Positions 1 to 64,000 of a stretch of 64,000 nt of DNA are shown here, one piece after another. Numbering within the stretch: position 1 is the first letter of the stretch; each line of letters starts with the position of its first letter. Source of the DNA: Candidatus Moanibacter sp. (GTDB taxonomy: Bacteria > Verrucomicrobiota > Verrucomicrobiia > Opitutales > UBA2987). The position numbers and the translations under genes were made by a program. The notes under the pieces were generated by a model, which was given only the letters and a program-made list of their open reading frames with translations, had not been told where the DNA came from and did not search any database. The stretch covers positions 54,393 through 118,392 of the forward strand of contig CBDCEW010000090.1 of assembly GCA_965215885.1 (NCBI GenBank), read 5' to 3'.

Positions 1-956
1 GGTCGTTTCCTGGACCGTCACCCGCTACGATGAATACTCCTGGTTCAAGGCTCATCTTCCCCACGGAGATCTTCACTCCCGCCTGAATTGCGTCGGCGCG
101 CAGCTCGGTGCCGATTGTTTCTTCAAACCGCTTGAATCCGCGTTGCCCGATATACTTCAGACGTGCCTCCACCGAAAGATCATCGGAATGGAATAGAGTG
201 TAGTCAAAGTTGACACCGAATGTATTGTAGAGATCGTCCCCAATGTAATCGTACAATGTCAGGATTGTCTTCTCCACTCCAGTAAACGAAGCCTCGACGA
301 ACTGAAAACCGGTCGTCGAATAGGTTACGCCCTCGGTTCTCTCGATCGGGATAAAATTCACCGCCGTTCCACCTGAGGTGAGATCGTCGCGCGAGCTCCA
401 ACTGCTGAACTTGTCCAGGATGCCGGCACTGAGCTTCAGGCCCTCGAAGTGACCTAAATCAAAAACGATCGCTTCGTAGGCCTGTTCCTTCTGTCGAATA
501 TTGTAGGTGGCAGCGAATGTGAGGTCGATACGCTGACGTCCAAAAGTCAAAGATGATTCCTTAAGACCCAGATTATCCAAATCAAACCGAAGGAAAGCAT
601 TATTTCAGAAGAGAATAATCGGAGTTTGACAGGACGTAGGCGGGGTCTTGATTGCCAAAGGCTTCTCTATTGCCGACGGAATAGAACTTCCAAGCATAAA
701 TATATTGAAGACCAAAGGAGAAACCGCCGACCTTGGGACTTATGTAATTGAGGGTTGCAGCGGTAGTACCCGAATGAAGATCGCGGTCCCGGGAACCGCT
801 CTCGGAGAAATGACGTCCCATAAATAGGGTCTGAATTCTTCCCGAGATCTTTCCGTATCCATTCTGATCCAGCTTTTCAAGAAATGACACCTTTTCCTGG
901 CTGAAGGCGGAGCAGATGGTCAGAACGAACGCGAATACAACCGTGAGATTCCTCAT
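1..956 (-). pseudogene. Outer-membrane porin (OprD-like), broken by several single-base frameshifts; runs off the window start
   Basis: The signal-peptide ORF 956..600 continues in a shifted frame (NNAFLRFDLDNLGLKESSLTFGRQRIDL...YEAIVF...DKFSSWSSRD) with further shifts near 330, 300 and 60. Alternating beta-strand pattern. Indels may be assembly errors. Confidence 0.55.
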
Positions 957-974
957 CGTTTCAAGATCACCGGC

Positions 975-2776
975 CTATACTTTTTCCAGCTGGGCTCGCA
1001 GCTGGGCGACGATTTCGGGGTACTCGGCAAGAATGCGCTTAATCTCGGTAACGTCTAAACTCTGCAGCACGTCTCGCAACCTTTCTGCAAAGGTATTAAG
1101 GGCGGGAATATCGTGTTCGGACCCTAAGGCCCCGACCCCTTGAGCAAACCCCTTAATGCGCGCCACCCTCCGTCGTTTGGCGCAGTTTTTGTATTCTTCC
1201 ATCAGCTCTCCTTCGAGTCGAACGAGCAATTCCTCCACCGATGACTTTTGACCAAGCTCCAGAGCGCCAACACTGGAAGAAGCCTTCTCTTTGAGGTCAA
1301 TGTCCTTGAGGCCCGCTCTGCTGGTTTCCCGTTGCGTGCTTTCATATTTCAAAAATCGTTTCAACTCACCGATTATCTGCCACCGCTGAACCGGTTTTGA
1401 CAGGTAACCGTTGAGACGCAATTCGGGTACGAGAATCTCTTCGGGTTGCGATGATGAGGCGGTCAACACTACAATCGGAGTATCTCCGACTTCCGGATCG
1501 TCCCTTATAAGACTGGTTGATTTCTTTCCGTCCATTATCGGCATGGATATGTCCATGATGATTAAATCCGGACGCTCCTGTTTTGCCATCTGATATCCAA
1601 CTAGACCGTTTGCTGCTTCCAGGACGGTTAAACCGGTGTCTTCCAGGAATTCTTTTACAAGGGCGCGATTGAGATCGTTGTCCTCAACAACAAGAACGGT
1701 TGCGGGATCGAAAGACACTTCTTCTCTCGCCCTTACATCTTCGATACCAGGCTGAACCTTTGAGATTGCGGGAACCTCCAGGTCCTCCAACGTCACGGTA
1801 ACGGTCGTACCTTTACCCAGTTCGCTGTCCAACGAGATCGATCCACCTAGGAGGTGGACGAGACGTTTCGTGATAGCGAGACCCAGCCCCGCTCCTTCAA
1901 ATGCCCGAGTGCTTTGACCGCTCTGTTGCTCGAAGGCCTCGAATATTCGCTCTTTTTCCGCGTCTCTTATACCGACTCCAGAGTCCGCAATTTCGAATCT
2001 CAAGGTTATCTTGCTTTTGAATTCGGCGGAGTAGTCCTTTTCCGCGGCGAGACGTACAAACCCCTGTTCGGTAAATTTCACGGCGTTGCCCATGAGATTG
2101 AACAGCACCTGCCGCAGGCGTACTTCATCGAGCAAGATCCATTCCGGTAGACCGGGATCGACCTCCATGATGAGTTCGAGGCCCTTCTCCTCCGCTCTGA
2201 GACTGAAAATCTCACCGGCATCGTTCAGAATCGCTGAAACATTTACGGGTTCCCATTCGATGTTAAGCCTGCCCGCTTCGATCTTTGACAGATCGAGAAT
2301 ATCATTAATCAGGCGCAAAAGTGTCTTACCGCTGGCTGAAATGGAATCGAGATACTGTCGAAGTGTCTCATCTTCAATTTTCCGTTCCAACAGCTCCGAA
2401 AATCCGAGAATCGCATTCATGGGAGTACGAATCTCATGACTCATATTAGCCAGAAACTCGCTTTTCGCTCGATTTGCGAGGTTCGCTGACTCCTCTGCTT
2501 CTTCAGCCGCTTCTTTAGCCTCCTGCAGTTCCGCCGTCCGTATGGCTACCTTGTCTTCGAGCTCTCGATTGTACGATTGCAGTTGGGAGCTTTTCTCGCG
2601 GATGTCAGCCGCCATTTCGGAAAATTCCTTGGCCAGGGCGCCGATTTCATCCCCTGATTTGAGAAGCGATCCCATCCTGTCGAACTCCTGCGTCTCGCCG
2701 GTATTCTCCCCGACCGGATTTAAAGCCGCTACCTCGTGCGTGAGGTTTCGGACCGGTCTGACGACAATAAACCAGA
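975..2776 (-). pseudogene. Hybrid sensor histidine kinase (HAMP-HisKA-HATPase-REC-Hpt-like), 5'-truncated by the IS4 element
   Basis: [17 protein letters not shown]-box, G-boxes (DSGVG, GAGLGL) and receiver LIIMDISMP. The frame stays open upstream of M2675 ([15 protein letters not shown]) up to the IS end at 2777; the sensor N-terminus is missing. Confidence 0.85.
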
Positions 2777-4095
2777 CAGTACTGTCCGGTTATAAGTCAA
2801 ACAACTCCAACTGTTTAGGAATGCGGTGTTCATTGAAAGTGTAATCGGTTTCTGTAAGTAGTTCAGTCATAGGAGTTTTCTCAAATAGGGTGAAGCTGAG
2901 AATCTGTAGGATTTTGTGCAAACTGATCTCCAGGCGAAGGCGTTTGCGGATGATGGCGATGAGCACATAGACGCTGACGGCAATCCAGATTTGAGTCTTC
3001 ACAGCATTCTCGGAGGTGCCGAAAAAGCTCTTGATGCGCAAGTGCTGTTTGATCCATTTGAAGAACAATTCGATCTGCCAGCGTAAACGGTAAATCTGGG
3101 TGATGATTATGGCTGGGAGGGCAAACTGGTTGGTGAGAAACACGAAGCGCTCGGAACTGTCGGGGTCGAGGTAAGTGATACGCCGGAGTCTTTCGGGGTA
3201 GGCCTTGGCAGGATAGAAGCTGACCAGGGCAACGGTCTGGTCCGAACGCAGACCGGTTGATTTGTCGACCTTTTGAGAGTAGAGGCGGCGAAACTGAAAG
3301 CCGCGGCGGGCGCGTGTGACGAAGAAAGAACCGCATTGTGCGATCCGATAGAGGCGCTCGTAATGCAGATAGGCTCGGTCCATTACATAGTAAGCACCGG
3401 CCTCGGGGATGATGAGATCCAGAATGTTTACGTCGTGAACTTTTCCATCGGTAATCTCGATAAAATAAGGGATAGAGCCTCTGAGATCGAGAAGCGTATG
3501 GACCTTCACCGCCCCCTTGTGCTTGCGGAAACGTGCCCACGGGAAGAGTGATAGACATAGATCGATCGTGGTGGAGTCCAGAGCGTAGAGCGTATTGTCC
3601 AGGTCGATGCCCAGATCCTCGTTTGAATACAAAGGACGAGCCATTGCGATGAGGACCTGTGCAAAGTCGGCGTAGCTGCGCCAGTCTCGTTTCTCGTTGG
3701 CATCGGCGAGCGTGCTTTTGGATACTCCGCTTCGAATCCCTGCGTGGTATAGTTTTGGTTGTACTGCCCGCAGGCAGGTTTCGATGTCGCGCAGACTCTC
3801 CCGGTAGGTCAACTCGGCAAAACCCATGCAGAGAAATTGTTCGAAGCAACTGAACTTTTGAACTTTGTAGTCGCCTCCGTAGCGTTGGACGCAACGATGG
3901 AACTGATGGCGCGGAAGATAATCTATGATTTGAGAAAAAACGAATCGACCTGTATACATGATTTGGACCCTCGAAATTTTTGAGAGTCCACAAGGCTTTT
4001 TGCAATTTCAAGTCGAAAACAGCAGAAATCATATGTAAAATGTTGGTTATCAATCGATTAACCTGCGTTCCTAGAAAAACAACCGGACAGTAGTG
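2777..4095 (-). mobile_element. IS4-family insertion sequence
   Basis: TIRs CAGTACTGTCCGGTT (2777-2791) and AACCGGACAGTAGTG (4081-4095), 14/15 match. No target duplication. Confidence 0.9.
2790..3959 (-). CDS. IS4-family DDE transposase (DUF4372-type N-terminus)
   Basis: ALDSTTIDL, VMDRAY and YRLRWQIELFFKWIK (YREK-type) motifs. Confidence 0.92.
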   Translation of the reverse strand: MYTGRFVFSQIIDYLPRHQFHRCVQRYGGDYKVQKFSCFEQFLCMGFAELTYRESLRDIETCLRAVQPKLYHAGIRSGVSKSTLADANEKRDWRSYADFAQVLIAMARPLYSNEDLGIDLDNTLYALDSTTIDLCLSLFPWARFRKHKGAVKVHTLLDLRGSIPYFIEITDGKVHDVNILDLIIPEAGAYYVMDRAYLHYERLYRIAQCGSFFVTRARRGFQFRRLYSQKVDKSTGLRSDQTVALVSFYPAKAYPERLRRITYLDPDSSERFVFLTNQFALPAIIITQIYRLRWQIELFFKWIKQHLRIKSFFGTSENAVKTQIWIAVSVYVLIAIIRKRLRLEISLHKILQILSFTLFEKTPMTELLTETDYTFNEHRIPKQLELFDL

Positions 4096-5725
4096 ATCAT
4101 ACATCGATCTTCATCGAAGAAGCGATCCCTGGGGTAATGATTTTTATTTTCGATCGAGCAATGGTTGCGAATTTTCGAGAGGAACTGTTGAGGGCTCAAA
4201 TCGGCGGGATCGAGACTGCTTACGTAGTAAGAGCGTTCAGAGGAAGGTTCAGCTTTGTTTGGATAATGGAAGGTGCGTTGCACACAGGCGAACTGGCGGG
4301 CATGGGGCAGGCCGGCAGAGGGAGCGCTTAGAGAATGGGTTGCTATTTGACGTATTTCGAGTCGCCCATGGTCATTGTCCACGGTTTGGTGGAGAAAAAG
4401 GGGGTGGAGCTGAAGAGATTCTGAGCGTATTGATGCATGTTGGGCTGATTGTCTTTAATTTGAATAACATAGTCAGCACTGAGTTCTTCGACGACGATGT
4501 GGGCAGTTTCTTTTTGATTATGCATGGCGTCGAAGGTGAAGGTGGAGCCGTCCAAAATGGGCATCTTTCGCAAGAGAGTCTGGGCGGCGGTGATCTCGTT
4601 GGATTTATCGGCGGTAGCGACTTGGGCTAAGGTTTGAGCGCTTTGGTGATCGACTGCGGCCACCAGGTGCAGAGCCTTTGATTCTTCGGTGTTTGTGCCT
4701 TTGAGGGTCTTGCCGTCGACGGCAATATCGCGGGGCAAACAGCCGTCTTGTAAGCAGATGAATTCGGTGAGGGTTTTATCGAAGAGCTCGGCCTTTACGT
4801 TTTGCAAGACCCGATAGAAGACATCATAGCAAGGGGCCTTATAGCGGCCTGTTTTGGGGTTTTTCCAGGAGCGTAAGGCGCGCAATTGGGCTTGATTGAG
4901 ATGATGGGCCAGGCGCACGATGCCCTTGAGGGTCTGTTTGCCGCACATCGTGCCGAGCACAATCATGCTCAGGACCGTGGCGAGCCGATATCTAAGGCCC
5001 GCTTTACGACGGAAGTCTTCTATCTGATTGAAGCGTTCCCACAGGCTGCTCATCTGTTCCACTTTGAGGCAGACCGCATGGGAGTTATCGGTTTCATTGA
5101 GCGCCTGGCTCTGTGCCGCGGGCAATGGCCCTGAAGCGCGCAAAAGCTCAAGGGCATTAGCCTTGAGGGGTTTGACCCAGATCTGCTTGGGACGCTCATG
5201 GCGTTGATAGAAATCTTCGCGTTGGCGGCCATATCCCGCGCTCAAGCCCAAGGGCGTCCACCCGCTCGCTTCGTAGCAAGTGCCCCGGTGAATCTGTGGG
5301 TCCACGAACGTTTCCGCTACTAAGGGACGATAGCCAAAAGCCTCCTGCCAGTGATCGGCTAAGACTCTCAGGCACATACCCAACGTCTTGGAGGCCAAAT
5401 TTGCAAGATCCACCCCGGGCAAAATCAGAAAACGCCGGTTCTGTACTACCAGTTTCAATCGTGCATGCCGTTGCGCCCCGTCCCACCCGATCCATTCGTC
5501 TCGATCCTTCAGCCGGTAGGATGCGGCCCCCCACAAGAGCAGGCCCATCCATTGCCCGTCGATCTGCGCCACATAGCGCAGGGTCTCTCCTGCGCTGCCC
5601 GCACTGTGTAAATAATGATGTTGTTTCAATAGATCATTGAATCGCTCCTGCTCTTCGGGCAGGACCAGACGCAGAGTTAAACGATCTATCGAAGGATTCA
5701 GTTGGTAAGATTTTTTGTCTTTCAT
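4096..5725 (-). CDS. DUF4338/DruA-like domain fused to ISAs1 DDE transposase, in two frames (ORFs 4343..5725 and 4071..4382); truncated
   Basis: N-terminal HHYL...RDEWIGW...NRRFLILP...GTCYEASGW; then IAVDGKTLKG, KSNEITAA, TFDAMHNQ, IKDNQP; second frame HGRLEIR...RNHCSIEN. Confidence 0.85.
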
Positions 5726-5820
5726 CCCATCTTAACATGACTGATTCCCTCGGGTTTGTTTAGCTCTTTTTTTATCTTCTTGCTTATCAGCTAGTTGCTT
5801 CCTGGAATCCTTTTACCCTG
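4096..5820 (-). mobile_element. ISAs1-type element, copy 1, 3'-truncated by the IS4 element
   Basis: Near-identical to 53287-55010. Begins CAGGGTAAAAGG on the minus strand. Identity to copy 2 stops at the IS4 TIR. Confidence 0.9.
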
Positions 5821-6017
5821 AGGTATGCCCCGGGTTCGATCGAATTGGCTTGCATGATCATCGAAAAGCATGACTAAGGAAGCTGCCGCGGAAATTTTAA
5901 TGTTTTCAAGTGACAATTTTTCAGGTAAGGGTTCTGCTTCCGATTAAGGGCGCAAGTGTTCAGACTGCTCTGGCATTGGATATACTTAATTGTGAAACAC
6001 GACACTAGAGTAGAAAC

Positions 6018-6602
6018 ATGAAAATCCTTATTGCCGAGGATGATTTAATATCGCGCAGACTGCTCTGCACAACACTGGAACAGTTTGGGCACGAGATTCT
6101 TGCCTTCAACGATGGGGAAGAGGCCTGGATATCTTTCAATGAGGAGCCCGTCCGAGCTATTGTGAGCGATTGGCTAATGCCGAAGCTCGATGGGCTTGAG
6201 TTTTGCCGGCGGGTACGTGCGAGAGAAAATACGGAGTACACCTATTTTATCCTTCTTACGGCAAACATTGAGGGGAAGGATTCGTATATGGAAGCGATGC
6301 AGGCAGGGATCGACGATTTTCTGGCAAAACCTCTTGATCGTGATCAGATCTGGATGCGTTTGCGAGTAGCAGAACGAATCCTGCGTTACACGACCGAGAT
6401 CAGCAATTTGGAAAGCATGCTGCCTATCTGTTCATACTGTAAGAAAATCAGAGATGACAACAATTATTGGCAACAGGTGGAGACGTATATAGGAGGAAAA
6501 ACAGGAACCAATTTCAGTCATAGCGTATGTCCACAATGCTATGAATCGATTATTGAGCCTCAGTTGGAGAAGCTTCGTCAATCGGAGGAGAACTCAAATT
6601 AG
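6018..6602 (+). CDS. Response regulator (REC plus C-terminal CxxC...CxxC domain)
   Basis: ILIAEDD, SDWLMP, KP; LPICSYCKKIRD...SHSVCPQC. Confidence 0.9.
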   Translation: MKILIAEDDLISRRLLCTTLEQFGHEILAFNDGEEAWISFNEEPVRAIVSDWLMPKLDGLEFCRRVRARENTEYTYFILLTANIEGKDSYMEAMQAGIDDFLAKPLDRDQIWMRLRVAERILRYTTEISNLESMLPICSYCKKIRDDNNYWQQVETYIGGKTGTNFSHSVCPQCYESIIEPQLEKLRQSEENSN

Positions 6603-6709
6603 GTACTAGGATTCATAATTACGGTAATGTATGCCGAGGCGATTTTGTATGGAGGGGGAGGCGGTCGTGTCGTGCCTCTTCGAGAGGCTTTGCGCTACTC
6701 GACAGATTC

Positions 6710-6974
6710 CTAAAAGAGCCGAAAGGCCTTCATACTTTCCATCGCCGCCCAGATCAGAAGAGCAAAAGCTACAATTGCCAAAAAGCGCAAAGCGAAACGT
6801 CGCAATTTGCTCGCTCCCTCATACTTACCGAAACTGCTCTGAAAGAAATTTGAAGAATCCAAGAATCCGAAAAAGCCGGCTCCGAAGATATTCTTAAACC
6901 TGCGCTTATCAATCCCATACTTATCGGATCGTTGTCTACGGCGGGCTCGCCACACAAAAAATCGTCTTAACATC
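6710..6974 (-). CDS. Hypothetical small membrane protein (start uncertain)
   Basis: ORF with a C-terminal hydrophobic helix (FLAIVAFALLIWAAMES). Confidence 0.45.
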
Positions 6975-7060
6975 ACGAAAAGCTCCAGATGTATAAGACG
7001 AGGAAGAATAAGAAGTGGCAAGATTGAAAGGCATGGAGGAGTTGTTCAGTCGCAACTGAG

Positions 7061-8059
7061 ATGAACTTTTGCATACTCGGAGCGGGTGCTTGGGGAACGG
7101 CGATGGCTCTACATCTGGCCCGTCAAAAGCATACCGTCACTTTGGTGCCGAGGCGCATGGAGCATGCCTTGGAGCTTTCTTCGAGTCGCGAGAACAGACG
7201 CTATTTGCCGGGACACCAGCTGCAAAACAGCATACAGATAGGTTGGGAGCTGAAGCCGGTGCTTATGGAGGTAGATGTAGTACTTCTGGCTTGCCCTTCC
7301 AAGGGTTTGAGAGATGTCTGCCAAAAGGTGAAGGAACAGATCGGCGTGGCCCAGCAACTTAAGCTTTTGGTGGGACTCAGCAAAGGTCTGGAGGAGGGGA
7401 CGAATCTCCTACCCTCTGAAGTGATTGCATCTGTCCTATCCGACTACGAAGTAGGTGTCTTGACGGGGCCCACTTATGCGGGCGAGGTAGCGACAGGCAA
7501 GCCGACTGCTATTGTGTTTGGAACGAATAAAGATTCGGAGTTTACTCTGGCGCTTCAAGAGGCGATTAGCGACCAGAGTTTGCGCGTTTATCGGACAGCT
7601 GACCCCAAAGGAGTGGGATTAGGCTCCTGTCTCAAGAATGTCTACGCCATTGCCGCAGGAATTTGTGACGGATTGAAATTGGGAGACAATGCGAAAGCGG
7701 CGCTTATTACACGGTCTCTTGCCGAAATGGTACGATTGGGTGCAAGTTTAGGGGGACAGGTTGACACGTTCTACGGACTAAGTGGATTTGGCGATCTCGT
7801 TGCAACATGTAATGGAACATGGAGTCGAAATCGGAAATTCGGGAAACTGATCGCGGAAGGCCAACCGATTGAGAGTCTCATAGCGGACAGTAAAATGACA
7901 GTCGAAGGCTATCGGACCACCGACTGTTTCTACCGTCTCTGCCAGGAAAAGCAGCTCGAAGCACCGATACTCAATGAGATAGAGGCTGTTCTATTCCGAG
8001 AAAAGGAACCGTCCCTCGTTCTCAAGTCACTGATGAATCGAGACTTGAAGGCTGAGTAG
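7061..8059 (+). CDS. gpsA: NAD(P)H-dependent glycerol-3-phosphate dehydrogenase
   Basis: [34 protein letters not shown]. Confidence 0.95.
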
Positions 8060-8555
8060 CATTTGCACTTTGCGCCGGATCCGCGAATTTGCGGGACAGC
8101 GCATCGGCAACATTTTTTGGAACCAATTTTTCAATATTTCCCGAAAAACGAGCAACCTGCTTGATGAGGCGTGAGCTAGTAAAGAAATAATCCTGGTTCG
8201 GCATTAAGAATATGGTTTCCAACTCGCTCGACAGATGGCGATTCATCTGCGTCATCTGAAACTCGAACTCGAAATCGGAGATCGCCCTCAATCCTCTCAC
8301 AATTGCGCTGGCACCCAACTCTTGAGCATAATCCACAAGGAGGCCGTTGAATGAAGTTGCCTCCGAATTTAAGTCATCGGGCAGATTTTCCCTTATCAAT
8401 AAAAGGCGTTCTTCTACGGTAAAAAGAGGCCCCTTATCATTGTCATACGCGACTGCAATAATTACTTTATCAAACAATCGGCATGCGCGGAAGAGGACAT
8501 CGAGGTGTCCGTTGGTTGGGGGATCGAATGTTCCCGGATAAATACCGATCCTCAT
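8022..8555 (-). CDS. coaD: Phosphopantetheine adenylyltransferase
   Basis: [27 protein letters not shown]. Confidence 0.95.
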
Positions 8556-8761
8556 TTAAACCTGTCGTTCTTTACGAATTGGCTTTTTGATCCTACTGAG
8601 GTAGTGCTTACTGTCGATACATTTTTGCTGGATCCACGGCCGCCGGAAAGTATGAAATAAGCTGACTAATCCCGGCAGGCCGCGATCGGACTTTATGCCA
8701 TTTCCCGAGGAGTTACCAGGTTTCTTTCCCATCCCGGCCGACCGGGACTAGAGACAAGAAA

Positions 8762-9358
8762 ATGAATTTACCAAATCTGCTGACCCTTTCCCGTATACCC
8801 CTGCTTTTTGTTATTTCCGGCCTGATCTACCTGGAGAAGCCGGGAGCTGCGTCATTAGCGTTTCTATTGTTCGTGTTTGCGGGGCTGACGGACTGGCTCG
8901 ACGGTTATATTGCTCGAAAGTATAACTTGATATCGAATTTCGGTAAACTGATGGATGCGCTGGCGGATAAAGTGATCATTGTAGGTATGTTCATTATTCT
9001 TCTGGCGATTGGGATGCTTCCGCCATGGGCGATCTGGTGTGTTCTTCTAATAGTGAGTCGCGAGTTTCTGGTTACGGGCTTGAGGCTCGTAGCGGCAGGT
9101 AAAGGAGTGGTCTTAGGCGCGGAGGCAACGGGCAAACATAAAACGGTGGTGCAAATCGTTTGTATCAGTGTGCTGCTTCTGGTACCGGTGCTGAAGAATG
9201 ATATTGGGTCCCTGACCGGTTGGAAATCGGGCGCTACTGTAGAATTTGTAGAATTGGTGGGTCTTATACTTTTTGTTGTAGCGACCATTTTAACGGTTTT
9301 TTCCGGCTGCAGGTATCTGGCGAAATACTGGGCGGTGATGTTCGAAGCACAGGGTTGA
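8762..9358 (+). CDS. pgsA: CDP-diacylglycerol--glycerol-3-phosphate 3-phosphatidyltransferase
   Basis: NLPNLLTLSR, TDWLDGYIAR...GKLMDALADK. Confidence 0.95.
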   Translation: MNLPNLLTLSRIPLLFVISGLIYLEKPGAASLAFLLFVFAGLTDWLDGYIARKYNLISNFGKLMDALADKVIIVGMFIILLAIGMLPPWAIWCVLLIVSREFLVTGLRLVAAGKGVVLGAEATGKHKTVVQIVCISVLLLVPVLKNDIGSLTGWKSGATVEFVELVGLILFVVATILTVFSGCRYLAKYWAVMFEAQG

Positions 9359-9865
9359 ATGCGGGTGTATCATAGCTGGGTTCGGATTCTTCCGACATCC
9401 GTGGTAAAGAATCTGGCCACCTTGGGACCGCTCGGCTATGTTAAGAAAGCTCCCGGTTCCGTGGCTACTGTAGCCGGATTGATCTGGTACACGGTGGTCT
9501 TCATGCAATTAGGGTATCCAGGGTATTTTTTCACCCTGATTCTTACAGGTTACTTGGCCGTTGAAATTTGCGGAGAAGCGGAGAAACGGATTTTCAAGAG
9601 GGATCCGAGTGAAGTGGTGCTGGACGAATTTGTGGCCGTGCCGGTATGTTTTATAGGTCTGCAGTATTCCATGACCCCCGAAAACACGTGGATCTTCATG
9701 ATCAGCGGATTTATCCTTTTTCGAGCTTTTGACATTTTTAAGCCGCTCGGAATAAAGGGAATTCAGAACCTTCCCTCGGGACTTGGGATCGTTCTGGATG
9801 ATGGGGCAGCGGCGCTCGCAACGTGTCTCTCTCTACATCTCCTCGTGTGGGTAATCACGGGCTAG
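9359..9865 (+). CDS. pgpA: Phosphatidylglycerophosphatase A
   Basis: APGS, DPSEVVLDE, FRAFDIFKP, GIVLDD. Confidence 0.92.
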   Translation: MRVYHSWVRILPTSVVKNLATLGPLGYVKKAPGSVATVAGLIWYTVVFMQLGYPGYFFTLILTGYLAVEICGEAEKRIFKRDPSEVVLDEFVAVPVCFIGLQYSMTPENTWIFMISGFILFRAFDIFKPLGIKGIQNLPSGLGIVLDDGAAALATCLSLHLLVWVITG

Positions 9866-9926
9866 GATTCTGTCGGAGTTTGAGTCTGAGGGGAAGAATG
9901 CGAGCTCGTAGGCTCAAGGATTGACC

Positions 9927-10031
9927 TGTCATTACGCAGTCTGATACACGGCAGACCGCGGCAATCCAGTGCCGCTCAGCGGAAAAATGCTTGATGCCTG
10001 GATCGCTTCGTCATTCTTCCTCGCAATGACA
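9927..10031. repeat. Palindromic element TGTCATT...GCAATCCAG...CTGGATCGC...GCAATGACA (family D)
   Basis: Nested inverted arms; related half copies at 59019-59056 and 61097-61178. Confidence 0.7.
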
Positions 10032-10131
10032 GCTGAATTGGTGCGGCAGGGAGATGATCTACAAAGGATCCCTCATATGTCGGACAGAAAATTAGCGTCC
10101 GATAGCCTCTACTGAGGGAAGAACTTTGGAC

Positions 10132-10159
10132 TTGACGAAAAGCTCCCGCTTTCCGCTAC
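10132..10159 (-). repeat. GTAG-type REP-like repeat overlapping the aroQ stop
   Basis: Reverse complement is identical over 28 nt to 42347-42374 (GTAGCGGAAAGCGGGAGCTTTTCGTCAA). Confidence 0.8.
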
Positions 10160-10593
10160 ACACCGGGTTCACTTAGGTAGCTCAGGGCGAAATGGTATCC
10201 CTTGAAACCAAGGCCCGCGATAACACCGCAACAGACAGGTGCGAGGAACGTTTTGTGTCTGAATTCCTCCCTCTGATGGATGTTGGATATATGGACCTCG
10301 ACAACCTGAAGGGCTGATGCCGAAATGGCATCTCGAATGGCAATGCTGGTATGGGTAAAGGCGCCGGCATTGATAATCATGCCGACAAACTTGCGGTCAG
10401 TCCATTCCGCGATTTTGTCGATGAGCGTCCCTTCGTTGTTCGATTGAAAACACTCGATCGCGACTTTCAAAGATTCCGCCAGGTTCTTGAGGGAATCCTC
10501 AAGATCGGTCAGCGAGCGGCTTCCATAGATTCCCGGTTCTCGTATTCCAAGACGGTCAAGATTAGGTCCGTTGAGAATTCCAATATTCTTCAT
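10156..10593 (-). CDS. aroQ: Type II 3-dehydroquinate dehydratase
   Basis: LNGPNLDRLGIREP, QSNNEG, EVHISNIHQREEFRH. Confidence 0.95.
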   Translation of the reverse strand: MKNIGILNGPNLDRLGIREPGIYGSRSLTDLEDSLKNLAESLKVAIECFQSNNEGTLIDKIAEWTDRKFVGMIINAGAFTHTSIAIRDAISASALQVVEVHISNIHQREEFRHKTFLAPVCCGVIAGLGFKGYHFALSYLSEPGV

Positions 10594-10654
10594 AGGGAGT
10601 GATCGAGAGACAGCAGATTCGAATGTTTAGTTTCTGTTTTCGAATTCCTTTTCC

Positions 10655-11683
10655 TCACACTTTACTGATGCGACAAGAGTGACAGGCAAAACCGGTTCCA
10701 AAAGAAGTGAGCCACAGGTCTTTACGCATCACATTATTTTCAAAAAACTGGTTGAGGGCGAAGAGGACGGATGGGCTGCTCATGTTGCCGAAGTTACGCA
10801 GGACCGCCTCGCTCTCACAGAAAGAGAATTTGGGCAGGGCGGTTTTAATCGCCTCGAGAACCTCCCTTCCGCCGGCATGCGAAATGATCTGTCCAATTTC
10901 GGCCATGTCGATGTCTGAAAACAGGGTAGAGACGGCTTTGGCGGCCTTTTCGGGAATGGGTTTGTGAAGAATGTTTCGCAATTTACCGTAGCGATTTACA
11001 AAGCGAAGAAGGTTTCGATCTTTGGGTAGATGAAGAAGATCGAAGCCATTACAGTGCAAACCGGTGGTCTCTTTGTTCATCGACCAGATAGAAGCGGAAG
11101 CACCATCGGCGAATATGCATGCGCTGATAAGGACGCCAGGATCGTTGTCGAGGTAAAATGCGGCCGAGCGGATTTCGACGGCGATGACTGCGACTTTAGA
11201 ATCGGAATGTGCTGTCAGGAAATTGCTGGCGCTGTGTAGAGAGGGAATGGCAGCTCCGCAGCCCAGGCCTACAATATCCTGCAAAAAAGTATTGGAGCGC
11301 ATATTCGTCTGTTCGGCGACATGGCTGCTAACGCCGGGGCAGATATACCCGGTACAGGTGCACACGATCAATGCGTCGATGTCCGAACTTTGCAGGTGCG
11401 CTTTTTCAAGTGCATCGAAAAGGGCAGTTCGGGCTAGTTTGGGCGCTTCACGCTCGAATGCGCGATTGAGCGTTTCGGCGTCGAATTCGAAGAGGCGTCC
11501 GAGATCGGGCAGGGCGAAGTGTCTCTTGTCAATGCCGTTGTCGCCGAGCAGAACTTTATTTACAAGACTAACGGAACGATTGCTGAGCCGTTTAGCGGTC
11601 TCGGATTCCTTGAACAGTTGCCAGCACTCTCTTTGCGTGAGACAGTGCTCGGGGACGGCATTCGCGATTGATTGGAGGAACAT
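10655..11683 (-). CDS. Type III polyketide synthase (chalcone/stilbene synthase-like)
   Basis: Catalytic triad context GLGCGA / SHAGG / FGNMSS. Confidence 0.9.
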   Translation of the reverse strand: MFLQSIANAVPEHCLTQRECWQLFKESETAKRLSNRSVSLVNKVLLGDNGIDKRHFALPDLGRLFEFDAETLNRAFEREAPKLARTALFDALEKAHLQSSDIDALIVCTCTGYICPGVSSHVAEQTNMRSNTFLQDIVGLGCGAAIPSLHSASNFLTAHSDSKVAVIAVEIRSAAFYLDNDPGVLISACIFADGASASIWSMNKETTGLHCNGFDLLHLPKDRNLLRFVNRYGKLRNILHKPIPEKAAKAVSTLFSDIDMAEIGQIISHAGGREVLEAIKTALPKFSFCESEAVLRNFGNMSSPSVLFALNQFFENNVMRKDLWLTSFGTGFACHSCRISKV

Positions 11684-11773
11684 ACTAATAGATCCTTTGG
11701 ATTTCCAATTTACGATGCTGATGCGAAACGTGACTGAAGTGGAGAAGGTTCGACGGGTTGTGCCATTGTGTAT

Positions 11774-12790
11774 CTAATGGAGTACATCGAAGAGATTATT
11801 AAATGGTATCATACGAATTCGACTAAAAAAGACGAGCCCCTGTTGATAAATCGGATGGTAAAGGAACGGATGCATCAACCGTGAAGCGGCCAGCCGGATT
11901 CGAAAATGACTCCGGACTTTTCGATTTATGAAACTCACTGTGCGCAACCAGTCGCACTTGCCGCGAGAGAATTCAACTAATGGGTCCAGGGCGAGGGCGG
12001 CAGCTTCGAACGCCATCGACATGCCGTTTCCGGTAAAAGGGGGAATGCCCGTAAATTGATCGCCGAGGTTTAGCCGGTCGATGGGCTGGTGAGATCGGAT
12101 GAAGTCGAAAGCGGAGACACCGCAGATGCTCTCGGGATCAATTTTCGAAGCCGAAATCCTGTCTGCCAGGAAATTCAATCCAGAGCTGCGCAAGTAGGAG
12201 AGAAAGAGTGAGTGCTTTTTTTCTCGTATATGCGGCCGCTTCCGGAAAAGTCCGCATATATTGACACGCCCGCCTTCGACTTTGGAAGCGCCGGCGTCGG
12301 CAAATTTTCCGAGATGGAGTTCAAGATCGCTTTGCAAAGGGAAGTCGAAGCAGTGCAACTTCAAACCTATCCATTTTGTGCCGCTGGCTTGCCTCCCAGA
12401 TGCCCACACTGACCCTTCGTGACTGTTGAGACTTCGTATCCTCTTACGGGTGAAAAGGGTGCCACCGAGGTCGACAAAACAATCCGCCAGCCGGTGATCC
12501 AGAGTGTATCGAGAAATGCTGAGGGCGGGCCGAGGAATAGTATCTACCCTTCGAAGCTCTCCACGGTAGAACCACGATGTCTGTCTCAGCTTGCCGGCGT
12601 CTTTGAGGATTCGAGCAATACCCAGTTTACCTAAAGTGGACTTTTCTACACCGGCAATGAACTCGCCGCAAACTTTGTGGCGAGGAAAACTCCCTGCCTC
12701 AAAAAGACGAACCTTAATTTCTCGTTTCCTTAGTGCAATTCCCAGTGAGAGTCCTGCGAGGCCGCCACCTATTATGGTTATGGGGTTCAT
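11774..12790 (-). CDS. FAD-dependent oxidoreductase (geranylgeranyl reductase-like)
   Basis: GGGLAG, PRHKVCGEF, GD...PPFTGNGMSMA. Confidence 0.88.
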   Translation of the reverse strand: MNPITIIGGGLAGLSLGIALRKREIKVRLFEAGSFPRHKVCGEFIAGVEKSTLGKLGIARILKDAGKLRQTSWFYRGELRRVDTIPRPALSISRYTLDHRLADCFVDLGGTLFTRKRIRSLNSHEGSVWASGRQASGTKWIGLKLHCFDFPLQSDLELHLGKFADAGASKVEGGRVNICGLFRKRPHIREKKHSLFLSYLRSSGLNFLADRISASKIDPESICGVSAFDFIRSHQPIDRLNLGDQFTGIPPFTGNGMSMAFEAAALALDPLVEFSRGKCDWLRTVSFINRKVRSHFRIRLAASRLMHPFLYHPIYQQGLVFFSRIRMIPFNNLFDVLH

Positions 12791-12792
12791 GG

Positions 12793-13452
12793 CTAAGCCT
12801 CTTTTCGAACAGCCGTCATACGGTATTGGCCGAGAATACCAGTTTGGCAGGACCAGCTCCAGACTTTGGATTCAAGCCCTAAAAATCGAGGAAGTTCGTC
12901 GTCGAGAAATCCTGCTTCTATGCTTACTCGGGCATCGTGATCGGTTACTGGATTTGTTCCCAGAATTTTGCCCAGTTTGAGTTGGTAGAGATGCAATCTT
13001 CTCCTTGCTGTTTCACTGGCAATGATGACTCGAGTTTCCTGGCTGAGTTTTCTACCAAGCTCAAATAGATCTTCACGCTCGAACTGATGTAAAATCATGC
13101 TTGCCAGGACGATGCTAAATTTGTCATAGCCTTCAAAAAGCCTCAAGTCGATTTTGTGCCACCCCCAGGAGGGGCGCCATGATTGCGGCCGCGAGCAGAG
13201 ATCGAGACCATCAAGTAAGATATTGTTATCTGAAATGTGGGAGTGGAGCAAGTAGGAGCCAAGGTCCCCAGAGCCCGCACCGATCTCAAGGATTTTGTCA
13301 CTCGGTCGCAGGACTTTTTTCAAAGTGCGACGAAACCACCGGAAATTACCCATGATGACGTTAAATTTCCTGATGTCCCTGCGATTGTGCATTGCGTTCG
13401 GATCATCTTCCGACAGGGAATCGAGTAATTCCCGCTTAACGACTCTGATCAC
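12793..13452 (-). CDS. SAM-dependent methyltransferase associated with the type III PKS
   Basis: LEIGAGSGD motif I; HDARVSI...F. Confidence 0.85.
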   Translation of the reverse strand: MIRVVKRELLDSLSEDDPNAMHNRRDIRKFNVIMGNFRWFRRTLKKVLRPSDKILEIGAGSGDLGSYLLHSHISDNNILLDGLDLCSRPQSWRPSWGWHKIDLRLFEGYDKFSIVLASMILHQFEREDLFELGRKLSQETRVIIASETARRRLHLYQLKLGKILGTNPVTDHDARVSIEAGFLDDELPRFLGLESKVWSWSCQTGILGQYRMTAVRKEA

Positions 13453-13562
13453 ACGTTGCCTGCTTGGACGTATGGAAGGATGAGCGAATACTTGCCGGGC
13501 CTCGGAATTTCTTGGTTGCGAGTATGCGAGCTACCCGTCTATAAATGCTGATTCTGTGACCG

Positions 13563-14123
13563 ATGCGAGACTTGGGGGAGAGTACTACAAACCATTCCGG
13601 ATCTATTCTCGTGGCCCAACCGGGGCTGGAAGATCCAAATTTCAGGAAGACTGTAATACTGATTTCGGAACATAAGGAGGAAGGTGCGCTCGGAATAGTA
13701 ATTAATCGTCCGCTTAAGAAGACCCTAGGCGAGTATAAGGAAGAATTCGCATCTGGTCCCTTAGCCGAAGTACCCTTATATAGCGGTGGGCCGGTAGGAA
13801 AAAATAAACTCATTCTGACCGCTTGGAAATGGGAACATGAAATCGGAATGTTCAAGCTTTATTTTGGCCTTGATCCGGACAAGGCGCAATCACTTCTCGC
13901 TGAAGAACCGGATCTTGAGGTCCGCGGATTCCTTGGATATGCAGGGTGGAAAAAGGGGCAGATCGAAGATGAACTCAGCAAAGATGCTTGGATTGTTCTC
14001 CCCATAGACGGAAATGCGATCGAGAATCTGAGTGAGACGGAACTTTGGCGACAGATACTCGCCAGTGTGAGTCCGAGACTCGAAATCGAGGCGGATGCGC
14101 CGGAGGATCCTTCGTTAAATTGA
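13563..14123 (+). CDS. YqgE/AlgH family protein
   Basis: DPNFRKTVI, GIVINRP, GGPV, GYAGW..GQ. Confidence 0.92.
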   Translation: MRDLGESTTNHSGSILVAQPGLEDPNFRKTVILISEHKEEGALGIVINRPLKKTLGEYKEEFASGPLAEVPLYSGGPVGKNKLILTAWKWEHEIGMFKLYFGLDPDKAQSLLAEEPDLEVRGFLGYAGWKKGQIEDELSKDAWIVLPIDGNAIENLSETELWRQILASVSPRLEIEADAPEDPSLN

Positions 14124-14210
14124 TAGTCCGTGAGTCGTTCGGTCCGGGAAGAACACATCTGTGAAAGAGTTAATGTCTGATCCGTTTAGCGGCGGTTATC
14201 GAGGATAGCG

Positions 14211-14692
14211 ATGTACCGTTTCCTCACCTTTGTATTCCTTTTTGTGATCTGGATCGTCCTGTCCGGTAAATTCGATCCATTCCATCTTGCCCTGGGCGTC
14301 ATTTCCTCAGCTTTCGTAACCGTTATTTCGTCTGATTTGTATTTTTCCGATCGAACGATAAAAATTTTCGCCAGAGCCCAGCAGATGGTGCGGTTCGCAG
14401 GTTACCTGATTTGGCTGATTTATCAGATCGCACTGGCTAACCTACACATTCTGAGATTGGCGCTTTCTCCAAAAGGTCTAGCAGAAGTGGAGCCAAGAGT
14501 GGTACGTTTCAAGAGCATCTTGAAGTCAGAATTTGCAAAATACGTGTTGGCCAATTCAATTACTCTCACCCCGGGACGGTCACTATTAAGGTGGAAGATA
14601 ATGAGTTTTGGGTACATGTAATCAGCCGCACCTCATCGAGATCGCTGGAAGGAGAGATGGAGTCCCGCATCGCCGGCGTATTCGATAGATAG
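14211..14692 (+). CDS. mrpE: Na+/H+ antiporter subunit E, frameshifted at about 14573 (probable missing G)
   Basis: LANSITLTPG; the shifted frame continues TVTIKVEDNEFWVHVI...EMESRIAGVFDR*. Confidence 0.85.
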
Positions 14693-14703
14693 AATGATGT
14701 TTT

Positions 14704-15009
14704 ATGGACACGTATCTTGAGTTCGTGGGAATAGCACTCTTTCTCTTTATGCTGCTCGCTTTCCTGCGAGTGGTGAACGGTCCGACCGCGATCGATCGAA
14801 TTGTCGCCGTTAATATCATCGGCACGAAGACAACCGTTATTCTTATCATCATCGGCACACTTTTCCACCGCGTCGAGATGTTTGTCGATTTTGCGATTAC
14901 CTATGCGCTTCTGAATTTCATCGCATCATTGGCAGCGGCCAAATACCTCCATAAGAAAAGGCCGCAGGAGGCTATTCCAATTCTACAAAGCAGGAGAAGA
15001 ATGAGATGA
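14704..15009 (+). CDS. mrpF: Na+/H+ antiporter subunit F
   Basis: RVVNGPTAIDRIVA, YALLNF. Confidence 0.9.
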   Translation: MDTYLEFVGIALFLFMLLAFLRVVNGPTAIDRIVAVNIIGTKTTVILIIIGTLFHRVEMFVDFAITYALLNFIASLAAAKYLHKKRPQEAIPILQSRRRMR

Positions 15010-15347
15010 CGCAGAATATCATCAGTGCCCTGTTGATTTCAGTGGGGCTAGTATTCTTTCTCGGCGCAGTGGTGGGTCTTTTGCGATTTCCTGATTTTTA
15101 CACTCGCATGCATGCGGCCGGTACAGGGGATACCCTGTCCACTCTACTCATTCTCCTGGGGCTGGTTCTTGCTAATCTTCAGCAGCTGTCCCTTGCAGAG
15201 ACACTGGTCGCCTTTAAGATTACCGGTATTTGTCTCTTTGTGGCTTTAACCAGTCCCACCAGTACTCATGCCCTCATGCAGGCGGGTTATGAAGAGGGAA
15301 TTGAGCCTTGGAAACGCGAGGAGGCGAAAGCGGACAGCGCATCATGA
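15006..15347 (+). CDS. mrpG: Na+/H+ antiporter subunit G
   Basis: RFPDFYTRMHAA...DTL. Confidence 0.92.
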   Translation: MTQNIISALLISVGLVFFLGAVVGLLRFPDFYTRMHAAGTGDTLSTLLILLGLVLANLQQLSLAETLVAFKITGICLFVALTSPTSTHALMQAGYEEGIEPWKREEAKADSAS

Positions 15348-15589
15348 TTTGGCAATTCAATATCATAATTCTTACTCTTCTAATCGTCACCGCCGTCATT
15401 GCTCTGCGTCTGAAGGATTTGCTGAGCGCTGTGATCGTGTTCGGCACCTATAGTTTTCTGATTTGTCTCTTGTGGGCGGAGATGGGAGCGGTCGACGTCG
15501 CTTTTACAGAGGCGGCGGTCGGGGCGGGGGTGAGCACGATTTTTATGATTGCCACTGTATATTGTACGACGAGGGAGTCTTCCGATTGA
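15344..15589 (+). CDS. MrpA-C-terminal/MnhB-related small subunit (DUF4040-type)
   Basis: AVDVAFTEAAVGAG; ATGA overlap with mrpG. Confidence 0.85.
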   Translation: MIWQFNIIILTLLIVTAVIALRLKDLLSAVIVFGTYSFLICLLWAEMGAVDVAFTEAAVGAGVSTIFMIATVYCTTRESSD

Positions 15590-16344
15590 GGATCATCGGC
15601 ATCATAACGGTTCTGATTACGTGTGCGCTTCTCATTTATGCGGCGGGAGATCTTCCGGATTGGGGTAACCCTAATTCTCCCGCGAGTCGAAATCGAATAT
15701 CCCGACATTTCATCACCCGATCGATCCACGAAACCGAGGTACCGAACATGGTAACCGCTGTCCTGGCAGACTACCGCGGCTATGACACATTATTCGAAAC
15801 GATAGTGATTTTTACGGCCGGGATTTCGATTGTTGCAATCCTTCGTGTATTCGGTGTCAGAGAAATCGGAAGAATGAGGGTAAGGCGTCGGGCGCGGACG
15901 CAGAAGCCGGACCTGATTATTATCACGACCGGTCGTCTCTTAATTCCAATTATTCAGATATTCGCGATTTATGTCGTCGCCCATGGGCACCACAGTCCAG
16001 GCGGTGGTTTCCAAGGTGGTGTGATATTCGGGGCTAGTTTCATTCTCTATGCAATCGTTCGAGACTTGCCGGACGCACTGAAACGATGTCCGGAAGAGAC
16101 GGGAGTGTATTTGGCGAATACCGGAGTCCTGATCTATTCGGGCATAGGATTACTCTGCATTCTACTTGGGGCGAATTTTCTCGATTATGCGGTGCTGGAC
16201 GGGATCCTGCCAGGCTCAACCGCTGAGGCGCGCTATCACAGCATATTCGCCGTCGAATTCGGTGTCGCATTTACCGTTTCTGCTATCATGTTTGCCATAT
16301 ATGGGAACCTTTCCTCCAAGGGTCGGCTACGGGAAGGACTCTAG
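15586..16344 (+). CDS. mrpB: Na+/H+ antiporter subunit B (fused type)
   Basis: NMVTAVLADYRGYDTLFE, GHHSPGGGFQGG; TTG start overlaps the upstream stop. Confidence 0.88.
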   Translation: MRIIGIITVLITCALLIYAAGDLPDWGNPNSPASRNRISRHFITRSIHETEVPNMVTAVLADYRGYDTLFETIVIFTAGISIVAILRVFGVREIGRMRVRRRARTQKPDLIIITTGRLLIPIIQIFAIYVVAHGHHSPGGGFQGGVIFGASFILYAIVRDLPDALKRCPEETGVYLANTGVLIYSGIGLLCILLGANFLDYAVLDGILPGSTAEARYHSIFAVEFGVAFTVSAIMFAIYGNLSSKGRLREGL

Positions 16345-16364
16345 CTCCATTTAGTCTATTACTC

Positions 16365-16820
16365 ATGTCGGAACTGATAGAACTGATTGTCCTCCGCTAC
16401 AATTACTGGGTCTACATCGTGCTTTTGATGATCGGGCTCTACGCCATGATCGCAAAGAAGAATCTGATCAAGAAATTGATTGGTATGTCCATTTTTCAGA
16501 CGGCCATTATACTGTTCTACGTGTCTATGGGAGTGAAGGAAAATGCGACAATTCCGATCATTGACCACCAAATCGGGCATGCGCAAAGTGACGACGCCAG
16601 GGCGGGTGGGGGTGGGGGTGTGGCTATTCACGCTGGCCGGTACACCTTAAACCCCGAAGACTATGCGAACCCATTGCCTCACGTCCTTATGCTCACTGCC
16701 ATCGTGGTCGGTGTCAGCACGTTAGGCGTGGCGCTTGCCGTGGTTCAGAAAGTTCACGCCGAATACGGAACTATTGAGGAGGACGAGATCCTCGCTCAGA
16801 TCAGATCGGGTCGTGGCTGA
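16365..16820 (+). CDS. mrpC: Na+/H+ antiporter subunit C
   Basis: NLIKKLIG, NPLPHVLMLTAIVVG. Confidence 0.92.
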   Translation: MSELIELIVLRYNYWVYIVLLMIGLYAMIAKKNLIKKLIGMSIFQTAIILFYVSMGVKENATIPIIDHQIGHAQSDDARAGGGGGVAIHAGRYTLNPEDYANPLPHVLMLTAIVVGVSTLGVALAVVQKVHAEYGTIEEDEILAQIRSGRG

Positions 16821-18348
16821 CCAGTATCCAGCCATCCTCTTGCTGGCGCCGCTTTTTGCGGCTTTTGCGGTATGCCTGGCCGGGTCCTTGAAAAGGGAGA
16901 TCTCCCATCCTATTGTGATAATCTCTCTTCTCGTTTCCACTTGGGCCTCAATCCGCACTCTTGAGCAGGTAATGGAAGTCGGAGAATTGGTCTATCTTCT
17001 GGGAAATTGGCCGCGGCCTTTTGGGATTGAATATCGAATCGATTCTCTCAACGCCCTTGTCGTCCTCGTGATTAACATCATCGCACTAATCACTGCAATC
17101 TACTCCAAACCATTTGTCGAGAAAGAGAATCCGGAGAAGGTCGTTCAGTTTTATACCCTCTATCTGCTGCTCGTGACCTCTCTTATTGGTATCTGCCTTA
17201 CCGGCGATGCCTTTAATCTCTACGTCCTTCTGGAAGTCTCATCACTGACTAGTTACGCACTTATCGCGATGGGGAGCAGGCGGGCTGTTCTGGCCTGTTT
17301 CAATTACATCATAATGGGCACGATAGGTGCTTCCTTTTACCTCCTGGGAGTCGGTTACCTCTACATCAAGACCGGTTCTCTGAACATGGTAGACATTCAG
17401 CAGATCCTGGTTTCCGAGAATCTCTACGAGTCCCCGTCGGTCTTGGTCGCCTTCATGATGATCCTGGTCGGAGTCTGGATCAAGATGGCATTTTTCCCCT
17501 TACATGGCTGGTTGCCCAATGCATACACATTTGCGCCCACTACGACCGGTTGCCTGATCGCACCCCTCATGACAAAAGTCACTGTATATATCATGATTCG
17601 CATGATGTATACGGTGTTTCACGGCCACTATACCCTCGTTCATCTCGATTGGAATGCGATCGTCGTCTTTATGGCCATAATAGCGATTGTGGCTGGATCC
17701 ATTCTGGCACTTGCCCAGATTGATCTCAGGAAAACACTCTGTTACCTTATTATTGCCGAGGTTGGATATATGGTAGGAGGGGCCTGGTTGGCGAATGAGG
17801 CTGGTCTTGTGGGCGCGATATACCACATTATCAGCGATGCGTTTATGACTTCATGTCTTTTTCTAGCGGCCGGGATCATATTTGCCAAAACGCGACAATA
17901 TAGGATCGCCAGGATGTCTGGTTTGTTTAAGGAGATGCCTTTTACGATGGGTGCTTTCACCCTCGGAGCCCTCTCCATGATTGGTGTTCCTCCGACCTGC
18001 GGTTTCTTCAGTAAGTGGTATCTCATTCGTGGAGGCATTGAGGCCGGTCATTGGGGTTTTGTGATCGCCGTGCTCCTCTCGAGTCTGGCAATCGCGGTTA
18101 TATTTTTTCGGATCCTGGAAGTTGCTTACTTTGGTAGTCTGGCCGACTTTCGGGAGGGAGAGCACACCGGTACTACGCGCGTACCGTGGGCAAGCGGGGA
18201 CACGGAGAGAGTTACCGAGGGTTCTATTGTCGCCCTTGTGCCTCTCTATATTGCAGCGCTCTTCGTCCTCCTGATTGGAGTTTTCAATCAGACACTTGTC
18301 TTTCTCATCGGAGAGGCGGTCAAACAGTTTGGGGCTGTGTTTCAATAG
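16813..18348 (+). CDS. mrpD: Na+/H+ antiporter subunit D paralog 1
   Basis: DAFNLYVLLE, FPLHGWLPNAY, GVPPTCGFFSKW. Confidence 0.9.
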   Translation: MADQYPAILLLAPLFAAFAVCLAGSLKREISHPIVIISLLVSTWASIRTLEQVMEVGELVYLLGNWPRPFGIEYRIDSLNALVVLVINIIALITAIYSKPFVEKENPEKVVQFYTLYLLLVTSLIGICLTGDAFNLYVLLEVSSLTSYALIAMGSRRAVLACFNYIIMGTIGASFYLLGVGYLYIKTGSLNMVDIQQILVSENLYESPSVLVAFMMILVGVWIKMAFFPLHGWLPNAYTFAPTTTGCLIAPLMTKVTVYIMIRMMYTVFHGHYTLVHLDWNAIVVFMAIIAIVAGSILALAQIDLRKTLCYLIIAEVGYMVGGAWLANEAGLVGAIYHIISDAFMTSCLFLAAGIIFAKTRQYRIARMSGLFKEMPFTMGAFTLGALSMIGVPPTCGFFSKWYLIRGGIEAGHWGFVIAVLLSSLAIAVIFFRILEVAYFGSLADFREGEHTGTTRVPWASGDTERVTEGSIVALVPLYIAALFVLLIGVFNQTLVFLIGEAVKQFGAVFQ

Positions 18349-18356
18349 AGTGTGCG

Positions 18357-19832
18357 ATGGAAAGCGTCGTGTCGATCAAGCCGCTTGCAGCCTGTCTGGT
18401 TTCTCTTGCGGCCGTCATACCAATTGTCCTCTCCCGCAGGCACCCGAACCTTAGGGAAGGCTGGACTTTTCTGGCTGGTTTCGCGAAGGCGATTATTGTG
18501 ATTTCCATGCTTCCGGCTGTCTTAAGCGGGCGCGTATTGGAATGGACGATTTGGGAGATCATCCCGGGCCTGCCACTTCAGTTTCGGGTCGATGCTTTCG
18601 GAGTATTTTTTGCGTTGGTGGCCTCGCTTTTGTGGATCGCGACCTCCCTCTACTCGGTTGGGTACATGCGTGAGTTGCGGGAGCATTCCCAGACACGTTT
18701 TTTCGCCTTCTTCGCCGTCGCTCTCTCTGCCACCCTGGGAGTAGCCTTTGCCGGGAATCTTCTGACACTCTATCTCTTTTACGAATTGCTCTCGTTGTCC
18801 ACCTATCCCCTTGTAACGCATCATCAGGACGAAAAAGCGCTTCTAGGTGGGCGCACCTATCTCGTCTATCTCCTTGGTTCTTCAATCGCCTTTGCTCTCC
18901 CGGCCATGCTCTACACCTACGTTAAATCGGGGGGAAACCTGGAATTCGCCGCGGGTGGTTTCCTGGCTGGGCAGGTGACGGGGTTTGAGGCAACAGTTCT
19001 CCTCCTCCTCTTTGTGTTCGGATTTTCCAAATGTGGATTGATGCCACTGCATTCGTGGCTTCCCAACGCTATGGTGGCGCCCACTCCTGTAAGCGCCCTC
19101 CTGCATGCTGTGGCCGTGGTTAAGGTCGGAGTCTTCTGCGTGGTTCGAGTTTTTACCGGTGTATTCGGATTTGATCTGCTCGGGCGAATCACGGGGAGCG
19201 ACATCATTCTCGGGTTGGCCGCATTTACGGTTATCACTTCATCCCTAATTGCATTGTCTCAGGATAATTTGAAACGTCGTTTAGCATTTTCCACGATCGG
19301 ACAGTTGTCTTATGTAATCCTCGGTGTTTCGTTGCTGACGCCTCTTGGTCTAACCGGGAGCGTGCTCCATATTGGAATGCACGCGGTAGGTAAGATTACC
19401 CTCTTTTTCTGTGCCGGAGCGATTCTCGTGGCAACCGGTAAGAACAATGTCAGCGATATGCGAGGCATCGGTTGGCAGATGCCAGTAACCTTTACTGCTT
19501 TTCTCCTCGGCGCGTTCAGCATTATCGGTCTGCCTCCGTTTGGAGGAGCGTGGAGCAAATGGTATCTTCTATTAGGGGCGTTTCAGGCAGAGAACTACCT
19601 CGTGGTAGCTGTTTTTTTAATCAGTTCTCTCCTCAATGTAGCGTATCTGCTACCGGTGGTGGGATACGCATTCTTCAGCCCCCCTTCAGGTGGGAGTGAG
19701 AAGCCTCGGATAAAAGAGGCCCCTTTGGCTTGCTTGGTGCCTCTTTCCCTCACGGCGATAGGGACTTACATCCTGTTTGTTTATCCGGATGCGTTAGTGC
19801 GACTAGCTAAGCTGATGGAGGCGTCACTATGA
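18357..19832 (+). CDS. mrpD: Na+/H+ antiporter subunit D paralog 2
   Basis: PLHSWLPNAMVAPTPVSALLHAVAVVK. Confidence 0.9.
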   Translation: MESVVSIKPLAACLVSLAAVIPIVLSRRHPNLREGWTFLAGFAKAIIVISMLPAVLSGRVLEWTIWEIIPGLPLQFRVDAFGVFFALVASLLWIATSLYSVGYMRELREHSQTRFFAFFAVALSATLGVAFAGNLLTLYLFYELLSLSTYPLVTHHQDEKALLGGRTYLVYLLGSSIAFALPAMLYTYVKSGGNLEFAAGGFLAGQVTGFEATVLLLLFVFGFSKCGLMPLHSWLPNAMVAPTPVSALLHAVAVVKVGVFCVVRVFTGVFGFDLLGRITGSDIILGLAAFTVITSSLIALSQDNLKRRLAFSTIGQLSYVILGVSLLTPLGLTGSVLHIGMHAVGKITLFFCAGAILVATGKNNVSDMRGIGWQMPVTFTAFLLGAFSIIGLPPFGGAWSKWYLLLGAFQAENYLVVAVFLISSLLNVAYLLPVVGYAFFSPPSGGSEKPRIKEAPLACLVPLSLTAIGTYILFVYPDALVRLAKLMEASL

Positions 19833-20161
19833 GAATTGGGGAGACGGAAGAGAGCGAATATAGGGAGGAGGGTGTCGTCCTATTGCCCGATGACGGCCAA
19901 AAGCACATCTACGACGATCCACGTAATATTGATCGGGTAGTGAAGAGCTTCTTAGCGGTGTGTCTATTCCTCTTCCTCTTCGATATCGTCTTTATTTTTC
20001 ACCATAAGCATTTGAGTTTTACTGAGGGTGAATTCCCGTTAGAGGGCTTTTTCGGGTTTTTCGGTATCTATGGTTTCGGAGCCTGCGTCCTTCTCGTTCT
20101 CCTCGCGAAATACGTCCTGAGAAATCTTGTGATGCGGGACGATGACTACTATGAGCGGTAG
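19829..20161 (+). CDS. Small membrane protein within the Mrp operon
   Basis: Two TM helices, C-terminal MRDDDYYE; overlaps both neighbours. Confidence 0.75.
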   Translation: MRIGETEESEYREEGVVLLPDDGQKHIYDDPRNIDRVVKSFLAVCLFLFLFDIVFIFHHKHLSFTEGEFPLEGFFGFFGIYGFGACVLLVLLAKYVLRNLVMRDDDYYER

Positions 20162-21920
20162 TCTGCATCCAGCCCTTGTCCTTTTCGTCGGAGCCCTCCT
20201 TATTCCTCTCCTTGGAGGTTGGTTGCGTAAGGGCTTCCTTGTGTTGGTACCAGTCGTCGGATTTATCAATGTCCTAACCCTTGACACAGGAGCGAGCGCA
20301 ACACTCTTTCTCGGGGGGTACGAATTGCTCGTTCTGCGGGTCGACAAACTGAGTCTCCTTTTTGGCTACCTCTTTCACGTGGCTGCTTTGATCGGGGCAA
20401 TCTACGCCCTCGGATTGAAAGACAATGTCCAGCTCGTTTCCGCCTTTCTCTATGCTGGAAGTGCCGTGGGTGTCGTATTCGCTGGTGATTTCATTACCCT
20501 CTTTCTCTTTTGGGAGCTGCTCGCAATCACCTCGGTATTCCAAATCTGGGCGCGGAGACGGCCGGGATCGATGTGGTGCGGGATTCGATACCTCATCATG
20601 CAGATATCCTCCGGATTGCTCCTCATTACCGGCGCGGCTTTGAGGTACATGGAAACGGAATCGCTGGCGTTTGATCTGATGCAGTTGGACGGCGTGGCTT
20701 CCTATCTAATCTTCCTTGCGTTCGGCATAAAGTGCTGCTTCCCCACACTTCACACATGGCTGATCGATGCCTATCCGGAAGCGACGCCGACCGGCACGGT
20801 CTTTCTCAGTTCGTTTACGACTAAAGCAGCCGTATACGCTCTGGCACGGGGTTTTGCAGGAACGGAGATCTTGGTAGTAATCGGCACTGTAATGACGATG
20901 TTTCCGATATTTTACGCCGTAATTGAGAACGATCTGCGACGAGTCTTGGGCTACAGCATGATCAACCAGATTGGATTTATGGTCGTCGGCATCGGGATCG
21001 GTTCCCCCATGGCTGTAAATGGTGCTGTTGCCCATGCCTTTAACGACGTCATTTTTAAGGGCTTGTTATTCATGTCGATGGGAGCGGTTCTTTACCGGAC
21101 CGGAAAAATCAACGGGACTGATCTCGGTGGGCTCTATAAATCAATGCCTTGGACGACTGGTTTTTGTATTGTGGGAGCGGCCTCTATTTCCGCTTTTCCC
21201 TTATTTAGTGGATTCGTGAGCAAGTCGATGATCATGGCAGCGGCTGCTGGAGAGGGACGGATAGCGGTTTGGCTGTTCCTCCTCTTCGCGTCGGCCGGTG
21301 TTTTTCATCATGCCGGTATAAAGATTCCCTATTTTGCCTTCTATCAGCACGACTCGGGAATACGAACGAAAGAAGCGCCTTTTCACATGCTCGTGGCCAT
21401 GGGGATTGCGGCGATGCTTTGTATCTTTAATGGCTCCTTTCCCTCCACTCTATATAGTTTGCTGCCGTACGAAGTGAGCTACGTTCCCTACACGCTTACT
21501 CATATTGTGACGCAGACGCAGCTCCTGTTTTTCTCCGCTCTCGCTTTTACGGTGTTAATGCTGACAAGGGTTTATCCTCCGGAATTGCAATCCGTGAATC
21601 TGGATTTCGACTGGTTCTATCGAAAAGGAGGTCGGCTCCTCTACTGGTTGGCGGACAAATCTTTGAACGGTATTAATGCAGTGTCGTTTCGTTTTGTTGT
21701 GCAGGGGGTTGTCCCGCGGCTGGCTCACCTTTTCCGGCATTATCCTGCCCGGACTCTCGCAACTTTCTTGGTGCCCTATTGGCGGCTAAGCGGGTTGAGC
21801 CGGGAAAAAATACTCGAGAATAAACGCAATCTCTACCTCTCGGTGCAACTCGGGGCTTTCCCCATTGGCATCACCGTGTATCTGGCCGTTTTGATGCTGG
21901 CTATACTCTTTCTTTTCTAG
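20151..21920 (+). CDS. mrpD: Na+/H+ antiporter subunit D paralog 3
   Basis: LHTWLIDAYPEAT, ENDLRRVL, GFVSKS. Confidence 0.9.
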   Translation: MSGSLHPALVLFVGALLIPLLGGWLRKGFLVLVPVVGFINVLTLDTGASATLFLGGYELLVLRVDKLSLLFGYLFHVAALIGAIYALGLKDNVQLVSAFLYAGSAVGVVFAGDFITLFLFWELLAITSVFQIWARRRPGSMWCGIRYLIMQISSGLLLITGAALRYMETESLAFDLMQLDGVASYLIFLAFGIKCCFPTLHTWLIDAYPEATPTGTVFLSSFTTKAAVYALARGFAGTEILVVIGTVMTMFPIFYAVIENDLRRVLGYSMINQIGFMVVGIGIGSPMAVNGAVAHAFNDVIFKGLLFMSMGAVLYRTGKINGTDLGGLYKSMPWTTGFCIVGAASISAFPLFSGFVSKSMIMAAAAGEGRIAVWLFLLFASAGVFHHAGIKIPYFAFYQHDSGIRTKEAPFHMLVAMGIAAMLCIFNGSFPSTLYSLLPYEVSYVPYTLTHIVTQTQLLFFSALAFTVLMLTRVYPPELQSVNLDFDWFYRKGGRLLYWLADKSLNGINAVSFRFVVQGVVPRLAHLFRHYPARTLATFLVPYWRLSGLSREKILENKRNLYLSVQLGAFPIGITVYLAVLMLAILFLF

Positions 21921-21940
21921 TCCCGGCTTGCCGGGACTAG
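21917..21940. repeat. Mini-hairpin CTAGTCCCGG-CTTG-CCGGGACTAG at the end of the mrp operon
   Basis: Perfect 10-bp stem; relatives at about 8732-8750, 40307-40323 and 50177-50194. Confidence 0.65.
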
Positions 21941-22008
21941 CAGAGAATACCGTTGACAGGGGAACGGATATGACCTTTCTGTTGCAGCTTTCTTGAACCT
22001 GCAAGTCC

Positions 22009-22134
22009 GTGAAAGTAGTATCCAGTCTTAAAACTCTGAAAACGCGGCATCCGAATTGTAAGGTTGTACGGCGTCGGGGCCGGATCTACGTAATTTGCAA
22101 GACCAAACCGCGTTTCAAAGCGCGACAAGGGTAA
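22009..22134 (+). CDS. rpmJ: 50S ribosomal protein L36, type B (not in the ORF track)
   Basis: GTG start; [47 protein letters not shown] about 55 nt upstream. Confidence 0.95.
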
Positions 22135-22185
22135 TTGAGTAGATTCGAGCGATCCAAAGGAATGTAAGTAATCAGCGATATTACT

Positions 22186-22431
22186 GTGAAAAAAGACATT
22201 CATCCTGAGATGCATCCGGTCTGTTTTGTCGACGTTTCGTCGGGCAAGAGATTTCTAACGAAGTCGACCTTGAAATCGAAAAAGACAGAGATGATTGATG
22301 ATGTGGAGCACCATGTTGTGGTGAGAGACGTGACAAGTGATTCTCATCCCGCTTACACCGGTGAAAGGCGTTTTGTAGATACGGCCGGCAGGGTCGAAAA
22401 GTTCAAGAATAAGTTCCGCCGGCAGCGATAG
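22186..22431 (+). CDS. rpmE: 50S ribosomal protein L31, type B
   Basis: MKKDIHP...SDSHPAYTG...VDTAGRVEKF; no Zn-ribbon. Confidence 0.95.
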   Translation: MKKDIHPEMHPVCFVDVSSGKRFLTKSTLKSKKTEMIDDVEHHVVVRDVTSDSHPAYTGERRFVDTAGRVEKFKNKFRRQR

Positions 22432-22471
22432 CATTCGGAACCGGTCTGTCATTGGTTGTGGCTTTGCTGCA

Positions 22472-23713
22472 CTATGATCTCAGGGGACGGGCCGGCTCAA
22501 ATGTGTGGATAAAAAGGCCGGATCGAAGTTTCGGCTCAAACCAGGTGGTCTTTGGCGTCATTATGCCGCCGGAGTCGGCGATTTCCATCAATTGGGCAAC
22601 GGTCACCGGGTACATTGAAAAAGCGGCGATCGCTTCGCCGTCATCGATCTGCCGTTCGAGGTGATCGGTTCCTCGGATTCCCCCGATGAATTTGATCCGA
22701 TCGCTGGTTCTCTGATCGGAAATATCGAATATCGGACTCAAGATCTTTTCCTGGAGCCAATTCATATCCAAACCGGAAACGGGATCGTCGGATACCAGAG
22801 GATCAAACTTCAAGCCGTACCACTGACCGCCACAATACATCGCGATTTCAGCGGGACTTTTTGGAGAGGGAGGGGAATTTTCCACGACTTCGCAGCTGGC
22901 CGCGATGCGCTTGATGATGGAGTCGGCATCTGTTCCCTCGGTCGTCAGGATGAGCCGGTTATAGGGAAGAATATTGAGTTGTGAGTCCGGAAAGAGAACG
23001 CAGAGAAACCAATTGTAATCCTCATTTCCGGTGTGGTCCGGATTGCCTTGGCGCCTCTCTCTCCCAACGCGAGCGGCGCTGGCCGTTCGGTGATGACCGT
23101 CAGCTACGTAGAGGGCTGGTACGGCCTCGAAACAATTGATAATCCGGGTTCCTCCGGGAACTCGCCAGACGGTGTGCCGTATATTGTCTTCCGAGCGGAA
23201 GTCGTAGAGTGCCGGGGTCTGTTGGATCTCTTGGACGAGTTCGTCGATTTCGTCCCGCCCTCGATAAGTGAGAAATACCGGCCCGGGATTAGCGCTCAAG
23301 TCGCTCGTGAGCCTCGTGCGATCATCCTCCTTATCCGGCCTCGTCAACTCATGCCGCTTGATGAGGTCATTGGCATAATCCTCGACGTGGCAGAGGGCAG
23401 CGATCCCGACCTGGACGTGGCTTCCCCTCTCCAGCTGATAGATGTAGAGGCACCGTTGTTTATCCTGGATGAGATACTCCTTCTCTATGAAATTTGCGAA
23501 ATTACACACGGCACGCTGGTAGACTTCATCGGCGAATGGAGATATTTCATCCGGCAAGTCGATTTCAGCGCGGACAACGCGAAGCATGCTCAAGGAGTTG
23601 TCACGGCATAGAGCACGGGCTTCTCTTCGGTCCATAACATCGTAAGGAAGCGAAGCCACTTTGTGGGCAGCGCTTGCGGCCGGACGTAGAGCTTCAAAAG
23701 CGCGTATAAACAT
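22472..23713 (-). CDS. DUF1015 family protein
   Basis: PYDV, IKRHELTR, YVADGHHR, PKTTWFEPKLRSGL. Confidence 0.9.
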   Translation of the reverse strand: MFIRAFEALRPAASAAHKVASLPYDVMDRREARALCRDNSLSMLRVVRAEIDLPDEISPFADEVYQRAVCNFANFIEKEYLIQDKQRCLYIYQLERGSHVQVGIAALCHVEDYANDLIKRHELTRPDKEDDRTRLTSDLSANPGPVFLTYRGRDEIDELVQEIQQTPALYDFRSEDNIRHTVWRVPGGTRIINCFEAVPALYVADGHHRTASAARVGRERRQGNPDHTGNEDYNWFLCVLFPDSQLNILPYNRLILTTEGTDADSIIKRIAASCEVVENSPPSPKSPAEIAMYCGGQWYGLKFDPLVSDDPVSGLDMNWLQEKILSPIFDISDQRTSDRIKFIGGIRGTDHLERQIDDGEAIAAFSMYPVTVAQLMEIADSGGIMTPKTTWFEPKLRSGLFIHTFEPARPLRS

Positions 23714-23948
23714 CGAGGTGAGAGGGCAACAAAACTGGTGTGCGGAATCAAGCCTGTTAATCCTTTCCCAAAATCAGATGGAACCGGTCGGACCTGAAGC
23801 TTTTCGTCTTTGTGGACGCCAATAGTTCCACTCTACCGTGCGGCAGAGTTTGGTCCCGCAAAGAATGCGCCGGGGGCCTCGCTGTCCTGACAATTCCTTA
23901 CTGGTACGGATTAACTTCAGACCTCACTATATTGCCCCTCTAAAGGCA

Positions 23949-26174
23949 CTATGCAATCGCAAGTTTAAATCCCGATTTTTTGCCCAGTCGGAAGATGATT
24001 CTTCGGCCTGAACCGTCGGGCATCAGTAAGGGCTTCTGATTGAGAGTTTGCAGATACTCAAGCACCACCGCCTGCACCCGAGGGGGATAAGTTGCGGTGG
24101 GGAATAAATGCGCTTCGACCGCACAGCCCCTCTCTATAAGAACGCCGTCACTGTGAGTCAAATTGCGAAACAGATCGTGGTCGTCACGATAGTTGTTGTA
24201 GCGAGCTTTAAAGGGTTCGAGCTGCTTGTAGAAGCTGTTACGGGCGAAGATTTTCAAGGCATCCATGAGGGACTTGTTAGCGGTGTCCAGGCGGACATAG
24301 TTTTCATCAATGAGGCGCTGCAGCCTCGAGCATTCGGTGTCGATTTGCTCCAGTTCGAGTTGGAGGGCTTTGAGGGCCTGATCGAGTCGACGGATCTTTT
24401 CGCCCCTTGAGGCGCTTTTGCCCGGGTGGGCATGCTCGGCCAGGAGCAGTCTTTTCAATTCTTCGGTGCATTGCTGTTTTTGCTTCAGGAGGGCTTTGGC
24501 GGCACCGCTTTTCTCCTGCTTGTCCTCAAGGTGTTGGGCTAATCGCTTGTAGTGGACGGTGCGATAAGAGGTGATCTGATTAATCCCAAAGTGCTTATCG
24601 AGGTATTTGAAGTCATTCTCCTGAATCCAGCGACTGAACATCCCTTTGATTACCTCTTCATTTCGGGCCTGCTGATCGGTCGCCAGGATGCTCACGGTAA
24701 TGGTTCGATTTTTTGGATTGGTCGCCTCCACGATCCACTGCACCAGTTGAGGGTTTTTCTTCCAGGGGCCCCGCTGATAGCGAAGATGATACTCCTGGAG
24801 ATCTTCGGCATGGTTGCGCGCGCGCTGCAGGCGCAACTGCCCGTCGATCCGTTGGAGGGGCTGGGCGCTGGCCTTGTAACCTTTTTCCCAGGTAATGATT
24901 TCGAGTTGAGGGTGCTCCACGATGGCTTCGTAAAACCACTCCGCGGCGATCGCCCGGTCCACGTAAATACTCACCTTTTTATCAGCCGGCAACTGCACCA
25001 GCTCGAGCATCGCTTCGCAGTTGGGGATAAACCGTTCCCTTATATCCTCATAGTTGTCGGTACTCGCAAAATAGACCGGATAGCCCTTGAGGGTATGAAT
25101 AAAATCGCTGTGGAGCGCTTTGTCGGCCAGACGGATACCCGGACACCATCCCGCCAGCACCTTGCTCATTCCGGTGTAATGTTTGGTGTGCGGATCATAA
25201 TAAAAGCTCTCTTCATCCGAAGCATTCAGGCCCCTCGCGTTCACTCTGAGGATCTCTCTTAAAAGCCCTTCATCGGCCAGGGCGCTAAGGCTTTGGCGTT
25301 GCAGATAGGGGGTATACAGGACTCGCCCGATGAGTTTTTGCAGGTCTTCGAGATCGAGCAGTTTGCTCTGCTCGATATTGACCGCGGCCAACAACCCGCA
25401 AGCCACCCATTGTTTCAAAAGCCAGCCCTCTTCGCGATCAATCTGAGCGACTTCTCTGAGCGCGGCACTGAACAGAAGTACTCCCAGGTGCCGATACCAT
25501 TGCACCGCTTCGGAGCTCTCCCTCGAAAAATCGGGAGACCCCTTGCGATTGTCCCCTTCGCTTTCGGGGCTATTTTCTGCTTCTTGCTCCTGTTCGTCCC
25601 TCCCCGAGTCCTCCGGGCAATCCCAGGGAGTCTCCCGATTTTGCGCCCTCTCGGCTTCGGCCTCCTTTGCCCGGGCCTCTTTAAGCTCCTTAAAGACAGG
25701 GCGCAAAGTTTCCCCACTGAGGTTAACTCCGAACACCTCCTCGATCTCCCCCCGTATCTTCTTGCTGTAGCCATACCGACTCTCCCCATAGATCTGCCCG
25801 AAGCGCACCCGCACAAAACTCCGGATTTCCCTCGTCAATTTGCGATGAGCGCTGCGTCCCGCCAGCACTCGCGCTAAGGTCTCGGCATCTCCGCTTTGAA
25901 GCGCCTCCCCCCACCGCTTCATCGTTTTGGGGTCAACCTCAAATTGCTTCTCTAAGCGCCCTTTCTTCAACCCCGCATTGTAGAGGCGCCCCTCCAATAG
26001 CTTGAATTCAACTTGCTCCCGATCGTCCTCTACGACTTCAAAAAGCTCATGCCCGTAATAGACGTGCAGTTTGCCTTCCCTCAGATCCCGATAGACCGTG
26101 ATCGAGGGATTACCCTTGTCCACTCCAAGGATGCACTGTAAGAAGGTCTCTTCTTTGACGGTAGGTTTCTCCAT
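23949..26174 (-). CDS. Large putative transposase (741 aa; N-terminal HTH region, RNase H-like core)
   Basis: FYYDPH, YVDRA and RWIQENDFKY give candidate D-D-E residues; codon style differs from the flanking genes; element ends not clearly defined. Confidence 0.7.
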   Translation of the reverse strand: MEKPTVKEETFLQCILGVDKGNPSITVYRDLREGKLHVYYGHELFEVVEDDREQVEFKLLEGRLYNAGLKKGRLEKQFEVDPKTMKRWGEALQSGDAETLARVLAGRSAHRKLTREIRSFVRVRFGQIYGESRYGYSKKIRGEIEEVFGVNLSGETLRPVFKELKEARAKEAEAERAQNRETPWDCPEDSGRDEQEQEAENSPESEGDNRKGSPDFSRESSEAVQWYRHLGVLLFSAALREVAQIDREEGWLLKQWVACGLLAAVNIEQSKLLDLEDLQKLIGRVLYTPYLQRQSLSALADEGLLREILRVNARGLNASDEESFYYDPHTKHYTGMSKVLAGWCPGIRLADKALHSDFIHTLKGYPVYFASTDNYEDIRERFIPNCEAMLELVQLPADKKVSIYVDRAIAAEWFYEAIVEHPQLEIITWEKGYKASAQPLQRIDGQLRLQRARNHAEDLQEYHLRYQRGPWKKNPQLVQWIVEATNPKNRTITVSILATDQQARNEEVIKGMFSRWIQENDFKYLDKHFGINQITSYRTVHYKRLAQHLEDKQEKSGAAKALLKQKQQCTEELKRLLLAEHAHPGKSASRGEKIRRLDQALKALQLELEQIDTECSRLQRLIDENYVRLDTANKSLMDALKIFARNSFYKQLEPFKARYNNYRDDHDLFRNLTHSDGVLIERGCAVEAHLFPTATYPPRVQAVVLEYLQTLNQKPLLMPDGSGRRIIFRLGKKSGFKLAIA

Positions 26175-26358
26175 TTTTCTTCGAATTTGATGGTTCGAAG
26201 ATGAAGCCTACCGTTTTCTTTAGCTCTTAAAAGCCGGGAATTGTATCTGCGATTGCCCCCTGCCCGCCAACCCGCATGATAGCGAGTTCTGAACTTGGGC
26301 CCGACTTGCCTTCTCGTTGAATTTGCCGCACACTGGCTCTAGTTAAGTGATCTTCGCG

Positions 26359-26985
26359 ATGAAAGCACTTTTGGTTGTCGACATTCAGAATGACTTTTGT
26401 CCGGGCGGTGCGCTCGCCGTGCCGCAAGGTGATACCATCATACCGACTGTCAACGATTTGGGACAACACTTTGAGCATGTGCTGCTTACCCAGGATTGGC
26501 ATCCACGCGGACACTTGTCTTTCGCCTCTTCTTACGAGGGAAGGGAGCCGCTTGACTCAGTGCAGTTGGAGTATGGTGAACAGATACTGTGGCCGGATCA
26601 CTGTATACAGGGGACCGAGGGCGCCGAATTTCATCCGAAATTACATCTTGAAAGGGCAGAACTGATTATTCGAAAAGGATTTCACAAGGAGATCGATTCC
26701 TACTCGTCGTTTTTCGAGAACGACCATCGAACACCTACGGGTTTAGCCGGCTACTTGAGCGAACGAAAAATTGACACCTTGCACCTGTGCGGCCTCGCAA
26801 CGGACTTTTGCGTACATTGGTCGGCCGTTGACGGTATAAAGCTGGGACTGAACATTCACGTGATTCTGGACACTTCGCGAGGAATCGACACGAATGGGTC
26901 GATGGAGCATGCAATGCAGGAAATGAGAAAGGCGGGTGTGCGTTTCACTACTTCGGACGAGATTTTGGGGTTAAAGGCACGGTGA
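26359..26985 (+). CDS. pncA: Nicotinamidase/pyrazinamidase
   Basis: VDIQNDFCPGGAL, QDWHP, WPDHC, GLATDFCV. Confidence 0.95.
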   Translation: MKALLVVDIQNDFCPGGALAVPQGDTIIPTVNDLGQHFEHVLLTQDWHPRGHLSFASSYEGREPLDSVQLEYGEQILWPDHCIQGTEGAEFHPKLHLERAELIIRKGFHKEIDSYSSFFENDHRTPTGLAGYLSERKIDTLHLCGLATDFCVHWSAVDGIKLGLNIHVILDTSRGIDTNGSMEHAMQEMRKAGVRFTTSDEILGLKAR

Positions 26986-28310
26986 GAGAGGAGGAATTGG
27001 AGAGACACGATGGGAAACGGAAAAGCTATTCAAACGTCCGTCGTGATCATAGTCGTGCTCTAAAATCGAAAGAAGAGAGAACATCTGAGCCAATGCTTCC
27101 CAGTCTGCTCGACAACGATCTTTATAAATTCACCATGCAGGGCGCGGTACTGCAATGCTACCCTGAGGCGGAGGCAACATACGAATTTATAAATCGGGAT
27201 CCTGGGCGCCGATTCAATAAAGATTTTCTCCAGGAGCTGAGGAAGGAAATAGCCGCCTTGAACGATCTGGCTTTGACCGAGGACGAACTTGAATGGATGG
27301 CCGATTTGGAGCTGTTCGCTGGAGAGTACATTGAATGGCTAAGAGGATTCGCACTCTCGGTCGGCGAAGTGGAGGCCCGTTTCGATAGCGAGGGCAATCT
27401 GAGCGTCGAAGTTCGTGGGCCTTGGGTTCGAACAATACTGTGGGAAGTTCCCCTCATGGCCTTGATCAGCAAAATCTATTTCGAGATGATCGAGACAGAT
27501 TGGGATCACGTTCTAGCAAACTCCTTTGATATAGCGCTAAGGAAAGGGGTTCTCTTGTCCAGGGAAGGGTGCAGATTCTCCGATTTTGGGACTCGGCGGA
27601 GAAGAAGCCCGAGTGTGCACGAAGTGGTACTCCGCGCTTTCCTCGAACTTCCGGTACATCTGGAGCAGGGTGTCGAGAGCGGTTATTCCGGTACGAGCAA
27701 TGTGTATTATTCAAGGATGTTCGGAACGAGGCCAATAGGAACTGTGGCTCACGAGTGGACTATGGCGCACGCCGGTCTCTACGGTGTCGAGGAAGCGAAC
27801 GAACGAGCCCTGCGTACCTGGCTTGAAGTCTACGGGAGTGGCTTCAACATTGCCCTGACCGATACCTATACGACGGATTTATTTCTTAAGAGCTTCAGGG
27901 CTGACCTTGCACGTGCCTACGCCGGGGTACGTCATGACAGTGGAGATCCCTTTCCCTTCGTCGATCGAGTTTTGGAGCACTATAGAGATGACGAAATTGA
28001 TCCGGGAACGAAGACGCTCGTTTTCAGCGACGGACTCAATGTCGACAGGGCGATTGCGATCGAGAAACATGTGAATGGCCGTTCTGCCACCGCCTACGGA
28101 ATCGGGACCAATTTTACAAACGATTTTGCAGGCAGTCCCAGCCTGAATTTCGTCATAAAGATGACTGAAATCGAGGGGAAACAGGTGGTTAAGATCAGCG
28201 ATGACAGGGGTAAGTCGACCGGGGACGATAAGGTGCTGGAGGAAGTAGAGGAAATCCTCAGGCGCGGCTCTTCAGATCGTACTACGGATTACACCGATGG
28301 GCACGGATAG
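26982..28310 (+). CDS. pncB: Nicotinate phosphoribosyltransferase (alternative start 27093)
   Basis: LLDNDLYKFTM, DFGTRRR, GTVAHE, RHDSGDP, KISD. Confidence 0.95.
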   Translation: MREEELERHDGKRKSYSNVRRDHSRALKSKEERTSEPMLPSLLDNDLYKFTMQGAVLQCYPEAEATYEFINRDPGRRFNKDFLQELRKEIAALNDLALTEDELEWMADLELFAGEYIEWLRGFALSVGEVEARFDSEGNLSVEVRGPWVRTILWEVPLMALISKIYFEMIETDWDHVLANSFDIALRKGVLLSREGCRFSDFGTRRRRSPSVHEVVLRAFLELPVHLEQGVESGYSGTSNVYYSRMFGTRPIGTVAHEWTMAHAGLYGVEEANERALRTWLEVYGSGFNIALTDTYTTDLFLKSFRADLARAYAGVRHDSGDPFPFVDRVLEHYRDDEIDPGTKTLVFSDGLNVDRAIAIEKHVNGRSATAYGIGTNFTNDFAGSPSLNFVIKMTEIEGKQVVKISDDRGKSTGDDKVLEEVEEILRRGSSDRTTDYTDGHG

Positions 28311-28375
28311 GGATTTTTTGGACGAGCGAGCTTCCTACCCTCGCAGTGAATCTGGCGGAAAGGATAATCGAATTC

Positions 28376-29302
28376 CTAATCCTTTTTAGATGAGGTGCGT
28401 TTCTTCTTTCCCTTTGTGAAATGCCGATTCCCGAAAGTCAGTTCGGCTATGCCGGACTTGTCGAGTTCACCCAAGCCCTCAGAGATCATCAAACGGTATT
28501 GCTGAATAGTAGCGGCGTTGAGAGGCATCTTGATCTTCATTTTTCTTCCTAGGGCACCCGCTATACCGGAATCCTTAGCGGCGTGAGCAGAAGAGAAATA
28601 GCAATCGTGATCTCTGATCTGCATATCTTCCCCATCGGTTTCAAGGACTCTGGAATTTGCTCCCGTTTGAGAGAATACTTCCCGAAGCGTGTTGAGATTC
28701 AACCCCAGGGCGTCGCCCAGTCCCAATCCTTCCGCAAGGCCGGCCGTGTTAATGTTCATAACCATATTAACGAGCGCCTTAACCTCAGCCGCTTTCCCGG
28801 CAGTTCCGATATAGCGCATATCTGTGCTGAGATTCTTGAGAATGTTTCGCACTCGATTGAATACCGTCTTCTCGCCGCCAACCATTAAGTAGAGAGTTCC
28901 TTCGCGCGCCTGAGTGATACTTGATGCCATGCAGCCTTCGAGAGAGGAGGCTTTCGCTTTCCTGGCAAGGTTCTCGACCTCGACATGAATATGGGGTGAA
29001 ACTGTGGCACAATTTATAAAAACCCTACCGGCAGCGTTGGTGAGCAGATTGTCGCGCTTGCCCGCGAATATCCTCCTCATCGCCGCGTCGTCCGTTACGA
29101 CGGTAATCACCACTTCAGATGCCGCTGAAACATCGGCAAGTTTGCGACAATGAGTAGAACCCAACTCGTCGGCAAGCGATTGGGCCGAGTCTCGATTCGC
29201 GTCATAGACCGCACTGATTCTGTATCCACAATCTTTAAGCCGGCGGGCCATGTTGGAGCCCATTCTACCGACGCCAACGAATCCGATCTTCTTTTTTGCC
29301 AT
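28376..29302 (-). CDS. NAD(P)-dependent oxidoreductase, 3-hydroxyisobutyrate/6PGDH family
   Basis: GFVGVGRMGSNMA; KALVN. Confidence 0.88.
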   Translation of the reverse strand: MAKKKIGFVGVGRMGSNMARRLKDCGYRISAVYDANRDSAQSLADELGSTHCRKLADVSAASEVVITVVTDDAAMRRIFAGKRDNLLTNAAGRVFINCATVSPHIHVEVENLARKAKASSLEGCMASSITQAREGTLYLMVGGEKTVFNRVRNILKNLSTDMRYIGTAGKAAEVKALVNMVMNINTAGLAEGLGLGDALGLNLNTLREVFSQTGANSRVLETDGEDMQIRDHDCYFSSAHAAKDSGIAGALGRKMKIKMPLNAATIQQYRLMISEGLGELDKSGIAELTFGNRHFTKGKKKRTSSKKD

Positions 29303-29337
29303 GAATCTTTCCCGTTGATGAGTGAATTCGCTTTCTT

Positions 29338-30174
29338 CTATTTAAATTCGGGGTGGAAGGGGTTATGTGCTTTTTCCTGGGCCACGGTCGTCATTGGACC
29401 GTGCCCCGCGCAGATGACTGTGTCGTCGGGGAGGGATAAAATCTTGGTCCGGTTATTTTCGAGGGCCTGTTGGTAGGTGCCGGGCACTCCTCCCATGGAG
29501 CTGGCAAAGAGGGAATCGCCGGCGATGGCGACGGGATGCTCTAAACCATTGACCACAAAAGTTGTTCCACCGGGAGAGTGACCGTGTGTCAGGCGAGATT
29601 CTATTCGCAGACCGCCAACATTGAAAACTGCGCCTTCATCGAAAAGTTCCGCACCACCCACTGGTTCCAGGCGATTTACATGGACAGGAGGATTCCCTGT
29701 CTCAGATTTCAGACGATCGAGATCCGCGATATGATCGCCATGCGTATGTGTCAGTAAAATGAGCCCAACATGCAATCCCTCATCGGCGATGGTAGCGAGA
29801 ATACCCGTAACTGTCGCGCCTGTGTCGAACACGACCGCTTCTTTTGTATCTGGATCCCATATCAGATAGGAATTTACCGTCATCTCCTCGTAACCGGCGA
29901 TTGGAAACGGTGTATTGTATATTTCCAGGCCATTTAGGCTAACGTCTTCGGGAAACCAGGCCTTGAGACCGGCATCAATGAGAGAATCCGTATCCAGATT
30001 GAGTGCTGGGGCGACGGCGCGGGCGGTTGCTTCAAGATAAACTCCCGAATTCGCCGTATCGAGCTGTTCTTGTGTTATACCACACTTTGTGGTTAGTTCG
30101 GCATCGCTCAGTTTCAGGCCGCTTTGCGCCTTACCGATGATGTCCTCATAGAAGTCTTCAAGAGAGATTCTCAT
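29338..30174 (-). CDS. MBL-fold metallo-hydrolase with N-terminal HTH-like extension
   Basis: THTHGDH, GHSPG, GDSLF, GHG. Confidence 0.9.
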   Translation of the reverse strand: MRISLEDFYEDIIGKAQSGLKLSDAELTTKCGITQEQLDTANSGVYLEATARAVAPALNLDTDSLIDAGLKAWFPEDVSLNGLEIYNTPFPIAGYEEMTVNSYLIWDPDTKEAVVFDTGATVTGILATIADEGLHVGLILLTHTHGDHIADLDRLKSETGNPPVHVNRLEPVGGAELFDEGAVFNVGGLRIESRLTHGHSPGGTTFVVNGLEHPVAIAGDSLFASSMGGVPGTYQQALENNRTKILSLPDDTVICAGHGPMTTVAQEKAHNPFHPEFK

Positions 30175-30362
30175 GATTGAATACGCCTGGGTTTAGACAA
30201 CAGCAAAGCTTCTGCGCTGTGGTGTCTTTTGGCAAGGATTTTTGTCACGACGAATCCTCGGTATTGGTGGTAGTCCCGCTGAAGGCATATGAGCGTGGAT
30301 GGAAGGTCTCCTTTGTACTACCTTCTTGCGAAGAGTACGTGATTAGCGTGCCTTTGATTGCT

Positions 30363-30562
30363 GGCTGCCCCGGTCTTGTGCCGGGGTGGCGCGCGTTCCC
30401 TGCTATATACCGTGTGCTTCTACCAACCCCCACCCGTCCCTTCTCGCTCCAGTCCCGGGGCCCCGGGACTGGAGCGAGAAGGGACGGGCGGGGGGAGCAC
30501 GGCGGCAATTGCGTATTGTAGCTGTATACCGTGCGCCACCCCGGCACAAGACCGGGGCAGCC
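30363..30562. repeat. 200-bp nested palindrome
   Basis: Perfect 30-bp outer arms (30363-92 / 30533-62) around a perfect 56-bp palindrome (30433-30488). Confidence 0.9.
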
Positions 30563-30745
30563 TCAGAAGCGCTAAACAGGTATTGCGAAGGCCGCTACGC
30601 GAGGAGCTTTACGGTTGCGTAGAGAGGTAGCCGCGCTCGGTAGAGCGTTTAGGAATATGTCGGTGTTCGATTCACCTGCAACATTCGATTGCGCCCAGAT
30701 AGCGGAAAAACTCCGCCATTTCCAAAAGCGAAAACCGACAGATTC

Positions 30746-31624
30746 CTAGGCCGAAGCGGCGCGATTACTGGCGCCATAGGCACGGGATTGCTCGTCGGCA
30801 TGGTAGGATGACCGGACCAATGGTCCAGACTCGACAACGCCGAATCCCAGAGCGAGACCGTATTCCTTCCACTCGTGAAATTCCTCAGGCGTTACCCAGC
30901 GATCGATGGGAGCGTGATCGACGGTTGGTTGCAGATATTGTCCGATGGTGATAATTTCGACTCCAACCGAGCGCAAGTCGCCGAGGGTCTCCGCGATTTC
31001 GTTTTTCCGTTCGCCAATTCCAAGCATGATCCCGGATTTTGTGACGAAATCGCCGAACTTCGCGTGCTGCAGGATCGACAGTGTTCGCTCGTAGGTAGCC
31101 GACTTTCTTACTGGTTTTTGGAGGCGTCGGACGGTTTCCATGTTGTGATTGAGGATATCCGGCTTGGCATCGAGGACGGTGTCAAGGTCGTGCAGACGAC
31201 CCCGGAAGTCCGGGATTAGGACTTCAATGGCTGTTTCAGGATTGCTGTGGCGGACCGCTCGAATCGTGGCGGCCCACACAGCCGCGCCTCCATCTTCGAG
31301 GTCGTCTCGGGCAACCGATGTGATGACGCAGTGCCGAAGGTGCATCTTTGCGACTGCCAATGCCACGCGTGCCGGTTCACCTAAGTCTAGTTCAATCGGG
31401 CGTCCGGTTTCTACCGCACAAAACGAGCAGGATCTTGTGCAAATATCACCCAGAATCATCAACGTGGCCGTTCCGCGCGTCCAGCATTCGCCGATATTTG
31501 GGCAGTGAGCGCTTTGACAGACAGTATGAAGATCATTCGTCTCAATAATCCTTCGAACACCCTCGAAACCCGGACCCGAGGGAAGCCTCGCACGGAGCCA
31601 CTTTGGTTTACTATTTTGAGTCAC
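30746..31624 (-). CDS. lipA: Lipoyl synthase
   Basis: CQSAHCPNIGEC, CTRSCSFC, VRSSYHA. Confidence 0.96.
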   Translation of the reverse strand: MTQNSKPKWLRARLPSGPGFEGVRRIIETNDLHTVCQSAHCPNIGECWTRGTATLMILGDICTRSCSFCAVETGRPIELDLGEPARVALAVAKMHLRHCVITSVARDDLEDGGAAVWAATIRAVRHSNPETAIEVLIPDFRGRLHDLDTVLDAKPDILNHNMETVRRLQKPVRKSATYERTLSILQHAKFGDFVTKSGIMLGIGERKNEIAETLGDLRSVGVEIITIGQYLQPTVDHAPIDRWVTPEEFHEWKEYGLALGFGVVESGPLVRSSYHADEQSRAYGASNRAASA

Positions 31625-31739
31625 GGAAAGATTCTACGACCGTTAAGATGACGACATAATCGCTTTAGTTCCAATCGGTGTGGTGAGTAATCACGATCTC
31701 CCAGACTTTGTAATTGTTTGACCATTGAGAGCAATACCT

Positions 31740-31787
31740 AATCGGAATCGCCCGGTCTGCCGACCGGCAGACCGGGCGATTCCGATT
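31740..31787. repeat. Perfect 22-bp-stem hairpin directly after the DUF456 stop
   Basis: AATCGGAATCGCCCGGTCTGCC-gacc-GGCAGACCGGGCGATTCCGATT; no U-tract on the minus strand. Confidence 0.8.
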
Positions 31788-32276
31788 TCACGGAAGCCAG
31801 ACAAAGAAACCAGCGATCAGAATCATTGTAACTGCCATTTTAAAGAAGAAGGCAACAATTCCTCCGACCACGGTGCCTAATCCGGCCTTGCCCGCCTCTC
31901 GGACTTTTCGGCCACCAAGAATCTCGCCAACGATTGCGCCAATTACAGGGCCGAGTATCAGTCCGATGACGTTAAAGAGAAGCATTCCAATGATTCCACC
32001 GAATACGGCCCCTAGGCCACCCCTCCAGGTCGCACCAAATCTCTTCGCTCCCCAGTAGGTAAATACGATATCGACGACTTGCGCGGTGAGGACCAGCGCA
32101 GTGGCGATACCGAAAAAGAGCCAGGAGATGGAAGCATCCCATAGCCACATTTTGTGAACGAGTATGCCTATCCAAGTGACGACAGTTCCTGGAAATATCG
32201 GCAGAAATGACATGATGAAACCGGCCAGGAAGAAGAGAACTGTAACCGCGAGGGCAATTTGAGTTTCGTAAGGCAT
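31788..32276 (-). CDS. DUF456 family membrane protein
   Basis: LPIFPG, GAKRFGAT, GPVIGAIVGE. Confidence 0.88.
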   Translation of the reverse strand: MPYETQIALAVTVLFFLAGFIMSFLPIFPGTVVTWIGILVHKMWLWDASISWLFFGIATALVLTAQVVDIVFTYWGAKRFGATWRGGLGAVFGGIIGMLLFNVIGLILGPVIGAIVGEILGGRKVREAGKAGLGTVVGGIVAFFFKMAVTMILIAGFFVWLP

Positions 32277-32477
32277 TCTCGATTTTTCAAAACAATGGGG
32301 TAAATTGTTGCCTAGCGGTCTGTCGGACTTATATGTCTCTTTCCGAAGAGTGACTCGGTTTAAATCCGATCCAGGCTAGGAGCCTTTCGGACTTTCTCCG
32401 CAGGCTCCAAGATACAAGAAAATGAAACTGAGATTTGTGGGAAAGTGGTCGAATTATTCTTCTGCTGATACGCGCCA

Positions 32478-32822
32478 ATGATCAGACTTCACGAATCGTT
32501 TGCTTCAGGTCTGCCGGAACAGATCTTCTCTCCGGGGGAGCTTGTACATCACAAGCGCTATGATTACAGGGGAGTTGTTGTCGAATACAATCCTACATGC
32601 CAGGCCGATGAAGCGTGGTATAAAGGTAATAAGACACAACCTGATCGCAATCAACCATGGTATCATGTGCTTGTCCATGGCGGTCAGCAAGTGACCTACG
32701 TGGCGCAAATAAATCTCGAACCGGACAATACCAGTGATCCTGTCAGCCACCCATTGGTTGATTATTTCTTCAGTGGGTTTGAGAGTGGAGTCTATATTCG
32801 CAACGATAGACCGTGGCCGTAA
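32478..32822 (+). CDS. hspQ: Heat shock protein HspQ (YccV)
   Basis: HHKRYDYRGVV, QPWYHVLV, TYVAQINL. Confidence 0.9.
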   Translation: MIRLHESFASGLPEQIFSPGELVHHKRYDYRGVVVEYNPTCQADEAWYKGNKTQPDRNQPWYHVLVHGGQQVTYVAQINLEPDNTSDPVSHPLVDYFFSGFESGVYIRNDRPWP

Positions 32823-32886
32823 GGGTAGGGGCGGAAACTCAAACAAACAATTTTTCAAAAGTTCCGAATATTCTGATACGCTACTT

Positions 32887-34359
32887 ATGACCGAGGCTCA
32901 AAAAGAGAATACGAATGATCTTTACGAGGTCAGGCTAAGGAAGCTTCAGGAGATGCGAGATCGGGGATGTGATCCCTTCAGGGCCAATTTCGAAGTCTCG
33001 CACACCTCCGCCGAAGCAATCTCGGCATATGCCGGAGACGACACCGAGGATACGGTCTCAGTTAGGGTGGCGGGGCGTATCGTGATTCGGCGGCTCATGG
33101 GAAAGGCGGCCTTTGTCAAAATTCTGGATCAGACGGGACAGATACAGCTTTACTTTCGGCGAGATGAAATCGGCGCCGAAAATTACGCGGAATTTAAGAA
33201 GCTCGACATAGGCGATTTTATCGGAGTTGAGGGACCACTCTTTAGAACGAAAACTGGAGAGATCACAATCCGCGCAAGGAAGTATAGAATAGTAGCCAAG
33301 GCCTTGCGCCCGTTACCGGAAAAATGGCATGGCCTTTCCGACGATGAGCAGATTTATCGGAAGCGCTACCTGGATCTCATTGTTAACCGGGAATCTCGCG
33401 ATCGATTTCTTACACGCAGTCGAATTGTATCTCGCATCAGGAGGTTTCTCGATGAGCGCGGATTCATTGAAGTAGAAACTCCAGTCCTTTTAGGTGAAGC
33501 AGGCGGCGCGGCGGCGCGCCCTTTTGTGACCCATTTCGGCGCTCTAGACTGTGATTTCTATTTGCGAATCGCCCTCGAATTGCATCTGAAACGGCTTCTT
33601 GTGGGGGGATTTGATCGTGTTTTTGAGATTGGGAGGATATTTCGAAACGAGGGTCTCTCCCGCAGACATAATCCCGAATTCACGATGCTCGAGATTTATC
33701 AGGCTTATACCGATTACCGTGGTATGATGAGCCTGGTGAGAGATCTGATTCAGACAGTCTGTAAGGATATCCTTCGGTCAACCAGTGTGGAGCGTCACGA
33801 TGGTCAAGTTATTGAGTTTGATGGCGAATGGCGAGAAGCGCGTTACAGGGATCTTGTAATCGAAGCGACGAAAGAGGAGAACTGGTTTGAATTTTCCAAG
33901 ACTGATAAGCTCTCTCGTTGCCGGGATCTCGAAATCGAGGTGGCTTCGGATTTACAGGACTTCGAAATTACTAACAATGTCTTTGAAAAACTTATTGAAC
34001 CCACCCTCATACAGCCGACCTTTGTGACGCATTTGCCGAAAGAGTTGGTCCCATTAGCGAAAATAAATGCAGATGATTCCTCCACTGTAGATGTGTTTGA
34101 ACTCTGTGTCGGAGGCCAGGAAATCGCGCCGGCCTATTCAGAGCAAAATGACCCGTTTGTACAACGGGAGATGTTTGAAGCGCAAGCGGGTGAGGAGATT
34201 CAGAATATTGATGAAGACTTTCTCACAGCTCTGGAGCATGGAATGCCGCCGGCCGGGGGGATGGGTTTGGGTATCGACCGGCTCTGTATTTTGCTCACAG
34301 GTGCGGCAAGTATACGTGATACGATTCTCTTTCCTTCACTGCGGCCAAGAGAAGATTGA
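32887..34359 (+). CDS. lysS: Lysine--tRNA ligase (class II)
   Basis: GGAAARPF, FRNEG, GMPPAGGMGLGIDRL. Confidence 0.97.
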   Translation: MTEAQKENTNDLYEVRLRKLQEMRDRGCDPFRANFEVSHTSAEAISAYAGDDTEDTVSVRVAGRIVIRRLMGKAAFVKILDQTGQIQLYFRRDEIGAENYAEFKKLDIGDFIGVEGPLFRTKTGEITIRARKYRIVAKALRPLPEKWHGLSDDEQIYRKRYLDLIVNRESRDRFLTRSRIVSRIRRFLDERGFIEVETPVLLGEAGGAAARPFVTHFGALDCDFYLRIALELHLKRLLVGGFDRVFEIGRIFRNEGLSRRHNPEFTMLEIYQAYTDYRGMMSLVRDLIQTVCKDILRSTSVERHDGQVIEFDGEWREARYRDLVIEATKEENWFEFSKTDKLSRCRDLEIEVASDLQDFEITNNVFEKLIEPTLIQPTFVTHLPKELVPLAKINADDSSTVDVFELCVGGQEIAPAYSEQNDPFVQREMFEAQAGEEIQNIDEDFLTALEHGMPPAGGMGLGIDRLCILLTGAASIRDTILFPSLRPRED

Positions 34360-34661
34360 AAGGCCAATTAGGAAAGGAGATATTGAGAGTTGAATAAGGA
34401 AAGCAGGAATGCAGGAAATTCAAAGTATTGCGGTCCAAGCGGACCACCAGTTGAAAAGAGACTGAACTTCGAACATTCAATGAACTTTGAACTCCGTAGG
34501 TCCCTACTTCGATGTTGGGTCCCGCTGGGCGGGATTCGATGTTGGATGTTCAATCAATCCGCGGTGTTCTCGAATCCGTGGGGCTACTATTCCTCTCTTA
34601 TTCCTCTTCGTTTCTCTCCAAACAGCGGTATAAGATTTTTTTGGTAGGATTTCTTCTTCCC

Positions 34662-35894
34662 ATGATTCCGTGGTATCTCTATCTCGCTTTAAAGCAGCTT
34701 TTCCCTTCAGGCAGGCGCGTTTCCTTCTTTTTCCTCATATCGGTGTGCGGTGTGATGCTGGGGGTGATGATTCTTGTAATCGTACAGAGTGTTATGGGTG
34801 GTTTCGGGATGACCTATCGGGAGAAAATAGTCGCAACAAATGGTCACCTCCGAATCGAAACCGGGGAAGTCATCTTCGGTTATTCGGAGCTTCTGAACTC
34901 TATCACGGCGAATCCCGCAGTCCGTGCCGCCGCTCCATATGCGCAGGGCGTTATCATGCTGCAGCATGATAATCGTCCCGCCTTTCCAATTCTTCGCGGT
35001 ATCGACATTGAACTCGAGCCGGAAGTGATACCGATCAATGAGTTCATCATTATCGGCGGATTGGATGGTCTCGACGATGACTCCGTGCTTTTGAGCAATG
35101 GACTTGCTGCTTCTATTGGTGCGACGCTTGGATCCGAGATCGAGATCTACACGCCCCTCATGCTGGAGAAGATCAAGCAAGACGAGATTCTCCTGCCCCG
35201 CGAACTTTCCGTGGCGGGAATTTATGAGACGGGATGGAACGATTTCGACAGCAACACGATGGTGGGGACGTTGCGGCTGATGCAGGAGTTATACAATCTT
35301 CGTGGCGGAATCCTCGGCATCACCGTGCGATTGAAGCCCGGATACGATGAGGAGCAAGTAGCCCGGGAAATGAGTTCTCAATTCCCTCCTCCAAACCGTG
35401 TTCTAACCTGGCTGGACATGTATGAAGATCTACTTTGGATCTTAAGACTCGAGAAGAATATGATGTTTTTTCTCCTCATATTCATCGTTATTGTGGCGGC
35501 GTTTGTCATCGCTATAGCTCAATTGCTAACGGTTCTCAGGAAGACGCGCGAAATCGGTCTTTTGGCCGCTTTGGGCGGAAAACCACGGCAGCTCATGGCT
35601 TGTTTCTGCTTTCAGGGGTTCTTTATCGGGGTGCTTGGAACGGCTTTGGGGATCCTGGTCGCGCTTGTGGCCCTCTACTTTCGCAACGATATCATTTATG
35701 GTTTCTCGAAGCTCACAGGCAGTGAGGAAGTGCTGCTTCGATTTTACCAGTTTGCCCGCTTGCCGGTGCATTATACTTCCGGTGACTTCATCGTTATATC
35801 GGTCAGCGCTCTTCTCCTTACTACACTGGCAGGACTGATTCCTGCCTGGAGAGCGGCTCGTATGAAACCGGCCGAAGCTTTACGCAGTGAATGA
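34662..35894 (+). CDS. Lipoprotein-releasing ABC permease LolC/E
   Basis: VQSVMGGF, KTREIGLLAALG, PAWRAARMKPAEALR. Confidence 0.88.
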   Translation: MIPWYLYLALKQLFPSGRRVSFFFLISVCGVMLGVMILVIVQSVMGGFGMTYREKIVATNGHLRIETGEVIFGYSELLNSITANPAVRAAAPYAQGVIMLQHDNRPAFPILRGIDIELEPEVIPINEFIIIGGLDGLDDDSVLLSNGLAASIGATLGSEIEIYTPLMLEKIKQDEILLPRELSVAGIYETGWNDFDSNTMVGTLRLMQELYNLRGGILGITVRLKPGYDEEQVAREMSSQFPPPNRVLTWLDMYEDLLWILRLEKNMMFFLLIFIVIVAAFVIAIAQLLTVLRKTREIGLLAALGGKPRQLMACFCFQGFFIGVLGTALGILVALVALYFRNDIIYGFSKLTGSEEVLLRFYQFARLPVHYTSGDFIVISVSALLLTTLAGLIPAWRAARMKPAEALRSE

Positions 35895-36573
35895 TGCTTC
35901 AGCAGTATTGACGGCGCGTGCGATTACGAAGGATTTTCGAAGTGGAGGCCGTAGAATTTCGGTTCTTCAGGGAGCCGATTTGGAAGTTTCCCAAGGTGAG
36001 AGTGTTAGCATCCGCGGGGAGTCTGGATGTGGAAAGACGACCTTCCTCAATATTGTCGCGGGTTTGGAGAATCCGGATACTGGAGACATCGCCTGGGGCG
36101 GTTGTGAGGTCAATGTGTTGTCCCCGACGAAACTTGCAGATATGCGCTCCGGGTGGATCGGTATGGTCTTTCAAGCTTACTACCTGATACCCGAATTAGA
36201 CACTCTCGAAAACGTAGTCATGGCCGCGCGGATTTCGGGTTCTTATGGCGAAAAGGTAAAGCGGCGGGCCGGGGAGCTTCTCACTCGCGTTGGGCTTGGC
36301 GAGCGTCAGCATAGTTCAACGACTCATCTCTCAGGAGGGGAACGCCAGCGGGTGGCGGTGGCGCGGGCTCTCATGAACATCCCGGCCATTGTTTTGGCGG
36401 ATGAGCCGACCGGTAACCTGGATGAGAAAACGGCCCGGGGCGTAATGGATCTGCTCCTGGAAATTTGCAGGGAGGAGAACGCCGGTTTGATTCTTGTTAC
36501 CCATAACCCCGAGTTTGCCAAACGCACCGATCGCCAAATCCTACTGCATGATGGAGCGTTTGAGGAGGTTTGA
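35887..36573 (+). CDS. lolD: Lipoprotein-releasing ABC ATPase
   Basis: GESGCGKT, LSGGERQR, DEPTGNLD. Confidence 0.88.
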   Translation: MNDASAVLTARAITKDFRSGGRRISVLQGADLEVSQGESVSIRGESGCGKTTFLNIVAGLENPDTGDIAWGGCEVNVLSPTKLADMRSGWIGMVFQAYYLIPELDTLENVVMAARISGSYGEKVKRRAGELLTRVGLGERQHSSTTHLSGGERQRVAVARALMNIPAIVLADEPTGNLDEKTARGVMDLLLEICREENAGLILVTHNPEFAKRTDRQILLHDGAFEEV

Positions 36574-36857
36574 AGCTCTTCCACCCGCTAGGGAACTTCG
36601 GCGCGAGCTTTGTCGTCAACTTCGTCGTTCTTCCCGGTCGATCCCTCGTCCAGGCTTACGATAAAGCTTGCGACGAAGTTTGGAGAAGATTTGCACGCCG
36701 TAAGGAATCCTTTGTCGTCAAAGCGACTTATTGGCTCCTCAGTCGGCACGACGAGATCCACGCGCGATAGTTCTCGACGTATTCGCGGGAAAGTCGAAAT
36801 ACTGTTCTTCTGCCATTCCAGGAAATTTTGGGTGAAGCTTACGAGAAAAGCGGGCTA

Positions 36858-37043
36858 ATGCATCCGGAACAGAAAAAGATCTTCGCGGCCATGACACCGG
36901 AGAGGAAACTTCAAGTAGCCTCACTTCTTTTCCGTTCGGCATGGCAGCTCAAGTGGGCCGGGGTGAAAGCTCAGCATCCCGATTGGTCTGACGAAAAAAT
37001 CCGCGACAGAGTAAAAAAGAGTTTCCTCTATGCTCGAGACTAA
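36858..37043 (+). CDS. Small protein partnered with the nucleotidyltransferase (TA-like pair)
   Basis: MTPERKL...QHPDWS..I; overlaps the next gene. Confidence 0.7.
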   Translation: MHPEQKKIFAAMTPERKLQVASLLFRSAWQLKWAGVKAQHPDWSDEKIRDRVKKSFLYARD

Positions 37044-37599
37044 CCTTTTTCTGACTTTCACGCACCCGCTCAATGAGCTGGATATTCCTTACATGGTTAC
37101 GGGTGCGGTGGCCGCGATCTTCTATGGAGAGCCCCGTTTGACCCACGACGTGGATCTGGTCATCGAGTTGGACAGGGCGATCGTTCCCTCCGTCTGCAGG
37201 GCTTTTCCTATTGAACGATTTTACTGTCCCCCTGAAGAGATCATAGTATGTGAAGCGACAAGAAGCGCCCGTGGGCATTTCAACATAATCCACCACGAGT
37301 CAGGGTTTAAAGCAGATATTTATCTCGTTGGAGAAGATCGCCTGCATGGATGGGGAATGGCTAACCGGCGTCGAGTTGAAGTAGAGAACGATTTCTTGTG
37401 GCTGGCGCCGCCGGAATACGTGATTCTTCGAAAATTGGAGTACCACCATGAAGGAGGATCAGAAAAGCATATCCGAGACATTCACGGCATGATTGAAATT
37501 TCTGGAGATACCTTTGATCTTAAATTGATCACAGAGAAAGCTGTGGAAATGGGGACCGGCAGCGTTTGGAAAAGATTTAGGGAGATTGATACCCTCTAA
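37030..37599 (+). CDS. Nucleotidyltransferase-fold protein (AbiEii/DUF6036-like)
   Basis: YMVTGAVA..YGEPRLTHDVD, ILRKL, SEKHIRDI. Confidence 0.8.
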   Translation: MLETNLFLTFTHPLNELDIPYMVTGAVAAIFYGEPRLTHDVDLVIELDRAIVPSVCRAFPIERFYCPPEEIIVCEATRSARGHFNIIHHESGFKADIYLVGEDRLHGWGMANRRRVEVENDFLWLAPPEYVILRKLEYHHEGGSEKHIRDIHGMIEISGDTFDLKLITEKAVEMGTGSVWKRFREIDTL

Positions 37600-37691
37600 A
37601 AGGCGGTTGGCTCTTAGGTTTTACGCGATTAGCGTTATTGCTTGTGGTCTTAATATTCTTGCAGATTTAATTCGCCGGTCGGCCTTCCTGA

Positions 37692-37764
37692 CCACGTTCT
37701 TGCGAACGCGGCTACAAATATTAACGACTTACTGAGCGTTGTAGCCGCGTTCGCAAGAACGTGG
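37692..37764. repeat. GTAG-type REP doublet
   Basis: Perfect 24-bp inverted repeat GTAGCCGCGTTCGCAAGAACGTGG; related single copy at 30627-30649. Confidence 0.85.
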
Positions 37765-37867
37765 AGGTTTTCAGCAGAATCAGCACTATGGCTCGACCCC
37801 TTTGCTTTCAACATCGAACCAAGGCACTCTCTATCACGCTAAACGCGTAATTTGTGTTCTTCAGGAA

Positions 37868-38824
37868 ATGGAAGAGGAGGAGCGAATAAAATGCGGAGTC
37901 GCGGGAGTGGGCTATCTCGGTCAGCACCATGCGCGCATTTATGGAGAGTTAGACAACTGCGAGCTTGTGGGCGTCTTCGATGTCGACGAAAGCCGATCGA
38001 GAGAAATTGGAGAAGCCAACAACTGTCAGTGTTACCGCTCTCTTAACGAATTGGCGGATGCCTGTCATGCGGTCAGCGTGTCGGTGCCCACAGACAAGCA
38101 CGGTGAGGTAGCAATCGCTCTTCTGGAAGCCGGTTGTCACATTCTAATCGAAAAGCCGCTTTGCACGAGCTTGAGGGAGGCGGAAGAAATCTTGGCGGCG
38201 GCCAGGAATTCGGGAACGATTGTGCAGGTCGGGCATATCGAGCACTTCAATCCCGTGATGGCGTTTCTGGAGCAAGCGGTCAATCAACCGATGTACATCA
38301 CAGCCGATCGTTTAGCGCCTTTCGATGCTCGCGGCACGGAAGTCGGAGTCGTGCTCGATCTTATGATCCATGATATTGGAGTGATTCTTACTCTGGTGAA
38401 ATCTTCAATCGCGAAGATTGAGAGTGTAGGTGTGAGCGTGTTATCCCGCACGGAGGATATCGCCAATGCCCGGATAGTTTTCGAGAGTGGTTGTGTGGCG
38501 AACATAAACGCGAGTCGGGTAAGTCAGAAAAAGGTTCGTGAGATTCGCGTCTTTCAATCGAACGCTTATCTCTCACTCGATTTCATGAATCAGAAGGGCC
38601 ACCTGATGCGGAAGGAAGGGGTTCAACTCAGTCGCGAAGAGATTCCGATCGAGAAGGGAGAACCACTCTCCCTTGAGATCGATTCCTTTGTCGAATGTGT
38701 GTCGCGCTTTAAAGAGCCAAAGGTCGGAGCCACTCTGGGTAAATCTGCCCTGGAGGTAGCAATCCAGATAACGGAGCAGATTAGCGAGGTATCAAAGAAT
38801 CAATCTCACAACGAATGCGGATAA
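37868..38824 (+). CDS. Gfo/Idh/MocA oxidoreductase (GnnA-like; adjacent to lpxB)
   Basis: GVGYLGQHH, EKP, VGHIEHFNP, DLMIHD. Confidence 0.88.
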   Translation: MEEEERIKCGVAGVGYLGQHHARIYGELDNCELVGVFDVDESRSREIGEANNCQCYRSLNELADACHAVSVSVPTDKHGEVAIALLEAGCHILIEKPLCTSLREAEEILAAARNSGTIVQVGHIEHFNPVMAFLEQAVNQPMYITADRLAPFDARGTEVGVVLDLMIHDIGVILTLVKSSIAKIESVGVSVLSRTEDIANARIVFESGCVANINASRVSQKKVREIRVFQSNAYLSLDFMNQKGHLMRKEGVQLSREEIPIEKGEPLSLEIDSFVECVSRFKEPKVGATLGKSALEVAIQITEQISEVSKNQSHNECG

Positions 38825-38897
38825 CTATTCACCGGAGGCAATTCGGGCTGGCGCCCTCATGCCTCAGTGAGCCGTTAAGGTTAGCAGTCCGAGCGAA

Positions 38898-40079
38898 ATG
38901 CCAAGTAAGCATGTAAGGGCTCCGAGTTTGCCGATACCAGATAAGGGGCAATCCGATTTGCTGATTATTGCTGGAGAACATTCCGGCGATCAACATGCAG
39001 CTCGTCTCATAAAGGGTCTGCTTGAGGTTCGACCCGAGTTTAATGTCGTCGCCCTGGGCGGTGGCCGGCTGGAGAATGCGGGCGCGCAGCTTCTTTACGA
39101 TCTCACGCGCCATTCGGTCGTCGGTTTTTTCGAAGTCTTGAAAAGCTATTCCTTCTTTCGAGATTTGTTTCACAGGACTGTGGGCTGGATCTCCGAACAC
39201 CGTCCCCGCAATATCTGTCTGGTCGACTATCCGGGGTTTAACCTGCGGTTGGCGAAGAAGCTCTACGAAGTTGGATTAAGTCGAAAAGGGGGGGGAGAAA
39301 TTGGTGTCTACTACTATATCGGCCCTCAAATCTGGGCGTGGAAGGCGAAAAGGCGATTCCAGATGGCCCGATATCTTGACGCGCTCGCAGTCATTTTTCC
39401 GTTTGAAGTCGACTGTTATGAAGATACCGCTTTGCCGGTCAGCTTTGTGGGGCACCCATTTGTAGATGGCGATTATTGTCTCCCTCTACGTTTCGATGCG
39501 GAAGGACCGGTTTTGCTTTTGCCGGGAAGCCGACGCACTGCCGTGTCGAGGATTTTCCCCCTCTTGGCAGATGCGTTCGAGTCCTTGTTGCGAGACCGGG
39601 CGGATGAGAGTGCTTTAATTATCTATCCGGATAGTGAAGTGCGGGACGTAGTAGAGGCAATTTTGAGGAATCGCGATGGACTGGGAGATCATTGCCAGCT
39701 GGTCCAGTTTGAAGGTACGTTTTCCGGGAAGGCTGCGCTGACAAGCTCCGGTACGATGTCACTCGCTTGCGGATTGGCCGGCATACCCGGCGCCATCGCC
39801 TATCGGGCTCATCCCTTGACATATTTACTGGCTCGAACGATGATTCGAGTTCCGTATTTGGGAATTGCCAATCTCCTTCTCGAGGAGCCCCTATATCCGG
39901 AATTCATACAGGGAACGGCAAATCGTGAGAATCTGGCGAATGCTTTGGAGGCCGCTATAAGTTCCCAAGAGAAGGTCACGGCGGCCTGTGAGGGTTCGCG
40001 GAAACTGCGAGCCATACTATCCCGCGAGAAGACAGACTCCGCTTCGGCGTGGCTCGAAAAGTTAATGAGCTGCGATTGA
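38898..40079 (+). CDS. lpxB: Lipid-A-disaccharide synthase
   Basis: AGEHSGD, VDYPGFN, PQIWAW, LLPGSR, SGT. Confidence 0.95.
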   Translation: MPSKHVRAPSLPIPDKGQSDLLIIAGEHSGDQHAARLIKGLLEVRPEFNVVALGGGRLENAGAQLLYDLTRHSVVGFFEVLKSYSFFRDLFHRTVGWISEHRPRNICLVDYPGFNLRLAKKLYEVGLSRKGGGEIGVYYYIGPQIWAWKAKRRFQMARYLDALAVIFPFEVDCYEDTALPVSFVGHPFVDGDYCLPLRFDAEGPVLLLPGSRRTAVSRIFPLLADAFESLLRDRADESALIIYPDSEVRDVVEAILRNRDGLGDHCQLVQFEGTFSGKAALTSSGTMSLACGLAGIPGAIAYRAHPLTYLLARTMIRVPYLGIANLLLEEPLYPEFIQGTANRENLANALEAAISSQEKVTAACEGSRKLRAILSREKTDSASAWLEKLMSCD

Positions 40080-40112
40080 TGGGAATTCGAGTACCTAGGA
40101 AGAATCTACGAG

Positions 40113-40203
40113 AACCCACCCCTGGCCCCTCCGCGGAGGGGATCTTCTCATTTCAGAGCTCATTCACCAAGCTCCCCTCCCACGGAGGGGCCAGGGGTGG
40201 GTT
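40113..40203. repeat. CCCACCCCTGGCCCCTCC-type inverted repeat pair
   Basis: Perfect 21-bp arms 40113-40133 / 40183-40203. Confidence 0.85.
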
Positions 40204-40358
40204 GCTTGCAATGATAAAGAGACAACGGACGACGGACAACAGACCAATTCACTCTTCCACTGTGGGACTTTGCAACTTTTCCACTGTTTACTGCTGAGCG
40301 CAGCGAAGTCCCGGCTGGCCGGGGTTCACTGAACACTGTTTACTGATCCCTTGCGGCC

Positions 40359-41402
40359 TCACACAAGAGACTTCCACAGCTGTTCCGCCCTCGAGAATAG
40401 TACTTCCCGGCACGAAATGATCTCCGCTTCACGTTCCCTGAGGTTTTCGTTAGCGATCTGCGAAATGTCGTTAAGATTATAGAGAAAAACGTTGGGCAAT
40501 TGAGACGCTCTCGGATCGACGTTGCGCGGTAGGGCGAGATCGATTATAAAAAGCGGTTGATTGGGTCTCTTTTGGATGGCTTCTTTGACCGATTCATTGG
40601 TAAGGAGCGGCTCAGGGGCCGCCGTGGAACAGATCACAATATCAAAGAATGAGAGTTTGCTCGGGTATTGGTCGAATTCCAGAGTTTCGCTTGCGATATC
40701 TTCGGCAAGTTTTTCGACATTTTCCCGTGTTCTGCCGGTAACCGTGATTGAATCGGCGCCTCGGCTTTTCAGCGCTTTAGCCGTCTTTTCACCAACCTCG
40801 CCGGTGCCCAGGACTAAGATTCGAGCGGCGTTGAGTTTTCCGAATATTCGTAGCGCCAGATTCACACATATGTTACCAATGCTGATGTGGCCCTTGCCGA
40901 TGCCGGTATGAGTTCTGGCCCATTTAGCCGCCTGGAAACTCTTTTGGAAAAGCCGGTGCAATAAGGGACCGACCGAGGAATGCTTAATCGCGATACCGTA
41001 AGAATCTTTTAGCTGACCAAAGATCTCCGTTTCGCCGACCATCTGAGAGTCGATTCCGCTCGAGACCTCGAACAGGTGCTTGACAACTTTCGGCCCCGTC
41101 TTGCGGAAACTGTAGCGACTGAATTCGGGTCGATCGAATCGATGGAAGTCACAGAGGAAACTCTCGATCTCCTCCTGCACCGTGATGCGTGGGGATACGG
41201 TATAGAGTTCGATCCTATTGCAGGTATTGAGAATAAGGAATTCCCTCAGATCTTTGATTTCTTTAAGGTGCTTGTAGATATGGGGGAGCTGGTCGTCTGC
41301 CACTGCAAATCTCTCACGAACCTCGAGCGGCGCCGTGCGGTGACTGCTTCCCAGAAGCAGGAGTTTGTTTTCCGTCGTCTGCATTACCTCAACCGTTCCC
41401 AT
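40359..41402 (-). CDS. hemA: Glutamyl-tRNA reductase (short C-terminus)
   Basis: TCNRIE, SGIDSQMVGETEIFGQ, DLALPRNVD. Confidence 0.95.
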   Translation of the reverse strand: MGTVEVMQTTENKLLLLGSSHRTAPLEVRERFAVADDQLPHIYKHLKEIKDLREFLILNTCNRIELYTVSPRITVQEEIESFLCDFHRFDRPEFSRYSFRKTGPKVVKHLFEVSSGIDSQMVGETEIFGQLKDSYGIAIKHSSVGPLLHRLFQKSFQAAKWARTHTGIGKGHISIGNICVNLALRIFGKLNAARILVLGTGEVGEKTAKALKSRGADSITVTGRTRENVEKLAEDIASETLEFDQYPSKLSFFDIVICSTAAPEPLLTNESVKEAIQKRPNQPLFIIDLALPRNVDPRASQLPNVFLYNLNDISQIANENLREREAEIISCREVLFSRAEQLWKSLV

Positions 41403-42237
41403 GCACTTGAGTTTCCCTTTCTGATGGTCGGCTCGCGTCTACGGGCCAGATCGAGAATAGAGCGAGAGCGAAAATCGTCAGGCAGCACCAGGCAAAACTC
41501 CTCGAGAGTAGCTTGTTGGATAAATTTAGAACGAGGGCGAGTGTATAGGCTAGCCAGATGATTAGCGAAATCAGGAGCTTGGGGATTCTCACCTGCTCCC
41601 AATCACCGACCCAATAGTAGGCGCCTACAATCAGAGAAAAGGTCAGGACGAACACGCCCGTTATGAGAAGACGCCTGTTAATCTGGTCAAGTTGGACAAT
41701 TGACGGAAGGACTGAATAAACGCCCGTGTATTTTTTCCCTTTTAATCCGTAATTCTGGAGCAGATACATGGCTGAAGTTAAAGCCAATACGGCAAAGACG
41801 CCGTAGCTGAACATGGCGGAGGAAGCGTGTGCCTCAATCCATGGATTGTCGCCGAATATGCTTCTTTCGTAGGGTCGATCCCAGGCAGTTATGGAAAGTG
41901 ACAGAATTCCCAATATCGCCGCCATGCCGACACTGAAAAATCCGAGCAAGCTGATTCGAAAGGCGGGACCGACAGCGAGATAGAGTAGGACTACAGACCA
42001 CGTAATGAATTGTATGATCTCGAAGACGTTGCCCACTGGGCAGCTCTTAACCTCCAGACCGCGCAGATATAAACCGCACGTCTGGAAACAGAATCCAACG
42101 ACGGCGAGGAGCAGCACAGCCAGCCGGGAATGAGATCTCCTTCGCTTTAAGGAAAAAAGAACATAACCAAACCCAATACTGTAAAAAATCGTACCAATCC
42201 AAAGTAAAATCCGCTCATCTGTCAGTAAGGAGTTCAT
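41389..42237 (-). CDS. Cytochrome c assembly CcsA/HemX-like membrane protein
   Basis: Multi-TM protein with WIEAH, LPSIVQLD and PKL; overlaps hemA. Confidence 0.82.
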   Translation of the reverse strand: MNSLLTDERILLWIGTIFYSIGFGYVLFSLKRRRSHSRLAVLLLAVVGFCFQTCGLYLRGLEVKSCPVGNVFEIIQFITWSVVLLYLAVGPAFRISLLGFFSVGMAAILGILSLSITAWDRPYERSIFGDNPWIEAHASSAMFSYGVFAVLALTSAMYLLQNYGLKGKKYTGVYSVLPSIVQLDQINRRLLITGVFVLTFSLIVGAYYWVGDWEQVRIPKLLISLIIWLAYTLALVLNLSNKLLSRSFAWCCLTIFALALFSIWPVDASRPSERETQVHGNG

Positions 42238-42306
42238 CAGAAAACGTTTTCTACTTGATCAATAGATGCTCGTAGCATGCTTGGCGATGGGTTATGCGGA
42301 TACGAA

Positions 42307-42374
42307 CGAATAGTTCCCGTTTTCCGCTACCGTTCTACCTGAATTCGTAGCGGAAAGCGGGAGCTTTTCGTCAA
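42307..42374. repeat. GTAG-type REP doublet
   Basis: CGAATAGTTCCCGTTTTCCGCTAC ... GTAGCGGAAAGCGGGAGCTTTTCG. Confidence 0.8.
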
Positions 42375-42398
42375 CCGAAATAGAAAATAAGACTCCAT

Positions 42399-42720
42399 AT
42401 TACTATCCGTCAAAACTTAGTTTTTTGAACACATTTTGGAGTGTAACATGTTGGTATTCAAGGTAGTAGAGTCGACCCGTCGTCGCTCTGCTTTGCCGAG
42501 GCATGCAAGGTTACCAAGGTATTCCGAGTTACCTTCTCGATTCGATCAAGAATCTCCTCACTGTTTATGAGTTCGGGGTGAGCTTGTCGAACCGTTGGGA
42601 ATCCCTCTTCATCAAATCTGCGGTTTTCTCGAATCCGTGGTACCTTCTTCTTTATTCGCGTTCATTTGCGTCCATTTGCGGTTCTCTTTTTCTTTTTTGG
42701 TTGCGGCTACGCTGCGCTAG
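42399..42720 (+). mobile_element. Family-A non-autonomous element A1
   Basis: Starts ATTACTATCCGTCAAAA, ends TTGGTTGCGGCTACGCTGCGCTAG; T|G junction. Confidence 0.75.
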
Positions 42721-42752
42721 GGCGATTTGTAGCGTCTGATGAACAATAGACA

Positions 42753-43769
42753 CTATTTCAGCCATTCTTCAATTCTCCCCGAGAGGAACCGAATCCACGA
42801 AGGATGATCGTTCATGCAGGGGAGCAGCGTTAATGAACCCCCTCCCGCACGTTCGAAAATCTCCTCTCCCATTATTGCGATCTCTTCAAGGGTCTCAAGA
42901 CAGTCTGTCACGAATGCCGGGCAGATTACGAGAATCTTCCGAATTCCCTCGTTTGCGAATCTCACCAGTTCATGATCCGTGTAGGGTTTCAGCCAGGGTT
43001 TGCGTCCCAGACGCGATTGAAAAGAGACGGCATATTTGCCTTCTGGGATTTCGGCTCTTTGCACAAATAGCTCTACTGTTTTGAAACACTGGTAGCGATA
43101 GCAGGTAGCGTGGGCGGGATGGGGAGTCTTGCAGCAATCTTTAACGGAGAGACAGTGAGCATGCGAGGGATCGGTTTTTCGGATATGGCTTTCGGGCACG
43201 CCGTGAAAGCTGAAGAGCAGTAAATCGTAATCATCTTCCAGGTGTGGAGCGGCCGAATCAACCAGGGCCTCGATGTACTTCGCGTCCTTATAAAACGGTT
43301 GCAGGATCGAGGTCTCAATACTCCGTTTCCGGCGCGCGACTTCTTCCGTCGCACACACAAGGGCGGTTTCATAGCTGGCCATCGCGTAGTGTGGATAAAG
43401 TGGCATTATCAAAAGTTCTTCGAGACCGTTGTCTACAAGATCGGCAATCGTATTGGCGATCGATGGCCTGCCATAGCGCATGGCCAGGGCTACAGGCACT
43501 TCGGTCTCTTGTTGCACAAGTTCCCGTTGTCGTTTGCTCATCGTGACCAGGGGCGATCCGTTGGGGCCCCATATTCGGCTGTAGGCTTCCGCTGATCGCT
43601 TGGGCCGGAACGGCAAAATCAAGAGATTCAGAATAAGAAACCGGGATAGCGGTGAGGTATTGATGACACGCTCATCCGAAAGAAACTCCCGCAAATAGCG
43701 GCGGACGTCGGGTACCGCAGTCGAATCGGGAGAACCGAGATTAAGTAGAAGAACCGCCTTCTTGCTCAT
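42753..43769 (-). CDS. hemH: Ferrochelatase
   Basis: LLNLGSP, PLYPHY, FSFHGVP, FQSRLG..WL.P, DCLETLEE. Confidence 0.96.
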   Translation of the reverse strand: MSKKAVLLLNLGSPDSTAVPDVRRYLREFLSDERVINTSPLSRFLILNLLILPFRPKRSAEAYSRIWGPNGSPLVTMSKRQRELVQQETEVPVALAMRYGRPSIANTIADLVDNGLEELLIMPLYPHYAMASYETALVCATEEVARRKRSIETSILQPFYKDAKYIEALVDSAAPHLEDDYDLLLFSFHGVPESHIRKTDPSHAHCLSVKDCCKTPHPAHATCYRYQCFKTVELFVQRAEIPEGKYAVSFQSRLGRKPWLKPYTDHELVRFANEGIRKILVICPAFVTDCLETLEEIAIMGEEIFERAGGGSLTLLPCMNDHPSWIRFLSGRIEEWLK

Positions 43770-44611
43770 AGGTTTGAAGCTAGATGGTTCAGGATGGATG
43801 AAATTGTCAAATTGTATCGGACGCCCATCTTAATTCGAAGGGGAACGGCAGAGGCCAAAAGTCTCAAAGTCGAAAGTCGCAGGTTAGGGGAGGAGGAATC
43901 ACGAGAATCATGGGGTCCGGTCGTCCGGTTTTCGATTCTGTAGAGTGAAAAATCGAAGACTCTGGTTCCTTACAGAGAATGCACGTTGAGGAGGCAAGGG
44001 AGCCCTTTCGAGTGAGACATATGTTCGTTATTCGTCGAAATACGAACAATCGGTAAAGTTCGAAGTAAATCGCGGTCACAGAGCGCCACAGAGAAGCACA
44101 GAGATTCACGGAGAATTGTAAATGGGAATATAGAAAGTTGGGAGGGTTCGACCGCGCACGACTCTGCTAAACGGCAGAGTGGATGAGGAACACAGATTGA
44201 CATTTTAGTAAGGAAGGCAGGAAAGCCCTTCGACTACGCTCAGGTCAGGCAGGATTGCCCAAACTATAGACCGAGGTAGGAGTCGACTTCGTCTCTCTGC
44301 CATCCGGCAGAGCCTGAAACGCGAAGAAGAGCTTTCCCAAGAGCGCGACCGAATTATTAGCCCACGAATAGCGCTTTTGGGAAAACTATTCTTTGCGTTT
44401 CTCGACTCGCATAAGCGAGTTTGCGAAGTCGACACCCTATTGCCCATCCCGCGACTGCGAGATCTAAGTCCTCTCTCTATCCGTTCCATCCGTGAAATCC
44501 GCGGTCATGCTGATCCCGATCGACCTTACGTCGAAAGATGTTTCCCGGTCCTCCCGGCAAGCCGGACTCCTCAGAAGGACTTACTAGCTTACTTGCGGCT
44601 TTGCTGCGCTA

Positions 44612-44787
44612 GCCCGCATATTTCACACACTTCGTCGCGAGACAGCGGAGGTTGCGGCGGATCAAGGGCTTACCAAAGTCCGGCGGATGACGGTGTGTTG
44701 GAACACGTGGAAGTCGGCGGACGAGGCAAGTCGTTGAGGTGCCGTAAGATCCGCCGGCGTAGCAGATGGCTTGTGAAATTTGCGGGC
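44612..44787. mobile_element. Family-B MITE (176 bp) with TA duplication
   Basis: TIRs GCCCGCATATTTCACA / TGTGAAATTTGCGGGC flanked by TA; interrupts a family-A 3' end (GCTGCGC-TA-GG). Confidence 0.85.
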
Positions 44788-44868
44788 TAGGTGCTTCGGT
44801 GTGCCTCGGTGTTTCTCGGTGATGCTCTGTGACCCACTCTTCCAATACTCCATCACTCCACCATTCCA

Positions 44869-46233
44869 TTAATCCAACAGAGCTCCGACTTTGCGTGCTG
44901 TCTCGATGCCCGAAGATATACAGTCACCGACTGCAACTCCGTCACGAAAATTCCCGATTATGGAGAGGGTGGGGTGTGCGCGCTCCACCTCAGCGATACT
45001 CTCAAGAAATTTTCCATAGCCGAGAACATACTGTGGAATCGCTCGCTTCCAGAAATAGTGTTTCGTAAAGACCGGTTCTCCCGTGATACCGAGAAGCATT
45101 CTGAGTTCATCCGTTGTGAGTCTGGTTAGGTCGTCGGGGGGCATGGAAGCGAGTTCTGGTCGAAGCATACCGCCAAGCAAGGTGGTAAGGGTAACGTGGC
45201 CTTCCGGGCACCGGCCAGGGAACATTGTGGAAGAGAAGATAGTGCCTAGAATATTCCGGGTTTCAATGGCCGGTACAAGCATTCCGAAGCCGTCGAGGGG
45301 ATGTTGCACATCTTCCCTGCGATGTCCGGAGACGACAATAGAAAGGGGGGCGTAGGGAATCTTACTGAGAAAGGCGATCGATTCTTTGGTGGGGCAAGCG
45401 AAAGGCAAAGAAGCCGCTCGATGGGCGGGAAGCGATAGGATGAGGGCTTGAAACGACGCCGTTCTCTCTTTGCCCTCTTGGTTCCACGCCAATTTCCAGC
45501 CGTCTTCTTCTGTGATGCTCTTGATATCCGAACGAAGATTGAGATTATCGTGTAATCGCTCGCCGAGAGCCTGAGGTATTGTATGCATACCCTTCCGAAA
45601 AGAGACGATGCCCATACCCGATGGTGTAGCGCCCTTTTTGCGGCGCTTTTGCACCTTGCGGCTTCCTTTGAGTATGGAACCGTATTTCTGCTCCAGGGCC
45701 CAGATTCTCGGGAGTGCGGATCTGACTGATAGATTCTCCGGATCACCCGCGTAAATCCCGGTTATCAACGGATTTACGATGTAATCCAGGATTTCACTTC
45801 CCAGGCGTCGTCTTACGAATTCGCCTACGCTCTCCTCTTCATTCGGGTTACTTCTACGAACAAACGGTTCCCGTAGGACCCGCATTTTCGCGCCGGGAGA
45901 GATGATGCTGCTCGTCAGTATCGCGAGTGGCGAAGGTGAAATCGAATGTGGTTTTCCGCCCCGCACGATAAAGCGTTTCTTTAATTTTGGATTGGCCTCT
46001 GCGATTTCGGAAGTGAGATCCAACTCTTGCAGAAAGTCCTCTACTTCCGGTTGGGTAATCCGCATCGAATTGGGGCCGGCTTCCGCCAGAAAACCCTCCT
46101 CAGTGTCCGTTTGGATAACTCCGCCGACCCGAAGAGAGGATTCGAATACGAAAACTTCGAATTCCCGCTTCTTAAGCTCATAGGCGGCGCTCAGTCCGGT
46201 AATGCCTGCCCCAATGACTGCAACTTTCTTCAT
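44869..46233 (-). CDS. hemY: Protoporphyrinogen/coproporphyrinogen oxidase (HemY type)
   Basis: GAGITGL, EAGPNS, GIYAGDP, GFGMLVP, AIPQY. Confidence 0.93.
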   Translation of the reverse strand: MKKVAVIGAGITGLSAAYELKKREFEVFVFESSLRVGGVIQTDTEEGFLAEAGPNSMRITQPEVEDFLQELDLTSEIAEANPKLKKRFIVRGGKPHSISPSPLAILTSSIISPGAKMRVLREPFVRRSNPNEEESVGEFVRRRLGSEILDYIVNPLITGIYAGDPENLSVRSALPRIWALEQKYGSILKGSRKVQKRRKKGATPSGMGIVSFRKGMHTIPQALGERLHDNLNLRSDIKSITEEDGWKLAWNQEGKERTASFQALILSLPAHRAASLPFACPTKESIAFLSKIPYAPLSIVVSGHRREDVQHPLDGFGMLVPAIETRNILGTIFSSTMFPGRCPEGHVTLTTLLGGMLRPELASMPPDDLTRLTTDELRMLLGITGEPVFTKHYFWKRAIPQYVLGYGKFLESIAEVERAHPTLSIIGNFRDGVAVGDCISSGIETARKVGALLD

Positions 46234-46261
46234 TCTCGCTAGATGTCAGCGAAATAATGCA

Positions 46262-46466
46262 ACCACGGATGACACAGATTGTCACGGATGATGATCGAGT
46301 TCAGTGGGGAGTCTCTACCGTACGGCAGTGCAGTGCGAAATCGACTCTTCCCGACTTTCTATATTTTCAACTACCATTCTCTGTGCTTCCTTGGCACAGC
46401 GCATCCCGCTCAGCGGGATTGCTACCCTCTCCAATCCCATCCGTTAAATCCGCGTAATCCGCGGTC
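46262..46466. repeat. CACGGAT-type inverted tandem-repeat element
   Basis: Left arm ACCACGGATGACACAGATTGTCACGGAT, right arm ATCCGTTAAATCCGCGTAATCCGCGGT. Confidence 0.7.
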
Positions 46467-46511
46467 AAATTCCTCTTGCTCGCAGTGGGTTCTTCTAACG
46501 GATTTCCTTAT

Positions 46512-47537
46512 TCAGTGGAATCCTACTACCGTATCGATCATAGCCTGGACGTTCTCGATCTTCGCGGAAGGTTGGATGCCGTGACCGAGGTTGAAGATAT
46601 GGCCATTGTAGGGCCGCATGTCCTCCATGATTTTTGAGGTCTCGCTGACGACTCTCTCCGGGTTTGCATTGAGAATTTCAGGATCGAGATTTCCTTGGAG
46701 AGCTACAGGTGTGGGCAGTGCCTTCCGAATCTCACTGAGCTTCACAGTCCAGTCCATGCTGAGGACCTTGGCGCCGGTGCCGATCAGATCAGAAGTGTGG
46801 TGGGCCATTCCTTTGGCAAAGAATATTACAGGAAAGCGCTCCGGTAATGCGTCGACAATCCGCCTGATCCAGCAGAGGGACATTTCCTTATAATCGGCGT
46901 CAGGACAGGCACCGCCCGAACTGTCGAATATCTGGAGAACGTCGACTCCGGCGGCAATCTGCATTCCGAAATAGTCGATTAAAGCCACCGTGACTTTTTC
47001 CAGGAGCTCGCTGAACTGGGCAGGCTCATTGTAAAAAAGATCCTTTATAAGTGAGAATTTCTCTGAGCGGCCGCCTTCAACCATGTAAGTTGCCAGCGTC
47101 CATGGTGAGCCCCCGAATCCGATCAAGGCCTTCTCCCCTCCCAGTTCTTTTCCGACAATGGTGAGAGTGCTCGCTACGTAGTTGAGTTTCTCGGCGATCG
47201 AATTAGGATCGAGTTGTTTAACGAGATGCGGTGAATCGATCTTATACTCCATTGCGATTCCTTCTGAGTCCGAATAGCTGTAGGGTTGTCCAAGGGCTTC
47301 AGGTATTACGAGGATGTCACTGAATACGATAGCGGCATCGAGATCGAATCGGCGCAAAGGTTGCAGCGTAACCGTTGCCGCCAGTTCCGGGGTCTTTGCC
47401 AGTTTCAGAAAGGAGTGACGCTTTTTCAGCGCTCGGTATTCGGGCAGATAGCGTCCGGCCTGTCGCATAATCCATATGGGCGTGCGGTCAACCGGTTCGC
47501 AGCGGCAGGCCGCTAAAAATCGCTCACGGGCATTCAT
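46512..47537 (-). CDS. hemE: Uroporphyrinogen decarboxylase
   Basis: PIWIMRQAGRYLPEY, FSDIL, QGNLDP, FNLGHG. Confidence 0.97.
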   Translation of the reverse strand: MNARERFLAACRCEPVDRTPIWIMRQAGRYLPEYRALKKRHSFLKLAKTPELAATVTLQPLRRFDLDAAIVFSDILVIPEALGQPYSYSDSEGIAMEYKIDSPHLVKQLDPNSIAEKLNYVASTLTIVGKELGGEKALIGFGGSPWTLATYMVEGGRSEKFSLIKDLFYNEPAQFSELLEKVTVALIDYFGMQIAAGVDVLQIFDSSGGACPDADYKEMSLCWIRRIVDALPERFPVIFFAKGMAHHTSDLIGTGAKVLSMDWTVKLSEIRKALPTPVALQGNLDPEILNANPERVVSETSKIMEDMRPYNGHIFNLGHGIQPSAKIENVQAMIDTVVGFH

Positions 47538-47710
47538 TTTGATGCTTTCCGCTATTGAGTTTCATAGATTTCGACCGCGGATTGCGCGGATTGGCGCTGA
47601 TGAAGAGTAATAAAGATATGTTTGAATGCCCTGCCAATGTACGGATGAGCGCTAAAAAAAACTGGTTCGACAGACTCAAGGCAAGCGAAAGTGAATTCAC
47701 CACGGATGAC

Positions 47711-48204
47711 CTGGCGCAGCCAAGCCGCAACCAAAGGAATGTGTTAGCAACGAATGAATGAAGGGCAACGAATGGGGAGTGTGAGAGCATTGAAAGCAAC
47801 GGATCAGGAACGGCGAGGAATAAATGAAGAAGAGAATTCCCACGGATGGCTCCGCAGTACCACGGATGGAAGAGGTAGTTTGCCGCGGATTCGAGAATAC
47901 CGCGGATTGGGGAAAAGGCATCGAGACAGCTGGAAAGAATTCAAAGAGAATGAGGGAAGTGCTCTCAAGCTTATTACGGCAAGTTTCGGGACGAGGTTTG
48001 CTTCGCTGGGTTCTGAGTAGGTCTGCGGTGAGCCGAACCCGTTAACAGTAAGGACAATCATGTTCGAATTTTAGAAGGAACTCCGACCTCCCTAGTAACC
48101 TTGTCGCGAACTTCGTCCCGAACCTTGTCGATCGCACTATCTTGAATTCCAACACATTACACTCCAGAACACGTTCAGAAAACAAAATTCAGATGGATTG
48201 TAGT
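47711..48204 (-). mobile_element. Family-A element A2
   Basis: ACTACAATCC...TTGGTTGCGGCTTGGCTGCGCCAG on the minus strand; removal restores CCACGGATGAC|ACGGATTTACACGGAT. Confidence 0.75.
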
Positions 48205-48348
48205 ACGGATTTACACGGATAGGAGAACGCGAATTTGTAAGCTAGGAATCCATAAAGGTGCATGCTGCGCGAGATTAAAGGCCAAGACAGAGTCGAGTCC
48301 CTGTTCTCCGTTCGGTCATCGCGGGTTCCATGTCCTCTCCCCATCCGT

Positions 48349-48581
48349 ATTACAATCCGTAAAATCTTTGTTTTTCTAGCAAGGTTTGGCGTAGAAAAGG
48401 CTGATATTCAATGAAATGCAGTCGACCCGTCGTCGCTGCGCTTTGCCGAGGCAGGCAAGTTCGCGAGTGAGGTTCGCGACGAGGTTTCCATGGGAAGTGG
48501 GAGTTTCCTTATGCATTCGCGTCCATCTGCGTTCATCTGCGGTTCTCTTATTCTTTTTTGGTTGCGGCTTCGCTGCCCCAG
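48349..48581 (+). mobile_element. Family-A element A3
   Basis: ATTACAATCCGT...TTGGTTGCGGCTTCGCTGCCCCAG; removal restores ATCCGT|GCAATCCGTG. Confidence 0.75.
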
Positions 48582-48798
48582 GCAATCCGTGCTAAAATTC
48601 TACCGAACTCCGTTCGAAGGATGCTTTGCTGTCCTCCGCTCTTTGCGTCTTTGCGACTTCTTGACAGGGCGAAGTCCCGCTCGCGGGTCGAAGACCGTTG
48701 CGTGAGAAATCTTTCCCTTTCATCTACGTTTCTCTCTCCTGACCTGTCGTGCCTCGCTGAAGACCCGCTCTGCGGTACGAGGCGTAGAATCCTCCGGG

Positions 48799-49395
48799 TC
48801 AACTGAGCTGCCTTCGCCCCTCAAGGGCACTCTTCAGCGTAACGGCATCGGCGTAGACGATGCCTCCACCGCTGGGGAGGCCGAATCCAATACGAGTTAC
48901 CTGGATATCGATTCCGGCGGTGATGGTTTCCTGAATATAGTGGCAGGTAGCCTCGCCTTCGATGTCGTTGGAGAGGGCGAGAATGACTTCCTCGACCGAA
49001 TTGTCCTGAAGACGGCGATCGAGGCCGCTGAGATTGATATCTTCAGGACCGATGCCATCGATGGGAGCCAATTTCCCATGAAGTACATGGTAGGTACCCG
49101 CATAAGCTCCGGAACGTTCGATCGCTACGAGGTCCGGGACCTGCTCGACTACACAGATGACTCCTTTATTCCGTTTTGGATTCCGGCATACTTGACACAT
49201 TTCTTCATCGCACAGGTTTCCACATACTTTGCAGGGCGATACTTTCTCTTTCGCCTCCTGAAGCGCCTCCACCAGTTCGGGAAGGTCGTCAGGCCTCTCC
49301 ACGGTGAGGTGCAGGGCAATGCGCTCCGAAGACCGAAAGCCGATCCCCGGAAGTTTCTTGAGGACCTTCTGCAGGTTTTCAAAGGAAGGGGTCAT
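48799..49395 (-). CDS. recR: Recombination mediator RecR
   Basis: LPGIG, C4 zinc finger, YHVLHG, EGEAT. Confidence 0.96.
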   Translation of the reverse strand: MTPSFENLQKVLKKLPGIGFRSSERIALHLTVERPDDLPELVEALQEAKEKVSPCKVCGNLCDEEMCQVCRNPKRNKGVICVVEQVPDLVAIERSGAYAGTYHVLHGKLAPIDGIGPEDINLSGLDRRLQDNSVEEVILALSNDIEGEATCHYIQETITAGIDIQVTRIGFGLPSGGGIVYADAVTLKSALEGRRQLS

Positions 49396-49644
49396 AAGGG
49401 AATGTAGATTGAATTTGACCGCGGATTACGCGGATTTACACGGATGGGGGGAACGACGGAGGCTACTTCCAGCCATGAGCCTGCTTGCCTCGGCAAACCG
49501 CAGTGACGACGGGTCGAATGGGAGACACCGAGGTCCAACCGAGCCTTTGTCGTAAGCTTCGTCGTCAACTTAATCGCCATTTCAGGTTGCTCTCTAGAGG
49601 AGGCTTACGATGAAGTTTTGGAGGTAAAAATAAGGTTCTTTCAT

Positions 49645-49952
49645 TCAAAATAGTCCCGGAAAATTCATTCCGGAAGAGACTTTGCCCATCTCTTCCTCGC
49701 TAGCTTCTTTCGATTTAGCGTGGGCTTCCTGGATGGCCGCCAGAAGAGTCTCCTCAACAAACTCCGAATCCTCCTTCAGAAATTCCGGGTCGAGACTTAT
49801 CGCCAGAATATCCTGCTGGCCGTTCACTTTTACCTTCACCGCCCCCCTCCACTTGAGACTTCTATCTCGCGCTGAGCCAGCTCCTCCTGAACGGCCTCCA
49901 TCTTCTTCTGCATCTTCTGCGCTTGCTTCAGTAATTTTCCTACTCCTGGCAT
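49645..49952 (-). CDS. ybaB: YbaB/EbfC nucleoid-associated protein, frameshifted in a G6 run (49842-49847)
   Basis: MPGVGKLLKQAQKMQ...SSGG then shifted AVKVKVNG...LDPEFL; adjacent to recR. Confidence 0.88.
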
Positions 49953-50070
49953 GGTGATAAAAAGTGAGTGTGAACGTGAATGTGACTGTGAAAGAGAGAG
50001 TAATATCCCACGGATTCAGGTCAACCACAGATCAAGACGATAGAACTCAACTACGGATAACGCGGTTTGC

Positions 50071-50425
50071 CTAGCGTAGCGAAGCCGCAACCAAATTGGT
50101 AGGTGCTTCCATGGAGAAGAGAATTGAACAGAAGGAAACGAAGAGAACCAAGAGGAATGAAGAGGGATTGTTTCCCATCCCGGCGCGCCGGGACTCCGCA
50201 GTACCACGGATTGGAAGGATCCCGCTGAGCGGGAAGATAAGAAAAACCGTAGATTCACGCAGATGGACACGAATGGAAAAGGAAACTCCTACTTCCCTGG
50301 TAACCTTGTCCCAAACTTGCCTGCCTCGGCAAAGCGCAGCGACGACGGGTCGACTTCACTACTTTAATACCAGCATGTTACACTCCAAAACGTGTTCAGA
50401 AAACCAACTTTTGACGGATTGTAAT
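50071..50425 (-). mobile_element. Family-A element A4
   Basis: ATTACAATCCGTCAAAA...TTGGTTGCGGCTTCGCTACGCTAG on the minus strand; removal restores GGTTTGC|ACAGAT. Confidence 0.75.
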
Positions 50426-50751
50426 ACAGATGGGGAGAGCCATCCGTGGGAATACTCTTCCTCTTTTATTCCACGCCGTGCCTCATTCGTGGTTCGCCCT
50501 CTTACTTTGGTTGTGCGTTCGACCCGCTGAGCGGGTCGAAGGGCGGCTATGCTTCTCTGTGGCCGCCATTCAGTCACGAATTTACCGTTTGTTCTTAGCC
50601 TACATGCAAAACATATCTACGCAGTTCGCACAAGAGTTGAGGGGAAAAACAGTATTATCTCATTTCCCCACTAATTCACGGTTCCCGCACGAAGCACAAA
50701 TTGCGTTGTTAATCGGTGAATGCGTGAGCAAGATTTGAACTGAGCAAAATC

Positions 50752-51669
50752 ATGGATACAATCGACAGCGAAGGTGTGAAATCATACCTCCTATCACTTC
50801 AGCGGACGATCAGTGACGCTATCAATGCTGCTGATCAGGAAGCCAAATCCAAAGAGGATCCCTGGCAGCGTCCGGACGGGGGCGGTGGCATATCGAACAT
50901 CTTTGAAGAGGGTTCGATATTCGAGAAATGTGGCGTCAACTTTTCGGACGTTAAGGGCAGCCAGCTACCGGCATCCGCCACGGCTCGCCGATCGGAACTT
51001 GCGGGCAGGGGCTTTCGTGCCATGGGAGTATCGGTAGTCATACATCCGACAAACCCCTATGTGCCGACGACTCACATGAACGTGCGCTTCATTACTGCCG
51101 AAGCGGAGGAGCATGCACCGATCTGGTGGTTTGGAGGAGGATTCGATCTCACTCCGTTTTACGGTTTTGAAGAGGATGCCGTTCACTGGCACGAGACCGC
51201 GAAACTCGCCTGCGATCCATTTGGCAGCGGTCTCTACGATCGGTTCAAAGAGGAGTGCGATCGCTACTTCTTTCTCCAGCACAGGAATGAGACGCGCGGC
51301 GTCGGTGGTCTCTTTTTCGACGATTTCGACGAGCTTGGGTTCGCGCGGTCCTTCGGCTTCATTCGCAGTGTAGGAGACCACTTTCTTCCCGCTTACCAGC
51401 CCATTCTGGAAAGGCGAAAGGAAATGCCCTACGGGGAGAGGGAGAGGCAATTCCAACTCTATCGGCGCGGACGGTATGTGGAATTTAATCTTGTATACGA
51501 TCGCGGCACCCTTTTCGGCCTTCAATCTTCAGGACGCACCGAATCCATTCTTATGTCGCTGCCTCCACTGGCGCGATGGGACTACGACTGGTCTCCAGAG
51601 CCGGGCACTCCGGAAGCGCAATTGTATGACGATTTTCTTAAACCGCGAGACTGGCTCGGCGGCCCGTGA
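50752..51669 (+). CDS. hemF: Oxygen-dependent coproporphyrinogen III oxidase
   Basis: [30 protein letters not shown]. Confidence 0.97.
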
Positions 51670-51814
51670 AACCGCCTTCGCAAGAGAATGATGGATTCAT
51701 CGATACTGATTTCTTTTCCTACCCTCCAACTTGTCTCGACATAGCTCGAAGGGCGACGGCGTCTGTGATTTTTGGGGTTAGACATGCCCTGCGTGCGCCT
51801 TTGAGGCCCAAAAA

Positions 51815-52078
51815 TCACTCAGGTTTCTCGACAAGACTTCCGGTTACATACTTATGGATGATACTCGAAATCAAGGTTTGATACGGCAGTCCCTCCCGAA
51901 TCGCTTTCTTTTGTATCCCCTCAAGGTCGCGCGAAGATATGCGGATACTAATCCTTTTATCTTTTCGAAGGGTGTGTCGCGCATATTCCTGGTAACGAAC
52001 TAAATCCTCCTCGTTCGTACTTAACTTGGCCTTTTCAAAATACTCCAGGATCTCTCTTTCTTCTTCATCCAACTTCAT
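51815..52078 (-). CDS. BrnA/CopG-like antitoxin
   Basis: KDKRISIR...EGLPYQTLISSIIHKY. Confidence 0.85.
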   Translation of the reverse strand: MKLDEEEREILEYFEKAKLSTNEEDLVRYQEYARHTLRKDKRISIRISSRDLEGIQKKAIREGLPYQTLISSIIHKYVTGSLVEKPE

Positions 52079-52795
52079 TGATTTCGTCTCCTCTTTGAAG
52101 GATAACTCTTAGCCTGGAAATCTCACACGATTTCCCGGCTTAATAACAAAAGGGCACAGAAGATATTGAATCCAAGTAGCGTATACAATTTTTTCTAAGG
52201 TTCATTAAGCGATTCCCTAGGACACTTTGTTCTGCTGACCCACCTCCACGGTTCTATGCCGTAAGATGATTATCGATACCTTTATTCCCTATGTCCCAAT
52301 GTACTCTGTGATTCTGTGGGGCAATTGCCGATGCGTTCGGCTTGCGCCAGAGAGGCGCTCAGCAAGAAAGAAAGTCGTTCCGTCTTTGTTTTCGAATTAA
52401 TAACATCCATTGAGCAAAAAGAAATGAACTCCCTGGCCCCCTCAATATCTTCTGTGCCCTTTTGTTGGATAGCCCGCTTTTTGCGCCTGGCAAGCAGCAA
52501 CGCGTTGGGAAGAGCATCTTGCCGCAATACCCTCCTCGGGAATTTGTGAGAAAAGCGGGCTAGTGGCTTTCCGACTGGGAATAACCGTCTTTAGGAATAC
52601 CTGCTGCTCAGATTCCACAAACGGCACCAAATATACATACTCGTTGATATTGATTACGTAAATCTTTTGATTCGGGTGAGGAATTGTGCCAAGAAGATCT
52701 CCTCGTTCCAAGTAATAGACGATATCCTCAAAACAGACGCCTCGTTCGCCCAGCAATTGCCGATTCTTTTCTTCATTCCAAACATATCTTTTCAC
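52075..52795 (-). pseudogene. BrnT-like toxin split near its 3' end by a family-B MITE
   Basis: WNEEKN...RGVCFE...LVPF...LKTVIPSRKAT; removing the MITE gives KSYPSKRRRNQ* with ATGA overlap onto the antitoxin. Confidence 0.85.
52112..52560. mobile_element. Family-B MITE (449 bp) with TA duplication
   Basis: Ends GCCTGGAAATCTCACA / TGTGAGAAAAGCGGGC; TA at 52110-11 and 52561-62; internal perfect 25-bp inverted repeat 52145-69 / 52442-66. Confidence 0.85.
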
Positions 52796-53008
52796 CTACA
52801 AGGGAAGGATATCCAACGTGTGCCTTATGTCAATACATAAGACCATTTTCGTCCTCATTCCTTACCAGCAGGTTGAGTTTGCACTAGTCTGCGATTTCTT
52901 GCATTCCGATCAAACCCAAATCACAGTCACCCCAGTTTTACATTGCAAAACTGCTGGAAATTGCGTTGCTAAGGAAGTCGTTCAACAATCCACAGCAACG
53001 CAATTTCC

Positions 53009-53082
53009 GCGGGCGTAGTATAGGGGTAATACGTGAGCTTCCCAAGCTCGAATCACGGGTTCGATTCCCGTCGCCCGCACCA
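53009..53082 (+). tRNA. tRNA-Gly (CCC)
   Basis: GCGGGCG/CGCCCGC acceptor stem, TT-CCC-AA loop, GGTTCGATTCC, encoded CCA. Confidence 0.96.
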
Positions 53083-53116
53083 CTTCTGCAATTTTTTCTG
53101 ATCCTTTTGATTGCAA

Positions 53117-55010
53117 CACGGTATTTTGATTCTCGGAGCATTAGGTGATGATATTGATGGCCTTATGTAAGTTAAAGACGAAATCATCACAGAGTGCGGG
53201 AGTGGATTCAGCGCCCATGGAAGACTTGAGGCTGAGAACCAGTTGCCTGCATGCAGCAAGAATTCTGGCTGCGTTATGATTACGGATCATACATCGATCT
53301 TCATCGAAGAAGCGATCCCTGGGGTAATGATTTTTATTTTCGATCGACCAATGGTTGCGAATTTTCGAGAGGAACTGTTGAGGGCTCAAATCGGCGGGAT
53401 CGAGACTGCTTACGTAGTAAGAGCGTTCAGAGGAAGGTTCAGCTTTGTTTGGATAATGGAAGGTGCGTTGCACACAGGCGAACTGGCGGGCATGGGGCAG
53501 GCCGGCAGAGGGAGCGCTTAGAGAATGGGTTGCTATTTGACGTATTTCGAGTCGCCCATGGTCATTGTCCACGGTTTGGTGGAGAAAAAGGGGGTGGAGC
53601 TGAAGAGATTCTGAGCGTATTGATGCATGTTGGGCTGATTGTCTTTAATTTGAATAACATAGTCAGCACTGAGTTCTTCGACGACGATGTGGGCAGTTTC
53701 TTTTTGATTATGCATGGCGTCGAAGGTGAAGGTGGAGCCGTCCAAAATGGGCATCTTTCGCAAGAGAGTCTGGGCGGCGGTGATCTCGTTGGATTTATCG
53801 GCGGTAGCGACTTGGGCTAAGGTTTGAGCGCTTTGGTGATCGACTGCGGCCACCAGGTGCAGAGCCTTTGATTCTTCGGTGTTTGTGCCTTTGAGGGTCT
53901 TGCCGTCGACGGCAATATCGCGGGGCAAACAGCCGTCTTGTAAGCAGATGAATTCGGTGAGGGTTTTATCGAAGAGCTCGGCCTTTACGTTTTGCAAGAC
54001 CCGATAGAAGACATCATAGCAAGGGGCCTTATAGCGGCCTGTTTTGGGGTTTTTCCAGGAGCGTAAGGCGCGCAATTGGGCTTGATTGAGATGATGGGCC
54101 AGGCGCACGATGCCCTTGAGGGTCTGTTTGCCGCACATCGTGCCGAGCACAATCATGCTCAGGACCGTGGCGAGCCGATATCTAAGGCCCGCTTTACGAC
54201 GGAAGTCTTCTATCTGATTGAAGCGTTCCCACAGGCTGCTCATCTGTTCCACTTTGAGGCAGACCGCATGGGAGTTATCGGTTTCATTGAGCGCCTGGCT
54301 CTGTGCCGCGGGCAATGGCCCTGAAGCGCGCAAAAGCTCAAGGGCATTAGCCTTGAGGGGTTTGACCCAGATCTGCTTGGGACGCTCATGGCGTTGATAG
54401 AAATCTTCGCGTTGGCGGCCATATCCCGCGCTCAAGCCCAAGGGCGTCCACCCGCTCGCTTCGTAGCAAGTGCCCCGGTGAATCTGTGGGTCCACGAACG
54501 TTTCCGCTACTAAGGGACGATAGCCAAAAGCCTCCTGCCAGTGATCGGCTAAGACTCTCAGGCACATACCCAACGTCTTGGAGGCCAAATTTGCAAGATC
54601 CACCCCGGGCAAAATCAGAAAACGCCGGTTCTGTACTACCAGTTTCAATCGTGCATGCCGTTGCGCCCCGTCCCACCCGATCCATTCGTCTCGATCCTTC
54701 AGCCGGTAGGATGCGGCCCCCCACAAGAGCAGGCCCATCCATTGCCCGTCGATCTGCGCCACATAGCGCAGGGTCTCTCCTGCGCTGCCCGCACTGTGTA
54801 AATAATGATGTTGTTTCAATAGATCATTGAATCGCTCCTGCTCTTCGGGCAGGACCAGACGCAGAGTTAAACGATCTATCGAAGGATTCAGTTGGTAAGA
54901 TTTTTTGTCTTTCATCCCATCTTAACATGACTGATTCCCTCGGGTTTGTTTAGCTCTTTTTTTATCTTCTTGCTTATCAGCTAGTTGCTTCCTGGAATCC
55001 TTTTACCCTG
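53117..55010 (-). mobile_element. ISAs1-type element, copy 2 (complete)
   Basis: Imperfect TIRs CAGGGTAAAAGGATTCCAGG / CACGGTATTTTGATTCTCGG; no matching target duplication. Confidence 0.88.
53141..54915 (-). CDS. DUF4338/DruA-like domain fused to ISAs1 transposase, requiring a -1 shift at CCCCCTTTTT (ORFs 53533..54915 and 53141..53572)
   Basis: Same motifs as copy 1; second frame HGRLEIR...RNHWSIENKNHYPRD..FDED. Confidence 0.88.
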
Positions 55011-55046
55011 TACTGGTCACTGAATATTTTCTTCCCGTCTTGCTTT

Positions 55047-56072
55047 TCACAGGTTCTCCCGATACCAGTCTATGGCGGTTTCCAGTCCTTCACGAAGTGA
55101 ATGAGTGGGTTGGTAACCAAGTAGAGTTTTGCTTTTGCTGATGTCAGCCAGGGTGTGCATGACGTCGCCCTTGCGAAAATCCCTGTGTTTTGGTGAGGCA
55201 ACCTGTAACTCAGGATCGCGCTGCTGGAGCAGATCCCGGATCATAACAAAAAGATCATTGAGAGATGTGCGATCGCTTATGGCAACGTTGTAGACCTGAT
55301 TAATGGCTGGCTTTTCCGTGGTAAGGGCAGCGAGCAGATTCACTTGAACAACGTTTTCGATGTAGCAAAAGTCCCGTGACGTCTCGCCCGTCCCATTCAC
55401 ATACACCTGATCACGGCGAAGAATGTTGGAAACCCATTGTGGAATCACCGCCGCGTAGGCGCCGTTCGGGTCCTGCCGGGCGCCGAAGACATTGAAGTAG
55501 CGCAAGCCGATCGCTTCCAATCCGTAACACCTGGCAAAGACTTCGGCGTAGATTTCGTTGACGAGTTTGGTGGCAGCATAGGGTGAGAGGGCTTTCCCAA
55601 TGCGGTCTTCGACCTTGGGAAGCTCCGGGTCGTCTCCGTAGACCGAGCTGCTTGATGCGTAGACAAATCGGCGGACCTTCGCATCGCGCGACGCGACCAG
55701 CATATTGATCATCCCGATATCGTTGCTTCGGTGACTGGCAAGCGGATTTTCAATGGAACGGGGCACCGATCCTAAGGCGCCTTGATGAAGGACGTAATCG
55801 ATCCCTTGGCAAGCCTGCTCGCAGGTGTTCAGATCGGCAATATCACCTTCCACAAATTGAAAGGCGTTCCATTGCTCGGGAGTGGCCCCTCTTTTGACAT
55901 CTTCGAGGTTCTCTCGTTTACCGGTCGCGAAATTGTCCAGGCCGACAACGTTCTGGTTGAGTTTCAATAACGTCTCGACCAGATGAGAGCCGATAAATCC
56001 CGCCGCGCCTGTGACCAGCCATGTGTGGGATCCGGCCTTAAGAGCGGACATTAATTCTTGGTAACGATTCAT
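55047..56072 (-). CDS. UDP-GlcNAc 4-epimerase-like SDR (WbpP/TviC type)
   Basis: TGAAGFIGS, GALGSVPRS, YAATK, LRYFNVFG. Confidence 0.9.
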   Translation of the reverse strand: MNRYQELMSALKAGSHTWLVTGAAGFIGSHLVETLLKLNQNVVGLDNFATGKRENLEDVKRGATPEQWNAFQFVEGDIADLNTCEQACQGIDYVLHQGALGSVPRSIENPLASHRSNDIGMINMLVASRDAKVRRFVYASSSSVYGDDPELPKVEDRIGKALSPYAATKLVNEIYAEVFARCYGLEAIGLRYFNVFGARQDPNGAYAAVIPQWVSNILRRDQVYVNGTGETSRDFCYIENVVQVNLLAALTTEKPAINQVYNVAISDRTSLNDLFVMIRDLLQQRDPELQVASPKHRDFRKGDVMHTLADISKSKTLLGYQPTHSLREGLETAIDWYRENL

Positions 56073-56209
56073 GGGAATGAAATGACGGAGGCATGCCCCG
56101 GAAATCTTGTGAGATTTCCGGGTTAGCAACACAGTAGGTTATACAGTTCTTTCCCGTCAATCCACCACTTGACCTTTCCCGAGCGTTGTGCAATGCAGTA
56201 GCTTTCTCT

Positions 56210-56286
56210 GCGGGGGTAGCTCAGCTGGACAGAGCAACGGTCTTCTAAACCGTAGGTCGTGGGTTCGAATCCCACCCCCCGTGCCA
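56210..56286 (+). tRNA. tRNA-Arg (TCT)
   Basis: GCGGGGG/CCCCCGT stem, ACGGT-CTTCTAA-ACCGT, GGTTCGAATCC, CCA. Confidence 0.96.
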
Positions 56287-56347
56287 TTTTCTCTCCCAAT
56301 CCTCTCGCCTCCAAATAATCAGACAGGTTGTTTATTATAGAAAGTAT

Positions 56348-56376
56348 TTGACAGGATCAGCCAAGCGCACGATAGT
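56348..56376 (+). promoter_or_regulatory. Sigma70-like promoter, possibly giving a leaderless transcript
   Basis: TTGACA, 17-bp spacer, GATAGT; ATG at 56383. Confidence 0.55.
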
Positions 56377-56382
56377 GAACAT

Positions 56383-57110
56383 ATGGCTACTTCTCGGATA
56401 TTGGTGAAACATCAAACGGCGGTCTACCATTGTATTTCGCGTACGGTATTGGGAGAGAAAATCATTGATTCGAGGGGGAAGGAGGTATTGCGCAAGCAGA
56501 TGTATCGGTTTTTATGAAGGAACTCAAGCAGCGCTTCAGTATTTGGTTTAACCGCACCCACGAGAATCATGGGACTCTATGGTCGGAACGCTTTAAGAGT
56601 CTGTTGGTGGAGAATAATCCCGAAGCGCTCAAGGTGGTAGCGGCTTACATCGACCTAAATCCGGTACGGGCGGGCCTGTGCGGAGACCCGAAGAGCTATC
56701 GATGGAGTGGGTATGCGGAGGCTTTGAGCGGAGAAGAGCAGGCGCAGAGAGGCCTGGAGTGGATCATGGGAGTGGAGAATTGGGCGGAGGCGCTGCGCGG
56801 GTATCGGACAGTCGTCTTTGGGACCGGTTACCACGGCAAGGACCGAGAGGGAGCGAGGATTGATCCACAGAAAGTCAAAGAAGTACTGCAAAGCGGAGGC
56901 AAAGTGAGTATTCAGGAGCTGTTGCGCTGCCGGGTGAGGTATTTCACGGACGGAGCGATCCTGGGAACGAGAGAATACATCCAAAGCTGGTATGAAGAGA
57001 ATCGGGAGCGCCTGGGAAAGAGGAGAAAAGAAGGGCCGAGGCGGATGCGGGGAAGCGAATGGGGAGAGCTGGCAATCTTGCGCGATCTAAGAAGTGAGGT
57101 CTTCGAATAG
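56383..57110 (+). pseudogene. Y1 (HUH) RAYT-like transposase with an internal deletion removing the HUH motif
   Basis: N-terminus AVYHCISR...LRKQM joined out of frame to FMKELKQRF...GTLWSERFKS...YIDLNPVRAG...YRWS. Confidence 0.8.
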
Positions 57111-57506
57111 GGAAGACTCACACGGGAAACGAAACTCGCACATTTTAGGAATTTGCCCGGTACGATTTGTGTGAGAATTGTGGGGTAAGAAGATAGCTCC
57201 GCAACCTTAACAGAGCGAATGAGGTTCCACTATGTACGGCTGTTGAATCGTGCAAGAAAGTGGGGGCGACAGTCGAGCTTTGAAAGGGGAAGTGGACCAA
57301 ATTTGCTGAAACCGCTCCCCTACAAACGGAGGATATGAATCGCTGGTATGTTGGGAAAGAATAATTGATAAATAACCTGTCTATTTATCCCAAAATGTTA
57401 CGAAAATTAAGTCCATTTGGAACAAAGGCAGAGTTTCCTCGCTGGGGGTCGGCATAAGGAAAGGAGGAGAATAAATAACCTGTCTGATTATTTCAGGAAT
57501 GAGAAT

Positions 57507-58991
57507 CTATTGGTTAGGAGGTGGGTTTGGTTGGGGGAGGTGGTCGTTGAGGAGCTGTTCGAAGGAGGTGGATCCGAGTTGGGAGGCGGAAAAATTCTTG
57601 AAGCCGTTGCGGTAGTGTGTGATGAGGGGGTCGACATCGTGAATAAGCTCGGCGCCCTCGTTATTTCCATAGCACTCGAGAGCGGAACGGAAATCGGCGA
57701 GGGTAATATTGTGAAGGGGACGGGAGGGTTGGTAGCGCACGACGTTCTCACTATCGTTATGGAAAGTGGAAATGATGCTGACAAGGCCGAGGTCGGTGAG
57801 CTGGTTAAGACTCTCGTTGAGGATGTGCCCGGGAACGCGGATGCGATCAGTGAGTTCACCAGAGCTGTATGCTTCCCGGCAGTCCCGAAAACGCCGGCAG
57901 ATAAGGGTGAAGGCAGCAAGAGCAACCGTCTCTCGAGTGTGGACACTGATGTTGTTCCAGGCTGACTGATGAGTGAGTAAGTCGGCGTTTTGAATGGAGT
58001 AGGTAATCTGACCGCCGATAAGGACAAAGAACCAGAAAATGTAGAGCCCGATCATGAAAACGGGAACGATGCCGAGTGAACCGTAGAGGCTCTGCTGGGT
58101 AATTACCCGGTGGACGTAGAGAAAGGATAGATAGTTATTACAAATAAGGAGGAGAGTGACAAAAATAGCACCTGCCAAGGCAGGTTTCCATTTTACCCTT
58201 GTGTTAGGTATGAGGCGGTAGAAACCGTAGAGCAAAACCACGACGAGGAACGAGGAGAGGAAAGGACCAGCCAAAGCAAAGAGATGCGAGACATGCTCAC
58301 CGAATGGGAGGAGATCAAAAAAACGAACCAGCGTAGCGGCCGACAGGAGGGTGACTGAGGCGAACCCAAGGATAGCCCCGAGACTGATAAAGGTCCAATA
58401 GAATACGATCCGTTGAAACCAGGAGCGTCCTCTCCGCACACCCCAGATCTCATTGAAGGTGGTTTCAATGGAAGTGAGAAGCTGAATACCGATAAAAATG
58501 AGGAGCAAGGCGCCAACGATACCGACGGTCCCGGATCGGGTGCTCTCAATGACTTGATTAATAAGCGCGACGAGGTCCTGGTTCAACTCCGGCGTCAAAC
58601 GCTTCGGATGATCGGGATCTGATAAGTCGGTATGGGAGGCTGAGGTAGAGTCGTGGATGCCTTGTTGATCGAGTCGGGAAAATTCTGCGACGGGCGGCGC
58701 GATGAAGAGGAGAACACGATTCAGACTATAGGCGGCAAGGTTAGGTTCATTTCGCTGCAGAATGAATCCCGAAACCATAACAACGATGGCTAGAAGGGGA
58801 CCCAGGCCGATTAAAGAATAGTAACTGAGGGCGGCGGAGCGGCTCAGGAGTCGATTATTGGTGAGACCATCAAGGATGATGGAGAAGATTCTGAGAAAGG
58901 CGCAAAAACGTCCTTTCAGAGAGTTGTCGTGGAGGGCTGAACTCTGCCAGATCTCACGATGGAGATAATCCGACAATCTCCTTTTCAGCAA
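57507..58991 (-). CDS. YihY/BrkB family membrane protein with C-terminal wHTH (start uncertain)
   Basis: AALSYYSL, IETTFNEIW, LYGSLG..P. Confidence 0.88.
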   Translation of the reverse strand: MLKRRLSDYLHREIWQSSALHDNSLKGRFCAFLRIFSIILDGLTNNRLLSRSAALSYYSLIGLGPLLAIVVMVSGFILQRNEPNLAAYSLNRVLLFIAPPVAEFSRLDQQGIHDSTSASHTDLSDPDHPKRLTPELNQDLVALINQVIESTRSGTVGIVGALLLIFIGIQLLTSIETTFNEIWGVRRGRSWFQRIVFYWTFISLGAILGFASVTLLSAATLVRFFDLLPFGEHVSHLFALAGPFLSSFLVVVLLYGFYRLIPNTRVKWKPALAGAIFVTLLLICNNYLSFLYVHRVITQQSLYGSLGIVPVFMIGLYIFWFFVLIGGQITYSIQNADLLTHQSAWNNISVHTRETVALAAFTLICRRFRDCREAYSSGELTDRIRVPGHILNESLNQLTDLGLVSIISTFHNDSENVVRYQPSRPLHNITLADFRSALECYGNNEGAELIHDVDPLITHYRNGFKNFSASQLGSTSFEQLLNDHLPQPNPPPNQ

Positions 58992-59158
58992 AACAATCGA
59001 TTTCGTTGATCAAAAACCCTGGATTGCCACTCCCTCGCGGTGGGATCGCAATGACAAGCGAGCGGTTGAGCGAATGGACTCAATACGGCGCACCTTGCTC
59101 TACCCACCAATCCCGTTTCTACCGGGGCATACAACACCGTATTTACGAATTTTAGTAA

Positions 59159-59947
59159 TCAGGAGGCGAAAAACATGAAATAACCATATCCTCCCATACC
59201 AGCAAGACCGAGCAAGGAGAAGATGATCATGATGTAGAGGTTGAGGGTAAGGGTGCAGACGAAGATTCCAAAAGATCCGCCCACTGCCGTCGCCATGAGG
59301 AAGAGAGACGTTGGATCACCTGTAAAATATTGAGCCCAATGAAAAAATCCGAAATAGCCCATGCCGATGGCGGCTCGAAATCGCAACATTGGGAAAATCT
59401 CCGACACAGAAAGAAAGAGAAACCCGGCCAAAGCCAGATCGAATAGCCCCACGAGAAGCAGAGGATGCTGCAGTAGAGCGAGATAATCCTCATCTTCAAT
59501 GACTCTGGTGATGACTTCGAAATTAGGAAAAACATTGTTAAGAGCGCTAACCAACATAATGAGGCCGATAGCGGGAAGGGACATGGCGGCTGCTTTTTCC
59601 TGAAGGCGCACCTTATCCTTGACGTGTCTCGTTTCATCGGTGTCACCCTCCGCTGCCGCCAGCATCTCATCAACCGTGACTGCTGGAATTTCATCCTCCT
59701 CGGCGTTAAGGAGGTTCATATCTTCATCAGTCTTGGCCTTGAGGCCTAATTTCTTCTTTTCGGGGAATATCTGCCGCCTGAGTTCATCATTGGCACCGAT
59801 GGCTAACCATTCCTCGGTGTCTTCCCTGTAAAAGAGAGTCTCATTATCGACCTGATCTGCTTCAGCTAGCGACGCGAGTTTGTCGATCGAAAACGGACCC
59901 CGCGCTGTATCGGAATCGGCGGAACGTATGTAGTATTCTTCACCCAT
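59159..59947 (-). CDS. Hypothetical membrane protein with N-terminal GYF_2-like domain
   Basis: YYIR...RGPF...L.....TL.Y....EW; C-terminal TM helices. Confidence 0.7.
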   Translation of the reverse strand: MGEEYYIRSADSDTARGPFSIDKLASLAEADQVDNETLFYREDTEEWLAIGANDELRRQIFPEKKKLGLKAKTDEDMNLLNAEEDEIPAVTVDEMLAAAEGDTDETRHVKDKVRLQEKAAAMSLPAIGLIMLVSALNNVFPNFEVITRVIEDEDYLALLQHPLLLVGLFDLALAGFLFLSVSEIFPMLRFRAAIGMGYFGFFHWAQYFTGDPTSLFLMATAVGGSFGIFVCTLTLNLYIMIIFSLLGLAGMGGYGYFMFFAS

Positions 59948-60004
59948 CAGGCGGGACGATAATCAGCAATTGAATTCCATTCAGCAAGTAAAAACTGGGA
60001 GAAA

Positions 60005-60835
60005 TTAAATCGTATTACCATCACCCCATCGCAGTTTGCTACGGACGAGCTGAAAATGACTATGTTTCCGGTGTTGAATGAGCTTGAACGTCTGGGTTGC
60101 GATGGATATCCGAAGGGGAAAGTCCTCTGGTCGATGGCAACTTACGACACCGTCGATACTTACTTGAATGCCATCCTGACGATTGCGCAGAAGCACTTCC
60201 AGGATCGTCTGGTGATCGAATATCACACTGCGGTTGCTCAGAGTGTGGGGACAGATAGGGGTGACCGCGATAACTTCGGCATTGGGGTGGATTAGCGGGC
60301 CCCCGGCGGAGAGATTGTAGGCCGTGGAACCCGTAGGAGTGGAGAACACGAGGCCGTCGCAGTTGTATTCATTTACATGCTGTTTGTCGGAGAAGACGTC
60401 CAGGGAAACGAGTCCGGCGGCCTGATTCTTGATTACGACGTCATTTAAAGCGAGCGCGTTTATCTCGGATGCGGCGTGGCATTGGAGTAGGGAACGCGTA
60501 GCGACCTGAATATCCCCGCTGAGCAAAGACTCGAATTCGGCCAGAACTTCATCTGCGGCGAAGGTGGCAAGGAAGCCGAGTTTACCGAGATTGACGCCCA
60601 AAACAGGCACCTGATTCCTGACAGCCTCCGAGACAACTCCGAGGAGGGTGCCGTCACCTCCGATGACGCAACAGGCATCGATGCCGGTGAGAAACTCCTC
60701 GCTAAGGGGGTAAGCGGTGGTAGAGCGCGTTTGGACACCTAGACTTTCGGCGGCGCCTTCAAGGGAAGTGGCGAGAGAATCGGCCCCCGTTTTCTTCAAA
60801 TTGACGACAAAGGCGATAGTTTGGATCGAATTCAC
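60005..60835 (-). CDS. nadK: NAD kinase
   Basis: GGDGT, GKLGFL, ALND, STPTGSTAYNLSAGGP. Confidence 0.96.
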   Translation of the reverse strand: MNSIQTIAFVVNLKKTGADSLATSLEGAAESLGVQTRSTTAYPLSEEFLTGIDACCVIGGDGTLLGVVSEAVRNQVPVLGVNLGKLGFLATFAADEVLAEFESLLSGDIQVATRSLLQCHAASEINALALNDVVIKNQAAGLVSLDVFSDKQHVNEYNCDGLVFSTPTGSTAYNLSAGGPLIHPNAEVIAVTPICPHTLSNRSVIFDHQTILEVLLRNRQDGIQVSIDGVVSCHRPEDFPLRISIATQTFKLIQHRKHSHFQLVRSKLRWGDGNTI

Positions 60836-61488
60836 AGTTCGTCTGTTGGAGAGATTTTAAACTATTGTCGAAAACCTGATCAGTTTGCCAAGAATATCCT
60901 ACCTCATGCGGAAACGCGCCCTTAGAGTATCGGCCTACACTTGCAAGCCAAAGGTACTCCAATCATCCTCTACCAATGTGGGAATTGCTCTACTCCATCC
61001 CGAGCTTTCATGCAACAGGATTCGCAGATTTGCAGAATTGATCGCAATACTCCGCCACCTTGAACCCGCCCAGCGGGACGAGAACAACGCAGCTGGGCGT
61101 GGCAATCCAGAGAAAGGCAGGAGGGGCATTCACTATTCCTGGATCGCCGCGCCTCCCTTCGGTCGGCTCGCGATGACAGTGTGCTACTATTCAATTGCTG
61201 GAGTAATAATCTACAGAACGCTATTAATAATTAATTGGTGAACTGTTGAATCTGTGAATTGTTAATGATCGATAGGATGGTCGACTACAGATCACGATTG
61301 AGAGTCACGATGGAAGAGAGGGAATAAATTCGATCTTCCTTCCTAGACCTTATCCGAAAAGCTACTGATTGGCCGCAAAGAGGCGCAAAAGGCGCAAGAA
61401 AAACTTGAGAAAAATCATTTTTTGGCTTGATAAAAAGTGTCGCAACATGCTAGTGTTTAACAACCTAAGATTAAGAAAAGAGTTAAAC

Positions 61489-63039
61489 ATGCCAACATGT
61501 GCGACAGAGGAGAACAAAAGCGATAAGACGCCCCTTAGCAACCTCATTCTGCCGGTTCCAGACACGGATTTCCGTGATTTTCTGGATGAAGTTGAAGAAT
61601 TGGCCGGGTTCGCGGCGCAAATCATCGAGGCGATCGAGAAGGATCTGGACGCCCATGCGCGTGAGAAGAAGAAACTTCGATTGGAAGATCGCAGGTTCTT
61701 TGAAGGGCGCACAGCGGAGCTGCCGGAGCTGGACATCGAGGAGGAGAATATTCTGGCTGCTGAATTGAATCTTGGGGTAGGCCGGCCGCGGATGCCGGCT
61801 TATGCGGTATACGTGTTCGTGATGATTCGAGGGTTTCTGGGTTCGTTGACCACGAAACCGGCACGGCGGTTTGTGCGCGAGTCGATGAGCTTGTACGGAT
61901 TTTTGCAGAGCGGGGGACTGAGAATGCCGGCGGTGACGACGATTCTGGAGAACGTGAACCTGGTCAGCCATACGACCCGCGAGTTGATCTTTGATAAACA
62001 GATTGGGTTTATCCTCCAGGAGCAATGGGACGATTTCGGGAAGCTGACGATCGACAGCACCTCGGTGAAAGCAAACAGCTGCTGGCCCACCGATGGGAAG
62101 ATTCTGAGCGGTCTTTTGATGCGGGCCAATCGTTTGGGTCAGAAGTTGCATGTCTTCGGGCTGGAGGATTTTCGCAAGGGATGGGTTGGGCGTTGGCTGG
62201 AGGAAATGGACAAGCTGGAGTTTCAGATTTGTCTGGCCGCGGGCAAACCGAAGTCGAAGGGCAAGCTGAAGAAACACTACCGGCGGTTGCTCAAGCGGGG
62301 CCGCAAGGCGGCCGACTCACTAACGGGGGAACTGAGCCATCTTGAAGAGGGCCTGTCGATGGATTCACTGCCTCCCACTCGCCGGGAGCTTCTGGAGCGG
62401 GCATTGAGCCAGATCAGGGGCGATATTGCCGACGCCAAGCGGGTTGTTGAGTATGCTCATGATCGGGTGTTTCACGAAAAGAAGCTACCGTCCACACAGA
62501 AGGTCCTGAGCCTCTCGGACGGATCGGCGGCCTACATCAAGAAGGGCAGCCGCAATCCAGTGATCGGGTACAAGCCACAACTGGTTCGCAGCGAAAACGG
62601 TTTTGTCACCAGCCTGATCGTACCGCAAGGCAACGCGGCAGACTCCATTGAGCTGGCGCCGGCCATCGGCGATTCGATCAAGCGCACCGGTGTCATTGCT
62701 GAACTGGTCAGCACCGATGACGGATATGCTTCGGCGAAGGGACGCAAGGAGGTGCTGAGCATGGGGGTAAAGCAGATCAGTATCAGTGGGGCGAAGGGCA
62801 AGAAGTTGACCACCCCCGAGGACTGGGAGAGCGAGGCGTATCGCGAGGCACGCCGCGATCGCTCCGCAGTGGAGTCGCTGATGTTCACGATTAAAGATGG
62901 ATTTGCCTTTGGCGAACTCGGCCGCCGCGGCATCGATGCGGTAGGCGATGAACTGCTCGAGAAGGTTCTGGCCTACAACTTCTGCCGCATCATACTGATG
63001 AAGAAACGCCGAGGGGAGGAACTGGAACAGGCAGCCTGA
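61489..63039 (+). CDS. IS5/ISNCY-like DDE transposase
   Basis: GRP, TIDSTSVKAN..WPTD, STDDGY, RSAVES; start probably M61489 rather than 61369. Confidence 0.85.
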   Translation: MPTCATEENKSDKTPLSNLILPVPDTDFRDFLDEVEELAGFAAQIIEAIEKDLDAHAREKKKLRLEDRRFFEGRTAELPELDIEEENILAAELNLGVGRPRMPAYAVYVFVMIRGFLGSLTTKPARRFVRESMSLYGFLQSGGLRMPAVTTILENVNLVSHTTRELIFDKQIGFILQEQWDDFGKLTIDSTSVKANSCWPTDGKILSGLLMRANRLGQKLHVFGLEDFRKGWVGRWLEEMDKLEFQICLAAGKPKSKGKLKKHYRRLLKRGRKAADSLTGELSHLEEGLSMDSLPPTRRELLERALSQIRGDIADAKRVVEYAHDRVFHEKKLPSTQKVLSLSDGSAAYIKKGSRNPVIGYKPQLVRSENGFVTSLIVPQGNAADSIELAPAIGDSIKRTGVIAELVSTDDGYASAKGRKEVLSMGVKQISISGAKGKKLTTPEDWESEAYREARRDRSAVESLMFTIKDGFAFGELGRRGIDAVGDELLEKVLAYNFCRIILMKKRRGEELEQAA

Positions 63040-63285
63040 ATCTGACCGCTTTGAAGCTCAGAGAAAAAAGCACGACGGGATGAGTATGCCTCCAGACAGC
63101 GGCAAATATACGTATTGTGCAGCAAGCCACGCCGATGGCCGCTCAATACCTGCTCATCGGCAGCGCCGGCAGCCTAAAACCCGAAACCTGCCAGCCATAG
63201 GCTGGTCCGCCCGTGGCGGAGAACCTTAAACCGCCCGATCGAAAGGAATAAATTCGAATCTTCTTCCTATGGTCCCAAAGGCCTA

Positions 63286-64000
63286 GCCCGAACATTTCAG
63301 ACAGCGCCGATTAAAACCGGCAGTAAGTAGTGAATGAAAGAGTCATACAGTAAAGAACTAGTCAATCGTACTGGCCCCGAGTCATGGCGGTATATCTGAG
63401 AGGGTATGCTGCAAGCGTTGACAGGGGAAGATGCAGGCTGCGTGACTGAGCCGCGAAAGTTGGGCAACGTTTGGAGGGCCGACCTTCTTGAAATATGGGG
63501 AAGGCAAAAATCGGACGGGTCGCAAAGACGAAGAGCCGTCCGGCCTCTGCGCGGTCGGAGAGCGGGGCATGCAAGGAAGCTTACTGAGCGGGAATCGGGA
63601 GAGCCGAGGACCGGCAGCGCAAATGGCAGCGCTGTCCGCACCGCGAATCCAAGGAGTAATGCGGTGATGAACGGTCCTGGGCAGTCGGACAGGTCCGTAG
63701 TACCGAAGAAGGGGGCGAACAAAGATGGTGCTGCGGCACTTTTGGCGGAGTCGCTGGAGGAAAGGGACCTGCCCAAGGGGAATCCTCGTGAGCAAACCAA
63801 CCGTCGGGCACAGGACCGGGAAAGGTTGCAACAAGCGCAGGCGAGGATACGGCGAATGGCACAGTACGCTCGCGCGTTTATACCCGAGGGAAGAGCCCGG
63901 TGCGGTAATTCCGCCTGCCGGGATCTGCGCGGGGGGTCCCCGGAGACGGGGATTCCTACCGCGACCAAACCATCTGCTGCGACCACGGATGTCACTGCGC
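63286..64000 (+). mobile_element. Family-B element end interrupted by the group II intron; continues past the window
   Basis: TA-GCCCGAACATTTCA|CAAACCATCTGCTGCG aligns with the reverse complement of the 44787 end, GCCCGCAAATTTCACAAGCCATCTGCTACG. Confidence 0.75.
63300..63965 (+). ncRNA. ORF-less group II intron
   Basis: Domain V GAGCCCGGTGCGGTAATTCCGCCTGCCGGGATC (about 63893-63925); domain VI with bulged A near 63958, ending GCGAC; domain I hallmarks GGCCCCGAGTCATG and GCGTTGACAGGGG; no RT ORF. Confidence 0.9.

Follow-up and report, generated by a model that had tools for sequence, protein, structure and literature searches.

Several groups of transposable elements combine unlike ends with insertion that leaves no target duplication. 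Helitrons have a 3′ hairpin followed by CTAG, do not duplicate their target and have modular interiors, and IS200/IS605 elements and REP/RAYT systems insert 3′ of a short conserved sequence, again without duplication, and have small non-autonomous derivatives. For IS91, the accessible sections of PMC13181058 describe a target beside ori, a palindrome beside the ter cut, a gene downstream of ter and no duplication, and those of PMC10288648 cover part of the Helitron end features. Within the text available from the literature surveyed, all rolling-circle and single-strand transposons are HUH-driven. A different initiator architecture is found in Rep-Arvir (RepSNJ2), which, according to the accessible part of PMC13107129, joins a Rep_trans-like domain to a MarR-like winged helix and is recognizable by structure alone; the same text cites the viral protein A0A345MNV4.

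The family described here was found in a 64,000-nt stretch of DNA from Candidatus Moanibacter sp. (the window), and its copies are quite probably miniature, non-autonomous derivatives of an unannotated ∼1.7-kb insertion sequence (IS) whose single ∼510–520-aa product would be a tyrosine enzyme of the nicking-closing type, Rep_trans-like (TBP-fold) and with a winged helix at its C terminus. Judged against the accessible descriptions of IS91/ISCR elements (IS91, IS801, IS1294), it shares with them unlike ends, the lack of terminal inverted repeats (TIRs) and of target duplication, a target beside ori (assigned here by analogy), a palindrome beside ter and a gene that reads from ter to ori, but it has a TBP-fold and winged helix protein in place of an HUH Y2/Y1 transposase (PF04986) and a YYGT^G target in place of CTTG/GTTC. 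Helitrons are alike in their hairpin and CTAG 3′ end, absence of duplication and modular interiors; in contrast to them, the present elements are bacterial, have no HUH Rep-helicase, have a hairpin that abuts CTAG and use a target longer than a dinucleotide. Unlike in IS200/IS605 and REP/RAYT systems, the partner enzyme does not belong to the Y1 HUH proteins, and the ends enclose no Y1 gene.

Run on the window, end profiles (HMMs) return four left and five right ends and no more, and the four copies of the original prediction map with exact ends to the coordinates and strands that it gave (Table 1), in a neighborhood of haem-pathway, recR and ybaB genes. Their common left block proved to be present but to span ∼85–115 bp rather than ∼75–100 bp. 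As claimed, the junction is T|G at 4/4 copies, and three of the four restore CACRGAT, since 3/4 rebuild ATCYGT|G, its equivalent, with the 42399 copy having CTCCAT|G. Junction comparison also bears out the absence of TIRs and of target duplication, neither of the two marks of a classical MITE of a DDE IS being present. The fifth 3′ end exists but finishes at 44612, one base beyond the position first assigned; it is without the TTGG start, its next base, C, opens a different repeat, and it is not preceded by a left end. No Rfam match reaches the gathering score in 42000–50800, in accordance with the region not being a known structured RNA. An abundant repeat that runs from window position 44609 on, CTAGCCCG..ATTTCACACAC, starts at the CTAG of the orphan end, has 237 matches with at most 2 mismatches and resembles a TIR-type MITE targeting CTAG. 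Six bases into the left ends (window 42399–42411 and others) stands ATCCGT or ATCCAT, an imitation of unit two of the tandem target, and this internal motif is absent from the G395 copies. Elsewhere in the window, DruA (PF14236) is joined to a DDE transposase of ISAs1 type in equal-scoring ORFs at 4343–5725 and 53533–54915, the C-terminal part of the second being a separate ORF (53141–53572), and a RAYT-like Y1 fragment (56514–57110) and an ISNCY-like DDE gene (61369–63039) both score below the curated cut-off.

Table 1. Features of the family in the window and, in the last row, on contigs of the assembly (G000)
Feature	Position	Strand	Description
Non-autonomous copy 1	42399..42720	+	322 bp; hemH on one side, cytochrome c assembly gene on the other
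Copy 1 left end, putative ori, RYTACWATCC...	42399..42445	+	Homology to the end of full-length elements
30-bp micro-repeat within copy 1, at GAC^AAGG	42477..42506	+	Also in copies 3 and 4
Copy 1 right end, putative ter	42697..42720	+	TTGGTT, 5-bp stem GCGGC/GCTGC, 3-nt loop, GCTAG
Orphan right end, hairpin and CTAG	44593..44612	+	HMM E 0.022; abuts a different CTAG-starting repeat
Non-autonomous copy 2	47711..48204	-	494 bp; in silico excision rebuilds a tandem ATCCGTG-type repeat
Host target half-site ATCCGT	48343..48348	+	Flanks copy 3 on its left side; consensus TYYGT^G
Non-autonomous copy 3	48349..48581	+	233 bp
Non-autonomous copy 4	50071..50425	-	355 bp
∼37-bp unit in right-end stem	G000 C104:175119, C27:1074, C92:7072, C68:2781		

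Across the whole assembly (G000; 105 contigs, 90.3% complete, contamination 5.47%), 83 left and 122 right ends could be anchored. A same-strand right end follows within 800 bp downstream of 43/83 left ends, whereas 1000 random placements gave a mean of 1.06 pairs and a maximum of 6; a right end lies upstream of 0/83 left ends and on the opposite strand in 5 cases. Because 43 ordered pairs stand against about one expected by chance, the left and right ends are coupled, and the genome-wide search that had been proposed for both motifs thus argues against their independence and supports the predicted non-autonomous family with unlike ends. At a looser cut-off, 61 end pairs are obtained, mostly of 190–500 bp. 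The stem of the right end is GCGGC/GCTGC in 90/122 cases, which pairs G with T (G·T) on the strand whose 3′ end is CTAG and leaves an A·C mismatch on the opposite strand; this asymmetry is a weak hint as to which strand is transferred. The most similar whole copies, with one segmental duplicate set aside, are 94–98% identical and have different flanks, so that activity in G000 belongs to the past rather than the present. Near-identical duplicated segments were also seen (C27 versus C104; C87:6861 versus C87:33604), possibly from strain mixture, and one of them carries a ∼90-bp palindromic insertion polymorphism.

The flanks of these ends define the target. On the left, T is found at −5 in 79/83, G at −2 in 71/83 and T at −1 in 78/83 ends, and on the right G is found in 105/122, giving the consensus TYYGT^G, which is entered without duplication and frequently inside tandem ATCCGTG-type repeats. 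The flanks overlap by 0 at 31/43 sites and by GT at 12/43; a 2-bp target duplication was considered and rejected, the overlap at these 12/43 sites, and at 7/16 sites in the genome G636 described below, being chance GT. A gap-free empty paralogue was recovered for 8/43 sites, the best at 96.7% over 90/90 nt, with several empty paralogues besides the best one representing more copies of the target repeat. Rebuilt sites fall inside a tandem YTYYGYG pair in 21/43 cases, against a background of 515/11,958 TYYGT^G sites genome-wide and 249/2,214 non-coding sites (11%; P 1e-9). The proposal that the repeat serves as a landing pad therefore stands as a strong preference (21/43 versus 11%) but not as a requirement, since full copies interrupt ordinary genes. 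Target-type tandem repeats additionally flank GxxExxY genes in G000 and at the locus L004.

Between the ends, the copies are mosaic. Besides the match listed for copy 1, the 30-bp micro-repeat occurs at 48427–48456 (+) and 50319–50348 (−) and is absent from copy 2; G000 holds 71 matches with at most 2 mismatches, mostly after GAC and before AAGG, and the usual position of the repeat is GAC^AAGG within GACAAGGTT repeats. A palindromic unit of ∼37 bp is inserted in the right-end stem, 16/22 of its matches coming after GGTTGC, 14-bp palindromes are plentiful in interiors that also hold target-type repeats, and in at least one case (C95) a copy is nested in the right part of another, leaving tandem right ends. 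Each sampled interior part occurs at least 8 times in G000. The 79/122 right ends that are unpaired comprise 48 with a body of at least 60 bp, 18 with less, 10 preceded by a weak left end and 3 in tandem, and we read the left truncations as probable later deletions.

Long copies with an enzyme between the same ends, which the original prediction had suggested looking for, are absent from G000 and were found in other phyla. In G000 there are 29 PF01797, 12 PF02371 and 2 PF04986 matches, and no transposase gene is bounded by paired left and right ends; Y1, GxxExxY, IS110 and Y2 genes were each tried as partner and rejected, as none is enclosed by the ends. This separates the family from IS110/IS1111, as does the lack of a common core, the overlap being 0 or a chance GT. 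Long paired copies were likewise set aside, as reading them by eye showed no genes other than nested ones or those of the host (C88 has a DDE-like ORF of 439 aa, C27 and C104 have host ORFs). The 518-aa family described below is not detected by tblastn or profile in this 90.3% complete assembly, in which one contig breaks off after the first 14 bp of a left end and gene sequence is seen at none of the contig ends. No transposase was found in 7 other genomes of the taxonomic family, with the positive control G323 detected, and the genome G006 holds the same miniatures, also without a transposase.

Scanning GTDB genomes with the right-end pattern returned at least 106 loci from many phyla, and in 5 of them a common ORF family (representative P0001, 509 aa) starts just inside the right end and reads inward. 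When 80 metagenome loci were picked by protein alone, a strict hairpin end was present upstream of the gene in 52 and a nearly complete 5-bp stem in 58/73 with enough DNA; paired stem changes, counted by inspection rather than by formal covariation, occur in 4 of these 58 (CCGGC/GCCGG, CTGGC/GCCAG, GCGGG/CCCGC). The far end of L033 was rejected as window-type, the P0001 clade ending TAG|RRTCT instead. At L023 and L227 the far end is of the window type and the enclosed gene is frameshifted, and L227 also carries, at 2420–3440, a ∼1-kb IS630-like element (by eye) nested in the full-length element. Intact elements are found in G636, from the order of a Brocadiaceae-labeled locus, with at least 16 equal-scoring intact genes (16/28 candidates scored). 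The 16 copies fetched are all 1,700 bp long with 0–2 base differences and a single 518-aa gene (P0271, which shares 33% identity with P0001 across 504 aa); they start ACTACTATCCATC after T, with YYGT there at 13/16, and end GGCCGCGCTAG before G, and 11/16 lie inside the same tandem repeat type. The counterpart of the copy 1 left end in full-length elements is immediately 3′ of the stop codon of the gene, and removal of two full copies from the sequence brings a nucleotide-sugar dehydrogenase gene and a HigB-like one back into frame. The same end type occurs in G626, G395, G608 and L269. Miniatures of 173–176 bp accompany full copies in G626 and G636, those of G626 carrying the window's GCGGC-N3-GCTGC right end, and a joint 504 → 2136 of L332 is present in three DNA runs, in one of which the loose end matches the 173–176-bp miniature. 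The full-length elements thus demonstrably have the same two ends, occur in multiple copies at unrelated sites, do not duplicate the YYGT^G target on entry and are found alongside short derivatives. For the miniatures of G000, where the enzyme is absent, common ends and a common target point to the 518-aa protein as the probable partner.

In a tree of 107 proteins (37 rows unlabeled), the 6 labeled with the window-type end group together in a single clade of 8 with support 0.958; since kin share end labels, what the tree tells is which clade is the partner. A target-like CCGT or CTGT closes the right end in G395, L266 and L309, which is what a common nick site would lead one to expect. The protein family is matched by 10 plasmid records, and none was found in viral contigs and phages. 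Other clades (L117–L196, L294–L312) have other far ends and targets (TAG|RRTCT, TATAGT|ATTAC, TTAG|TATC), and some TAG-clade copies lie in GGATTAG-type tandem repeats. A distant protein branch of ∼550 aa (L255, L274–L279, L289, L290), multi-copy in G588 and without the GGTTGCGGC end, may be a separate IS group. L330 has two full-length copies in neighboring tandem-repeat units at different YYGT sites, and RNA-labeled runs X15–X20 contain 90–97% of the words of the L332 element, with X16 spanning the gene and DNA carry-over possible.

The protein family comprises 3,785 clusters among the 8,000 candidates scored, with 6,990 representatives at 50% identity. P0001 and P0271 match no Pfam or NCBIfam family (NCBIfam ISNCY models included), the PF02486 profile gives no match and is not among the best 25 of 30 families for 72 members, and a PDB sequence search yields weak ferritin and MarR matches and nothing else. 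No conserved HxH motif is present in the family; the conserved positions are D (D20), E, YxK and RxE (LRxE). The predicted structure has a TBP-like fold followed by a C-terminal winged helix, with TBP and Rep_trans initiators as its nearest, moderate matches, and the viral protein A0A345MNV4 is matched with probability 0.99 and E 5.7e-3. The HUH enzyme that the original prediction implied is therefore not what the full-length elements encode, which is a non-HUH protein with a TBP-like/Rep_trans-type model and a winged helix. With Rep_trans (PF02486) and MOBT relaxases (RepDE 4cwc, RepSTK1 4cij) it shares the TBP-like fold, a tyrosine on a β-strand, an N′ Asp and the YxK and LRxE motifs. It differs in having no HMM match, ∼510 aa, a C-terminal winged helix and diverging motifs I–III (putative motif I is Q/E-x-E, putative motif III is without its last E and II was not found), and whereas those proteins are initiators of plasmids, phages or ICEs, here it is the sole gene of a chromosomal IS. 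The predicted likeness to Rep-Arvir is structural, consisting of the Rep_trans-like domain, the winged helix and A0A345MNV4 as a common match; as far as its accessible description goes, Rep-Arvir serves replication of archaeal viruses and plasmids, whereas the present protein comes from bacteria and its gene lies between transposon-like ends.

The single-strand mechanism originally suggested is retained, and by analogy an IS91-like version would be its best reading. The enzyme would nick the left end (ori) at YYGT^R, in the present element YYGT^A, and become covalently attached by the tyrosine of YxK. The nicked strand would then be displaced by host replication until it is cut again behind the hairpin-CTAG (ter, CTAG^G), and the displaced strand would be joined IS91-style at the target YYGT^G. 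In G000, the miniatures would have spread alongside a full copy that was later lost or is unassembled, and would afterwards have gained micro-repeats and deletions, which could explain why the interiors are modular and why so many copies are truncated on the left. The same IS and protein might instead exit by non-replicative circle excision, either as IS200/IS605-like peel-and-paste or as IS110-like double-strand recombination. Unlike ends, absent duplication and a one-sided target would fit this equally well, orphan right ends are common and read-through cargo beyond ter is not shown; we nevertheless consider it unlikely, given the likeness of fold and motifs to those of replication initiators, the IS91-type gene-to-end layout and the lack of a common core at both junctions in the matching clade. 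Head-to-tail junctions were not found in 5 genomes, where 1-mismatch counts equal the control level, and no circle joint is listed in the contigs of 4 runs, two of which may come from the source sample, contigs being a format that drops rare variants.

Two further readings need no 518-aa enzyme. The miniatures could be moved by an enzyme that G000 encodes, be it an IS200-type/RAYT Y1, IS91-type Y2 fragments or IS110, for which the PF01797, PF02371 and PF04986 matches and the absence of the 518-aa family speak; no such gene lies between paired ends, however, and in other genomes the same ends enclose the 518-aa gene, which makes this very improbable. It is harder still to maintain that left and right ends are repeats independent of each other and that recombination among abundant intergenic repeats patched the elements together, even though the mosaic interiors with their recurrent parts and the large share of unpaired right ends would suit such a history. 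End order and orientation are strict, whole copies that are 94–98% identical sit in different flanks and empty paralogous sites are clean, so that end coupling, the G636 copies and the empty sites contradict this reading and already largely refute it.

In the literature as far as its text was accessible, with ISfinder and most subscription journals outside the search, we found no description of such an element. The accessible part of PMC7709395 lists 38 transposase groups in anammox genomes, which may include the 518-aa gene. On balance, we favor a large bacterial class of transposons built on a Rep_trans/TBP-fold tyrosine enzyme, in which each clade would have its own left end and target (YYGT^G, NTAG^G or another) next to a common hairpin right end, and miniatures would account for the GGTTGCGGC-hairpin repeats of many phyla. 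Since such a class would use an enzyme from a non-HUH initiator superfamily, rolling-circle transposition would have arisen twice. If this is true, thousands of unannotated proteins would form a new transposase class, and a common unannotated repeat in many phyla would be explained. To this the window contributes a non-autonomous family, its minimal ends, the preference for a repeat and persistence without the enzyme. Because the miniatures define minimal cis ends (∼40 bp left, ∼25 bp right), a trans-mobilization assay would be simple to build, and scar-free, precise insertion at a short clade-specific target could serve genome engineering.

Follow-up and report, generated by a model that had tools for sequence, protein, structure and literature searches.

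The 64,000-nt stretch of DNA analysed here (G000:C90:54393–118392; hereafter the window) stops at position 64000 together with contig C90. Close to this end, on the plus strand, lies a 666-nt group II intron that lacks a reverse transcriptase (RT) ORF (63300–63965; 5′ GACAG...CGCGAC 3′), recognized by an Rfam match, by BLAST copies and by empty sites at both ends. The intron sits in the left terminal inverted repeat (TIR) of a TA-flanked MITE, between ATTTCA and CAAA(C/T). Its 5′ exon, the outer end of the host MITE (63284–63299, plus strand), consists of TA and the first 14 nt of the TIR, belongs to a 17-nt flank that is common to four copies of the intron, and contains IBS2 (GCCCGA, 63286–63291) and IBS1 (ATTTCA, 63294–63299). 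The 3′ exon (63966–64000, plus strand), which opens with CAAACCATCTGC directly 3′ of the intron, is the interior of the MITE; it ends with the contig, and its 35 nt are found in more than 25 other places. Empty MITEs continue from ...GCCCGAACATTTCA into CAAAC... straight across the insertion point, and the identical 17-nt left end is present in 54 of 136 bodies of the host MITE subfamily. Because the flanking bases at each junction differ and the empty sites can be compared directly, the limits 63300–63965 are exact and unambiguous. An earlier note on this DNA had proposed an ORF-less group II intron at this position, and every coordinate and motif that it gave, including GCCCGA, ATTTCA, TTGGGC (63460–63465) and TGAAAT (63489–63494), was found in its place in the sequence.

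The domain I core (63339–63564, plus strand) matched the full length of the Rfam model RF02005 (group-II-D1D4-6, model positions 1–225) with 155.1 bits and an E-value of 1.3e-44, against a gathering score of 49. This core holds both guide sequences: in the alignment, EBS2 (TTGGGC, 63460–63465) falls in an unpaired internal loop and EBS1 (TGAAAT, 63489–63494) in the terminal loop of the hairpin GCCGA...GAAGGC, an Id3-type hairpin loop, which is where the earlier note had expected it. For domains II–III and J2/3 we infer the limits 63565–63649 (plus strand); the segment is collinear with a full-length sibling described below, and its motifs are conserved in relatives. The remnant of domain IV (63650–63890, plus strand) contains a Shine–Dalgarno-like AAGGAG, an ATG at 63667, 66 RT codons (63667–63864), a deletion junction at about 63853–63866 and the last approximately 25 nt of the domain. 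Domain IV is thus reduced, as had been claimed, yet it is more than the 'stub' of that description, with about 240 nt left that include the first 66 codons of the RT; in a tblastn comparison, residues 1–66 of the sibling's IEP were 71% identical to the remnant. No stop interrupts the remnant ORF between the RT start and the contig end (63667–64000; 108+ codons), so that it crosses domains V and VI and enters the MITE, and gene callers may report it as a hypothetical protein.

Folding placed domain V, with its AGC triad, a 2-nt bulge (63915–63916) and a 5-nt loop, at 63893–63925, and domain VI at 63928–63963 (both plus strand), with a bulged branch-point A at 63958 that lies 7 nt from the intron's 3′ end (terminal AC, 63964–63965). 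When this structure was laid on 29 relatives, 98.9% of cells were paired and 15 of the 27 pairs had changed on both sides, values that none of 500 shuffles reached; controls in which the structure was slid gave at most 47.5% pairing. Domain V on its own comprises 12 pairs, 99.7% paired over the 29 relatives, and 6 of these vary on both sides. Both domains therefore fold, and covariation in the relatives supports their having been called intact. The Rfam model for domains V and VI, RF00029, found no match in the intron even at E ≤ 1. This miss is probably explained by two lineage-wide features of domain V, a 5-nt loop that is not GNRA and a G.A opposite the triad in place of the usual G.U.

The 5′ terminus, GACAG, departs from the GUGYG that serves as the canonical criterion for group II introns; the domain I fold, domain V, a branch-point A with a 3′ AY and EBS1 and EBS2 pairing are all present, and membership of the Rfam family RF02005 is the only class assignment made here (as opposed to IIE, IIF and the like). 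The position of this 5′ end is fixed by the empty-site comparison and by the adjoining IBS1. Relatives start with GAUAG, GAAAG or GAGAG and sister introns with GUGCG, and the exon–intron boundary is real in both the GANAG and the GUGCG group, because the exon bases just upstream pair with EBS1 in each. The GANAG sub-lineage was seen at 63300–63304 of the window and at L011:1501, L020:1477, L013:1501, L111, L112, L114, L117, L120 and L126. Compared with GUGCGCCGG, its variant reads G-ANA-GCGCCG, and the GUGCG sister introns have the same downstream domain I sequence.

The element that houses the intron is a multicopy, TA-flanked MITE of approximately 180 nt with terminal inverted repeats and no ORF. 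Searching the genome for the 18-nt TIR with up to 4 mismatches returned 519 matches, which form 186 adjacent inverted pairs, 142 of them 150–200 nt apart. One empty MITE, from a sister subfamily, lies in the window itself (44610–44789); it has TA at both ends, and each of its TIRs carries an unoccupied near-cognate site, ATTTCA/CA, at which IBS1 is perfect and IBS2 (GCCCGC) pairs with EBS2 at 5 of 6 positions. The proposal that the ends of this MITE (44612–44787) are empty homing sites accordingly stands, with TIRs as described and sites that are near-cognate. Across the genome, the pattern GCCCG[AG]NNATTTCA occurs at 254 sites, preceded by TA at 237, and 4 of the 254 are occupied by an intron, an occupancy from which homing must be rare, recent or extinct. 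All four occupied sites are among the 118 with A at −9 (the GAAC...CAAA end type), against none of the 136 with G (GGAC).

We found no autonomous transposase element with these TIRs in either G000 or G006, the genome of a relative in a different genus of that family. G000 does have two DDE_3 elements, which were set aside as autonomous partners, being without such TIRs, and the longer TIR pairs in the two genomes proved to be MITEs with a nested IS or pairs that enclose ordinary genes. The TIR, TA-G/A-C/T-CCG...ATTTCA, is common to many unrelated MITE bodies genome-wide; some elements that carry it are tiny palindromes of less than 60 nt, and some adjoining MITEs share a single TA. On sequence grounds, the shared TIRs and shared TAs would fit TA target duplication by one transposase family. 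Mobile elements of other kinds seem to use the MITEs quite generally as a landing pad: MITEs of the same family hold further insertion sequences nested inside them (L129, G006:C1:188300–190280; L030, G000:C105:184300–186900), one with a 457-aa transposase-like ORF and copies in G000 that are about 71% identical, another with an ISAs1-like split ORF, and a short CCCGGC..GCCGGG insert is seen in many MITE variants. In the window, a 1.9-kb insertion sequence (61343–63246; transposase-like ORF of 556 aa at 61369–63039) ends 38 nt before the intron-bearing MITE. BLAST returned on the order of a hundred near-identical (97–99.8%) full-length copies of it, a figure that is not an exact count. Its multicopy nature accounts for the depth of 360–740x of public-run contigs at 63100–63246 and for their divergence from the window after 63246.

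The earlier note had held that the intron is specialised on the TIR of a multicopy element. BLAST of the assembly revealed three further full copies, on contigs C49, C103 and C91, which each share about 95% identity with the one in the window and bring the total to four. In all four, the intron lies between CTAGCCCGAACATTTCA and CAAA(C/T)..., with unrelated outer flanks, and in the three complete copies the 3′ side continues for 164–169 nt to ...TGAAATGTCCGGGCTA. With one full-length and one truncated copy from G006, all six close copies are in the TIR, a result that, together with the EBS/IBS co-variation set out below, supports the proposed specialisation. Two decayed fragments were also seen in G000. 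The one on C94 (G000:C94:91074–91273; L028 1501–1700) has a non-TIR flank and consists of the first 127 nt of domain I, at 85% identity, fused to a piece of the ORF remnant; the other (G000:C5:13365–13444) is 80 nt long and 80% identical.

The full-length copy in G006 (G006:C3:3089634–3091559; 1926 nt) carries an RT gene. Its identity to the window intron is 90% over positions 1–554 and 86% over 567–666, and between these segments 12 nt in the window copy stand for 1273 nt of the sibling, a loss of about 1.26 kb of RT ORF. The comparison of the two sequences thus indicates that the ORF-less form arose by a single deletion of approximately 1.26 kb from an RT-encoding form. The sibling protein, of 493 aa (ORF at L011:1867–3345), scored 348.5 bits with TIGR04416 (cut-off, 300) and contains RVT_1; nothing follows its maturase region, and an endonuclease domain is absent. 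The sibling is inserted between TAGCCCGGACATCTCA and CACACTTCG (CACAC at the 3′ junction). All four copies in G000 occupy the GAAC/CAAA-type end of the MITE, and the full-length copy in G006 is in the opposite end of this MITE family.

The guide sequences have changed together with their targets. In the window, EBS1–IBS1 and EBS2–IBS2 each form six of six pairs, as the earlier note had proposed for TGAAAT with ATTTCA and for TTGGGC with GCCCGA. Between the window intron and the sibling, EBS1 differs (UGAAAU and UGAGAU, respectively) and so does IBS1 (AUUUCA and AUCUCA), both partners having changed together, and EBS2 reads UUGGGC in the former and UCGGGC in the latter. The truncated second copy in G006 is in a TIR variant, TAGCCCGCTTTTCTCA, with which EBS1 forms 5 of 6 pairs. 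Among 54 matches to the TIR pattern in G006, 34 have ATCTCA and 20 ATTTCA; exact 18-mers in G000 number 183 with ATTTCA and 13 with ATCTCA. In two genera, then, the guide sequences are seen from these counts to track the locally dominant TIR variant. More distant relatives (in G045, G057, G020 and 17 metagenome loci) have other EBS1 sequences and other targets. Over 14 distinct intron/exon combinations, EBS1 and the last six exon bases formed 6/6 pairs in 11 and 5/6 in 3; mismatched partners reached 6/6 in 14 of 180 control pairings. Both assignments, EBS1 in its hairpin loop and EBS2 in its internal loop, are therefore backed by co-variation across genomes, for EBS1 with G006 and the relatives.

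In the metagenome scan, the exact 45-nt 5′ pattern of the intron had no match, and a looser 29-nt 5′ pattern found the 17 loci of more distant relatives, none of them in this TIR. Three of the GUGCG relatives from metagenomes (L113, L116 and L123) lie directly after ...CATnnnnnnnCCTCC(T/A), a flank whose reverse complement gives a ribosome-binding site with an ATG start; judging from these flanks, their targets appear to be translation start regions, on the antisense strand. A locus in a genome of the same order (L012, G045:C1:1963760–1967291; reverse strand, about 1476) contains a head-to-tail intron–intron junction, at which the 3′ end of one copy (...CTACCGCGAC) abuts the 5′ end of another (GATAGCGCC...). 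A 955-nt relative (L015, G020:C119; reverse strand, 439–1393), inserted after GGGGTCAAACG, is a second, independent ORF-deleted form, with another deletion junction and with N-terminal and C-terminal pieces of the RT ORF retained.

We considered whether the copies in G000 could descend from one MITE that gained the intron once, the composite then being copied by the MITE transposase without any movement of the intron itself. The composite does retain both outer TIR tips, and the restriction of all four copies to one end type (4/118 GAAC...CAAA sites, 0/136 GGAC sites) is what such an origin would give. By contrast, the introns on C49, C103 and C91 are 0–1 of 663 nt apart (0–0.2%), whereas their MITE bodies are 11–19% apart. 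When 136 MITE bodies were placed in a maximum-likelihood tree, the nearest neighbour of every body with an intron was an empty one (99%, 98% and 92% identity), and an approximately unbiased (AU) test, for which the group had been set by intron presence before the tree was built, rejected a single clade of the three intron-bearing MITEs (lnL difference, 66.5; p = 0.00956). Near-identical introns in diverged MITEs and the outcome of the AU test mean that the intron entered separate MITEs rather than being carried by transposition, and the insertion in G006 is in the other MITE end type; copying as a passenger of the MITE is consequently very improbable. The data instead demonstrate, in so far as sequences can, independent and site-specific insertion into diverged MITEs.

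Insertion into separate MITEs could in principle also have come about at the DNA level, by homologous recombination or gene conversion between MITEs, with neither an RNA intermediate nor an RT. Hundreds of homologous MITEs would be available as partners and the cognate RT was not found, but the homology on the 5′ side amounts to just 16–17 nt (TA plus TIR) before the flanks become unrelated, and on the 3′ side each recipient has retained the diverged sequence that it had, the flanks of the copies differing from +5 onward, so that there is no long co-conversion tract. The precise GA...AC limits and the co-variation of EBS and IBS between genera also fit reverse splicing, and we regard spread at the DNA level as improbable.

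The other three copies are set apart by 27–28 positions and 3 gap columns from the window copy, which has the same deletion. Since this deletion is common to both intron lineages, the ORF was lost once and the ORF-less form kept inserting afterwards. On this evidence, an RT-deleted intron has spread on at least three occasions into a MITE family that has no transposase. The two lineages differ at 15 of 241 positions in the domain IV remnant and at 15 of 425 elsewhere, with no significant enrichment (p = 0.12). From the 15 outside the remnant, of which five others are in domains II–III, we checked 8 in domain I and domains V/VI, and all were structure-neutral: four in domain I are at unpaired model positions, three in domains V/VI are at the domain V bulge or the domain VI loop, and one in domain VI converts C-G to U-G.

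Taken together, we favour a reading, to which we give a probability of about 0.8, in which the mobile group II intron at this locus is non-autonomous, its RT having been deleted, and has as its DNA target the TIR of a MITE family flanked by TA. In this model, the excised intron RNA would recognize the top strand of the TIR through two base-paired stretches, GCCCGA (−14 to −9) with EBS2 (UUGGGC) and AUUUCA (−6 to −1) with EBS1 (UGAAAU). It would then reverse splice between ATTTCA and CAAA and be copied into DNA by an RT supplied in trans. Because the cognate RT of the sibling has no endonuclease domain, priming would presumably be from replication-fork DNA, as in RmInt1-type introns. Retrohoming would thus be the route of spread and the RT would have come from elsewhere in trans; the copies would still splice, and a TIR split 14 nt from its tip may disable the host MITE.

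The model requires a source of RT. The assembly comprises 105 contigs, the shortest of 9.1 kb, and is 90.3% complete with 5.5% contamination; in it, neither a TIGR04416 search of the genome nor tblastn with the sibling RT found a cognate RT. The TIGR04416 search returned a single small RT fragment along with two RT introns, on C92 and C37, that belong to other lineages, and tblastn placed the sibling RT at 32% identity to the RT on C92 and 43% to that on C37, the nearest, with only the 66-codon remnants of the four copies besides. The full-length RT-encoding sibling that the earlier note had envisaged thus exists in G006 and was not present in the intron's own assembly. We also compared the contigs of four public runs over 63100–64000; the share of the sampled words present in a run was at most 0.39. 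In X2, one contig of 710 nt bridges the ORF-less form; in X2 and X3, the sequence upstream of the C49 and the C91 copy appears in loose ends at the intron 5′ junction; and in X1, a contig of 179 nt is an exact match to 63267–63440. Among the loose ends listed for the contigs of the four runs (one is not shown), none was at the deletion junction, which argues weakly against a co-resident full-length sibling. RNA-library contigs cover parts of the intron in a way that cannot show transcription or splicing of the locus, and a 666-nt 'skip' in one of them, considered as a splice, is a further empty MITE with an upstream flank of its own. Candidates for the helper RT are an unassembled cognate copy, one recently lost and a heterologous RT.

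Whether the introns still move is a separate question. They might be relics, retrohomed copies whose helper RT has since been lost and which are now immobile, splicing or not. The absence of a cognate RT from the assembly and from the contigs of the four runs is in keeping with this, as are the occupancy of 4 in 254 sites and the fact that purifying selection on the ribozyme, measured against the domain IV remnant, was not significant (p = 0.12). On the other side, three of the copies are identical or one base apart, so the last moves were very recent; all 8 differences checked in domain I and domains V/VI are structure-neutral; and 10% of the genome is unassembled. We consider extinction of this kind a serious possibility, although we lean against it. 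That the RT-less lineage is still spreading in a genome devoid of its own RT, only in MITE TIRs, through the distant intron RT (43% identity) or another cellular RT is unlikely in our estimation, if less so than either passenger transposition or exchange at the DNA level; in that case, one non-autonomous parasite would be nested in another, in two layers, and the GANAG end would indicate that a mobile group II ribozyme can do without a GUGYG terminus.

Under the favoured reading, of an RT-deleted intron that homes to a MITE end, the locus illustrates neatly, in nature, how selfish elements can be nested, a retroelement on the conserved end of a DNA transposon, with the TIR as a plentiful and harmless landing pad for the intron. 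Intron biology gains from it one more bacterial intron that has no ORF and yet multiplied with no evident helper RT, and is pointed to a sub-lineage whose 5′ terminus is GANAG; in annotation, 'inserts' of 0.7 kb in the MITEs of a repeat-laden genome are accounted for. Our full-text literature search, which covered main texts, returned no paper on a group II intron in a MITE TIR.

ORF-less introns are described as rare in bacteria and nearly always accompanied by related IEPs, with C.te.I1 given as the sole exception (PMC4424553). In Thermosynechococcus elongatus, ORF-less introns are reported to be mobilised and spliced in trans by related IEPs (PMC2882425, PMC4424553). There, as here, RT-deleted bacterial group II introns multiplied in one genome; close RT-encoding introns are present in T. 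elongatus, unlike here, where the nearest RT is 43% identical. The intron resembles C.te.I1 of Clostridium tetani in being ORF-less, in having no related IEP in the genome and in a 5′ site that is off the usual GUGYG (PMC4424553, PMC4024640); altered 5′ splice sites upstream of GUGYG are reported for fungal rRNA introns and for C.te.I1 (PMC4424553). C.te.I1 is, by these accounts, a single-copy intron in a coding gene, with alternative splicing and loss of EBS2-type features, and is not known to be mobile (PMC4424553, PMC4024640), whereas the intron here is present in four copies in non-coding MITEs and has kept EBS2 and the branch-point A. Groups IIE and IIF are described as small, RT-encoding bacterial lineages of 450–700 nt without the IEP (PMC3753933); the present intron shares with them a compact ribozyme with EBS1 and EBS2, its own assignment being to the Rfam family RF02005 only.

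Two introns that live in insertion sequences come closest in way of life. RmInt1 resides in ISRm2011-2, of the IS630 family (PMC5894124, PMC4238363, PMC3035460), and is said to stop this element from spreading (PMC5894124); its target is described as 'within' the IS (PMC5894124). As in RmInt1, the RT (here, that of the sibling) is without an endonuclease and the host is a TA-duplicating element; unlike the intron here, RmInt1 carries its own RT. To our knowledge, the target of RmInt1 is not in the terminal repeat of ISRm2011-2. The closer parallel is RmInt2, which was shown experimentally to target the inverted repeats of ISRm17, and whose authors argue that inverted-repeat targeting gives the intron twice as many targets and ensures that one of the sites is on the lagging-strand template (PMC4615759, PMC5894124). 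Here too, the IBS region (−14 to +1) is inside the TIR of a multicopy element, which offers two sites per element on opposite strands. Unlike ISRm17, the host is a MITE of approximately 180 nt without a transposase, which provides hundreds of sites rather than a few IS copies, and the copies are RT-deleted, of RF02005 type and start with GANAG. The homing strategy is therefore RmInt2-like and not new in principle, it is found here in an apparently different lineage, and nothing is overturned, the targeting principle being already experimental in RmInt2 and ISRm17. What the present introns would add to that system, judged by their sequences, is a MITE as host, an ORF-less form that spreads and a non-canonical GANAG 5′ end.
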